Shown here in pieces: positions 1-39,502 of a stretch of 39,502 nt of DNA; positions within the stretch are counted from its first letter, which is position 1, and every line of letters starts with the position of its first letter. Under the pieces are notes generated by a model. The model did not search any database and was not told the origin of the DNA. It worked only from the letters and a program-made list of their open reading frames with translations. The DNA is from an uncultured Desulfobacterales bacterium (lineage in GTDB: Bacteria; Desulfobacterota; Dissulfuribacteria; Dissulfuribacterales; QOAL01). The stretch spans positions 1-39,502 of the forward strand of contig CAYXYO010000207.1 of assembly GCA_964469365.1 (NCBI GenBank). The letters run 5' to 3'. A program made the position numbers and the translations under genes.

Positions 1-93
1 GCCATGGAAATGATGCAGCAGGAGAGCAAGAGGCAGAGAGTCAAGATGCACAACCTTGCTGTGGCGATAATAGAGTCATATAAAAATCTGTAG
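1..93 (+). CDS. 3' end of an unidentified CDS entering from upstream of the window
   Basis: Frame 1 is open from base 1 (AMEMMQQESKRQRVKMHNLAVAIIESYKNL) and stops at TAG 91-93. It is too short to assign a family. Convergent with pyrD. Confidence 0.25.
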   Translation, partial: AMEMMQQESKRQRVKMHNLAVAIIESYKNL

Positions 94-125
94 GGTGCCT
101 TGCAGCCCGTTTCGACCATTACATA

Positions 126-1034
126 TCATGTTCTTTGGATATGTAACTCTTCAATCCCCTTTATACCCTGTTCTTCCATGAATCTTTCCAGACCGTTTAC
201 AATCTGAATGGCTGCATCAGGCGTGGCAAGGGTGGCTGTGCCGATCTGCACGGCAGATGCGCCTGCCATGAAAAATTCCACGGCATCTCTCCATGTTGAT
301 ATTCCGCCTATTCCAATTACCGGTATTTCAACCACTTCTGCCACCTGCCACACCATTCTCAGGGCAATTGGTTTTATGGCTGGTCCGGAAAGTCCGCCAA
401 AAATATTGGCGAGCACAGGGCGTCTTTTGTCAATGTCTATGGCCATGCCAAGCAGGGTGTTTATCAGGGAAACCGCGTCAGCTCCGGCCTTCTCCACTGC
501 CAGGGCAATGGATGTGATGTCAGTTACATTGGGTGAAAGTTTTACAATGACAGGCAGGTCTGTTTCCTTTTTTACGGCCCTGGTCACCTCGGCAGCGCTT
601 TCAGGCAGGGCCCCGAAGGCAATGCCTCCGGCCTTTACGTTGGGGCAGGAGATGTTGACTTCTATGGCGTCAATGTACCCGGGAAGATTCAGGAGCGCGG
701 CCAGTCTGCCGTACTCTTCCGGAGAATTTCCAAGGATATTGACCACAATGGCAGTGTCAAGTGTTTTCAGAAGCGGCAGTCGGTGTTCAATGAAATATTC
801 CACACCGGGATTTTCCAGTCCTATGGAATTGAGCAGTCCGCATGCTGTTTCCACAATACGGGGTGGCGGATTGCCTTCTCTCGGTTCAAGGGAGATGCCC
901 TTGACCACAATGCCGCCAAGCAGTGAAAGGTCTGCAAGGTCTGAAAGTTCCACGCCATAGCCGCAGGTGCCTGAGGCAAGCAGCACCGGATTGCGTAGCC
1001 TGAGAGCATCTGTGCCGGTTTTTCTTTTTCTCAT
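126..1034 (-). CDS. pyrD: Dihydroorotate dehydrogenase, class 1B catalytic subunit
   Basis: The ORF has typical PyrD-1B blocks: NPVLLASGTCGYG, GGIVVKGISLEPREGNPPPR, NSIGLENPG, NISCPNV, GGLSGPAIKPIALRMV, IGIGGI. I prefer the ATG at 1034, which forms an ATGA overlap with the pyrK stop, over the GTG at 1049 used by the ORF track. Confidence 0.9.
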   Translation of the reverse strand: MRKRKTGTDALRLRNPVLLASGTCGYGVELSDLADLSLLGGIVVKGISLEPREGNPPPRIVETACGLLNSIGLENPGVEYFIEHRLPLLKTLDTAIVVNILGNSPEEYGRLAALLNLPGYIDAIEVNISCPNVKAGGIAFGALPESAAEVTRAVKKETDLPVIVKLSPNVTDITSIALAVEKAGADAVSLINTLLGMAIDIDKRRPVLANIFGGLSGPAIKPIALRMVWQVAEVVEIPVIGIGGISTWRDAVEFFMAGASAVQIGTATLATPDAAIQIVNGLERFMEEQGIKGIEELHIQRT

Positions 1035-1831
1035 GCCGGTTGCTCCCACAGGATTTTTTTACTGTTGGTTACAGGTCCATCCTTGCAGACATGAAAATAT
1101 CCTCCGGATGAGGCAGGCACGGCGCATCCGAGACAGAGTCCGGCTCCGCATGCCATGTGCGATTCCATGGAGACCAGACAGTCGGTTTTGTATCGTATGG
1201 CAATGTCATGCACGGCATGCATCATGGGCCACGGGCCGCATGAGACAATCACCGTGTCTGAGGCGAGGTCAGCATCTTTGTCTTCCAGGAGTTTTTCAAG
1301 GGGTTCTGTAACCACTCCTGTCATGCCGGATGAGCCGTCCTCGGTGATGATGATGGCGTCAGGCGCAAGCTCCCTGAAGCGGTTGGCAGCCGGGATGTCA
1401 ACCAGGCGTCTTCCGCCAAGAAACACGGTAATTTTACATGACATGGCACGCAGGGTCCGGGCCAGAAAAAAGAGTGGAGCGACCCCCAGGCCACCGCCAG
1501 CCATTATGACATGTTTGCCGGAAGCAACCTGAAAGGATGTTCCGAGGGGGCCAAGGACCTTGATTTTATCGCCATTTTTCAGGGAGGCGAGAAGGGCCGT
1601 GCCCCTGCCCGCTATTTTATACAGAAACAGCACATTGTTGTCCCGGACATCATGAATGGAAAGTGGGCGGCGCAGCAAGGGATCAGATGTGTTTTCCAAT
1701 ATCCTGAGCATACAGAACTGGCCGGGACGCGCGTCCCGGGCAATGTCCGGCGCATTTACCACAAGCTCCATTATATCGTTTCCCGTTTTTTTATGGGAGA
1801 CTATGGAGAACTTTCCGTCAATCCGGCTCAT
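1031..1831 (-). CDS. pyrK: Dihydroorotate dehydrogenase electron-transfer subunit (FAD / 2Fe-2S)
   Basis: Ferredoxin-reductase-like fold motifs are present (RRPLSI, GGGLGVAP). The C-terminal Cys cluster CGAGLCLGCAV...HVCKDGP is typical of PyrK. It lies directly upstream of pyrD and its start overlaps the upstream stop as ATGA. Confidence 0.85.
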   Translation of the reverse strand: MSRIDGKFSIVSHKKTGNDIMELVVNAPDIARDARPGQFCMLRILENTSDPLLRRPLSIHDVRDNNVLFLYKIAGRGTALLASLKNGDKIKVLGPLGTSFQVASGKHVIMAGGGLGVAPLFFLARTLRAMSCKITVFLGGRRLVDIPAANRFRELAPDAIIITEDGSSGMTGVVTEPLEKLLEDKDADLASDTVIVSCGPWPMMHAVHDIAIRYKTDCLVSMESHMACGAGLCLGCAVPASSGGYFHVCKDGPVTNSKKILWEQPA

Positions 1832-2688
1832 AATGATCCTGTGGCCAGCGCCAGGGCCGTGGCCGCAAACAGAATTACGCTTATGGCGCCGTTCAGTTTG
1901 AAAAACGCAAGATCCATGCGTGACAGGTCGTCAGGCGTCAATATCCTGCGTTGCCAGACAAGGATGATGGATGTCGCTGCGATTCCCGTGAAATATATCC
2001 AGTTGAGTTCAGCCTTGATACCTGCATAAAAAAAGAATCCAAAGGCCAGGACGTGAAATATGGCAGAGACCCTGAACGCGCCTGCAACGCCTATGGCGGC
2101 CGGGATGGAGTGAAGACCGAACCTGCGGTCAAATTCCCGGTCCTGACATGCGTAGAGTATGTCAAATCCGGCCACCCAGAACATTACTCCGGCGCTGAGC
2201 AGAAGTGGCGTTGCCGCTATGGAGTCCCGCACGGCAATCCACCCGGCTGACGGCGCGATGCCAATGGCAAGCCCGAGGAAAAGATGACATATTGCCGTGA
2301 ACCTTTTGGTATATGAATACATTACGATAACAAACAGGACCAGTGGAGAAAGTTTGAGGGCAAGGGGCGTCAGCATAAAGGACGCGAAAAAATAGATGGC
2401 TCCTGCCAGCAGCACCATGGTCCAGGCGCCCCGCATGGATACTTCCCCTGTCACAAGGGCGCGGTTGCTTGTTCTGGGGTTTGCCGCGTCAAACCTGACA
2501 TCCGCTATACGGTTTATTCCCATGGCAACGGTTCTTCCGCCCACCATGGCCAGCAGAATCCACAGGGAAGGCAGCCAGCCCGGAAAACCGCCCGCGCCCA
2601 GAAATGCCCCTGTGAAGGCAAAAGGCAGGGCAAAAACCGTATGTTCAAACTTGATCATCTCAAGCAGTTTTCTGGTTTCGGATATCAT
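1828..2688 (-). CDS. UbiA-family aromatic prenyltransferase (4-hydroxybenzoate polyprenyltransferase-like, possibly the menaquinone MqnP type)
   Basis: Polytopic membrane protein with the UbiA signature NRIADVRFDAANPRTSNRALVTGEVS and a second Asp-rich block (YACQDREFDRRFGLHSIP). The exact substrate cannot be told from sequence alone. Confidence 0.8.
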   Translation of the reverse strand: MISETRKLLEMIKFEHTVFALPFAFTGAFLGAGGFPGWLPSLWILLAMVGGRTVAMGINRIADVRFDAANPRTSNRALVTGEVSMRGAWTMVLLAGAIYFFASFMLTPLALKLSPLVLFVIVMYSYTKRFTAICHLFLGLAIGIAPSAGWIAVRDSIAATPLLLSAGVMFWVAGFDILYACQDREFDRRFGLHSIPAAIGVAGAFRVSAIFHVLAFGFFFYAGIKAELNWIYFTGIAATSIILVWQRRILTPDDLSRMDLAFFKLNGAISVILFAATALALATGSL

Positions 2689-2708
2689 TGTAAATTATGC
2701 CGCCCGCG

Positions 2709-3890
2709 TTAATGGAATCTTATAACCCTGGTCCTGAGAACGTCTTCATTCCTGTTTATCTCCCCTAACGCATGGTCCGCGACAGGGGCATCGCAGTCTA
2801 TGATGTTGTAGCCAACCGTGCCGTTACTTTCATTTACAAAACTCATTATGTTAATGTTGTGTCTCCCCAGAATGTTTGTAACCAGCCCTATCATGCCGGG
2901 ACGATCCCTGTTTATTACAACAAGCCGGTTTCTGACCTTTACTGTGGGAATTGACTCCACATTGGGAAAGTTTACGCTGTGGGTTATGTTTCCATATTCA
3001 AGATAGGATTTCAGCCCCTTTACGGCCATGCATGCGCACTTGTCCTCTGACTCTTCAGTGGACGCCCCGAGGTGCGGGGTTATGAGGATCCTGTCATTGC
3101 CCAGGATGCTCTTTGACGGAAAATCAGTAATATGTCCAGACAGCTTGCCGGACTCAAGGGCGCGAAGCACTGCTTCATTGTCAACAACAGGCCCCCTGGC
3201 ATAGTTTATGAGCAGGCCCCCTTTCTTCATGGCCCCAAGGAAGTCATCGGATACCAGCTTTTCAGTATTTTTGTTAAGAGGCACGTGTATGGAAACATAA
3301 TCAGCCTGTTCAAGCACCTCTTTTCTTGAACGCGCAAGTTTTACATCAGGAGAAAGGTCGTGTATGTTGTCCATTAGCGGAAAGGGGTCAAATCCAATGA
3401 CCCGCATCCTGTGGTGCACCCCGGAATTGGCTACCTGAACGCCTATTTTGCCCAAGCCGATTACCCCAAGGGTTTTGCCTGCCATCTCCTGACCCTTGAA
3501 TCTCTTTTTTCTTTCTTCTACCGCCTTGTCCAGCTCTGTGCCGGAAAGGGAGGAGAGGGTGGAACAGAAGTCAAGCCCCCTGTTCACATTGCGTATCCAG
3601 ATGCCAAGCATTGTAAACACCAGTTCCACAACCGCGTTGGCATTGGCTCCAGGGGTGTTGAGCACGCATATCCCCCGTTCCGTTGCCTCATCCACAGGTA
3701 TGTTGTTTACCCCGGCCCCGGCCCTTGATATTGCGAGGAGTTCTGGAAATTCGTCAAGGGACAGGGGCGAGCTTCGTATTATTATGCCGTCAGGAGCTTT
3801 TTCATCAGGGTCGACATGATATCTTTCATCCAGAAGGGCGAGGCCTTCTTGGGCTATGGCGTTTATTGTTTTGATGTTGAACTTCCGCAT
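2709..3890 (-). CDS. serA: D-3-phosphoglycerate dehydrogenase with C-terminal ACT domain
   Basis: 2-hydroxyacid dehydrogenase blocks are present: GVIGLGKIGVQVA (NAD site), HVPL, LINYARG, TPHLGAST. A C-terminal ACT-like segment follows (RLVVINRDRPGMIGLVTNILGRHNINI). Confidence 0.85.
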   Translation of the reverse strand: MRKFNIKTINAIAQEGLALLDERYHVDPDEKAPDGIIIRSSPLSLDEFPELLAISRAGAGVNNIPVDEATERGICVLNTPGANANAVVELVFTMLGIWIRNVNRGLDFCSTLSSLSGTELDKAVEERKKRFKGQEMAGKTLGVIGLGKIGVQVANSGVHHRMRVIGFDPFPLMDNIHDLSPDVKLARSRKEVLEQADYVSIHVPLNKNTEKLVSDDFLGAMKKGGLLINYARGPVVDNEAVLRALESGKLSGHITDFPSKSILGNDRILITPHLGASTEESEDKCACMAVKGLKSYLEYGNITHSVNFPNVESIPTVKVRNRLVVINRDRPGMIGLVTNILGRHNINIMSFVNESNGTVGYNIIDCDAPVADHALGEINRNEDVLRTRVIRFH

Positions 3891-3991
3891 GATTGTCTGC
3901 TATACTTTTTCAATAATGTTTGTTGCCGCATGGCAATTTCCATTGCAATCGTTCGTTACGTCCCGGCTTCCCGGTATACAGATTGGATTCA

Positions 3992-4124
3992 GGGACACCT
4001 GATCATTTTTGTTACAACATATCTGTTCAGATGGTATTAATCAACTTTGTGTAATGAATTTTCAGATGTTTTTGTTCTGTTGCTCCTTGCCCTGAGCTAA
4101 ACATCTTGATTTTTCAAGGCGTCC
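3992..4124 (+). repeat. Intergenic imperfect-palindrome repeat, family copy E
   Basis: The 3' half TTGTTCTGTTGCTCCTTGCCCTGAGCTAAACATCTTGATTTTTCAAGGCGTCC aligns with copies at 15846-15989 and 12116-12274. The 5' end CAGGGACACCTGATCATTTTTG resembles the family 5' arm. The copy ends 3 nt before the ATG at 4128. Confidence 0.5.
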
Positions 4125-4127
4125 TTA

Positions 4128-7070
4128 ATGGTTAGGAAAAAGTATTTTGACATTGTCAAGGTCAGTCTGACAGGGCGGATCGTGCTTATAGCCCTTCTGG
4201 CATCAGGGGCGGGTACGTGCCTGTTCGGTTGTCTCCATTATATGCTCGTATCTGACACATTGAGGGCCGAGGCATTGAAGCATATTGAAGCCAGTGTAAG
4301 GTTGTATGCCGTGGAGCTTGAGGATGATCTGGACACCCTTGTTAAAGATACGGCCTCGGCAGCCTGGATGTTATCCGAGTTTTCAGATAATGCGTCCGCT
4401 TTATCATTCCCTTATGACAATGGTGGAAGGTTAAGGAAGGCTCTTGAACATTTGATATGGTCAAACAGCAACTATATATCGCTTCATTGTGTAAGGCAGG
4501 GGAAGAAAGGTCTTGAGACGTTGTATGTTATTTCCCGGGATAAGAATGTGGAAGTCTCAGAGCAGTTTCTCAAGATGTCGGCAGGTTTTATCTACAGCAA
4601 CATGGCGTCTGTTCATGATGGCGAGGTGGTGGTCGGCAGTATCGGTCTCAGGGAGATAAAAGGCGTTACCATGCCAGTAACAGAGGCGATGACTTCCTTG
4701 CGTGCAGGTTCAATGGAGAAGATATTTGTTGGTATTACAATGGGAATAGATTGCAGTACGATCCCTGTTTGCAGCATATCAGGAGATAGCATGCAATTCA
4801 TAGTGTCAGATGGTCGTGATGTCAGGTTGATGACCTGGAGTGGCGCTCCCATTCAAACTCCTGGGCAGGCAGATGGTAATTCCCGTAAGATTGAGGCGTT
4901 TCTCAGGGATGGTGACAGGGAGGGAATAACTTTTTATTTCCCGGAACAGGTAGTCTCTTTCAGAAAGGTTTATTCCGGGACGGGGAACAAGAATCTTATG
5001 GTTGTGGGCGCAAGGTCGTCCTTGCGTATCCTGCAAAAAAAGCTTGGCGATTTAAGGCTCAAGGAGGTGTTATATATTGTCTTTACCCTGTGTATGGTAT
5101 GTGTAACTGTATTTGTGGCCACAAGGTTTTCGCTTCGTCCAGTCAAAAAACTTACAGAAGCGGCGAGACGTATAAGTGAGGGAGATGAAAGCGTTACCAT
5201 AGAGGCAGGGGGTAGTGATGAGATCGCCAGACTTGCTGAGGCCATAAAGATCATGCTTCAGCACATGATACGCACCAGAAGCCAGTACCATTTTCTTGTG
5301 GAATCTCTTGATGATCAGGTGAAGGCCAGGACCAGGGAACTGGAGGCCATGAACCTTGCGCTTGAAAAGGAGATAGAAGAGAAACGAAATGCCGAAAGAT
5401 CTCTTTTCCTTGCAGGCAAGATTGTGGAAAATACCCGTGAAGCTGTAATGATAACAGACGCAAACGGGATAATTCTGGAGGTGAACAAGGCCTTTTCAAG
5501 GATTACTGGCTACAGTCCATATGAAGTGATTGGCAGAAAACCTGATATCCTCAAGTCAGGAAAACAGAACAGGGAGTTTTACACCCGGCTATGGAAGAAG
5601 CTGAGAAGCACGGGACACTGGCAGGGTGAGATGTGGAACAGACGGAAAAACGGCGAACTGTATCCTGTCTGGAATTCCATCAGCGTTGTTTATGGCGACG
5701 AAGGCATGATAAGTAATTTTGTTTCCATTCATTCGGATATCACTGTGCTCAAGGAGACTGAAAGACGGCTTGAGCAGCTTGCCCATTATGATCCCTTGAC
5801 CGGTCTGCCAAACCGTACACTTTTACAGGACAGACTGAAGCAGTTGATACTGTTGTCTGAAAGGAATAATAAAAAGACAGCGGTTATTGTCCTTGATCTT
5901 GACGGGTTCAAAGAGATCAATGATACCATGGGACATGACAAGGGAGACGAAATCCTGATACAGGTTGCCGCCAGGTTGAAGGAGTGCGTCAGAAAGAGTG
6001 ATACCGTTGCCAGGCTCGGAGGCGATGAATTTGTGGTGGTGTTACCCAACATAAATTCCTTTGATAACCTGATATGGGTTGCCCAGAATATCATTGATGC
6101 CATGAATGATCCTTTTTATCTTGAAGACAAGAAGTTCCTTGTAACAGCCAGCCTGGGAATAGCTCTTTATCCAGATGATGGTAAAAGCGGCCAGACGGTT
6201 ATGAAAAATGCCGATGCCGCCATGTATGCCTCCAAGGAGAGTGGCAAGAATACTTTCCGGTTTTTCAAGGAAAGCATGCTTGACAAATCCATTTACAAGC
6301 TTTTTCGGGCAAGTGAGATCAGGGAAGCAATAGAACGTGGTGAATTTATTCTGCATTTTCAGCCGAGGTTCTGGACTGGCACGAGAAAGATACATAGCGC
6401 AGAGGCCCTTGTGCGGTGGGAACATCCGGAAAGAGGATTGATCTATCCCGGTGACTTTATTCCTCTGGCAGAGGAGACAGGGTTGATTACCAGGATAGAC
6501 AGATGGGTGTTGCAGGAGGCTTGCAGTAAAAACAGGGAACTGCAGGAAGCAACGGGAAGAAGTCTAGTCTTTTCCATTAACCTTTCAGCCAAGGATTTTG
6601 CCCAGCATAATCTCATTGATATTATAAATCGTTGTATTATGGATTCGGGTATTGCTCCTGCCTTGCTGGAGGTGGAAATCACCGAGACAGTGATTATGGA
6701 GGATGTGCAGAGGTCCATAAAAACCCTTGAGCGTCTCAAGGAAACAGGCGTTACAATATCTGTGGATGACTTTGGAACCGGTTACTCCTCACTCAGTTAC
6801 CTGAAGATGTTTCCCATAGATCTCCTCAAGATAGACAGATCCTTTGTGACAGGTCTGCCTGATGACCGTAATGATATGGCTGTTGTAGAGGCAATTATAG
6901 CCATGGGGCACGCTTTGGGCATGTCTGTTCTCGCAGAAGGGGTGGAAACTTCTGAACAGTTTGATTTTCTTGCCCGGAAAGGCTGCGATTTTATGCAGGG
7001 CTATTACTTTGCCAGGCCGGTTCCCTTTGATGTGCTGGAAAAGATGCTGTTGGCTGAATACAGCGCGTGA
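4128..7070 (+). CDS. Membrane sensor protein: extracytoplasmic domain, HAMP, PAS, GGDEF and EAL (c-di-GMP turnover)
   Basis: Two TM segments flank a domain of about 280 aa. HAMP: RPVKKLTEAARRISEGD...DEIARLAEAIKIM. PAS: ITDANGIILEVNKAFSRITGYSPYEVIG. The GGDEF site is intact (RLGGDEFVV) with RKSD in the RxxD I-site position. EAL motifs are intact (EALVRWEHP, DDFGTGYSSLSYL, KIDRSF, EGVET). Confidence 0.9.
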   Translation: MVRKKYFDIVKVSLTGRIVLIALLASGAGTCLFGCLHYMLVSDTLRAEALKHIEASVRLYAVELEDDLDTLVKDTASAAWMLSEFSDNASALSFPYDNGGRLRKALEHLIWSNSNYISLHCVRQGKKGLETLYVISRDKNVEVSEQFLKMSAGFIYSNMASVHDGEVVVGSIGLREIKGVTMPVTEAMTSLRAGSMEKIFVGITMGIDCSTIPVCSISGDSMQFIVSDGRDVRLMTWSGAPIQTPGQADGNSRKIEAFLRDGDREGITFYFPEQVVSFRKVYSGTGNKNLMVVGARSSLRILQKKLGDLRLKEVLYIVFTLCMVCVTVFVATRFSLRPVKKLTEAARRISEGDESVTIEAGGSDEIARLAEAIKIMLQHMIRTRSQYHFLVESLDDQVKARTRELEAMNLALEKEIEEKRNAERSLFLAGKIVENTREAVMITDANGIILEVNKAFSRITGYSPYEVIGRKPDILKSGKQNREFYTRLWKKLRSTGHWQGEMWNRRKNGELYPVWNSISVVYGDEGMISNFVSIHSDITVLKETERRLEQLAHYDPLTGLPNRTLLQDRLKQLILLSERNNKKTAVIVLDLDGFKEINDTMGHDKGDEILIQVAARLKECVRKSDTVARLGGDEFVVVLPNINSFDNLIWVAQNIIDAMNDPFYLEDKKFLVTASLGIALYPDDGKSGQTVMKNADAAMYASKESGKNTFRFFKESMLDKSIYKLFRASEIREAIERGEFILHFQPRFWTGTRKIHSAEALVRWEHPERGLIYPGDFIPLAEETGLITRIDRWVLQEACSKNRELQEATGRSLVFSINLSAKDFAQHNLIDIINRCIMDSGIAPALLEVEITETVIMEDVQRSIKTLERLKETGVTISVDDFGTGYSSLSYLKMFPIDLLKIDRSFVTGLPDDRNDMAVVEAIIAMGHALGMSVLAEGVETSEQFDFLARKGCDFMQGYYFARPVPFDVLEKMLLAEYSA

Positions 7071-7298
7071 CCGGATGGGGGGCAGTCATTTTAAGTTCTC
7101 CTTCACCTGATTCAGGCTGAGTAATAACAAAAGCTTTTTTGATGTCGTGAACTTGTTCCAACAAAGAGGCAGTGCCTGTTCTGCACTCGGACATGGAACT
7201 GATCCGTCTTGGTCAATTCTAATCCTTGGCATAACAGGAGCGACCGGCCGGTCGCTACGGTCCGGTTTAACAGTCTTCCCCCGTGCCGTAACCATTGG

Positions 7299-7898
7299 CT
7301 ATTTCACATACTCCCTGACTCCCCTGAAGGTCTTGCGATGTATGGGGCATGGGCCAAGATGGGATATGGCCCTTTTATGCAGGGCCGTGCCATAGCCCTT
7401 GTGTCTGTCAAATCCGTAGCCAGGCCACTTTTTGCCATATTCGGCCATGATTCTGTCTCTGTGTTCCTTGGCGATAATGGATGCAGCGGCAATGGAAAGG
7501 GACCTGCTGTCTCCCCTGACAAGGCTTTTCTGGGGCAGACAATGGGGTATTGAGTGGTTTCCGTCAATAAGGAGCATGTCAGGACGCGGGTTCAACCTGT
7601 CAACGGCTTTTGCCATGGCTTTCATGGCTGCCTGAAGAATGTTGATACGGTCTATGGTGGCGGCGTCAATTCCGGCAACGGCCCATGAAAGGGCCTGTTC
7701 CTTTATGGCTGTCTCCAGAACCCTGCGTTTTTCAGGGGGAATCTTCTTGGAGTCGGTTACGCCTGGCACGTCAAATTCAGGCGGCAGTATCACGGCGGCT
7801 GCCACAACCGGCCCGGCAAGGCATCCCCTTCCAGCTTCGTCAATCCCTGCCACCAATGACATGCCACGCGCCATGAAGAGCCGTTCAAAACAAAGCAT
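7299..7898 (-). CDS. rnhB: Ribonuclease HII
   Basis: Contains GIDEAGRGCLAGPVVAAAV, the DSK block, LIDG and the SIAAASIIAK block. I prefer the ATG at 7898, which is preceded by AGGAG and a 6-nt spacer. The ORF-track GTG at 7976 would overlap the upstream channel gene. Confidence 0.9.
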   Translation of the reverse strand: MLCFERLFMARGMSLVAGIDEAGRGCLAGPVVAAAVILPPEFDVPGVTDSKKIPPEKRRVLETAIKEQALSWAVAGIDAATIDRINILQAAMKAMAKAVDRLNPRPDMLLIDGNHSIPHCLPQKSLVRGDSRSLSIAAASIIAKEHRDRIMAEYGKKWPGYGFDRHKGYGTALHKRAISHLGPCPIHRKTFRGVREYVK

Positions 7899-7963
7899 GT
7901 CAATCTCCTGTCCCGTATCAATGCCGGGTATGCTTTTCTGGGTGTGCATGAAAAGAGTGGCAG

Positions 7964-8989
7964 TCAGACAGGGCACTCCACAGGAGCCGAGGCCAGGTAT
8001 TTGATTACCGCCCCTTTTCGCACAGCATCATCTTTCAGGGGCGTAAAGTTGAATCTGGAGGCATCCGGATTGCGGAAACCTATGGCAGTGGCCCCGCATT
8101 CCAGCATGTGTGTCACGATTTCCCCCCATTTCCCGTCCCGTGTGGCTGTTGTATTGAACTGGTTTCCCCTGCGGCTGTTGGAGAAAATGGTCTCTGCGAA
8201 CTCTATTGCGCCCGGGTCCTGGAGTTCCTGCACCAGCTCCCCCGCCCTTGAGACTGATACCACAAGGTCGCAACCCGCAAAACGGAAAAGGAAATCATCA
8301 TCACGAACCTTTTCAACAACTGTCTGGGTGTCGGGATTAAGGCCCTCGCACATGATGGCAACCGAGGAGCTCAGTTCATCTGAAGATTCGTCAAAGGGGT
8401 CGTCTGCAAGTATCAGCACCCTGGCAGCCTGCCTTATGTTAGCCCTTTCCAGCACATCCTTTCTGGAAGCTATTCCCTTTATGAAAACAACATCCTCCTC
8501 ATTCATCCAGGCCGGCGCCTCTTCCAGCCTGTTGGTGATTACAACCACCGACGCCTCGGCAAACCTGCTGTCCTGCCTGAATTCTTTTACAATATCACGA
8601 ACCTTTGCCTCGTTTGGATAGCCGGCAATTATCAGATCCACGCCATGTCTTACCATGATATTTCCCCTTTTTTTTCTGTTCATGAAATCGAGCACGCCTG
8701 AAGTAACGTATCCTATGGCTGCTCCAAGCGCGGCTATTGAAACAAGCATGTAGATGATTGCGACCAGTTTGCCCAGCCTGGACGCCGGAGATATGTCTCC
8801 GTAACCTACTGTGGTGGCCGTTACAAAACTGAAATAAAGCGCTGAAAAGGGATCAAGCCCTTCGTGCCATATCATTACGGCATTCAATATGACCAGTGAA
8901 ACCGCGAAGAGCAGCAGGGCGAAGACAAATTCCCTGTGCTCATGTCGTATCTTCTTTATCCGTCGTAAAACAATTGACCATAAATACAT
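7964..8989 (-). CDS. 2-TM potassium channel with cytoplasmic RCK (TrkA-N-like) domain, MthK-like architecture
   Basis: The selectivity filter TATTVGYGD sits between two hydrophobic helices. The C-terminal region has a Rossmann-like RCK layout (DLIIAGYPNEAK...VVVITN...VLILADD). Confidence 0.85.
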   Translation of the reverse strand: MYLWSIVLRRIKKIRHEHREFVFALLLFAVSLVILNAVMIWHEGLDPFSALYFSFVTATTVGYGDISPASRLGKLVAIIYMLVSIAALGAAIGYVTSGVLDFMNRKKRGNIMVRHGVDLIIAGYPNEAKVRDIVKEFRQDSRFAEASVVVITNRLEEAPAWMNEEDVVFIKGIASRKDVLERANIRQAARVLILADDPFDESSDELSSSVAIMCEGLNPDTQTVVEKVRDDDFLFRFAGCDLVVSVSRAGELVQELQDPGAIEFAETIFSNSRRGNQFNTTATRDGKWGEIVTHMLECGATAIGFRNPDASRFNFTPLKDDAVRKGAVIKYLASAPVECPV

Positions 8990-9027
8990 CGTTGACCAGC
9001 CTTTATCCCATGCGAACGCTTCTCAGC

Positions 9028-12000
9028 CTATCCGCCAATGGCGAAGACCTCGGGGTTGATGTCAGGAAAAACAGGATTTGCAGCCTCAAGCTCCTTCAGT
9101 CTGCATAGCGCGGTTTCATTGTGGCCGCCGTGCCAGAACAGGGCCGCGGCAATCCAGAAGCGTTCAAGGTCGCCGAGGTAAAACTCCTTCATACGGTCAA
9201 CAAAGTGACCGTTTGATATCACAAAAGGTATGTCGCTGTTCATGGCCTGGAGCACCTCCCTTGCTGCCTGCGCCCCTGCCCTGACGGCAAATTCGTCGTT
9301 CCTGCGGCTGTTCCTTATCTCTGTGGCAATGGCCACCATCTCCCGTATTGCCTCGTGGGTATGTCGGTACATCCATGAAACGGAACCGTACATCCACTTG
9401 TCAAAGGTGCCTTTGTCTCCCCAGGACGAGGGGTTGAGAAAGACTTCCTGGTTCCTGCCGTACCTCCTGAGGTATGCCCCCGGGGTTATCAGTTCTGTTT
9501 CATTTTGATTATAATAGAGCTTTTTCAACAGGAAATAGAGAAAATCCACCCCTTCATACCAGTGATGCCCAAAAAGTTCAGCGTCGTACATGGCCACCAC
9601 AACCGGTTTTTTCCAGAACCAGTTCCGTATGTGCTGAAACCTGAAGTTACGGGCCTCCATAAAGTGCTGGGCGTGCAGGGCTGCCTTTTCCATGGCCCGT
9701 TCCCTTACGTAAGCCTCCTTGAAATTGTTGTCCCTTGAGGTAATCCGGTTGTACTTCAGTGGTCCGCCCTTCATGTGAAATTCCAGGTAGTCAGGGTCTC
9801 CCGGATAGCCTTCGTCTCCGCTCCATACCTGTTTGCCGGTTTCAGGATCGCGGGCAAAGGCGGCCACGTCGCTTCCCTTGATGAATACCGGGGCGTGCAC
9901 CCCGAACTGCACATGGGCGTCGGCGTCAAGCACGCCATGGGTTTCAGTGAAAAAATACCTGAGCCCTGCTGCCTCAACATGCCTTTCAATGCCGGGAGTG
10001 TAGGCGCATTCAGGAAGCCATATCCCCAGGGGCATGCGGCCAAAGGTGTCGTTGTAATCATTGACCGCCGTTTCGATCTGGGCCCTTACGGATTCAGGAT
10101 AGGCGGTATAAAAGGGTAGAAAGGCATGGGTTGCCCCGCATGTGCTTATTTCAAGGCAGCCTGTCTCCTGGAACCTGGCAAAGGCCCTGGTGAGGTCACA
10201 GCCGTAACGTATAAAACAGTTCTTTGTCTCCAGAAACCTTTCAAGATGCATCCTCGCGGTGTCGTGATAATGACGCGCCTCCCGCCATGTCCTGTCAACC
10301 TCTGCCCTGGCGAGGCTTATATGGGCGTCCATGTACTTCAGAAATTCGTCCTGGAGCATGGGAGACCGCATCATGTTGGAAAGGGTTGGAGAAATGTCCA
10401 TGGAGAGCCGGAAATCCACCCCCTCATCCACAAGTTTTTCAAACATCCTTATGAGGGGCACATATGTTTCGCGGACTGCCTCGTGAAACCATTCCGGCGG
10501 GTATCCCATTGGCTGCCATACGCCGGAAGTGCCGTAGGAAACCCGTTCCCTGATAAAGGGCAGGTGCGCGTGCAGGTGAATGGCAAGCAGGCCCGATGAG
10601 TGAAGGGCCGAGTCCATGACCGACCTTACGGGAGCAAAGACAGGGTGTTCCCCTGAAAATGCCACGTCCCTGTAAACAGGGGGGTTGTGGCCATGACCCC
10701 TCCTTATTGTCTGTATGGCGTTTGATGGGGCTGTAAGCTCCTTCACGCTGCCGTCGCCTGCCGTGGCAATGAGCTGTACGCGATACACGCGGTCAGGTTC
10801 AAGGGCAATATAATAACTGTCTGTTATGCCCAGGTGAACTTCAACATCCCTGTCAGGGTGGTGATGCAGGCTGCCGCCAAACTCGTGAAATACCCTGATG
10901 TGGGTTTTTACCTCGCCATGAGCTTCTGCAAAGTCCCCAAGCCCTTTGTCAAGCCTTGCCCTGTCAAGATGCCAGTATGCAAATGCCCTTGCCTCGTCAA
11001 CCGGAAGAAGCGTTATGTGGTCTTCCCTTGCGGGAACGACGGCAGGGGAGGATTCAATTATCGGGATGCCTTCCGGATAGTTGCCGTTTTCATCTGCCGG
11101 ATACGCAGCAAGCACTGCAAAAAGGGCGTTATTGTCATCAAGGGAGTCAAAAAACCAGTCGGATACGCCGGGCGGCAGGGGGGCTGAAACCCTGAGAAGG
11201 GTCCTGCCCCTGGCGTCAAGCCTGTAAAGATTTACTTTCAGTTCAACATCCTGCCATGAAATGGAATGGGCCGCCTCGAACCTGTCGGCTATCTCCCGCC
11301 ACTCTTCAGGGGAGATGTCCCACCATGCCCTGGCCTGCACGGTATCTTCCTCCCAAACCTCCCGTTTAAGCTCCATAAAGGGCGAGCGGCCGGGGATGTC
11401 CAGCGTCTCTGAAAATAGTACCCTTTTTATTTCAGGAGATGGGAACTCAATGGTGAAAATTGTGGCAAGCGGGAAGGGGTTATCTTTAAGTGGCGCCCCA
11501 TTCCCCCTGTCTATAGCCCCCTTTTCCATTATTACCAGGGAAATCTCCGTTACAAAACCTGTTACCAGGGCATGATTTGAGAAGCCGACATCAATCCACT
11601 CCCTGTCTGATCTCTCGGAACCGCCGGTCCTGCCGTCGCGTCTGACGCGCAGCCACAGCTCCACGTCACTTTCCCAGTCAAGGCGGGTGGCGCTCTCCAC
11701 ATCATGCCGTATCCGGTCCCACTCCACGTCATGCCATGACAGATGGTGCCTCCCTTCATTTTCAGACACAAAGGAGATTCGGGGAGTCATGCCGTCAGGA
11801 GCTGAAATGTTGAGCCTGAACTTCTCTTTTGCCGCGAGAATCACCCTTGCCCCCTTTTCAATGTCAACCGGACATTCCACCTGATTCAGGAAAGAACACT
11901 TTCTTTCAATTGCGGGAGTGTCAGAACCTTCCGGAATAATTTGTAAAACAAGGTCTTCCTCAAGGGGGTTCAGGCCGGCTACGGTCTCGTCATTCCAGAG

Positions 12001-12099
12001 AATGGTCCACTGCCCCCTGGCAATGGATATTGAAACCCCTGGAAATGAGCGGACAGGGCATGTTTTTGATGACTGTATAACGGGTTTGTGTGTTTTCAT
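9028..12099 (-). CDS. GH57-family alpha-glucan enzyme (branching-enzyme-like) fused to a ~500-aa N-terminal extension of DUF4912-like repeats
   Basis: The C-terminal half carries GH57 branching-enzyme-type blocks: LAIHLHAHLPFIRE, YVPLIRMFEKL, SMDISPTLSNM, LGIWLPECAY, FFTETHG, VAMYDAELFGHHWYEG. The N-terminal half carries repeated W-rich modules (AFAYWHLD..., ARAWWDISPEEW..., SWHDVEWD...). I prefer the ATG at 12099 over the TTG at 12126. Confidence 0.8.
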   Translation of the reverse strand: MKTHKPVIQSSKTCPVRSFPGVSISIARGQWTILWNDETVAGLNPLEEDLVLQIIPEGSDTPAIERKCSFLNQVECPVDIEKGARVILAAKEKFRLNISAPDGMTPRISFVSENEGRHHLSWHDVEWDRIRHDVESATRLDWESDVELWLRVRRDGRTGGSERSDREWIDVGFSNHALVTGFVTEISLVIMEKGAIDRGNGAPLKDNPFPLATIFTIEFPSPEIKRVLFSETLDIPGRSPFMELKREVWEEDTVQARAWWDISPEEWREIADRFEAAHSISWQDVELKVNLYRLDARGRTLLRVSAPLPPGVSDWFFDSLDDNNALFAVLAAYPADENGNYPEGIPIIESSPAVVPAREDHITLLPVDEARAFAYWHLDRARLDKGLGDFAEAHGEVKTHIRVFHEFGGSLHHHPDRDVEVHLGITDSYYIALEPDRVYRVQLIATAGDGSVKELTAPSNAIQTIRRGHGHNPPVYRDVAFSGEHPVFAPVRSVMDSALHSSGLLAIHLHAHLPFIRERVSYGTSGVWQPMGYPPEWFHEAVRETYVPLIRMFEKLVDEGVDFRLSMDISPTLSNMMRSPMLQDEFLKYMDAHISLARAEVDRTWREARHYHDTARMHLERFLETKNCFIRYGCDLTRAFARFQETGCLEISTCGATHAFLPFYTAYPESVRAQIETAVNDYNDTFGRMPLGIWLPECAYTPGIERHVEAAGLRYFFTETHGVLDADAHVQFGVHAPVFIKGSDVAAFARDPETGKQVWSGDEGYPGDPDYLEFHMKGGPLKYNRITSRDNNFKEAYVRERAMEKAALHAQHFMEARNFRFQHIRNWFWKKPVVVAMYDAELFGHHWYEGVDFLYFLLKKLYYNQNETELITPGAYLRRYGRNQEVFLNPSSWGDKGTFDKWMYGSVSWMYRHTHEAIREMVAIATEIRNSRRNDEFAVRAGAQAAREVLQAMNSDIPFVISNGHFVDRMKEFYLGDLERFWIAAALFWHGGHNETALCRLKELEAANPVFPDINPEVFAIGG

Positions 12100-12115
12100 G
12101 GATATATACCTGGTA

Positions 12116-12274
12116 GTGCCTTGCAAGATTGTCTTTCTGGCACATGGATGCGTTGTTGGCGAAATGAAAAATGTTTACATGGTGTTGCGGCGTTTTCGAA
12201 CTTGTTGCTTCCCGCACTGAACCGGAAATCCGGTTTCATAAATATTCTGTTAAAGGATACATGTTGCAAGGAGA
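12116..12274 (+). repeat. Intergenic imperfect-palindrome repeat, family copy A
   Basis: GTGCCTTGCAAGATTGTCTTTCTGG...GAAATGAAAAAT...GTTGCGGCGTTTTCGAACTTGTTGCTTCCCGCACTGAACCGGAAATCCGGTTTCA aligns along its length with copy B. A distal TTGCAAGGAGAG may be the 3' arm. It lies between the DUF190 stop and the GH57 start, both on the minus strand. Confidence 0.55.
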
Positions 12275-12288
12275 GAAAGGCAGCCGTT

Positions 12289-12621
12289 TCAGCCGGCATG
12301 AACCACCACAGTGTCGCTCACGTCAACAAGGCCCCGCTTTATAACCTGTTTCAGTTCGGGTATTATGGCGTCAACCTTTTCCGCTGTCTCCACAAACTCG
12401 ATTTTCACAGGCAGGGATTCGGTCAGGGTAAGGAGTTTGGCAGAGTGCAGTATGCCGTCATGGCCGAAACCGCCTATGCCGCGTATTATTGTGGCCCCGC
12501 GCACCTTGCGTTTCATAAGCAGTTCCACCAGAACCTTGTGAAGCGCGCGGCCGTTAAAGGTTTCCCCGTCTTCAAAATAGATTGTCACCCTTTTGGCAGG
12601 ACCTGTTTCATCGGGCTTCAT
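12289..12621 (-). CDS. DUF190 (PII-like, CrcB-associated) protein
   Basis: KRVTIYFEDGETFNGRALHKVLVELLMKRKVRGATIIRGIGGFGHDG matches the DUF190/UPF0166 pattern. It lies immediately downstream of crcB. I prefer the ATG at 12621, preceded by GGAGG. Confidence 0.75.
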   Translation of the reverse strand: MKPDETGPAKRVTIYFEDGETFNGRALHKVLVELLMKRKVRGATIIRGIGGFGHDGILHSAKLLTLTESLPVKIEFVETAEKVDAIIPELKQVIKRGLVDVSDTVVVHAG

Positions 12622-12643
12622 GTTTCCTCCTGTCAAATCAGTA

Positions 12644-13021
12644 TCAGCCAATGGCGCGTTGCAGCCATATGCCGACGCGTACGGCGGCAAGGGCAGCAAT
12701 TACATTGGCGACAATATTAAGGGATGCCATTGCCAGGGAACCTTCCCTTGCCAGCACATCCGTTTCATAGGCAAAGGTGGAGAATGTTGTAAAGGCTCCA
12801 AGAAAACCAACCGCCCAGAAAAGCCTGAGCTGCGGTCCGGCCAGTGCCCTCTCCATGAGAAATGTAAGCAGAAAGGCAAGTACAAAACTGCCAAGCGCGT
12901 TTACCGCCAGGGTACCCATGGGGAAGGCGATGCCGAACCACCTGTTGACCATCCCTGATACAACATACCTTGAAATGGCCCCTGCAAAGCCTCCCGCGCC
13001 TACAAGAAGATATTTTATCAT
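12644..13021 (-). CDS. crcB: Fluoride ion channel CrcB/Fluc
   Basis: Small 4-TM protein. MIKYLLVGAGGFAGAISRY...PMGTLAVNALGSFVLAF...GFLGAFTTFSTF are typical CrcB blocks. I prefer the ATG at 13021 over the ORF-track start at 13096. Confidence 0.85.
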   Translation of the reverse strand: MIKYLLVGAGGFAGAISRYVVSGMVNRWFGIAFPMGTLAVNALGSFVLAFLLTFLMERALAGPQLRLFWAVGFLGAFTTFSTFAYETDVLAREGSLAMASLNIVANVIAALAAVRVGIWLQRAIG

Positions 13022-13150
13022 GACTTCATTCCAGTATTCAATAAACAGACAACCATTTTGTTGACATGTGAAGATTAAGCCTGTAAAGATTAACATAACA
13101 GTCTGTTTTTAACAAGCGCATAATCATTCCAAACAGTTAGGAGTTGACAA

Positions 13151-14086
13151 ATGAAAAGGGTCTTTACATTGGTTTTGCTGGCCGTCTTCGGGCTTTCAGC
13201 TTTTGCCATTACCGCCGTTGTGGATAATGCTGACGCCAGGTCAAGGATGGGAGGGCGTTCCTTCAGCAGGCGCAGTACGCCGCCCCCCATACGGCGTTCA
13301 TCGCCGCCTCCTGTGCCGCGCGGCGCCAAAACATCCAGGACAGGAAAAACAGGGAGCAGCGGTTTCATGAGGGGCATGGCAGGCGGGCTTGTGGGCGGCA
13401 TGCTTGGCTCCATGCTTTTTGGAGGTATGGCCCACGGCATGGGAGGCGGTATTGGCGGCTCCGGCATGGGGCTTCTTGACCTCCTTATCATTGGCGGCAT
13501 CATATATTTTATCTATACAAGGTTTGTAAAAAAAAAGACCGGAGAAATGAGCGGTTCAGGGAGTAACCCCCTTCAGCCGCCTGTGTCACCGTCTGCCGCT
13601 CCGGAACAGCAGGCGTATAATGGCGGACTTGACGCTCCTGCCGCTCCGGGGCAGCCGCTCCAGCCTCCTCCGCCTCCTGCCGCTGACATTGACGAGGAAG
13701 AGATAAAGGAACTGGCGCAGGATATATTTTTCAGGGTGCAGGCAGCATGGATGAACCGGGATATTGACGTTATCAAAAATCTTGCGGGTCCTGAACTGAC
13801 AAAGCTCTATGAAGAAGAGTTCCGCAGCATGAAGGAGGCCGGCAGAATAAACCGGCTGGAGAACATTGCTGTAAGAAATGTGGAAATCCTCGAGCAGGGA
13901 GTGGATGACGGACATGAATTCATAAAGGTGAGGTTTACGGCAAACCTGCTTGATTATACGATAGATGAAGCGAGCGGGGAAGTTGTGGAGGGTGACAGGT
14001 TGAATCCCGTGAAGTTCCGGGAGACGTGGACCCTTGCCAGACCGTCGGGAAGCGGCCAGTGGCGGCTTTACGGCATAGAGGAGTAA
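13151..14086 (+). CDS. Membrane protein with C-terminal Tim44-like domain
   Basis: N-terminal signal/anchor, a Pro/Arg-rich stretch, a Gly/Met-rich segment, a TM helix (LLDLLIIGGIIYFIY) and a Pro-rich linker. The final ~150 aa (IKELAQDIFFRVQAAWMNRD...WTLARPSGSGQWRLYGIEE) resemble bacterial Tim44-like domains. Confidence 0.7.
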   Translation: MKRVFTLVLLAVFGLSAFAITAVVDNADARSRMGGRSFSRRSTPPPIRRSSPPPVPRGAKTSRTGKTGSSGFMRGMAGGLVGGMLGSMLFGGMAHGMGGGIGGSGMGLLDLLIIGGIIYFIYTRFVKKKTGEMSGSGSNPLQPPVSPSAAPEQQAYNGGLDAPAAPGQPLQPPPPPAADIDEEEIKELAQDIFFRVQAAWMNRDIDVIKNLAGPELTKLYEEEFRSMKEAGRINRLENIAVRNVEILEQGVDDGHEFIKVRFTANLLDYTIDEASGEVVEGDRLNPVKFRETWTLARPSGSGQWRLYGIEE

Positions 14087-14128
14087 GGAGAGCCTCCCCG
14101 CATTCAATATCGCCGCGCTGTTTAATGC

Positions 14129-14175
14129 GGTTATTTCCCGTGCCGCGCTGGAAAGTCCGGTGTTTCAAGGCATCC
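14129..14175 (+). repeat. Partial (3' half) copy of the intergenic repeat family, copy F
   Basis: GGTTATTTCCCGTGCCGCGCTGGAAAGTCCGGTGTTTCAAGGCATCC aligns with the 3' arm of copy B (GGTTGTTCCTTGCGCTGAACCAGAAAGTCCGGTTTTTCAAGGCGTCC). The 5' boundary is uncertain. Confidence 0.4.
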
Positions 14176-14218
14176 TGTAAGGTAATGTTAGAAAATTGAA
14201 TTAGTTTCTTGACACGGT

Positions 14219-14247
14219 TTTTCCCATAATTTATATAAGATAGAGTT
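14219..14247 (+). promoter_or_regulatory. Candidate sigma-70 promoter for ihfA
   Basis: TTGACA (14219-14224), a 17-nt spacer, then TATATA (14242-14247), about 120 nt upstream of the ihfA ATG. Confidence 0.4.
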
Positions 14248-14368
14248 TGATGAAGAAAGAGTTGAAAGTTTTCGGGTTCAAACAGCCGGTTATTACAGGT
14301 ATATTATGTATGGAATTTAAGGTAAACCGGCAGGTTTTATTTATACGACATTCAGGATAGGGAGAGAT

Positions 14369-14656
14369 ATGACTTTAACAAAGGCTGACATTGTAAACAG
14401 GCTGCAGGAAGCAGATTTGATACCCAAGGCAAAAACCGTGCAGGCTGTTGAGACCTTGATAGAAATAATGAAAAAGACCCTTGAAGACGGTGACAATGTG
14501 CTTATAAGCGGTTTTGGCAAGTTCTCCGTAAAGGACAAGAAACCGAGACGGGGCAGGAATCCCCATACCGGAGACGACCTGATGCTTGAGGCAAGAAGGG
14601 TCGTGACGTTCAAGCCGTCAGGTGTTTTGAGAAACAGGATAAATAAAACTTCCTGA
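14369..14656 (+). CDS. ihfA: Integration host factor alpha subunit (HU/IHF family)
   Basis: MTLTKADIV...GFGKFSVKDKKPRRGRNPHTGDDLMLEARRVVTFKPSGVLRNRI is the IHF-alpha-type pattern. An AGGGAGAG Shine-Dalgarno sequence lies upstream. Confidence 0.85.
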   Translation: MTLTKADIVNRLQEADLIPKAKTVQAVETLIEIMKKTLEDGDNVLISGFGKFSVKDKKPRRGRNPHTGDDLMLEARRVVTFKPSGVLRNRINKTS

Positions 14657-14660
14657 TATA

Positions 14661-15692
14661 TTACCCTTTAATTTCTGCGTACAACTGGCCGCAGGCAGCG
14701 GAAATATCCCTGCCCTTGCTCTTTCTTACAATAACCGTATAGCCCTTTTTCATCAAAAGGGCCCGAAACCTCTCTACGGAACGAGGTCCTGGTTTCCCGT
14801 AGGGCAGACCTTTGCTTTCATTGAAGGGTATAAGATTGATTTTGCTGCGGATGCCTCTAAGCTGAAGCGCAACTCTTTCCGCATGTTCCGGGCTGTCGTT
14901 TATCCCGGCAAGCAACAGATACTCAAAGGTTATGCGCCGTCTTGCCTTCATCCTGAAATTTCTGCATGCGTCCAGAAGTTGTTCCAGGGGATGGAGGCGG
15001 TTCACAGGCATGATGGCGCTTCTCAAACTGTCGTCAGGCGCGTGAAGAGAGATGGCGAGCCCCGCGTCAACACCGTCTTTTTCCATTCTTTTTATGCCGT
15101 CAACAAGGCCGCATGTGGAGATGGTAATGCGTCGGCATGAAAAGTTCAGGCCAAGGTCATCGGTCAGTATTTCAATGCCTGCCATCACATTTTCATAGTT
15201 GGCAAAGGGTTCTCCCATACCCATGAAAACAATGTTTCTCGGACGGCTTTCCGGTTTTACCATTGCGCTTGCGGCAAGCACCTGACCGGCTATTTCCGAC
15301 GGAACAAGCTGTCTGACAAAGCCCATGGAGGCAGTGTGGCAGAAACTGCAGCCCATGGCGCATCCTACCTGACTCGACACGCAGATGGTGGTATGAGCCT
15401 TCTCCGGGATGAGAACCGTTTCTATGATGCGGCCGTCACGCAGACGGAATGCCCACTTTACTGTTCCGTCCACGGATTTTTTGACGCATTCCGTTTCAGG
15501 AAGGTAAAATTCCCCTGTTTTGCCCACCAGTTCACGGAATTTCCTGGACAGATCAGTTGCCTGGTTAATATCACTGAACCCCGGATTCCATAGCCACCTG
15601 AACAGTTGTCTCCCCCTGAACGCAGGTTCACCCATGCCGGTTACCCACTCTTCAAGCTGACGCCTCGTATATGACCTCAAATCAATCTTCAC
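14661..15692 (-). CDS. rlmN: 23S rRNA/tRNA adenine-C2 methyltransferase, radical SAM
   Basis: FRGRQLFRWLW at the N-terminus, the CxxxCxxC site VGCAMGCSFC, MGMGEPFAN, SLHAPDD and CGQL near the C-terminus. Confidence 0.9.
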   Translation of the reverse strand: MKIDLRSYTRRQLEEWVTGMGEPAFRGRQLFRWLWNPGFSDINQATDLSRKFRELVGKTGEFYLPETECVKKSVDGTVKWAFRLRDGRIIETVLIPEKAHTTICVSSQVGCAMGCSFCHTASMGFVRQLVPSEIAGQVLAASAMVKPESRPRNIVFMGMGEPFANYENVMAGIEILTDDLGLNFSCRRITISTCGLVDGIKRMEKDGVDAGLAISLHAPDDSLRSAIMPVNRLHPLEQLLDACRNFRMKARRRITFEYLLLAGINDSPEHAERVALQLRGIRSKINLIPFNESKGLPYGKPGPRSVERFRALLMKKGYTVIVRKSKGRDISAACGQLYAEIKG

Positions 15693-15845
15693 TATAAATA
15701 TTCCCTGATGCCGCTTGAGCAGACTCGATTCGCGTGTTAGTTATGAGCGTATGACGCATGTAAAAGAGAATGTGAAACTTTATCTTGACAACAAAATTTC
15801 CTTCATGGTAACTCTATATATTAAGTGTACAAAATTCAACCTTCA

Positions 15846-15989
15846 GGGCACCTTGCAAGATTGTCTTTTCTGGTCAGTTGTCGCGTCATTGACAAAATGA
15901 AAATAATTGTATCTGGCTGATACGTTGCGTTTTTTCGTTTGGTTGTTCCTTGCGCTGAACCAGAAAGTCCGGTTTTTCAAGGCGTCCCC
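15846..15989 (+). repeat. Intergenic imperfect-palindrome repeat, family copy B (best-preserved copy)
   Basis: The 5' arm is GGGCACCTTGCAAGATTGTCTTTTCTGGTCAG. The reverse complement of the 3' arm is GGGGACGCCTTGAAAAACCGGACTTTCTGGTTCAG. The internal blocks are shared with the copies at 12116, 30640, 3992 and 22668. The copy ends 41 nt before the porC ATG. Confidence 0.65.
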
Positions 15990-16030
15990 AATAATCAGAA
16001 CTAACATAAAAATACTGAATCGGGAGATTT

Positions 16031-16582
16031 ATGATGAAAGAGATCAGACTCCATGGCCGTGGCGGACAGGGCGGAGTTACATCTGCTGAACTTGTCGCCA
16101 TAGCGGCCATTGATGAAGGCAGATTCGCCCAGGCGTTTCCAAGTTTCGGGCCGGAACGGCGGGGGGCGCCTGTGGCGGCATTTGTAAGAGTCAGCGACAA
16201 ACAGATCAGAACAAGGGAAAAGGTTTATCATCCCGATATTGTCATGGTGCTTGATCCTTCTCTTCCTGCCCTGGTAAACGTTTCAGACGGCATAAAAGAT
16301 GACGGAATCGTAATCCTCAATACACAGTTGTCCGCAGGCGAGATACGTGACAGTTTTGGTATCAAGACCAGAATAGCCACCGTTGACGCCACCAGTATAG
16401 CCGCTGAAGTTCTGGGGCTTCCCATTACCAACACAACCATGCTGGGCGCCCTGCTCAAGGCTACCGGCATTGTGGGCATGGACGCCCTTGGCACAGCCCT
16501 GGAAAACAGATTCGGGAAACTTGCTGAAAAAAACAGGGCCGCCATGGAGCGGGCCTTTGAAGAAACCGCGGTTTCCGCATAG
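16031..16582 (+). CDS. porC: 2-oxoacid (pyruvate-type):ferredoxin oxidoreductase, gamma subunit
   Basis: IRLHGRGGQGGVTSAELVA...FPSFGPERRGAPV is the gamma-subunit signature. It is the first gene of a gamma-delta-alpha-beta operon. Substrate (pyruvate, 2-oxoisovalerate or 2-oxoglutarate) cannot be fixed from sequence alone. Confidence 0.85.
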   Translation: MMKEIRLHGRGGQGGVTSAELVAIAAIDEGRFAQAFPSFGPERRGAPVAAFVRVSDKQIRTREKVYHPDIVMVLDPSLPALVNVSDGIKDDGIVILNTQLSAGEIRDSFGIKTRIATVDATSIAAEVLGLPITNTTMLGALLKATGIVGMDALGTALENRFGKLAEKNRAAMERAFEETAVSA

Positions 16583-16631
16583 TCCGCGCCTGACATAAAG
16601 AGAAAAATACAGACAAAGAGGAGTAAACAAC

Positions 16632-16928
16632 ATGGCCAACAATGACGCCATTACAGGATGGAAGACAATGCCATTCGGACTCCATGTCCTTGAACCGGGG
16701 AACTCCGCCAGCTTCCGCACAGGCGACTGGCGCTCCCAAAGGCCGGTTCTGGACCGGGAAAAGTGCATAAAGTGCGGCATGTGCTACATTTTCTGTCCTG
16801 ACATGAGTTATGATACACAGGATGATGATGGATACTATATATGTAATCTTGAATACTGCAAGGGTTGTGGGATTTGCGCCCATGAATGCCCCAAAGACGC
16901 CATTTCAATGGTACCGGAGGAGGGTTGA
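16632..16928 (+). CDS. porD: 2-oxoacid:ferredoxin oxidoreductase, delta subunit (2x[4Fe-4S])
   Basis: Two ferredoxin Cys motifs: CIKCGMCYIFCP and CKGCGICAHECP. Confidence 0.85.
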   Translation: MANNDAITGWKTMPFGLHVLEPGNSASFRTGDWRSQRPVLDREKCIKCGMCYIFCPDMSYDTQDDDGYYICNLEYCKGCGICAHECPKDAISMVPEEG

Positions 16929-16930
16929 TC

Positions 16931-18109
16931 ATGGCCAGACGTATTGGAATTGAGGTTTCTATTGCCGTGGCTGAGGCCGCGGCCCTTGCCCGTTCAGAGG
17001 TCATACCGGCATATCCCATCACGCCGCAGACCCATATTGTTGAACATCTCTCGGAAATCATAGCGGAAGGCAGGCTGGACGCCGAGTTCATACCCGTGGA
17101 GTCTGAGCACTCCGCCATGAGTTGCTGTTGCGGTTCAACCGCCGCCGGCGCAAGGACCTTCACGTCAACGAGCTCCCAGGGACTGGCCCTCATGAGCGAA
17201 ATACTTTATATACCGGCAACCATGCGGCTCCCGATGGTAATGGTGGTTGCCAACCGGGCCATGTCAGCCCCCATCAGCATCTGGAACGACCATCAGGATA
17301 TCATGGTCCAGAGGGATATAGGCTGGATACAGACCTTTGCCGAAAACGGTCAGGAGGCTGTTGACCTCACCATTCACGCATTCAAGGTGGCGGAAAGCAG
17401 GAGCGTCTCCCTGCCCATGATTGTAAACATTGATGGTTTTACCCTGAGCCATGTAATCGAACCTATTGAGCTGCCGGACCAGGAGGATGTTGACAGGTTT
17501 CTGCCGCCATTCAGGCCACGTTACAAACTGGACCCCAGAAAACCAATCAGCATGGGCGTGGTAGGTATCCCGGAAGTGTATACAGAGGCAAAGATGGCCC
17601 ATAACGAGGCCCTTAAAAATTCAAAACGCGCAATAATAAAGGCGTGGAAGGACTTTGCCGGGATATTTGGTCGCCAGTATAATCCTGTTGAAACATACAG
17701 AACCGATGATGCGGAAATAATGCTCGTTACCATGGGCAGCATCTCTGAAACCGCCATGACCGCCGTTGACGCCATGCGTGACGCCGGTAAAAAGGTCGGT
17801 CTTGTGCGTATTCGTCTCTGGCGGCCGTTTCCAGGCCAGGAGTTCCGCAAGGCAGCCGGAAAGGCAAAGGTGCTTGCCGTTATTGACAGGCATCTGCCGC
17901 CGGGAGCCCTTTGCGGTCCGGTAGGCGCTGAACTTAGGTCGCTCTTTTACAAGATTCCCGGAGCGCCCAAGATATTCAGTTTTGTCGCCGGACTTGGCGG
18001 CAGGGATGTTACTGTCGCAAGATTTGAAGAAATTGTAGACAAGGCAGGGGCCTATGCAAAGAAACGTCCCCGTGAACTCTACGAAGTCATTGGAGTACGT
18101 GAAAAATGA
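16931..18109 (+). CDS. porA: 2-oxoacid:ferredoxin oxidoreductase, alpha subunit
   Basis: AVAEAAALARSEVIPAYPITPQT...ESEHSAMS...TSSQGLALM are typical alpha-subunit blocks. I prefer the ATG at 16931, just after the porD stop and preceded by GGAGGAGGG, over the ORF-track start at 16886. Confidence 0.9.
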   Translation: MARRIGIEVSIAVAEAAALARSEVIPAYPITPQTHIVEHLSEIIAEGRLDAEFIPVESEHSAMSCCCGSTAAGARTFTSTSSQGLALMSEILYIPATMRLPMVMVVANRAMSAPISIWNDHQDIMVQRDIGWIQTFAENGQEAVDLTIHAFKVAESRSVSLPMIVNIDGFTLSHVIEPIELPDQEDVDRFLPPFRPRYKLDPRKPISMGVVGIPEVYTEAKMAHNEALKNSKRAIIKAWKDFAGIFGRQYNPVETYRTDDAEIMLVTMGSISETAMTAVDAMRDAGKKVGLVRIRLWRPFPGQEFRKAAGKAKVLAVIDRHLPPGALCGPVGAELRSLFYKIPGAPKIFSFVAGLGGRDVTVARFEEIVDKAGAYAKKRPRELYEVIGVREK

Positions 18110-19044
18110 TACCTGAACTGGAAAAATTCAAAGGTTTTAAGGCTAAAAGTATCCCGCAGGATGAACCGCTTGCCCCAGGCCACCGGGCATGTCAGGGGTG
18201 CGGAGAGGTCCTTGCCCTCAGGATGGTGATGAAGGCCCTTGGCCGGGATGTTATTGTATGCAATTCAACAGGATGCATGGAGATTATTACATCACCATTT
18301 CCACATACCGCCTGGCGGGTGCCATGGATTCATATAGCGTTTGAAAACTCGGCGTCTGTTGCATCAGGCGTTGAGGCGGCCCGCAAGGTTCTGCGAAGAA
18401 AGGGCAAGATTCCCAGGAAAAAGATAAATATCATGGCAGTGGGCGGAGACGGAGCCACTGGCGATATAGGTCTTCAGTGGATATCAGGGGCCTTTGAAAG
18501 GGGGCATGATTTCCTTTATGTGTGTCTTGACAACGAGGCGTATATGAATACAGGTGTGCAGCGGTCAGGCAGTACGCCATACGGCGCCATGACCACAACC
18601 ACCCCGCCGGGCAAGACAAGTTTCGGAGAGCTGAAATGGAAAAAGAATGTCCCGGCCATTGCCGTTGCCCACAACATACCCTATGTGGCCACGGCCTCAC
18701 CCGCGTATTATCTTGATCTGATGAACAAGATTAAAAAGGCGGCCCTTGTAGAGGGACCGGCCTATGTGCATATATATTCTCCATGTCCCACTGGCTGGGG
18801 GTCAGCCGGTGAGCGCTCCGTCGAGTTTTCAAGGCTGGCTGTGGAAACAAAGGTCTTTCCGCTCTATGAAGTCATAGAAGGGCGCTATGTTATGAGCCGC
18901 AAGATCAGCAAACCCAAACCGGAAACTGATTATCTCAAGGGACAGAGAAGGTTCAGACATCTGGATGAGCAACATATAGATCATATTCAGAAACGTGTTG
19001 ATGCGGAATATGAAAAACTGGTTAAACTGTCAGAGATGACATGA
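18106..19044 (+). CDS. porB: 2-oxoacid:ferredoxin oxidoreductase, beta subunit (TPP-binding)
   Basis: Contains CQGCGE, the TPP motif AVGGDGATGDIGLQ...LDNEAYMNTG and a CPTGW block. The start overlaps the porA stop (ATGA). Confidence 0.9.
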   Translation: MIPELEKFKGFKAKSIPQDEPLAPGHRACQGCGEVLALRMVMKALGRDVIVCNSTGCMEIITSPFPHTAWRVPWIHIAFENSASVASGVEAARKVLRRKGKIPRKKINIMAVGGDGATGDIGLQWISGAFERGHDFLYVCLDNEAYMNTGVQRSGSTPYGAMTTTTPPGKTSFGELKWKKNVPAIAVAHNIPYVATASPAYYLDLMNKIKKAALVEGPAYVHIYSPCPTGWGSAGERSVEFSRLAVETKVFPLYEVIEGRYVMSRKISKPKPETDYLKGQRRFRHLDEQHIDHIQKRVDAEYEKLVKLSEMT

Positions 19045-19052
19045 CTGTTCAG

Positions 19053-19083
19053 AGCCTCCTGTTAATCAGGAGGCTTTTTTTTT
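19053..19083 (+). terminator. Rho-independent terminator of the por operon
   Basis: A perfect 9-bp stem AGCCTCCTG / CAGGAGGCT with loop TTAAT, followed by a run of Ts, 9 nt after the porB stop. Confidence 0.75.
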
Positions 19084-19181
19084 GAAAGCTATCTGAAAAA
19101 GAAGGTATTTTCCGTCCTGTCTCATTGTCAGGGCCTTGCGCGCAATAACAGCATAACCGGAGCATCCGGAAAGTTTGGGAA

Positions 19182-20117
19182 ATGGACAAATTTCAGCAAC
19201 GGCATATACTGGGCATAGAACACCTCTCCGCATCTGATATCGAGTTTATCCTGGATACTGCGGAATCCCTTAAAAGCATACTGGACAGGCCGATAAAAAA
19301 GGTGCCGACCCTGAGGGGGCGCACAGTGGTTATGCTTTTCTTTGAACCAAGTACAAGGACAAAACTCTCCTTTGACCTGGCGGCAAAAAGGTTGAGCGCC
19401 GATTCAGTGGGCATAACCGCGTCAGCCAGCAGCATTGTCAAGGGTGAGACACTGATAGATACGGCCAGAAACATAGAAGCCATGAAGCCGGATGTAATCG
19501 TAATGCGTCATCCAATGTCAGGGGCGCCTCATCTGATGGCCCGACACGTTGACGCCGCGGTAATCAACGCCGGAGACGGCACCAATGAACACCCTTCCCA
19601 GGCCCTGCTGGACATGATGACAATACGTGAAAGAAAGGGGCGTATAAAGGGGTTGCAGGTGGCGATAATAGGTGATATCGCGCACAGCAGGGTAGCCAAA
19701 TCCGATATCAGGGCCCTTGTGAAGATGGGGGCCAGGGTGCGTGTGGCCGGTCCGGCCACAATGATGCCCAGATGCGTGGAAACCCTTGGCGCTGAGCCGT
19801 ATCTTCATATTGAAGAGGCCATAAGGGATGCCGATGTTGTTATGACCCTGAGGATTCAGCGGGAGAGGCAGGGCAGGGGGCTGTTCCCCAGCGAAAGGGA
19901 GTATGCCGCAAGATTCGGCATAAACAGTAAAAATTTTTCATTGGCAAGAGATGATGCCCTTATAATGCATCCAGGCCCGATAAACAGGGGGATTGAACTG
20001 ACAAATGAGCTTGCGGATTCAGACAGATCCGTCATACTCGACCAGGTGACAAACGGGGTGGCCGTAAGGATGGCCCTTTTTTCACTGCTCCTTCCTGAAC
20101 TCAGGCCGGAAACGTGA
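19182..20117 (+). CDS. pyrB: Aspartate carbamoyltransferase catalytic subunit
   Basis: FFEPSTRTKLSF, MRHP, NEHPSQALLD and HPGPINRG motifs. Confidence 0.92.
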   Translation: MDKFQQRHILGIEHLSASDIEFILDTAESLKSILDRPIKKVPTLRGRTVVMLFFEPSTRTKLSFDLAAKRLSADSVGITASASSIVKGETLIDTARNIEAMKPDVIVMRHPMSGAPHLMARHVDAAVINAGDGTNEHPSQALLDMMTIRERKGRIKGLQVAIIGDIAHSRVAKSDIRALVKMGARVRVAGPATMMPRCVETLGAEPYLHIEEAIRDADVVMTLRIQRERQGRGLFPSEREYAARFGINSKNFSLARDDALIMHPGPINRGIELTNELADSDRSVILDQVTNGVAVRMALFSLLLPELRPET

Positions 20118-20133
20118 TATACTGGAAGACAAG

Positions 20134-21441
20134 ATGAAAAATAACCGTCCCATACTTTTTGAAAATGGCAGGGTGATTGATCCTGCCCGCAACCTTGATT
20201 CCGGCATGCATAAGGTGCTGGTGCAGGACAACAGGTCATATCTCCTCGCAAAGGATGAGCCGTCTCCTGAAGACGCCATGCTGTATGATATTGAAGGTAA
20301 ATGGATTGTGCCAGGATTGGTTGACATGCATGTTCATCTAAGGGAGCCTGGCCAGGAGTACAAGGAGACCATTGAGTCGGGGACACGGGCCGCGGCAGCG
20401 GGCGGTTTTACAGCGGTTGCATGCATGCCCAACACCGTGCCGCCCAATGATACCGCATCAGTGACGCGCCATATCATTGGCAAGGCCGCGGAAGCCGGGT
20501 CTTGCCGGGTATATCCTGTGGCGGCCATTACAATAAAACAGGCAGGGGAAAGGCTTGCTGAATTTGGAGACCTTCTTGAGGCAGGCGCGGTCGCCTTTTC
20601 AGATGACGGCGTCCCGGTCCGGGACCCTGCTGTCATGAGGCTCGCCCTGGAGTACTCCCTTAATTTCGATACCTTGATAATATCCCATGCGGAAGAGCCT
20701 GCCCTCTCCGGTGGTGGAAGCATGAATGAAGGCAGGATGTCAACCATGCTCGGGCTCAAGGGCATTCCCAACGCGGCTGAAGATATAGCGGTTTTTCGTG
20801 ATATATGTCTGGCTGAACTTGTGGGGGCGCGGCTTCATATCGCCCATGTAAGCACAAGGGGGGCCGTGGAAATAGTTCGCAGGGCAAAGGCCAGGGGCGT
20901 GCGGGTTACGGCAGAGACAGCGCCGCACTATTTCTCGCTTACGGAAGACGCGGTCAGCGGGTACAATACTTCCGCAAAGATGAATCCGCCTCTCAGGACA
21001 GAAGAGGACAGACTGGCGGTTGTTGAGGGATTGAAAGATGGGACGCTGGATGCCATAGCCACAGATCATGCCCCTCACAGTCCCCTTGAAAAGGATGTGG
21101 AGTTCCCCCTGGCCGCAAACGGTATTACCGGACTGGAAACCGCGATTCCCCTTACACTGGAGCTTGTGAGACAAAAGGCGCTTTCCCCCCTTGAAATGGT
21201 GAGACTCCTTTCCCTTGCTCCGTCTTCAATCCTTTCCCTTGACAGCGGAACGATTTCCGAAACAGGCCCTGCTGACCTGACGGTTATTGACCCGGAGCTG
21301 GAGTGGGAGGTGTCACGTGAAACGCTCTTTTCCAGGGGGCTCAATACGCCTTTTCTCAACAAAAAGGTGAAAGGCAGGGCCATAATCACGGTAGTTGACG
21401 GTGAAGTAAGGTACAAATACCATAATATATGCAAAACTTGA
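20134..21441 (+). CDS. pyrC: Dihydroorotase (multifunctional-complex type)
   Basis: The metal site is DMHVHLREPG. AFSDDG, HAE and TDHAPH blocks are present. It lies immediately downstream of pyrB. Confidence 0.9.
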   Translation: MKNNRPILFENGRVIDPARNLDSGMHKVLVQDNRSYLLAKDEPSPEDAMLYDIEGKWIVPGLVDMHVHLREPGQEYKETIESGTRAAAAGGFTAVACMPNTVPPNDTASVTRHIIGKAAEAGSCRVYPVAAITIKQAGERLAEFGDLLEAGAVAFSDDGVPVRDPAVMRLALEYSLNFDTLIISHAEEPALSGGGSMNEGRMSTMLGLKGIPNAAEDIAVFRDICLAELVGARLHIAHVSTRGAVEIVRRAKARGVRVTAETAPHYFSLTEDAVSGYNTSAKMNPPLRTEEDRLAVVEGLKDGTLDAIATDHAPHSPLEKDVEFPLAANGITGLETAIPLTLELVRQKALSPLEMVRLLSLAPSSILSLDSGTISETGPADLTVIDPELEWEVSRETLFSRGLNTPFLNKKVKGRAIITVVDGEVRYKYHNICKT

Positions 21442-21521
21442 CAGCATCTTGCATAATCTCTCCTCTTATCACGCAGTCAACTATTGACTCATGACCTGTG
21501 CCATATTACAGATATGCTACC

Positions 21522-22637
21522 ATGGCAGACAAAAAATTATTCAAGGATATCCCCCCCCTCAGAATAGGTGACATTGAGGTGCCTCTTCCCATTATTCAGG
21601 GAGGAATGGGCATAGGAGTCTCCATGGAGGGACTGGCCACAGCCGTTGCCAGGGCTGGCGGAGTTGGTGTGCTGGCAGCGGTTCTTATAGGTTTTGAAGA
21701 GAAGGGCTTTTTGAAAGACCCCATGACCGTCACGCTGAACTCTCTGGAAAGACAGATAAAAAACTCCAAAAGAAATTCCGGAGGGGTTATTGGTGTCAAT
21801 ATCATGGTGGCGCTTGAGAATTATGAAGAGATATGCAGGACCGCAGCCCTTGCGGGAGCGGATATTATCATAAGCGGCGCCGGTCTTCCCATGCAGCTTC
21901 CGGCAACCATACCTGAAGGCTGCGACACCAAACTTGTTCCCATTGTGTCATCAGGCAGGGCGGCCGCCATAATATGCAAAAGATGGTTCGCCCACTATAA
22001 AAGACTTCCTGACGCGGTTGTTGTGGAAGGACCGAAGGCTGGCGGGCATTTGGGCTTCAGGGCTGAGGACCTCGAAAAGGAGGAATTTCAGATAGAGGCC
22101 CTGGTGCAGGATGTATGCAGCTCGTTGAAACCCTTTGAGAAAAAGCATGGAGTCGATATACCTGTTATTGCCGCTGGGGGCATATATGACGGTGAAGACA
22201 TATATAACATATTTCAGCTCGGGGCCGCGGGGGTTCAGATGGGCACGCGGTTTGTCGCCACGGAAGAGTGTGACGCGTCCGATACCTTCAAGGAAGCATA
22301 TCTCAAGGCGACAAGGGATGACATAGTAATAATCAAGAGTCCTGTGGGCATGCCAGGCAGGGCGCTTTCCGGCAAGTTCACCGACAAGGTTGCGTCAGGT
22401 GAAAAGCAGCCCAAAAACTGTATATACCACTGCCTTCGTCCATGCACATATCCAGATACTCCATATTGTATAGGCATGGCACTGATAAATGCCAAACGCG
22501 GTTATCTTGACGCAGGTTTTGTTTTCTGCGGGGAAAACGTATGGAGGGTCAATAAAATTGTGAAGGTGCAGGAACTTATGGATGAGCTGGTGCAGGGTTA
22601 TCGTAACGCGGTTCAGGCGCATTCGTCTCAAGCCTGA
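21522..22637 (+). CDS. Nitronate monooxygenase / FabK-like FMN oxidoreductase (NPD family)
   Basis: IIQGGMGIGVS, GVIGVNIMV, VVVEGPKAGGHLG and IAAGGIYDG...GAAGVQMGTRF are typical TIM-barrel NMO blocks. The start is uncertain: ATG at 21522 or GTG at 21498, neither with a clear Shine-Dalgarno sequence. Confidence 0.8.
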   Translation: MADKKLFKDIPPLRIGDIEVPLPIIQGGMGIGVSMEGLATAVARAGGVGVLAAVLIGFEEKGFLKDPMTVTLNSLERQIKNSKRNSGGVIGVNIMVALENYEEICRTAALAGADIIISGAGLPMQLPATIPEGCDTKLVPIVSSGRAAAIICKRWFAHYKRLPDAVVVEGPKAGGHLGFRAEDLEKEEFQIEALVQDVCSSLKPFEKKHGVDIPVIAAGGIYDGEDIYNIFQLGAAGVQMGTRFVATEECDASDTFKEAYLKATRDDIVIIKSPVGMPGRALSGKFTDKVASGEKQPKNCIYHCLRPCTYPDTPYCIGMALINAKRGYLDAGFVFCGENVWRVNKIVKVQELMDELVQGYRNAVQAHSSQA

Positions 22638-22667
22638 GTCCGACAATATATGTTTTTGAACTTTAAT

Positions 22668-22756
22668 GGACGCCTTGTAAAGTCGCTTTTTTGGGGGCTT
22701 GTTGTCTTGGCCGTTGTCGAATTGACCAACAAGAAATAATGTTTTCAAGGCATACC
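22668..22756 (+). repeat. Shortened copy of the intergenic repeat family, copy D
   Basis: The 5' arm GGACGCCTTGTAAAGTCGCTTTTTTGG and 3' arm AATGTTTTCAAGGCATACC match the family arms. The internal region is shorter. The copy ends 22 nt before the rubrerythrin ATG. Confidence 0.45.
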
Positions 22757-22778
22757 TTATAGCTATAGGTGAAGAAAG

Positions 22779-23354
22779 ATGAAAAGTATCAAGGGAACAA
22801 AGACTGAAAAAAATATTCTGACTGCATTTTGCGGGGAATCCCAGGCAAGGAATCGCTATACCTATTTCGCGTCAAAGGCAAAAAAAGAAGGATATGTACA
22901 GATCGCGGAAATTTTTCTTGAGACTGCCAATCAGGAAAAGGAACATGCCAAGCGTCTTTTCAAGCTGCTTGAAGGCGGAGAGGTGGAGATATGCGGGGCG
23001 TTTCCTGCCGGTGTGACAGGTTCAACTGTTGAGAACCTTGCCGAGGCCGCTGCGGGGGAACATCATGAACACACAGTCATGTATCCGGAGTTTGCCAGTA
23101 CAGCGCGTGAAGAGGGTTTTAATGAAATCGCGGTTATATTTGAAGCCATAGCCGTAGCTGAAAAACAGCATGAAAAACGTTACCGTGAACTGAAGGAAAA
23201 TATAGAAAACGACCGGGTATTCAAACGGGAAGACAAGGTGGCATGGCGTTGCCGTAACTGCGGGTTTGTGTATGAAGGCACTGACGCCCCTGAAAAATGT
23301 CCTGCATGCGACCATCCAAAGGCGCATTTTGAGATATTGGGCGAAAACTGGTAA
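22779..23354 (+). CDS. rbr: Rubrerythrin
   Basis: The N-terminal diiron four-helix domain shows ESQARNRY, EKEHAKRL, GEHHEH and EKQHEKRY. The C-terminal rubredoxin-like domain is WRCRNCGFVYEG...CPACDHP. Confidence 0.92.
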   Translation: MKSIKGTKTEKNILTAFCGESQARNRYTYFASKAKKEGYVQIAEIFLETANQEKEHAKRLFKLLEGGEVEICGAFPAGVTGSTVENLAEAAAGEHHEHTVMYPEFASTAREEGFNEIAVIFEAIAVAEKQHEKRYRELKENIENDRVFKREDKVAWRCRNCGFVYEGTDAPEKCPACDHPKAHFEILGENW

Positions 23355-23557
23355 TGATTTTTAATAACGGAAGGTGTAATTCAAATCAAGAAAAGTGAAC
23401 AAGTTCACTGGATCTATCATGTAGATCATTCCAACCGAATAATTTCACTTGCAAACAACTGGTCAGAAAGTCATGTGTTCGTTCAAACAGCTTTTATATT
23501 TTTATCAACATGAATCTTGAATTACATGCGGCTACTAAGATTAGCCAATCAATTACA

Positions 23558-23582
23558 GGGGCAAATGTAACGCCCCTTTTTT
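23558..23582 (+). terminator. Candidate Rho-independent terminator about 200 nt downstream of rubrerythrin
   Basis: GGGGC / GCCCC stem with a 9-nt loop, followed by TTTTTT. The stem is short, so confidence is moderate. Confidence 0.4.
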
Positions 23583-23599
23583 ATTGTCAGAGGCAATTC

Positions 23600-23608
23600 T
23601 GATATAAT
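23600..23608 (+). promoter_or_regulatory. Candidate extended -10 promoter element (TGATATAAT) for the GH26-like gene
   Basis: TGnTATAAT match at 23600-23608, about 78 nt upstream of the ATG at 23686. There is no good -35 at 17-nt spacing. Confidence 0.3.
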
Positions 23609-23685
23609 ATGCCTTGATTGTCCATTGTGTTGAGAGTTTTTGATATGAATCAGAGGTGGCCATAAAAAGCCTCAGGAGGAAAACC

Positions 23686-25818
23686 ATGTCTCTTTTCAGA
23701 AACAGATTTGTGTATCTGTCTGTAATTACTCTTGTTTGTGTTTGCTTTTCAAGTGCGTCAGCGGAAATAGATTATGATATCTGGCAGGCAATGCAACAGG
23801 CAGATCAATATGAACAGGCCGGTAAACTGGCCGATGCCCTGCCTTTGTGGCTGACTATTATAGATTATTTTGAAAAGGGGCAGGATGAATCTTCATGGAC
23901 CAATGCCGCCATGTATCATAAAAAGGCAGGGAAATATTATGACAGCATAAAGGATTATGATAAGGCAATATATCATTATGAAAAAGAAAATGAATTCTGG
24001 GAAAAACTGGGCAAGGACTGGGGGACTGAAGACATGCTCAGGGCAGATCAGATACGCACTGTCTTTGACATATATGTGGAAACAGCACCTGACAATAACA
24101 GGAAACTCGCAAAATACGAGCCCAGGGCCGGATATTATAATGGCATATACTGTGAGCATGATTCCAATATAGGTCAGAATCTTTATCTGACCCGCAGTGT
24201 TTACGGCCATCACACCATGTTTCTGTTTTATGAAGAGTGGGGCAATATGTATGACTTTGATTACGGCGTCAAATCGCCCTTTGACATAAAGATGGCAGAG
24301 CGCATAAAGAACGAAGGTGCAGGTTTTCAGCAGGCCCTGAATTCTTCGGTCAGTGGTCTGGAAATCATTAAAGAGGATGCCTGGATAACAGCATGGGCAA
24401 AGGCAGCCAGGGAAAGTGGAGTTGAGATTTTTTTGCGATTTCTTCCCGAAATGAATGGAGACTGGGCTGCATGGGCCGGAGACCCTGTAAAATATAAGGA
24501 CAAATTCCGTTTAGTACATGATATAATGGAACGACTTGCTCCCAATGTGGTAATGGTGTGGTGCCCAAATGATGTGCCTGTGGAGCTTCATGGACATCGC
24601 ATTGAGGATTATTATCCTGGAGATGAATATGTTGACTGGGTTGGCGTAAATTTTTATGTGGACTATTACAACAGCGGCGATGCCAGCAAGCCGGACAACA
24701 GGCTGCAAAATCCACTGGATCACCTGAAATATGTCTATAACATGTTCCATGAACGTAAACCCATCATGATATGTGAAACTGGGGTAAGTCATTACTCCAT
24801 TACAACTGGAGAAGATCTTACGGAATGGGCGGTGGCAAATCTGGAAAAACTTTATTCAATGCTGCCTGTTGTATATCCGGATGTAAAGGCCATAACCTAT
24901 TTCAGCATGGATCAGGGCAGTCCTTTTTACAATAATCATAACACGATATGGAATAATTACCGGCTTTCTGATAACAAACGGATGGCTGATACATACCGTG
25001 AACTTATGAAATCCGCCAGTATTGTTCACAAGATTGGCGGAAGCGCAGGATTTACATATAAAAAGATCCGTCAGTCAGAGTTGCCCCTGTATAAAAAAAT
25101 AATTTTTGACATCAAAATAGCTGATTACAAGATAAGCAAGGTGGAAATATTTATTGACGATAACCTGGTAAAGGTCGATTCCAGCCTGCCTTTTTCCCTT
25201 GAATATAATCTGGCATTCGCTGATAAACTGAAGGTCAAGGTATATGGATCAGATGGACTTTTCGCCATGGAAAGAGAGATTGTCCTGAACAGTAAAGACA
25301 CCAGTCTTAATGGCGCATATTTGTCTGGCTTTGGTACGGGCATGGAGTTTTGCAAAAGCGGCATCAGTACTTGTGACCATTTGTCCCAGACTCTTGCGGT
25401 TCCCAATATGGAGACAGGAAGATGTCAATATGTTGATAGCCAAGGCAATATCCAGATACCATGTATGTGGTTAGGAAACGGTCTGTTTGGTATTACTCTC
25501 GGTTTAACAAGCACGTCGCCTGATATAATCGCTGATCTTGCAGGGGCATCAGTGAAAGATGCCGGTAGCAACGTGTGGTTCTGGGGATATCAGCAAGGGG
25601 TTGAGGCCTGCCTGGATGATATAAAGGGTTGTAGTGATTCTGAAATCAAGGACGCCTTTATAAATGTATGCGCGGAATTCGACCTCTCAACAAATCGTCT
25701 GGTAATGCCGTGCATGTCTGGCGCTGGTTCCATCTATAATACAGTAATGGAACTGTTTAGCATTGACCCGGTACAGTTGCGGCTTGTCTCAGCAGAAGAA
25801 GTAAAAAATAGCAGATAA
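23686..25818 (+). CDS. Secreted multidomain protein: TPR-like N-terminus, GH26-like glycoside hydrolase domain, Ig-like module and duplicated 4-Cys C-terminal module
   Basis: Signal peptide MSLFRNRFVYLSVITLVCVCFSSASA. GH26-like blocks are FLRFLPEMNGDWAAWAG (acid/base Glu), VWCPN, YYPGDEYVDWVGVNFY and PIMICETGV (nucleophile Glu). I prefer the ATG at 23686, preceded by AGGAGG, over the ORF-track start at 23656. Confidence 0.75.
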   Translation: MSLFRNRFVYLSVITLVCVCFSSASAEIDYDIWQAMQQADQYEQAGKLADALPLWLTIIDYFEKGQDESSWTNAAMYHKKAGKYYDSIKDYDKAIYHYEKENEFWEKLGKDWGTEDMLRADQIRTVFDIYVETAPDNNRKLAKYEPRAGYYNGIYCEHDSNIGQNLYLTRSVYGHHTMFLFYEEWGNMYDFDYGVKSPFDIKMAERIKNEGAGFQQALNSSVSGLEIIKEDAWITAWAKAARESGVEIFLRFLPEMNGDWAAWAGDPVKYKDKFRLVHDIMERLAPNVVMVWCPNDVPVELHGHRIEDYYPGDEYVDWVGVNFYVDYYNSGDASKPDNRLQNPLDHLKYVYNMFHERKPIMICETGVSHYSITTGEDLTEWAVANLEKLYSMLPVVYPDVKAITYFSMDQGSPFYNNHNTIWNNYRLSDNKRMADTYRELMKSASIVHKIGGSAGFTYKKIRQSELPLYKKIIFDIKIADYKISKVEIFIDDNLVKVDSSLPFSLEYNLAFADKLKVKVYGSDGLFAMEREIVLNSKDTSLNGAYLSGFGTGMEFCKSGISTCDHLSQTLAVPNMETGRCQYVDSQGNIQIPCMWLGNGLFGITLGLTSTSPDIIADLAGASVKDAGSNVWFWGYQQGVEACLDDIKGCSDSEIKDAFINVCAEFDLSTNRLVMPCMSGAGSIYNTVMELFSIDPVQLRLVSAEEVKNSR

Positions 25819-25829
25819 TTGGTTGACCT

Positions 25830-26099
25830 TCAGGTTTTTTTCTGTTGCTCAATAAATTTCTGTTTGCATTCCCTGCTGCAAAAAAAGTGTTGTCTGCCCC
25901 TGTAATAGAGTTGCGTTGCCTCACGTTTGGGGCAGTAAACACCGCATACCGGGTCTTTTACAAGTTCATCGGTTATGGGGGCTGGCCTGCCTGTATGGCA
26001 GGATGAAGGCCCGCGGCCCTCTCCGAAGGCCCTGAATTTTCTTTTCAGGTACCAGTAGGCCGCGGCGCAGATCACCGCAAAAAGGATGAGCCTTCCCAT
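25830..26099 (-). CDS. Small membrane-anchored YHS/TRASH-type zinc-ribbon protein
   Basis: N-terminal TM helix (LILFAVICAAAYWYL), then DPVCGVYCPKREATQLYYRGRQHFFCSRECKQKF, a YHS-like CxxxC...CxxxC pattern. The ATG overlaps the folK stop by 1 nt (TGATG). Confidence 0.65.
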   Translation of the reverse strand: MGRLILFAVICAAAYWYLKRKFRAFGEGRGPSSCHTGRPAPITDELVKDPVCGVYCPKREATQLYYRGRQHFFCSRECKQKFIEQQKKT

Positions 26100-26620
26100 C
26101 AGGCGTCCTCTTTTTCTCCAGACCGGGTGAGGGCCTGAAGCATCTCCGCAACTGTTTTGTTGAAAACAGGTACATGCAGATCCGGGGCGAGTTCAGACCA
26201 TGGTTTCAGTACAAAAACACGCTTTGAGATTCCCGGATGGGGCACTGTTATAAGCTCCTTGTTTGTTGAAGGACGCAATTTTGCGTCATATCCTGTTACA
26301 ACACCTTCCATATAAAGGAGATCCATGTCAAGGGGCCTGTCCATGCCCTGCCTTGCCCTGTCACGTCCGGAGTGTGTTTCTATGTCAAGGCATGATTTGA
26401 CCAGGTCATAAACAGAAAGGCTGGTGAGTCCTTCCACCACGCCGTTAATGAACATATGTTCTGAAACCATGCCCTCAGGCTCGGTTTCATGCCATGAAGA
26501 GACCGCTGTAACCCTGAACCCATGTTGCTCATCAAGCAGTTTGACCGCATTTCTGCACAGGGTTTCCCTTTCTCCAAGGTTGCTGCCAATGCCAACAAAG
26601 ACCCTGCGCCATTTATTCAA
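26099..26620 (-). CDS. folK: 2-amino-4-hydroxy-6-hydroxymethyldihydropteridine diphosphokinase (HPPK)
   Basis: VFVGIGSNLGERE, SSWHETEPEG, FINGVVEG, RPLDMDLL and VPHPG blocks. Confidence 0.88.
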   Translation of the reverse strand: MNKWRRVFVGIGSNLGERETLCRNAVKLLDEQHGFRVTAVSSWHETEPEGMVSEHMFINGVVEGLTSLSVYDLVKSCLDIETHSGRDRARQGMDRPLDMDLLYMEGVVTGYDAKLRPSTNKELITVPHPGISKRVFVLKPWSELAPDLHVPVFNKTVAEMLQALTRSGEKEDA

Positions 26621-26638
26621 GTTCAGTCCACCCTGGCG

Positions 26639-27802
26639 TCAGACAACTTTGCGGATTCGTTCCACAGCTTCCTGCAGTCGTTCTTTTGACACTGTAAGGG
26701 CCATCCTCACATATCCCTCGCCAGGGGCGCCGAAACCGTTTCCTGGCGTACAGACGATGCCGGCCTTTTCAAGGAGCAGGGAACTGAAACCGCTGGAATC
26801 GTAATTGTCAGGAACCGGACACCATACATAAAAGGTGGCCTTTGGACTTGGGGCATCAAGGCCTATGTCGCGCAGACCGGCCACGAGCACATCCCTGCGT
26901 TCAGTGTATATTGCCTGCATTTCGCGTACGCATGACTGGTCACTGTCAAGGGCGGTTATGGCAGCCTCCTGCACAGCCTCAAACTGCCCTGAATCGACAT
27001 TTGACTTGACCTGCTTCAGCGCGCCCACAAGTTCCGGGTTGCCCACTGCAAAACCGATTCTCCAGCCTGTCATGTTGTATGTCTTGGAAAGCGAGTGCAT
27101 CTCAAGACCAACATCCCTGGCACCGGCTGTTTCAAGAAAACTTGGAGCACGGTAACCGTCATAGGTCATTTCACTGTATGCCGCGTCATGGCATACGATT
27201 ATGTTGTATTGCCTTGCGAAGTCGATCACCTTTTCAAAAAAACCTTCAGGCGCTATGGCCGCCGTGGGATTGTTGGGGTAGTTGAGCCACATCAGTTTTG
27301 CCCTTTGGCGTATATCCTCGGGGATGGCGTCAAGATCCGGAAGAAAATCATTTTCGCGCAGCAGGGGCATGTAGTGAGTCTCTCCACCACAGAAAAGGGT
27401 TCCGATATGATATACAGGATAACCCGGGTCAGGCACAAGGACCACATCACCCTGTTCAACAAACGCAAGTGGCAGATGCGCGACCCCTTCCTTTGAACCG
27501 ATCATGCAGCAGACTTCGTTGCCTGGGTCAACATCTATGCCGAATCTGTTACCGCACCACCTGGCGGCAGCCTCTTTGAAGGATGCCATGCCGTCAGACG
27601 AGGGATATGAGTGATATCCAGGATTCCTGATGGCCTCAGCCATGCTGTCCACAATAAAGTCCGGTGTGGGCAGGTCAGGGTCGCCTATTCCCAGATTTAT
27701 TACGTCCACTCCCCTAGCCATGACCTCTGCCTTTTTTCTGTCGAGCTCCACGAAAAGATAGGGCGGCAGTTTCTTTATTCTTTCAGCTTTCTGGAAATTC
27801 AT
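26639..27802 (-). CDS. dapL: LL-diaminopimelate aminotransferase-like class I aminotransferase
   Basis: The N-terminus KKLPPYLFVELDRKKAE...GVDVINLGIGDPDLPTP, then NYPNNPT and the PLP lysine block SLSKTYNMTGWRIG. It is clustered with dapA and dapB. I prefer the ATG at 27802. The dapL assignment is supported by context and is not proven. Confidence 0.8.
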   Translation of the reverse strand: MNFQKAERIKKLPPYLFVELDRKKAEVMARGVDVINLGIGDPDLPTPDFIVDSMAEAIRNPGYHSYPSSDGMASFKEAAARWCGNRFGIDVDPGNEVCCMIGSKEGVAHLPLAFVEQGDVVLVPDPGYPVYHIGTLFCGGETHYMPLLRENDFLPDLDAIPEDIRQRAKLMWLNYPNNPTAAIAPEGFFEKVIDFARQYNIIVCHDAAYSEMTYDGYRAPSFLETAGARDVGLEMHSLSKTYNMTGWRIGFAVGNPELVGALKQVKSNVDSGQFEAVQEAAITALDSDQSCVREMQAIYTERRDVLVAGLRDIGLDAPSPKATFYVWCPVPDNYDSSGFSSLLLEKAGIVCTPGNGFGAPGEGYVRMALTVSKERLQEAVERIRKVV

Positions 27803-27818
27803 ATTGTAGATAACCTTA

Positions 27819-28577
27819 TTATATAACAGTATTGACAAGTTCACCTATGCCTTCGATGCTTACAGTTACCTGGTCGCCGTGGTTGAGGCCCCCGACTCCA
27901 GGAGGCGTGCCAGTGGCAATTATATCTCCAGGCACAAGGGTCATAATGCCGGAAATAAAGCTTACCAGGGCCTGTGGCGAATGTATCATGCGGCTGGTGC
28001 GTGACGCCTGTCTCTTCTTTCCATTCACCATGCAGGTTATCGCAAGATCAGAGGGGTCCAGCTCTGTTTCAATCCATGGGCCTGCCGGACAGAATGTATC
28101 AAAGGACTTGGCGCGGGTAAACTGGGTATCCTCTCTCTGGATATCCCTGGCCGTGACGTCATTTATGCATGTGTAGCCGAATATGTATTTGTCAGCATCC
28201 TGCTCGGATACCTGATGGGCCTTTTTGCCGATAACTATGCCGAGTTCCGCCTCATAATCCACCCTGGAACTCTCTTCCGGCAATATTATGGAACTGTTGG
28301 AGCCTATCAGGGCGGATGGGGGTTTCAGAAAGATGAGCGGTTTGTCAGGCTGCTCCATGCCGATTTCTTCCGCATGATCTTTATAGTTAAGGCCAACGGC
28401 AACGATCTTTTCCGGTTCGCATGGCGGCAAAAATTCCACTTCGTCAAAACCGCAGGTTTCAGACGTCGCCACAATCATGCCGTCAAAGGGAGATGCGACA
28501 AGCACCCTGAGATAATCATCTTTTACCATGCCGTACACAGCGCCATGCCCGGATTTCCTGAACCTTGCTATCTGCAT
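27819..28577 (-). CDS. Fumarylacetoacetate hydrolase (FAH) family protein
   Basis: VGLNYKDHAEE, DYEAELGIVIGK, GYTCINDVTARD and PGDIIATGTPPGVG are classic FAH-family blocks. Confidence 0.85.
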   Translation of the reverse strand: MQIARFRKSGHGAVYGMVKDDYLRVLVASPFDGMIVATSETCGFDEVEFLPPCEPEKIVAVGLNYKDHAEEIGMEQPDKPLIFLKPPSALIGSNSSIILPEESSRVDYEAELGIVIGKKAHQVSEQDADKYIFGYTCINDVTARDIQREDTQFTRAKSFDTFCPAGPWIETELDPSDLAITCMVNGKKRQASRTSRMIHSPQALVSFISGIMTLVPGDIIATGTPPGVGGLNHGDQVTVSIEGIGELVNTVI

Positions 28578-28595
28578 TGCGTTATCCTGTCTGAT

Positions 28596-29405
28596 TTATA
28601 CCTTGTTAAGTTCCAGTACATCCAGCATGTTGTAAAAACCAGGCTCCTGGTTCACAATCCACAGCGCAGCGCGTACAGCTCCCTTGGCAAAGGTGTCCCT
28701 GCTTGATGCCTTGTGTACAATCTCTATGCGTTCCCCGATACCGCCGAACATGACAGTATGTTCTCCAACGATATCTCCTGCCCTGACCGTCTGTATGCCT
28801 ATTTCCGTGGATGTGCGTTCCCCGATTATGCCGTTTCGCTCAAATACGCCGTCTTTTTCAAGGGTTCTTCCCACTGCTTCTGCGGCAACCCGGCCAAGTT
28901 GCAGTGCCGTGCCGCTGGGCGCGTCCTTTTTCAGCCTGTGGTGCGCCTCCACGATCTCTATGTCATAATCGTCGCCAAGGGTTCTGGCGGCAGTCTCAAC
29001 CAGCTTGTAAAGGAGATTTACCCCGACACTCATGTTGGGCGCCTGAACAACAGGTATCTTTTCTGAAAGCTCCCTGAGCCTTTCTATCTGTTCGTTACTG
29101 AGGCCCGTTGTGCCGATAACAATGGGAATGCCTGCCTCAGCCGCTGCCTCCGCATGCCTGACAGTCGCTTCATGAAAGGTAAAGTCAATGATTACATTGC
29201 CTTTGCCGATTACCTTGTCTACAGAATCTTCAACAGGCACTCCACGCACATCAGCTCCGGCCACCTCTCCCGCATCCTTTCCAATGCAGGGATTGTCCGG
29301 ATGATCAAATGCCCCTGAAAGTTCCGCGCCTTCAGTTCCGGCAATAATATTAATGATGCGCCCTCCCATTCTTCCACAAGCGCCTGCCACAATTATATTG
29401 ACCAT
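28596..29405 (-). CDS. dapB: 4-hydroxy-tetrahydrodipicolinate reductase
   Basis: VAGACGRMG (NAD site), DFTFHEA, GTTG, EAHHRLKKDAPSGTA and HKASSRD blocks. Confidence 0.92.
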   Translation of the reverse strand: MVNIIVAGACGRMGGRIINIIAGTEGAELSGAFDHPDNPCIGKDAGEVAGADVRGVPVEDSVDKVIGKGNVIIDFTFHEATVRHAEAAAEAGIPIVIGTTGLSNEQIERLRELSEKIPVVQAPNMSVGVNLLYKLVETAARTLGDDYDIEIVEAHHRLKKDAPSGTALQLGRVAAEAVGRTLEKDGVFERNGIIGERTSTEIGIQTVRAGDIVGEHTVMFGGIGERIEIVHKASSRDTFAKGAVRAALWIVNQEPGFYNMLDVLELNKV

Positions 29406-29439
29406 TTATTTCTCCTGTCTCTGTTTCTACAGCCTGCTG

Positions 29440-30354
29440 TTATACCAGGTTCAGCTCCTGCATGACTGAACGGAGTCTTTCCACATTCCTTTCGTTCATA
29501 TCCACAAGCGGCAATCTGACCTCTGGAGAGGGTATTTTCCCCATCATATGCAGCGCTGTCTTTGATGGTACCGGATTGGGATCAAAGAACAGGGCGCCAA
29601 AAAGGGGAAACATCATGTAATGCAGTTCCCTTGCCCTGTTCAGGTCACCGCTGTTCCAGGCGTTCATCATCTCTGCCATCTCGGCAGGCATTACATTGGA
29701 GCAGACCGAAATCACCCCCTTTCCGCCAAGTGCCATTGTTGGAAACGCGGTGGGGTCATCCCCTGACAGGAGGATAAAATCGTCAGGGCATTGTCTTATA
29801 ACATCAGAAATTTGACTGAGACTGCCACAGGCTTCCTTGATGCCTATCACATACTCGTTTTCAGCACATCTTGCCACAGTGTCAGGGAGCATGTTAATAC
29901 CGGTTCTGCCCGGGACATTATAAAGTATCATTGGAAACCTGCATTCGTGGGCAACAGTCATGAAATGCCTGTACAGTCCTTCCTGGCCAGGTTTGTTGTA
30001 ATATGGAGTAATAACCAGGGCGGCGTCAGCGCCGGCCTTCTTTGCGTGGTTGGTAAGCATTATTGTTTCAGCAGTGGAGTTTGAGCCGGTGCCTGCGATG
30101 ACCGGGACCCTGCCTTTTACCGTTTCGATGGTTATCTCCACCACCTTCATGTGCTCTTCATGGCTCAGTGTCGCTGACTCTCCTGTGGTGCCGCACGGAA
30201 CAATGCAATGGGTGCCTGATGTTACCTGCCACTCAACCAGATCTCTCAACGCCTTTTCATCAACGGCGCCATTCTGCATGGGCGTAACAATGGCTACGAT
30301 TGCTCCGCCTATTTTTTTCTCCTTTGTCGCACATCCCTTTTTTGAACAGGACAT
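29440..30354 (-). CDS. dapA: 4-hydroxy-tetrahydrodipicolinate synthase
   Basis: AIVTPM, CGTTGESATLS, ITPYYNKP, YNVPGRTG and IGIKEA (the Schiff-base Lys). I prefer the ATG at 30354, preceded by GGAGGT, over the ORF-track start at 30375. Confidence 0.92.
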   Translation of the reverse strand: MSCSKKGCATKEKKIGGAIVAIVTPMQNGAVDEKALRDLVEWQVTSGTHCIVPCGTTGESATLSHEEHMKVVEITIETVKGRVPVIAGTGSNSTAETIMLTNHAKKAGADAALVITPYYNKPGQEGLYRHFMTVAHECRFPMILYNVPGRTGINMLPDTVARCAENEYVIGIKEACGSLSQISDVIRQCPDDFILLSGDDPTAFPTMALGGKGVISVCSNVMPAEMAEMMNAWNSGDLNRARELHYMMFPLFGALFFDPNPVPSKTALHMMGKIPSPEVRLPLVDMNERNVERLRSVMQELNLV

Positions 30355-30639
30355 TTTAAATACCTCCGGTATCAATGTTTATTCAATAAGTCCCTAATCT
30401 TTCAAGGAACCATTCTCTATTTATGAAAAGCTGTTTGGTATATGTCGAAGACATGATTGATGAGGTGTTCATTATAACCGTTCATGTCCAGCCTAAGCAT
30501 TATTAAAAGTAATATCACATTTCATCAAGAGGGGAAGCAACTTTATTTTTTACTTTGTTATATATTCGGGTATTATCTGCCTGTATTTGGAATGAGTGTT
30601 GCTTGAAAATGGCTTAAAACATGTTAGTAAAGATTGACA

Positions 30640-30776
30640 GGGGGTCTTGCAAGATCGCCTTTTGGATCAATTGCTGCGTCGTTGCTGAAATAGAAATTCT
30701 TTGCATCTGGATGAATATGCTGCGATTTTTAATTTTGTTACTCCATGCGTTGAACCCAAAATGTATTTTTCAAAGT
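30640..30776 (+). repeat. Intergenic imperfect-palindrome repeat, family copy C
   Basis: GGGGGTCTTGCAAGATCGCCTTTTGGATCAATTGCTGCGTCGTTGCTGAAATAGAAAT...CATCTGGATGAATATGCTGCGATTTTT...TTGTTACTCCATGCGTTGAACCCAAAATGTATTTTTCAAAG aligns block-for-block with copy B. The copy ends about 62 nt before the cyclase ATG. Confidence 0.55.
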
Positions 30777-30838
30777 ATTCTATGTGCATTTGAACTTTTG
30801 GATATCAAGCGGGAAGTTTACTGTTGAGGGTTGTAACC

Positions 30839-32722
30839 ATGCGAAAAATATGGCAATTTTGTCTTAATATGTCTATTTACGCAAAGATTACCGCAATTTT
30901 GCTGGTGTGTCTTATAGGGTATGGAATAATAGGCATCAATAACTATCACCTGATAAATGGTCTTATAGATCATCTTGCTGAAACAGACAGGCAGCATGTG
31001 GAATATCAGAAGATCAGCAACTTGCTTATGGAACAGATACATCTGCTTGATTCTAATATTGAAAAATCCTTTCTGCGGATCACAGATGAAAACCGTAGCC
31101 TTTTTGTGGCTGAAGAGCTGTTCGGTGTATTGAGGAGAGAAATTAAGGCCTTTGAACATGGAGAAAAAATTTCTATTCCTTATAATGGGAATAAAACTGT
31201 TGTTCACATACCTTCCTTTTCGGAACTGAATATGAGTCCGGAAGCAGTTTTGCTTGTAAGGCAGGGCCTTCAGAATATTGAAACCGGTCTGAAGGCATTG
31301 CATAGTCAACCAAGCAACAGAAAAGCACCCGGAATATCTGTTAAACAGAGCGATATAGACAAAGCGCTTTCCAAAATCCGCAGGGGTCTCCTTGCCATTT
31401 CAAGGATCGAAACCGCGATTGCGGCATACAGTTCCAGTCAACTTAAGAATAACATTGATCAGGTTATTGCAGTAATGCAGCAATATATTTTGCACATTAA
31501 CATTCTTGTGGCCGGTGTAATTTTTGTTCTTACCCTGGCCAGTTATATATGGGGATGGTTCCTTATCACGCCTGTGCGGCACATGATGAATAGTCTGGAA
31601 GAGATCATATTTGCTGCCAATAATGATGGAGCATGTGGTAATATAAAAGAGATACCAGTGGTGGGACTTGATGAAATCGGCAAGGTTGCCCACCTTACGA
31701 ACATCCTGATTGCCAAGATACGAACCCAGTGTAACTTCAGGCGAACGATAGAGGCGGATGAGACGGCCCATGATATTTATAACCGGCTTGCAGATCTTTT
31801 TATTCAGAAACTGGGACTTCACAGCTTCGTCATATATGAAAACAGGAGCAAAAAGGATTCCCTTGAGCCTGTTTTTGTCTGGCCCCCTGAAATGGAGTCA
31901 GAGTTGCCGGATATACAGCCGACGTCAAGGTGCAGGGCAAAACGTACAGGGGCACTTGTATCCTCCATCGAAAATTCAAAGATTTGTCCCATGTTTCCAT
32001 GGCAGGACGCCATGAGTCATCTTTGCATCCCCATGATGGTAGGTGGAGAAATCCTGGGAGTGGTGCAATTCATGTTTCCATTTGTAAATTGTCTTGAGCG
32101 AGAGAAAAAGATGCGTCAGGCAGTAAAGGAGGCCCAACAGTTTTTACAGGAAGCATTGCCTGTGTTGAAAGCAAAGCGTCTCGCGCAAAACCTGAAGGAA
32201 ATGGCGACAAAGGATCAGCTTACAGGTCTTTTTAACAGGCATTACCTTGAGATATACCTTGACAACATAGTGGCAGGAATAAAACGGCGTAATGCCTGCC
32301 TTGGAATCCTGATGTGCGACCTGGATTATTTCAAGAGAGTTAATGATGAATATGGACATGACGTAGGGGATGTCGTGCTTCAAAAACTGGCGTCTATCCT
32401 GAGGAGTCATGCCAGGGACGCCGACCTGGTAATAAGGTTTGGCGGAGAGGAGTTTCTGCTTATGCTCGTTGACTGTGAACCCGGAGAATCCATGAAGGTG
32501 GCAGAGAGAATACGCAGTGCTGTGGAAGGGACAATAATCAGGTTGCCAGGAATTGAATTTGCAAAGACCATCAGTGTTGGGGTCAGTGAGTTTCCTGTGG
32601 ATGGAACAGCTATCTGGGAGGCCATAAAATATGCTGATGTTGCACTGTATGAGGCCAAATCCAGAGGAAGAAACCTGGTGATAAGGTTCGAAAGAGATAT
32701 GTGGGATGAGAACAGTTATTAG
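30839..32722 (+). CDS. Membrane diguanylate cyclase: extracytoplasmic sensor region, HAMP-like linker, GAF-like domain and GGDEF
   Basis: Two TM segments. The GAF-like region is HSFVIYENRS...MMVGGEILGVVQF. The GGDEF domain shows DQLTGLFNR and DLDYFKRVNDEYGHDVGD, an active GGEEF, and RDAD at the RxxD I-site position 5 residues upstream. I prefer the ATG at 30839, preceded by GAGGG. Confidence 0.88.
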   Translation: MRKIWQFCLNMSIYAKITAILLVCLIGYGIIGINNYHLINGLIDHLAETDRQHVEYQKISNLLMEQIHLLDSNIEKSFLRITDENRSLFVAEELFGVLRREIKAFEHGEKISIPYNGNKTVVHIPSFSELNMSPEAVLLVRQGLQNIETGLKALHSQPSNRKAPGISVKQSDIDKALSKIRRGLLAISRIETAIAAYSSSQLKNNIDQVIAVMQQYILHINILVAGVIFVLTLASYIWGWFLITPVRHMMNSLEEIIFAANNDGACGNIKEIPVVGLDEIGKVAHLTNILIAKIRTQCNFRRTIEADETAHDIYNRLADLFIQKLGLHSFVIYENRSKKDSLEPVFVWPPEMESELPDIQPTSRCRAKRTGALVSSIENSKICPMFPWQDAMSHLCIPMMVGGEILGVVQFMFPFVNCLEREKKMRQAVKEAQQFLQEALPVLKAKRLAQNLKEMATKDQLTGLFNRHYLEIYLDNIVAGIKRRNACLGILMCDLDYFKRVNDEYGHDVGDVVLQKLASILRSHARDADLVIRFGGEEFLLMLVDCEPGESMKVAERIRSAVEGTIIRLPGIEFAKTISVGVSEFPVDGTAIWEAIKYADVALYEAKSRGRNLVIRFERDMWDENSY

Positions 32723-33095
32723 TCCTGTCTGTGCTTACAATCTGTTGAACCTGTTATATATTCAAAAAAGGCAAGGGGAACAATTATTCTGACTTTCTAT
32801 CAATAATTTTCTGACAGTTTTTTTTGCAGAGACGAGATTGCAGTATCCGACATAAAAAAGCGTAAAGGATATTCCAATGCTATAAAAAGTAAAATCAGTA
32901 AGTTGCTTTTAATTGCCAAATGTTTTAATTTTAGCATCTATTTTGCAAGGAAGTAGTTTTGTATTTCTTTAATAAACTTTACAGGAAAAACAATTCAGTT
33001 TTTTTAGGTGATTACCGATTTGTTTTTTAGATACGCTTTATAAATTAATTGCTTGATTAACAACTTCTGGCTTCAAAGTATTCGGGAGGGATATT

Positions 33096-34343
33096 ATGTC
33101 ACATAAATTCTGGAAACCTGTTCTGGCAACCACAGCCATTATTTTCCTGCTTTCATCATGGGGATGCGGGCAGAAAATCAAGAGTTCGGTCAAAACAAAC
33201 GACACGCAGCATGGTCTTGTTGCGTCCGAAGCCCAGATCGTTATGCTGCCCTTTGCAGATTACACTGCGGGCAAAAGACCTGACGATTCCCTTAGGCGTC
33301 AGGTCAAAATACAGAGTGCTTTGGCCCATCATCTTGCGTCTGCCGGCTACTATGTGCCCATGGAAGAGGATACCGTCCAGTATCTTGTTGATCTTGGCGT
33401 GATCTCAATTATAGAGTCGCCTGAAATGAGTTCCGCGCGGTCAAGAAGGACTCTTTCCAGAGAGATGGGAGGGGGTTGGTCAGACAGCATGATGGAAGAA
33501 ATCAACAGGGTTCTTGTTGAAAATGAACTTAACAATGCCTCTGGTGAACATCTGAAATTTAATAAGGTCGGCCTTGATAAAGGCACTATCAAACAGATTG
33601 GGCGTTATTTTAGCGCGGATTATATACTCAGGGGACGTATCGTGGAATATGATCTCAGGGAAGGTCAGGATATCAATCCGGTGCAGCAGGGTATTTTGCC
33701 GTTTTTCTTTGACAGTTCTTCCGGCCTTGTTTTTGGCTTTGCAAAATCAGAAAGTTATGATGTATGGCAGGATGTCGCCATTGGTGGAGCAATCGGGCTT
33801 GCCGCAGGTTCCACAGCAAATACGCCCTTCAATTCACCTTCAAAGTCATCTGCCGTGGTCGGTTCCCATCCAAGGGATATGCGGGTCGTGACAGACACCA
33901 GCGGAGGTTACAGCAGCAGCGCAGGGCTTAATGCGGCTACCTGGGGAGCGGTTGGCGCAGGCGTCGCCTATCTGGCATCAGAGGGAGGATATGTGCCAAA
34001 GGCTGTTGTGCAGTTGAGCGTTGCACTGCAGGATGCCAAAACCGGTCGTGTTGTGTGGGCCAACCGGGTGGAAAAGGAAGTTGAACCCAAAAGCGTATGG
34101 TCAGACCCGACAGACCGTAAAAATATTGACTTGGCAGTGGAGGAGGCAACAAAGGATATTGCAAAGGATCTGATAGCCGCCCTTAACTATGTTGAGACTG
34201 ACGGTTATGCTGGCCAGCCACAGACAACACAGATTTCCGATAACAGTGCAGTAAAATCCACCATGAATAACAGCGCCCCTGTCAGGGAAGACGATGATAT
34301 AATAATTATTGAAGAGTCTGAACCTGAAAATATGGGATCATGA
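33096..34343 (+). CDS. Putative outer-membrane lipoprotein with CsgG/PelC/LpoB-like core and a ~115-aa Gly/Ala/Ser-rich insertion
   Basis: Signal peptide ending LLSSWGC (an atypical lipobox, Cys24). The core resembles the CsgG-type fold pattern: IVMLPFADYT..., SADYILRGRIVEYDL, then a Gly-rich insert, then AVVQLSVALQDAKTGRVVWAN. Acidic tail REDDDIIIIEESEPE. Shine-Dalgarno GGGAGGG. The CDS is secure but the family call is inference. Confidence 0.65.
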   Translation: MSHKFWKPVLATTAIIFLLSSWGCGQKIKSSVKTNDTQHGLVASEAQIVMLPFADYTAGKRPDDSLRRQVKIQSALAHHLASAGYYVPMEEDTVQYLVDLGVISIIESPEMSSARSRRTLSREMGGGWSDSMMEEINRVLVENELNNASGEHLKFNKVGLDKGTIKQIGRYFSADYILRGRIVEYDLREGQDINPVQQGILPFFFDSSSGLVFGFAKSESYDVWQDVAIGGAIGLAAGSTANTPFNSPSKSSAVVGSHPRDMRVVTDTSGGYSSSAGLNAATWGAVGAGVAYLASEGGYVPKAVVQLSVALQDAKTGRVVWANRVEKEVEPKSVWSDPTDRKNIDLAVEEATKDIAKDLIAALNYVETDGYAGQPQTTQISDNSAVKSTMNNSAPVREDDDIIIIEESEPENMGS

Positions 34344-34396
34344 TGTCGGCTTGGGGTCAACAATTTCTAACATGCAACAAACACTGGTGAAGTCTT

Positions 34397-36043
34397 ATGA
34401 ACAAGAGAAATAGTCAAGTTACTGCATGCTCCCTGTTTGCGTTAATCTTCTTAATGTTGTTGATTATATACGCAAACAATGTGTCGGCAGAATGTGCTTC
34501 AACATATTATTGCAGACAAAACATATATGTAAAAGAACCTCTGTCCGGCGTGTTGGACTTTGGCACGGTTAAAAAGGGAACAAAGATATCCTATAATATG
34601 ATAATTGGCTCTGATTTTTGGGAATGTTGTATTTTTCAGCCTGTTCCCATCAGTCTGTTCGAAGAACTTGAACCTAAAAGCAGGGTCTTCAGTGTAACCG
34701 GTCTCCAGACAGGTGACACTTTTGCACCACCTACTGCCACTGCAACGAATTATAAAGTTTTGACCGTTACCCTGGATCTGACCAATGAGGATCCTTCCAC
34801 AACCGAGTCATATATGACTCAATATGAGCTGCTTCTTGGGCAACAGTCTGCGAATTTAGTCTATGACACGCCACCACCACCTAAGCCTATAATTATTACC
34901 GTAAAGGCTGTTGGAGAAAAGGCGGCAGGCCCGGCAATAACCTGTGACCCCAGGATAGATTTTGGGCTGGCTGAAATAGGCACACAGGTTAACAGGGAGC
35001 TTACCTGTTACAACACAGGGGATGTGGATGGTAAAATTGAGGCTGTTGCGCCAGGAGTTGGAGATCTCAGGCCATTTACCACTGATATGCAGGGCAATAG
35101 CACCATACCAAGAGATTACAAACAGGTCTTTAATGTAAGTTTCATTCCTGCCTCCACTCAGCAGGAAACCCGTATACTGGAAATTACCTTTGATGATGGA
35201 AGTTCACAGAAGGTCGAACTTACAGGGCAGGGCAAGCCCAAGTGCAGTGAAAACCATCTGTTTCCGTACGATCTGTATGCTGATCTGCCTGAGGCTTTCA
35301 CCCTTCGCGCAGGACAGGGGCAGGTTTTCATAGTGGATATAGCCGGCCCGGCCCTGTTTCTGGCGGAAAACAATGTAAAAAAACCTGGTTCACCTTACAG
35401 GTTTGATACTGTGCTTGCCAGGGATGCAAAGGAGGCCGCCTTCGGTCAGCCTGCCAGCGATGGCCATTATATCTATGCCATTGTACTTGACCAGAAGAAT
35501 ACTTCCAGATACATGAATTCCCAGTTCATGGTTATGGATTTGAATTATACCAATCTCTTTGATCAGGTTATGATGGGTACAATGGTGGTGCCCACAGGAT
35601 GGGACACTGGAAATGTGCCTGCGATCTCGGTTTCTGTAAACAGGAAGAAAGCATTGTTCGTTGAAAGTGCGTCTTCTTTGAAACGGTCTGATAACAGCCT
35701 GACAATGGAGCTTGCAACCAACTGGGCATCAGCGCCGTCTGCCAGTATGACAGGAGACTATTACCTGATACTTGTAAATCAGGACATGTCAAAGACATAC
35801 TGTTATGATTTTGAAAAAGAACAGTTCAATTTCTGTTCCCCTGTTACTCCGGCAATAAGAGGTATTACTCCGGGATTTGTTGACAATGGCAACAGGCCGT
35901 TCCATATCCCCTTTACGGAAAATGGCGTCTGGCGAGTCTATTCCGGTATCATTACCGATGACGGCAATGTATTTTATGATCAGGCAGTCATAGTGACAGG
36001 TCAGGCTGCCAATTTCCAGACGAACTACAGATGCAATGAATAG
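34397..36043 (+). CDS. Secreted protein with two HYDIN/ASH-like (choice-of-anchor-D-like) Ig-fold modules and an unassigned C-terminal half
   Basis: Signal peptide ...IIYANNVSA. Two modules open with LDFGTVKKGTKISY and IDFGLAEIGTQVNRELTCYNTGDVDGKIE, and the second closes with FNVSFIPAS...LEITFDDGSSQKVELTGQG. The last ~260 aa have no motif I recognise. Confidence 0.7.
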   Translation: MNKRNSQVTACSLFALIFLMLLIIYANNVSAECASTYYCRQNIYVKEPLSGVLDFGTVKKGTKISYNMIIGSDFWECCIFQPVPISLFEELEPKSRVFSVTGLQTGDTFAPPTATATNYKVLTVTLDLTNEDPSTTESYMTQYELLLGQQSANLVYDTPPPPKPIIITVKAVGEKAAGPAITCDPRIDFGLAEIGTQVNRELTCYNTGDVDGKIEAVAPGVGDLRPFTTDMQGNSTIPRDYKQVFNVSFIPASTQQETRILEITFDDGSSQKVELTGQGKPKCSENHLFPYDLYADLPEAFTLRAGQGQVFIVDIAGPALFLAENNVKKPGSPYRFDTVLARDAKEAAFGQPASDGHYIYAIVLDQKNTSRYMNSQFMVMDLNYTNLFDQVMMGTMVVPTGWDTGNVPAISVSVNRKKALFVESASSLKRSDNSLTMELATNWASAPSASMTGDYYLILVNQDMSKTYCYDFEKEQFNFCSPVTPAIRGITPGFVDNGNRPFHIPFTENGVWRVYSGIITDDGNVFYDQAVIVTGQAANFQTNYRCNE

Positions 36044-36057
36044 TTGAGGAGGCTAAC

Positions 36058-37647
36058 ATGCGAAAAAGCATAATATTATCGAGTCTGTTACTGCTGCTGA
36101 CCTTCCCGTCCATTTCCTTGGCGGCAAGGTTGTGGGTTGACCCCGGCGCACTCTATTTCCAGTACCAGAAAAATGGGGCATCAGTCAACGCAACAGTGAC
36201 CGTATCCAATCTGGACATGGATATGAACGGCACCTTTGCCTGGACTGCCAGCACGGATGCCCAGTGGCTCTCTCTGGAGAACCCTGGCATGAGCCATTCA
36301 GGCCCTGGCAGTTTCAAGGTTTCTCTTGATACCGCAGTGCTGGATACCATGCAGTCCGGCCCCTATACCGCATCAATTGCCATTATGTCAGACATGGGAA
36401 GCAAGTTTTTTGTGCCGGTCTCCCTTAACTATATGCCTTCCACCGAGGTGCAGACACTGAACCTGCCTACTTCAGCGTGGCTGGATACAGTTATGGAGGT
36501 GCCTGCCAGTGTCCTGAATCAGGCCAAACTTTATGTGCTGATGGAGCACCCCACACTGCTGCCCGGCAAGACATATGCCTACAGATGTTCCGCTGCCGGA
36601 AACGGTTCGGAGTCAAACTGTTCCTTTGACCTTTATAGTCAGAATGGACACCTTATGCCAAATGCCGCGGATCTTTATTACGATTCCGACGCCATGCTTA
36701 ACCTTATGACCAATACCGTTGAGATACCCTTTGGAGGGTTCAGACTGGCCGGTCTGGATGGGCAGATAAGGGTGCATTGCATGGCGGGCAGCCCGGCTCC
36801 AGGCTCAAGGTATGGCATGTACAGCCTCCTGGATCTTACGATTAACATTATGCCTCTGCAGGGGCAGTGGGATGTAATTGACAATTTCTTCGGTTCTGAA
36901 TATGCATATGCTGCCAACCTTTATGAAACTTTTGGGAATATTGACGGCCTTTGGGATGGTATAGCAGTGCCATACTTTGATTACATCAATCCTTCCAACT
37001 CAATGCCTTCAGACCCGAAGATCATAGGCTCAAATGTATATGTGAAGAATTCAAGCCTGATGACCGGTTATGAACTCAAATTTTCCAGATACAACGATGT
37101 GCTGAAACAGAACGAGGATTACTGGTACCAGATAACTGATTTAACGGATTTTGATGATGGCATTGTTTCAGGCATATGGAGAATGAAGGAATCCAGCCAT
37201 ACTGACTGGAGCGTACCTCAAAAATTTTCAGCAACTCGTACTGACTGGGAGTATGTCATACCCTTTAACAGGGTCACTTTCAGGGATTCCTATGTAACTA
37301 CCGCATATGTTTCAAGCAGTACGGTTACCAAATATCCGGTTGCCTTTATTGTTGACACAGGCGCGGAAATGGTTCTTATGGATAAGGCTGACATGCAATA
37401 TATCCTGCATCCTGAGGAAATAGATGCCAAATGTGTCGAATCTACAGGTATAGGAGCAGGCGGAAACCTGATTGTTATTACCAAGTGTCCCGGAATTACA
37501 TTGCAATTAACCGACAAGATAAAGCTGGAAAATATGGACATATATTTTACAGATAATCAGACTCCGGGTCTTCTTGGCATGGATTTCCTGAAACATTTTA
37601 ATATACGCTTCAGAAGCAGTGACCACGCAATGATAATTTCACCCTGA
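36058..37647 (+). CDS. Secreted protein: BACON/Ig-like N-terminal module, unassigned beta-rich centre and C-terminal retropepsin-like aspartic protease domain
   Basis: Signal peptide ...TFPSISLA. The BACON-like pattern is FAWTASTDAQWLSLENPGMSHSGPGSFKVSL...GPYTASIAI. The C-terminus VAFIVDTGAEMVLM...GIGAGGN...TPGLLGMDFLKHFNIRF is the clan AA retropepsin signature (DTGA plus LGMDFL). Strong Shine-Dalgarno GAGGAGG. Confidence 0.8.
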   Translation: MRKSIILSSLLLLLTFPSISLAARLWVDPGALYFQYQKNGASVNATVTVSNLDMDMNGTFAWTASTDAQWLSLENPGMSHSGPGSFKVSLDTAVLDTMQSGPYTASIAIMSDMGSKFFVPVSLNYMPSTEVQTLNLPTSAWLDTVMEVPASVLNQAKLYVLMEHPTLLPGKTYAYRCSAAGNGSESNCSFDLYSQNGHLMPNAADLYYDSDAMLNLMTNTVEIPFGGFRLAGLDGQIRVHCMAGSPAPGSRYGMYSLLDLTINIMPLQGQWDVIDNFFGSEYAYAANLYETFGNIDGLWDGIAVPYFDYINPSNSMPSDPKIIGSNVYVKNSSLMTGYELKFSRYNDVLKQNEDYWYQITDLTDFDDGIVSGIWRMKESSHTDWSVPQKFSATRTDWEYVIPFNRVTFRDSYVTTAYVSSSTVTKYPVAFIVDTGAEMVLMDKADMQYILHPEEIDAKCVESTGIGAGGNLIVITKCPGITLQLTDKIKLENMDIYFTDNQTPGLLGMDFLKHFNIRFRSSDHAMIISP

Positions 37648-37675
37648 CGGGTGGCAATAGGATTGCATTCAACCA

Positions 37676-37704
37676 GGGGAAGTAAATATTGCTTCCCCTT
37701 TTTT
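37676..37704 (+). terminator. Rho-independent terminator closing the three-gene operon
   Basis: GGGGAAG / CTTCCCC 7-bp stem with a 9-nt loop (TAAATATTG), followed by TTTTTT. It begins 29 nt after the stop at 37647. Confidence 0.75.
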
Positions 37705-37715
37705 ATTGTCCTGAT

Positions 37716-38075
37716 ATGCATGAATTTACATTGGTACAGAACCTCGTAGGTCAGCTTGAACATCTGGCCGCAATGCATAATGCAGAACATATATGCAAGG
37801 TAAAGGTGGAAATAGGTTCCCGTGCGGGGGTCGTTGTTGATTCCTTTCGCTTTGCCTTTGAAGTGATTTCTCAAGAAGTGTCATTGACAAAAGGTAGTGT
37901 CCTGGAAATAATAGAAACTCTTCCTCAGAACAAGTGTCTTGAATGCCACATGATATTTGATTCAGGAAGTGAACGTCTGGATTCCTTTACTGTCACATGT
38001 CCATTTTGTGACAGTAAACATAACATGTTATATGGAGGAGATGAGATACGTCTTTTGCAGGTGGAAATGGAATGA
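37716..38075 (+). CDS. hypA: Hydrogenase nickel-insertion metallochaperone HypA
   Basis: The N-terminus MHEFTLVQNLV carries the MHE nickel site. The zinc site has two CxxC motifs (CLEC, CPFC). Size and layout are typical. I prefer the ATG at 37716 over the ORF-track start at 37689. Confidence 0.88.
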   Translation: MHEFTLVQNLVGQLEHLAAMHNAEHICKVKVEIGSRAGVVVDSFRFAFEVISQEVSLTKGSVLEIIETLPQNKCLECHMIFDSGSERLDSFTVTCPFCDSKHNMLYGGDEIRLLQVEME

Positions 38076-38803
38076 GAAGACGCAGGAAAAAAAACAGGCG
38101 GGTTTCTGAACAGGGCAGGAATAAAGATTTTTACTTGAACAGGCCCTTTGCGGACCTGAAAGCCCTCAGCTCGTCATGTTGGCAAAAGCAATGTGGCACA
38201 AGGCTGAATGAACCTGTTGAAAGGCATGAGGCAGCAGAAAAACAGCAGTTGACTGAAGATGAACGATGCTTTCAGGAGGCCATGAAAGGGGTTGTGCCAC
38301 TTGAAAAAGAGAATATATTGCCTGAACCTGTTTGTAAGCGGCATAATATCAACATACAGGAAAACAGGGATAATGACGGGCAGCAAGTCGAGTTTGGAAA
38401 ATTGATCAGGGGCGGATGGAAATTGCCTGTTGCGCTTACGTCAGAATATGTTGAAGGCCAGGGGCAGGGGAGTGACAAATTGTTAACAGCCAGACTCCAC
38501 CAGGGTCATTATTCAGTAAAGGAATATTGTGAATTGCATGGCCTGGATTCCGTGGCAGCCCTTGAAGAGTGCAATCTTTTCATGCAGAATGCCATTGCAA
38601 GGAATTTGTCCTGTGTTGCCTTTATCCATGGCAGGGGACTTTCTTCAAAGGGAGAACCTGTAATAAAAAAACTTGTTATCAACTGGCTGAAAAACGGTCC
38701 CTTCAGGCATTTTGTCAGGGCGTATGCCAGCGCCCCCGCTTGGGATGGCGGGGCAGGTGTTACCTATGTCCTGCTTTCCTGCAGAAAGCGGCGTAAAAGA
38801 TAG
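38072..38803 (+). CDS. Smr-domain protein (MutS2 C-terminal-like nuclease domain)
   Basis: The C-terminal Smr pattern is ELHGLDSVAALEE...VAFIHGRGLSSKGEPVIKKLVINWL. The N-terminus is basic. The start overlaps the hypA stop (ATGA). Confidence 0.8.
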   Translation: MRRRRKKNRRVSEQGRNKDFYLNRPFADLKALSSSCWQKQCGTRLNEPVERHEAAEKQQLTEDERCFQEAMKGVVPLEKENILPEPVCKRHNINIQENRDNDGQQVEFGKLIRGGWKLPVALTSEYVEGQGQGSDKLLTARLHQGHYSVKEYCELHGLDSVAALEECNLFMQNAIARNLSCVAFIHGRGLSSKGEPVIKKLVINWLKNGPFRHFVRAYASAPAWDGGAGVTYVLLSCRKRRKR

Positions 38804-38836
38804 AGAAGAGGCAGGAGATATCCTGATAAAAGCTGT

Positions 38837-39502
38837 ATGAATATAACAGCCGGTCATTCCATTTCCAGTTTCAGGCTTTTTGCAGTAACTCCCCCAGGCC
38901 TTGAACACACAACGTTTTTTGAACTTGAACAGATGGGTGGTATTGGCTCCCCTGTCATGGAATCAGGTGGCGTGGGCTTCTCAGGCCCTCTGGAAATACT
39001 CTACAAGGCCAACCTGTGGCTTCGCACGGCCAACCGGGTGCTTTTACGAATTGCCGGTTTCAGGGCCACAGAGCTTGATGGTTTTGAAGAAAAAATTCAG
39101 AGATATCCATGGGAACTCTATCTGCCTTCCGGCGGGGTTGTAAAGGTCAATGCCTCCTCCCACAAATCGCGCATATACCACTCCGGGGCAGTGGAAGAAC
39201 GTGTCATCAGGGGGATAGGTCATCGAATTGGAAAAAGCGTCGCGTCATGGCGGCTTGCCAGGAAAAGCGGTGTATCCTTTGATCTTCTGGTGGTGATACG
39301 GTTTGTGCGTGACAAGTGCATGATAAGCGTGGACAGCTCAGGAGATGACCTTTACAGGCGCGGCTATAAAAAAGATGTTGGCAGGGCTTCCCTGCGGGAG
39401 AATCTTGCCGCAGGTCTTCTGATTGCCGCTGGCTGGGATGGTAAAAGTCCTGTGCTTGATCCCATGTGCGGTTCAGGAACCATTGCCATAGAGGCTGCCA
39501 TG
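38837..39502 (+). CDS. THUMP-domain class I SAM-dependent RNA methyltransferase (RlmL/YpsC-like), 3'-truncated by the window edge
   Basis: This ORF is open to the window end and so is missing from the ORF track. The ATG at 38837 gives MNITAGHSISSFRLFAVTPPGLEHTTFFELEQ...ANLWLRTANRVLLRIAGF...LYRRGYKKDVGRASLRENLAAGLL...LDPMCGSGTIAIEAAM, which includes SAM motif I. Confidence 0.8.
   Translation, partial: MNITAGHSISSFRLFAVTPPGLEHTTFFELEQMGGIGSPVMESGGVGFSGPLEILYKANLWLRTANRVLLRIAGFRATELDGFEEKIQRYPWELYLPSGGVVKVNASSHKSRIYHSGAVEERVIRGIGHRIGKSVASWRLARKSGVSFDLLVVIRFVRDKCMISVDSSGDDLYRRGYKKDVGRASLRENLAAGLLIAAGWDGKSPVLDPMCGSGTIAIEAAM

Follow-up and report, generated by a model that had tools for sequence, protein, structure and literature searches.

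Intergenic repeats in a Dissulfuribacterales contig are probably decayed copies of a hairpin-forming MITE

Six related repeats lie between the genes of a 39,502-nucleotide stretch of DNA from an uncultured Desulfobacterales bacterium, hereafter the window. With a probability that we put at roughly 0.85, they are old, decayed copies of a ~145-bp non-coding MITE that folds into one hairpin. The window copies appear to be transposon-derived, judging by their homology to younger copies and by one empty site: the younger relatives outside the window bear terminal inverted repeats and 4-bp target-site duplications, an orthologous site in a close relative lacks the element, and the window copies themselves have diverged. 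Of the options that the preliminary description of this DNA had left open, these observations favor a decayed MITE. The family seems to be new, but of a known kind and apparently undescribed: Rfam gave no match at any copy, whether at gathering thresholds or at E <= 5, and no description of it turned up in the literature, whether searched by topic or by sequence string. The earlier statement that the repeat belongs to no named family thus holds for Rfam and the searchable literature.

Six related segments between ordinary chromosomal genes

The genes of the window are those of an ordinary chromosome: serA, a GGDEF-EAL sensor gene, rnhB, a K+ channel gene, a GH57 branching enzyme gene, crcB-DUF190, genes for Tim44-like and HU-family proteins, rlmN, porCDAB, pyrB, pyrC, an NMO-family gene, a rubrerythrin gene, dapA, dapB and a GGDEF cyclase gene. 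The window coincides with one metagenome contig; its genes are also found on contigs of JGI 3300039273 and ENA ERZ27262694, and the ENA contig and the window end together. The nearest named relatives of the window PorC come from MAGs labelled Thermodesulfobacteria, Desulfobacteraceae and Dissulfuribacterales, and the window SerA shares 65% identity with its Desulfogranum mediterraneum counterpart, which suggests an uncultured representative of Desulfobacterota in the broad sense. The repeats lie between these genes as follows:

Copy A: 3992–4124, + strand; full-length size, with the terminal GGGACACC and the 3' half (~4069–4124) recognizable.
Copy B: 12112–12254, + strand; full length except for ~8 nt lost from the interior; 3' arm degraded.
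Copy C: 14111–14175, + strand; 5'-truncated, 3' half alone.
Copy D: 15846–15989, + strand; best preserved in the window, forming a 144-nt end-to-end hairpin.
Copy E: 22668–22756, + strand; short form with both termini present and ~75 nt of the interior deleted.
Copy F: 30640–30780, + strand; full length, with the same 105-nt spacing of arm motifs as D.

The repeat family and all six of its members are real. Our base nhmmer profile was made from copies A, B, D and F, and the six segments were also aligned and read directly. This profile picked up fragment C, which it did not contain, at E = 1.6e-5, and leave-one-out versions recovered the omitted copies D (4.7e-17), F (1.1e-15) and B (6.7e-11); with copy A left out, 4069–4130 alone was regained (E = 1.7e-5). 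Fragment C, a member of no seed, scored ~1e-5 (1.6e-5 to 1e-4) in three of four nhmmer models and dropped to E = 0.21 in the model without D. A second nhmmer profile, assembled from metagenome and Desulfogranum copies alone and containing zero window sequence, matched D (2.7e-12) and F (9.4e-11) over their length and, in part, B (5' part, 4.2e-6) and A (3' part, 4077–4128, E = 1e-3). A profile for type I, one of two subfamilies described below, matched C at E = 4.8e-5 and, over model positions 5–57, copy E at E = 0.018. The short copy E was also found by a covariance model (R1, filters off) at 22664–22759, with 23.2 bits and E = 2.8e-4.

Leave-one-out, no-window and covariance models therefore place the relatedness of the six same-strand intergenic segments, as proposed in the preliminary description, beyond chance. 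Its accounts of every window copy as intergenic, of C as a 3'-half fragment and of E as an internally deleted form proved correct, as did the distances of 3, 22, 41 and 62 nt that it gave to four plus-strand start codons. Its estimate of two-thirds identity was somewhat generous: pairwise identities between the full-length window copies, once computed, run from 47 to 70% (D-F 70%, D-B 58%, D-A 59%), at or below that figure. In copy A, homology can be recognized in the 3' half and in the terminal GGGACACC only. Five weaker relics that it had suspected (94–125, 7071–7290, 19131–19177, 23440–23480 and 30395–30415) were significant in no model; the best scores near them were E = 0.9–8 at 30393–30411 and E = 1.6–2.3 at ~19180–19217. 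The element is AT-richer than its surroundings, with a GC content of 0.36–0.45 versus 0.49 for the contig.

Copies A, D, E and F all precede plus-strand genes. At its 3' end, copy A comes within 3 nt of the ATG of the GGDEF-EAL gene, which encodes 980 amino acids, and copy F is located ~58–62 nt upstream of the ATG of the GGDEF diguanylate cyclase gene (30839, a start that agrees with the ENA gene call). Copy E occupies the gap that separates the NMO-family gene from the rubrerythrin gene and stops 22 nt short of the rubrerythrin ATG; its 5' end and the 3' end of copy A are reverse complements of each other (inverted repeat I13). Copy D separates a promoter-like block of porC (~15779–15825) from the ribosome-binding site and the start codon ATG (16031) of that gene. 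Copy B is flanked by two minus-strand genes, for the GH57 branching enzyme and DUF190 (by Pfam), and hence is antisense to both. Copy C begins 24 nt past the stop codon of the Tim44-like gene and lies upstream of a TTGACA-N17-TATATA promoter-like site that precedes the HU-family gene (hup).

The sole Shine-Dalgarno-like sequence of the GGDEF-EAL gene, an AAGG 8 nt 5' of its ATG, belongs to the terminus of copy A (4110–4130), so that the element may supply the ribosome-binding site of this gene. In copy B, a reading of TGGCAC...TGC as a sigma-54 promoter was rejected, as its spacing is one base short and the motif, by eye, is not shared. Consensus scans for promoters and terminators around the copies returned sites no more frequently than in shuffled sequences and are hence uninformative.

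Two further gaps on the contig drew our attention. The minus-strand crcB-DUF190 fluoride-export operon has an upstream gap of only ~54 nt (13097–13150), in which no fluoride riboswitch was found even at an Rfam threshold of E <= 5. In the gap between porB and pyrB, positions 19009–19083 gave a weak match to the Rfam family Phe_leader (26.6 bits, E = 2.1, below gathering) that is probably due to chance; an attenuator could be present in the pyrB leader.

Younger relatives, element ends and the empty site at porC

Outside the window, a metagenome scan and one genome match provided 26 related copies, of which 23 are full length; in most, exactly 105 nt separate the two arm motifs. The genome-collection scan, made with the 5' arm plus GCGT, gave one true match, a full-length copy in Desulfogranum mediterraneum DSM 13871 (L011, 853–1002), and 11 chance matches, most of which represent one conserved Thaumarchaeota locus. 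Scanning viral contigs with the 5' arm gave zero matches, and the strict pattern gave zero matches in the metagenome collection, because that collection does not contain the window organism. A relaxed two-arm pattern returned 45 metagenome loci, about 20 of which (at least 20) were confirmed by profile search to hold real copies. In 17 of the 45, the match length was exactly 130, equivalent to the 105-nt spacing of arm motifs found in D, F and the Desulfogranum copy, a peak far from the flat distribution expected by chance. The other pattern matches are due to chance. Among them, seven soil loci (L031, L036, L042, L045, L048, L051 and L059) match with a 128-nt span and are unrelated to the element; they represent one conserved, probably coding sequence. 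Pattern matches thus need a profile check.

Samples Ga0180007 and Ga0180008 contribute at least eight copies on separate contigs, mostly ~85–90% identical by eye, whereas single loci can hold several copies: two in L061 and five within 6.3 kb in L057. The copies form two subfamilies. Type I comprises window copies D, F and B together with L034, L057b and L057c; type II comprises the Ga0180007/8 group, L026, L037, L044, the Desulfogranum copy and others. Shortened derivatives, either truncated or internally deleted, are C and E in the window and L057 1455–1526 and L061 4440–4552 outside it. Within L057 (1455–5271), the five copies belong to both subfamilies, lie in both orientations between small unrelated genes (the products look glyoxalase-like, NUDIX-like, HNH-like and PEP-CTERM-like when read by eye) and mark a local insertion hotspot.

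Throughout, the copies are intergenic and always lie between unrelated genes, with neighbors that include a poly(A) polymerase-family gene, fabF, GGDEF/HD-GYP genes and genes for glycosyltransferases, histidine kinases, solute-binding proteins and an OYE reductase. Genes for c-di-GMP turnover (GGDEF, GGDEF-EAL and HD-GYP) are neighbors in five of about 30 contexts (window copies A and F; L029, L039 and L061), a raw count that may reflect the mere abundance of such genes in these genomes. Young type II copies reside in the NCBI MAG GCA_018819365.1, labelled "Proteobacteria bacterium" (L063 1017–2255, and L068), the FabF of which is closest to Thiotrichales (70–72% identity). Set beside the Desulfogranum host, this one gene suggests that the family may cross large taxonomic distances by horizontal spread.

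The intact element is ~145 bp long (unit 140–150 bp) and non-coding: most frames contain stop codons, the few open stretches do not exceed ~67 codons, and six-frame peptides of four copies had no match among 5.8 billion proteins. It starts with GG(G/C)CACCTTG(C)AAAATTGCC and finishes with an imperfect reverse complement of this start, ...TTTTTCAAGG(T/C)ACCC. In the resulting terminal inverted repeat, the 5' GG(G/C)CACCTTG(C)AAAA matches the reverse-complemented 3' end, GGG(T/C)ACCTTGAAAAA; the sequence of the element terminus is GGSYACCTTGNAAAATTGCC. The profile matches both strands of each copy, and minus-strand matches occur inside the window too, as does I13.

When the younger copies are aligned together with their flanks, similarity ends sharply at GG(G/C)CACC... 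on the left and at ...GG(T/C)ACCC on the right. Identical 4-nt flanks mark 15 of the 21 full-length copies from other loci, whereas in 20,000 permutations of the right flanks the matches averaged 2.1 and never exceeded 8. The duplicated tetramers, TTAA in five copies and TCAA, TTAT, TAAA, TTTA, ATTA, GTAA, TTGC, AAAG, TACA and ATCT in one copy each, are mostly AT-rich, and because the tetramer varies from copy to copy, it comes from the target and does not belong to the element. At the next base outward, nine of the 15 perfect duplications have a C in common as well, which leaves some room for a 5-bp duplication in some insertion events. The window copies have no clean duplication (three of four nucleotides in A and in E, none in D or F); this loss, together with their identity of 47–70%, marks them as old.

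At porC, an occupied and an empty site can be compared directly. The closest relative that we found, L016, encodes a PorC that is 88% identical to that of the window and has the same rlmN-porC arrangement. Its rlmN-porC intergenic region measures 178 nt versus 338 nt in the window, and in the alignment a gap of ~155 nt in L016 spans the whole of copy D. Conserved on both sides of the comparison are, in full, the block AAACTTTA.CTTGACAA.AAAA..TCCTTC.TGGTAACTCTATATATTAAG and, in addition, GGGAGATTTAT.ATG, the porC ribosome-binding site and start codon. Because L016 keeps the promoter block and the ribosome-binding site without D, copy D is an insertion into the por leader. A contig of the same species, L001, has D with two substitutions. 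The family's dispersal is thus seen both in six copies within 39.5 kb and in presence versus absence at the porC leader. No copies were found in the relatives' loci L016–L021 (~67 kb, partly redundant), which points to a lineage-specific expansion.

The conserved stretch 5' of porC extends over ~50 nt and is near-identical between the window (15779–15825) and L016 (~9905–9957). It contains TTGACA, an 18-nt spacer, TGgTAACTC (an extended -10) and then TATATATTAAG. Judging from these motifs, it is probably the promoter of the por operon; the consensus promoter scan did not flag it. If this assignment is right, D lies ~25 nt downstream of the transcription start, within the 5' leader.

The hairpin and its conservation

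As plus-strand RNA, copy D folds into a 144-nt hairpin of -49.2 kcal/mol (z = -4.5). Folds are weak in copy A (z = -1.9, with paired ends) and in the Desulfogranum copy (z = -1.8), and those of B (z = +0.4), F (z = +0.3) and E (z ~0) are no better than those of shuffled sequences. The earlier proposal that the unit could fold into one long hairpin is accordingly borne out significantly for D and weakly for A, whereas the hairpin has been lost from B, F and E. The young copy L049, taken as DNA, folds end to end on both strands (z = -6.8 and -4.6).

We applied the end-to-end hairpin of L049 to 24 copies. Paired cells made up 86%, compared to 77% in column shuffles, none of which reached the observed value in 500 trials, and 32–50% in slid controls. 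Compensatory base changes, which the preliminary description had suggested looking for, are present: 28 pairs have changed on both sides (0/500 shuffles reach this number), and such cells number 104 versus 35 expected. End-to-end pairing has thus been maintained across two subfamilies by compensatory change, with counts that shared ancestry inflates. On the model strand, RNAalifold gave a weak consensus, and the hairpin became clear only with the other strand and a named structure.

Wobble pairs are strand-specific: the reverse model strand is the more stable one in 23 of 23 full-length copies outside the window, and the forward model strand in the three full-length window copies. With respect to the neighboring genes, 10 copies have their more stable strand in sense and 7 in antisense orientation; the others are ambiguous. 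Because orientation to genes is random, we do not take the strand-specific wobble as evidence of a strand-specific RNA function. More likely, the pairing constraint acts on transposition competence, or each subfamily had a palindromic founder. The compensatory changes and the unusually constant length indicate a constraint beyond the needs of short terminal repeats, and an added role at the level of RNA or single-stranded DNA is conceivable.

These features suggest how the family may have spread. A DDE-type transposase encoded elsewhere would move the element in trans by 4-bp staggered cuts; we propose an enzyme of this type because staggered cuts of that kind give such duplications. Copies would insert into intergenic DNA in either orientation and then decay. 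Neither the window nor the ~0.48 Mb of loci examined yielded an autonomous transposon with these ends; no solo termini were found near transposases in any of these loci, and no transposase gene adjoins any copy. The window copies can probably no longer move, since their duplications are absent, their identity is down to 47–70% and the arms of B and F are damaged. Copy D, and probably A, E and F, would be co-transcribed with the downstream gene and add a long stem-loop to its 5' leader, which, by analogy with reports on Correia and ERIC elements, could alter mRNA stability or translation.

Alternative readings and known systems

There is an outside chance that the repeats had a MITE origin and that individual copies, or the family, are now selected as structured RNA or single-stranded DNA hairpins that serve as an mRNA stabilizer or processing site, a terminator or a protein-binding site. 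The excess pairing (86% versus 77%) with its 28 two-sided pairs (0/500), the spacing of the arm motifs at exactly 105 nt across different hosts, and the position of copies very near gene ends or starts, such as the AAGG of copy A 8 nt before the GGDEF-EAL ATG, are all consistent with this reading. However, the fold has decayed in B, F and E and is partial in A, and this decay argues against selection on the window copies. Moreover, orientation to transcription is random while the wobble pairs are strand-specific, and covariation also results from selection for transposition competence or from separately founded subfamilies. We give still less credence to a reading in which the hairpin itself is the functional unit, either as the single-stranded DNA substrate of an unusual 4-bp-duplicating transposition or as a structured RNA module kept by the hosts in the leaders and trailers of genes for signalling and redox functions. 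Fixed length and the kept hairpin extend across two subfamilies, and the hosts (Desulfobulbales, the window organism and the MAG with a Thiotrichales-like FabF) may span different phyla.

It is very improbable that the repeats are of REP/REPIN origin and were dispersed by a RAYT (IS200/IS605-like Y1) transposase, or that they are ERIC-like with a host function. The copies do resemble such repeats in being intergenic, in forming a long imperfect hairpin on both strands with pairing kept by compensatory change, and in having no transposase adjacent to them. REP/REPIN, like other IS200/IS605-type mobilization, leave no target-site duplication, yet 15 of 21 copies carry 4-bp duplications, which contradicts a REP/REPIN origin and with it the ERIC/REP-like option raised at the outset. 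In addition, the element is AT-rich and does not consist of two short GC-rich REP palindromes, neither the window nor any other locus examined contains a RAYT/Y1 gene, and there is no sequence similarity to ERIC.

Marginally harder still to sustain is the proposal that the copies are a shared cis-regulatory 5'-leader RNA, riboswitch- or attenuator-like, for genes of c-di-GMP, redox and pyruvate-oxidation functions. Four window copies end 3–62 nt before co-oriented plus-strand start codons, copy D has a strong plus-strand RNA fold with a stem that covaries, and several outside copies lie near GGDEF/HD-GYP genes (L029, L039 and L061). But the orientation is mixed (10 versus 7), B is antisense to both of its neighbors, C precedes the promoter-like site of hup, the next gene, and the functions of the downstream genes are unrelated. 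The porC leader of the closest relative does without the element despite a conserved promoter block and ribosome-binding site, the target-site duplications indicate insertion events, Rfam has no match even at E <= 5, and the fold is lost in B, E and F. Mixed orientation, antisense B, the position of C 5' of the apparent hup promoter and the empty porC leader thus speak against the shared regulatory leader that the preliminary description had offered as an option. Integron attC sites, or another cassette-array repeat, can be set aside: the five copies in 6.3 kb between small unrelated genes of L057 and the attC-like size and imperfect palindromes recall such arrays, but RYYYAAC/GTTRRRY core sites are missing, the termini read GGCCACC...GGTACCC, orientations in L057 are mixed, large housekeeping operons (por, pyrBC) lie beside the window copies, the 4-nt duplications vary by copy, and no integrase gene was found.

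If the segments are decayed MITE copies, they should be masked in annotation as transposon relics and not recorded as new regulatory RNA. The family testifies to lineage-specific activity of transposons among uncultured bacteria of the sulfur cycle, and its termini and fixed length constitute a probe for the cognate transposase and for horizontal spread between hosts. A mobile-element specialist would find nothing surprising here. What merits following up is the cognate transposase, the strongly kept full-length hairpin and possible effects on por and c-di-GMP gene expression: the predicted 144-nt hairpin that was put into the leader of the pyruvate:ferredoxin oxidoreductase operon could alter its expression and so, to judge by its position, could the copy that abuts the start codon of the c-di-GMP enzyme gene.

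Two transposon families have ends comparable to those of the element. IS5-group elements have termini that start with GG and produce 4-bp duplications at YTAR-type targets, including TTAA. The GG termini and 4-bp duplications described here are compatible with the IS5 family as a parent, but many of the tetramers are non-YTAR. An IS5-like transposase with these ends was not found in the window or the loci examined, and we treat an IS5-family parent as a lead only. Tn3-derived TIMEs resemble the element in their GGG/GGGG termini (copy F GGGGGTCT versus the Tn3 end GGGGTCTGA) and AT-rich targets. Tn3-family elements make 5-bp duplications and have 38-bp repeats that end in TAAG. We rejected a Tn3-derived TIME, as only 9 of the 4-bp duplications (found in 15 of 21 copies) extend to 5 bp and no TAAG occurs at positions 35–38.

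Chunjie of Geobacter uraniireducens, Nezha of cyanobacteria and MITEAba12 are named prokaryotic MITEs that serve for comparison. The definition of prokaryotic MITEs fits the features of the element, including direct repeats that are lost with age: like them, it is shorter than 500 bp, non-coding, AT-rich and intergenic, with inverted repeats, fading short duplications and a stable stem-loop (PMC10969869). Unlike MITEs in general, the whole 145 bp are palindromic here, with compensatory changes, and the sequence matches no described family that we found.

ERIC sequences are likewise imperfect palindromes (~127 bp) that are intergenic, co-transcribed and diverged, with some internally deleted members. 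They differ in lacking sequence similarity to the element, in their hosts and in bearing few signs of recent transposition, in contrast to the clear 4-bp duplications observed here. The Correia elements (CREE) of Neisseria are similar in size (~100–155 bp) and in inserting between promoter and gene, many of them just 5' of genes; by co-transcription, they form mRNA hairpins, and they have internally deleted short forms comparable to copy E. RNase III processing and promoter activity have been shown for Correia elements. Correia elements differ in their TA duplication, their unrelated 26-bp repeats and their Neisseria hosts (general background and PMC10969869). In behavior, Correia and ERIC are the closest known systems, from which the family described here differs in sequence, duplication length and hosts.

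Follow-up and report, generated by a model that had tools for sequence, protein, structure and literature searches.

A Thermodesulfobacteriota gene pair linking a CsgG/PelC-type lipoprotein with an exported Ig and retropepsin protein

A stretch of 39,502 nucleotides from an uncultured Desulfobacterales bacterium (contig CAYXYO010000207.1; this whole stretch is called the window below) carries three adjacent genes that a first-pass annotation read as an envelope operon, combining a CsgG/PelC-like lipoprotein with two secreted Ig-fold proteins, one of which bears a retropepsin. This raises the question of whether the three genes constitute a conserved unit and, if so, what such a lipoprotein might do next to an exported protease.

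The locus and its conserved gene pair

The three open reading frames are co-directional on the forward strand, at exactly the coordinates of that annotation, and are separated by 53 and 14 nt. They are bracketed by an AT-rich leader and a strong intrinsic terminator, both of which were recovered:

32723..33095, + strand: leader, 373 bp, 30% GC, from the stop of the GGDEF gene to the start of gene 1
33096..34343, + strand: gene 1, 415 aa, candidate outer-membrane lipoprotein with a CsgG/PelC/TraT/GNA1162-type fold
34397..36043, + strand: gene 2, 548 aa, exported accessory carrying a single Ig domain of HYDIN/VesB type
36058..37647, + strand: gene 3, 529 aa, exported Ig / orphan-domain / retropepsin protein
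37675..37704, + strand: intrinsic terminator, 11-bp stem (37675-37699, 3-nt loop) followed by TTTTT

N-terminal signal sequences, claimed for all three products, are discernible by eye in each of them, and the Pfam domain calls were reproduced (LpoB, 5.6e-5; CsgG, 1.2e-4; HYDIN/VesB Ig, 3.9e-9; Asp_protease_2, 1.2e-7). Each gene had also been assigned its own Shine-Dalgarno sequence, which is true of gene 1 (GGGAGGG) and gene 3 (GAGGAGG), but gene 2 has only a weak GGTGA. The operon had been described as more AT-rich than its surroundings; its composition does not bear this out, as the GC content of genes 1, 2 and 3 (0.487, 0.451 and 0.467) compares with 0.488 for the whole window, and is even lower in the adjacent hypA (0.408) and in the GGDEF gene upstream (0.437).

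The suggested co-conservation of all three genes had to be abandoned: gene 2-type proteins are present at only 7 of the 39 informative distinct loci, and the core of the module is formed by genes 1 and 3. A protein with the gene 3-type central domain adjoins gene 1 at 34 of these 39 loci, in 29 cases with a retropepsin, and the two genes are spaced -29 to +111 nt apart while gene 1 identity spans 42-67% (leaving out L026, whose -125 nt is an ORF-start artefact). The pair-bearing loci come from different species-level genomes and their flanking genes vary. As the pair recurs at so many of the informative loci its adjacency is far from chance, and we are confident that a conserved gene 1/gene 3 pair exists. 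At five loci the central domain occurs without the protease, with an unrelated ~120-aa domain in its place at four of them, and hence the pairing does not depend on proteolysis; a hidden degenerate retropepsin was sought in these partners and is not there. An apparent gene 1/gene 3 fusion ORF of 994 aa (L045) is an artefact: its two parts are joined by consecutive Ns (XXXX), and the contig has a coverage of ~1x.

The module is best explained as a lineage-restricted envelope unit of Thermodesulfobacteriota with a two-gene core. It is tightly conserved in a group of anaerobic sulfate reducers and sulfur disproportionators; among them is Seep-SRB2, which lives in syntrophy with methane-oxidising archaea, and cell-surface and matrix proteins are thought to be important in the formation of such consortia. 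With the exception of the gene 3 central domain all its parts are of recognisable fold class, and the annotation's remark that their combination is undescribed agrees with our literature searches, which found no published account of it.

The gene 1 lipoprotein

Gene 1 had been attributed to the ring-lipoprotein fold class, and this attribution is backed both by Pfam profiles and by Foldseek searches with an AlphaFold2 model. The protein has the lipobox cysteine as well as the shared α/β core fold of the class, together with several features of its own:

33165..33167, + strand: codon of lipobox cysteine 24, invariant in 52 homologues
33666..33995, + strand: family-specific insertion, aa 191-300, starting directly after the RGRIVEY strand
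34176..34322, + strand: linker, aa 361-409, poorly conserved (consensus fraction 0.22 across the family)
34323..34340, + strand: C-terminal motif P-E-N-M-G-S (family consensus P-E-N-W-G-S)

The lipobox is canonical in 42 of the 52 homologues, the S-W-G-C box of the window being atypical. LpoB is matched by 38 and CsgG by 22 of the 52 family members; the window's protein attains 23.5 bits against a cut-off of 22.3 for LpoB (PF13036), across just 39 of 147 positions, and 21.9 bits against 20.8 for CsgG (PF03783), a match to positions 65-102 of 210 in which no single stretch passes. It is not LpoB at the equivalog level (NCBIfam TIGR02722, 14.3 bits versus a cut-off of 110.55) and falls outside the TraT family (PF05818, E = 0.13, 12.4 bits versus 31). 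The monomer model (pLDDT 77.7, pTM 0.62) retrieves GNA1162, FlgT, the CsgG pre-pore, PelC and decameric TraT with E-values of 1e-4 to 1e-3, a probability of 1.00 and TM-scores, normalised to the target, of 0.42-0.69. Because the modelling was of monomers, ring formation by gene 1 is argued from the analogy of fold. Searched against PDB sequences, the profile of gene 1 hit nothing but helices of designed engrailed homeodomains (E = 1e-3), which were rejected as an artefact of helical composition.

The insertion of ~110 aa is conserved to the same degree as the core (consensus fraction 0.66-0.67) and, according to model and alignment, comprises Gly/Ala-rich, nearly uncharged, Gly-zipper-like helices and a variable β-hairpin. 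These helices have a mean hydropathy of +0.4 to +1.4 and 1-3 charged residues, and the hydrophobic moment of the two long ones is low (0.19 and 0.21); by comparison, the core helices of gene 1 are amphipathic. On its own the insertion matches no glycine-zipper or other family in Pfam at E<=10. The preceding RGRIVEY aligns with EGSIIGYES just before TM1 of CsgG, a weak alignment of 5% probability which hints that the insertion may sit at the approximate position of the CsgG membrane hairpin. At the other end of the protein, low model confidence is confined to aa 371-415 (mean pLDDT <50), and aa 361-369 end a predicted helix (H340-369). This stretch is read as a long disordered tether that leads to the conserved C-terminal motif. 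A C-terminus of the form [GD][ST] co-occurs with the gene 3-type partner (contingency table [[29,5],[1,4]]; Fisher p = 0.007 over 39 loci, kinship ignored); however, the tail was lost and the partner kept at least 4 times (L011, L026, L032, L046) and L050 has the tail without a partner, so that the link, when counted as events, is weak.

CsgG, the nonameric channel of curli (type VIII) secretion, builds a 36-stranded barrel with two transmembrane β-hairpins. Gene 1 resembles it in being a lipoprotein with a common α/β core (Foldseek E = 1.6e-4) and a marginal Pfam match, but the CsgG hairpin is a β-element of ~20 aa, unlike the predicted helical insertion, and CsgG lacks both the C-terminal tether and its motif. 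In the 16 loci with gene or Pfam annotation csgE, csgF and the curlin genes are absent from the vicinity of gene 1; the scan of the remaining loci covered the gene 1, 2 and 3 profiles. TraT, another member of the gene 1 fold class (Foldseek E = 1.2e-3), is a ring-forming decameric lipoprotein that is held in the outer membrane by inserted amphipathic helices and has no pore (PMC11733297); thus membrane-anchoring helical insertions in this fold do not require a pore. In contrast to gene 1, which is not plasmid-borne, TraT is a plasmid surface-exclusion lipoprotein with neither a protease nor an Ig partner; its ring faces outwards. The best fold matches are PelC, GNA1162, FlgT and LpoB (4hrv, E = 1e-4; 3w1e; 9h80; 5t0z), all of which lack both the insertion of 110 aa and the C-terminal motif, and the gene 1 loci differ from the settings of PelC, FlgT and LpoB in that no pel operon, flagellar context or PBP partner accompanies them. 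As a working analogy for gene 1 we prefer PelC, a dodecamer whose ring accompanies a distinct outer-membrane channel.

Distant homologues of gene 1 occur in pilus and secretin gene clusters. Three contigs display the order pilM-N-O-P, TPR-STN, secretin, gene 1-like; elsewhere the gene 1-like gene comes after secretin / T2SS-E / T2SS-F, or after T2SS-E / T2SS-F followed by genes for a histidine kinase and a σ54 response regulator. The homologues with a secretin or T2SS context occupy deep branches of the family tree. Given that the deepest branches lie inside pilMNOPQ or T2SS-E/F/secretin clusters, a gene 1 ring is more likely to operate next to a secretin-type channel than to be that channel, and these contexts suggest that the pilus and T2SS secretin clusters of Desulfobacterota include a lipoprotein component that has gone unrecognised. 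In directly following the secretin gene of pilMNOPQ- or T2SS-type clusters these homologues recall the pilotins (PilF/Tgl, PulS); to our knowledge, however, known pilotins are TPR or small helical proteins, none with a CsgG fold. The gene 1 of the window departs from pilotins in adjoining no secretin gene, and no gene for a secretin or type IV filament is found within the window.

The exported partners

Proteins of the gene 3 type are 529-1076 aa long and combine one to three Ig modules with an orphan β domain of ~280 aa and, usually, a C-terminal retropepsin. The domains of genes 2 and 3 in the window are:

34949-35233, + strand: gene 2 Ig domain of HYDIN/VesB type, aa 185-279 (Pfam PF22544, 37.1 bits versus 25.5)
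36127..36438, + strand: Ig module at the gene 3 N-terminus, aa 24-127, a divergent BACON_2-like form
36439..37272, + strand: gene 3 central domain, aa 128-405, without recognisable relatives, at 34 of 39 loci
37297..37644, + strand: gene 3 retropepsin domain, aa 414-529, with D433-T-G-A at 37354-37365 and L-L-G-M-D-F-L at aa 505-511

The retropepsin that had been recognised on gene 3 is real: the D-T-G-A is intact and the scores exceed the Pfam gathering cut-offs (PF13650, 32.8 bits versus 24.3; PF13975, 32.7 versus 28.2). V-D-T-G-A occupies aa 432-436 and is followed downstream by a hydrophobic-hydrophobic-Gly motif, and the protein ends immediately after this domain. In an alignment of 9 members D433, G435, A436 and L505-L506-G507-M508 are invariant, with one member having D-A-G-A. 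The domain has weak PDB sequence matches to FIV protease and Ddi1 and scores below the cut-off of TIGR02281, the DTGA subfamily of clan AA (22.7 bits versus 57.95). Comparable secreted or membrane-associated retropepsins are RloA of Pseudomonas, which has been grouped with RimB (PMC12239564), and APRc of Rickettsia (PMC10414592). Each combines a signal peptide with a single-lobe clan AA D-T-G fold and is an obligate dimer, and their roles concern the envelope, biofilms or surface proteins. Gene 3 shares the signal peptide and the clan AA D-T-G, and from established retropepsin biochemistry it would likewise be active as a homodimer; but RloA and APRc are small stand-alone enzymes, whereas the retropepsin of gene 3 terminates a 529-1076-aa Ig and orphan-domain protein that is paired with a lipoprotein.

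Of the two Ig types named in the first-pass annotation, the HYDIN/VesB-type domain of gene 2 stands, while BACON_2 (PF19190) on the gene 3 N-terminus reaches only E = 0.087 (13.2 bits versus a cut-off of 25); matches to it are stronger in gene 3 homologues (L051, 9.4e-18; precomputed matches in P0116, P0121 and P0122). Searches with this Ig module draw in thousands of repeat-only matches. The 35-member profile of the central domain (A4) has zero matches in PDB or Pfam, and this orphan domain and the C-terminal P-E-N-W-G-S motif of gene 1 are now defined and open to structural study. The AlphaFold2 model of gene 3 is poor (pLDDT 63.6), and its Foldseek matches (hydin, cadherins) were set aside as signifying just tandem β-sandwiches.

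Gene 2-type proteins range in length from 548 to 1364 aa. The window's protein scores below the cut-off for NCBIfam choice_anch_D (33.1 bits versus 45), has no match among PDB sequences and is poorly conserved, with just 2 clusters among 5.8 billion proteins. Between its unassigned C-terminal half and the gene 3 central domain no kinship was detected, since hhalign aligned the signal peptides only. Within the module gene 2 is an optional Ig-repeat accessory and a candidate substrate.

Possible modes of action and regulation

We tentatively propose that the gene 1 lipoprotein would oligomerise into an outer-membrane ring anchored by its lipid and by the insertion, and that this ring would dock the gene 3 protein, possibly via the C-terminal tethers of gene 1. 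Crowding on such a multivalent ring could pair the retropepsin domains, which as obligate homodimers would then become able to cut, and the cleavage might act on Ig proteins of the surface, for instance the gene 2 product, by processing or releasing them, or serve the self-processing of gene 3. This mechanism by itself is plausible though well short of an even chance, and the conserved pair and the mechanism taken jointly make a reading that comes only a little short of one. The module would thereby offer a testable example of envelope control over a bacterial retropepsin that is active only as a dimer.

An unlikely alternative, in line with the first-pass annotation, is that gene 1 forms a CsgG-like oligomeric pore through which the gene 2 and gene 3 proteins exit in a type VIII-like fashion. 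The CsgG-like fold, the conserved insertion near TM1 in the weak alignment, the lack of any other outer-membrane component encoded by the operon and the presence of Ig types typical of surface proteins (HYDIN/VesB, choice-of-anchor D, BACON) would all suit it, but AlphaFold2 renders the insertion helical instead of as a β-hairpin, TraT has helical insertions on the same fold and no pore, and CsgE- or CsgF-like partners are missing. Moreover, CsgG passes a small unfolded subunit in curli secretion, whereas the cargoes here would be multi-domain proteins of 500-1360 aa, and the secretins adjoining the distant homologues are already a channel.

We likewise doubt that genes 1 and 3 form a periplasmic lipoprotein-adaptor and protease pair akin to NlpI-Prc or LbcA-CtpA, in which gene 1 would both tether and regulate the gene 3 protease beneath the outer membrane for the degradation of envelope or cell-wall proteins. 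NlpI and LbcA are TPR proteins with a fold unlike that of gene 1. The best Pfam match of gene 1, LpoB, is a regulator lipoprotein facing the periplasm, as do the PelC, CsgG and GNA1162 rings, and the overlapping or closely spaced genes point to a stoichiometric complex; secreted retropepsins of Pseudomonas, too, affect envelope stress tolerance and cell shape (PMC12239564). However, a soluble adaptor leaves the conserved apolar insertion unexplained, the partner is kept without its protease at five loci, and the multi-Ig architecture and giant accessory Ig proteins resemble surface rather than periplasmic proteins.

A bolder extension of the ring mechanism, and quite an unlikely one, is that the gene 1 family represents a new class of ring lipoproteins serving type IV filament secretins, which in the branch of Dissulfuribacterales, Seep-SRB2 and relatives became a platform dedicated to exporting and activating an Ig-retropepsin exoprotein that processes itself. 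If true, this would amount to a new cargo-specific route of outer-membrane secretion or display with proximity-activated proteolysis.

The module had also been linked to c-di-GMP, and we regard it as improbable that the upstream diguanylate cyclase controls it as part of a matrix or biofilm system. In the window the operon directly follows a GGDEF gene, with an orthologous one upstream in L026 and L036, no terminator was found in the leader, and the T2SS-E ATPases beside the distant homologues in L056 and L057 carry MshEN, a c-di-GMP receptor domain. Against this, these 3 are the only ones of about 40 loci with a GGDEF neighbour; L003, the closest relative, has the same dapB-dapA synteny and no GGDEF gene; and an Rfam scan of the leader (E<=1) found no family and no c-di-GMP riboswitch, the window's clade sharing a σ54-type motif instead. 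Finally, that these are unrelated hypothetical genes placed together by accident might be argued from the poor conservation of gene 2, but the recurrence of the gene 1/gene 3 adjacency amid differing flanks in different species-level genomes allows this to be practically dismissed.

The σ54-type motif is represented in the window by a variant element:

32932..32947, + strand: σ54-type -24/-12 variant, TAGCAT-N5-TTTGCA with AG for GG, 164 nt upstream of gene 1

In this element the critical GG is missing, the window encodes no σ54 activator, and the leaders of L004, L007, L056 and L057 do not contain the motif. At a similar distance, TGGCA-N6-TTGC[TA] occurs in 18 of 44 related leaders, as compared to 0 on the opposite strand and 0.46 expected from shuffles, which suggests that transcription in the window's clade is probably σ54-dependent. 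All 17 other matching leaders hold GG-N10-GC, 15 of them as TGGCA, with AGGCAT in L003 and TGGCTT in L001.

Operon layout and the conserved gene pair

The three ORFs occupy exactly the coordinates assigned by the first-pass annotation, with spacers of 53 nt between genes 1 and 2 and 14 nt between genes 2 and 3, and are preceded by a 373-bp leader of 30% GC. Shine-Dalgarno sequences lie ahead of gene 1 (GGGAGGG) and gene 3 (GAGGAGG); the site before gene 2, GGTGA, is weak.

33096-34343, forward strand: gene 1, 415 aa
34397-36043, forward strand: gene 2, 548 aa
36058-37647, forward strand: gene 3, 529 aa
37675-37704, forward strand: intrinsic terminator (11-bp stem, T5 tail) closing the operon before hypA, whose start is probably ATG at 37716

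The AT-richness earlier attributed to the operon is not borne out: the three genes have GC contents of 0.487, 0.451 and 0.467, where the window as a whole has 0.488, hypA 0.408 and the upstream GGDEF gene 0.437. A better candidate for foreign DNA is the window's lowest-GC part at 23-26 kb (GC 0.41-0.44), which contains a gene (23656-25818, forward strand) whose 720-aa product matches GH26 only in part. Elsewhere, 9028-12126 on the reverse strand codes for a 1032-aa GH57/branching-enzyme C-terminal protein with a DUF4912 N-terminal extension.

Homologous loci were collected by exact protein look-ups (8) and from species-representative genomes (49), and every ORF in them was scanned with HMMs from the window's families. 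All are labelled as Thermodesulfobacteriota-type, including Seep-SRB2 and Dissulfuribacterales. One of the carriers, Dissulfuribacter thermophilus (L004), is in culture.

Gene 3-type partner (with the central domain) adjoining gene 1: 34 of 39 informative distinct loci
Such partner with a retropepsin domain: 29 of these 34
Such partner without a retropepsin domain: 5 of these 34
Gene 2-type protein adjoining gene 1: 7 of 39
Gene 1 without a detected partner: 5 of 39

From these frequencies it follows that the conserved unit is gene 1 plus gene 3, with gene 2 as an accessory; the proposed co-conservation thus stands for the pair and falls for the three-gene unit. Support is good both for the module being real and for its make-up. 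The gap from gene 1 to the next module gene ranges from -29 to +111 nt (excluding L026, where -125 is an ORF-start artefact), and gene order is not fixed, being 1-3-2 in L001. An apparent gene 1/gene 3 fusion ORF (L045, 3-2987) proved to be artefactual, produced by a stretch of N across a scaffold gap. Two gene 1 copies with P-E-x-W-G-S tails occur in a single MAG, JAMOUE01 (L009 and L054), and the module can therefore be duplicated within one genome.

Among the five partners that lack the protease, the one in L008 stops after the central domain and the other four have an unrelated domain of about 120 aa in its place. These four belong to one sub-clade in which the gene 3-type partner has lost its retropepsin (L026 12632-14059; L029 12393-13895; L035 12418-13902; L036 12661-14088); their C-terminal domain contains cysteines and has no match in Pfam, and a HYDIN-Ig protein of 1050-1200 aa is always also present.

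Domain architecture of the encoded proteins

In the gene 3 product a signal peptide is followed by a BACON-like Ig module of divergent sequence, a central domain of about 280 aa and a C-terminal retropepsin. The aspartic protease proposed from the DTG motif is confirmed as a true clan AA retropepsin: D433-x-G-A is invariant, eight of the nine aligned members keep an intact D-T-G-A, and the second motif, L-L-G-M-x-F-L, is likewise invariant. Neither PDB nor Pfam yielded a relative of the central domain to a 35-member profile. When 1.84 billion representatives were searched exhaustively with a gene 3 profile, no more than 49 proteins reached E <= 1e-30, and among those listed about 16 span the central and retropepsin regions; the weaker matches, numbering thousands, cover the Ig module only. 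Gene 2 combines a signal peptide with one HYDIN/VesB-type Ig domain (Pfam, 3.9e-9); the rest of the protein has no assignment, a search against PDB sequences gave no match, and only two gene 2 clusters occur among 5.8 billion proteins.

Pfam matches of gene 1 itself are marginal and confined to one short stretch (LpoB, 5.6e-5; CsgG, 1.2e-4), and across the family LpoB is recovered in 38 and CsgG in 22 of 52 homologues. An AlphaFold2 model built on the 52-homologue alignment (pLDDT 77.7, pTM 0.62) matches PDB structures of GNA1162, FlgT, the CsgG pre-pore, PelC and decameric TraT at E-values of 1e-4 to 1e-3. In the predicted structure the assignment to this fold class therefore holds, as the first-pass annotation had supposed for CsgG/PelC/LpoB. 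By sequence, gene 1 is no clear member of any of these families: its fold is of the class that also holds CsgG, PelC, TraT, GNA1162 and LpoB, but their distinguishing sequence and context features are absent or marginal. The lipobox cysteine is invariant in the family alignment; 42 of the 52 members have a canonical lipobox, and that of the window is an atypical S-W-G-C.

An insertion of about 110 aa (aa 191-300), as conserved as the core in the family alignment, starts directly after the strand RGRIVEY. For a CsgG-like channel speaks an hhalign pairing of this strand with CsgG EGSIIGYES, just ahead of the TM1 hairpin, though the pairing is weak (E = 0.007, probability 5%). Against it, in TraT the same fold bears inserted membrane-anchoring helices without a pore (PMC11733297). 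The helices of the gene 1 insertion are Gly/Ala-rich with almost no charge, and neither of the two long helices is amphipathic.

34176-34322, forward strand: gene 1 linker after the core, poorly conserved, low-confidence (disordered) from about aa 371

The extreme C-terminus is again conserved, with the consensus P-E-N-W-G-S (P-E-N-M-G-S in the window). Acidic linkers precede this motif, that of the window being REDDDIIIIEESEPENMGS. Since RloA-type bacterial retropepsins cut Glu-rich peptides (PMC12239564), the tail might serve as a substrate or pseudosubstrate. A C-terminal [GD][ST] tail is associated with partner presence (table [[29,5],[1,4]], Fisher p = 0.007, phylogeny ignored); on the tree the tail arises together with the partner-bearing clade and is lost at least 4 times while the partner is kept, making the association a lead and not a result.

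Origin of gene 1 and a possible mechanism

Distant gene 1 homologues (29-42% identity) are without the C-terminal tail, and those in pilM-N-O-P clusters (29-34%) also lack the variable hairpin. Their contexts are as follows:

L006 1-8005, L061 1-8023, L062 and the contig of homologue P0111: last in a pilM-pilN-pilO-pilP / TPR-AMIN-STN / secretin cluster
L057 2973-8945: after secretin / T2SS-E (MshEN) / T2SS-F
L056 2076-9152: after T2SS-E / T2SS-F / histidine kinase / σ54 response regulator
L008: beside a minor-pilin cluster
L063: with a 1538-aa HYDIN-Ig protein

PilQ is seemingly split over two genes in the L006, L061/L062 and P0111 clusters. A rough NJ tree with midpoint rooting places these homologues on the deep branches and groups the gene 3-partnered loci in a single derived clade with a few losses. 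The secretin- and pilus-linked position of the deep branches suggests that the ancestral family member was a lipoprotein associated with a secretin, and the homologues in pilus clusters may represent an unrecognised lipoprotein of this kind. Outer-membrane transport, if any, would more plausibly use a secretin route than the gene 1 ring itself.

We favour a mechanism in which gene 1 would form a ring anchored in the outer membrane that docks the exported Ig/orphan-domain protein (gene 3), perhaps via flexible C-terminal tethers. As retropepsins are obligate dimers (PMC12239564), the ring might gather retropepsin domains at a higher local concentration, allowing them to dimerise and cut. Less probable rivals are a CsgG-like channel and a periplasmic adaptor-protease pair akin to NlpI-Prc; the latter sits less readily with the partners that have dispensed with the retropepsin. 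Gene 3 differs in architecture from RloA (PMC12239564) and APRc, and has a partner. No account of the gene 1/gene 3 pairing turned up in literature searches, nor does a Seep-SRB2 comparative genomics paper mention it. The new elements here are the partner and the insertion of a candidate ring lipoprotein from a known fold class; the chance that the module represents a novel system for export or activation is modest.

Upstream signals

A further rival, the proposed c-di-GMP-driven matrix module, draws on the GGDEF gene upstream of the operon and is rather unlikely, as that gene precedes the module in no loci but the window, L026 and L036, is absent from the closest relative, L003, despite the same YHS-HPPK-aminotransferase-FAA-dapB-dapA synteny, and the leader matches no Rfam family. 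The window has a second c-di-GMP gene, for a 980-aa HAMP-PAS-GGDEF-EAL protein (4128-7070, forward strand).

A σ54-type -24/-12 motif (TGGCA-N6-TTGC[TA], one mismatch allowed) occurs on the coding strand of 18 of 44 leaders and never on the opposite strand; shuffles give 0.46 expected and a maximum of 3. It lies 134-193 nt upstream of gene 1 in 16 of the 18 (exceptions: L001, -66; L011, -355), its position being conserved and its flanks not (L009-L023 and other loci).

32932-32947, forward strand: σ54-type element of the window, TAGCAT-N5-TTTGCA, with AG replacing GG

Because the window's copy has lost the GG, σ54 dependence, as read from these motifs, is likely for the clade and uncertain for the window's genome. 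Directly upstream of the gene 1 homologue in L056 lies the gene for a σ54-dependent response regulator.
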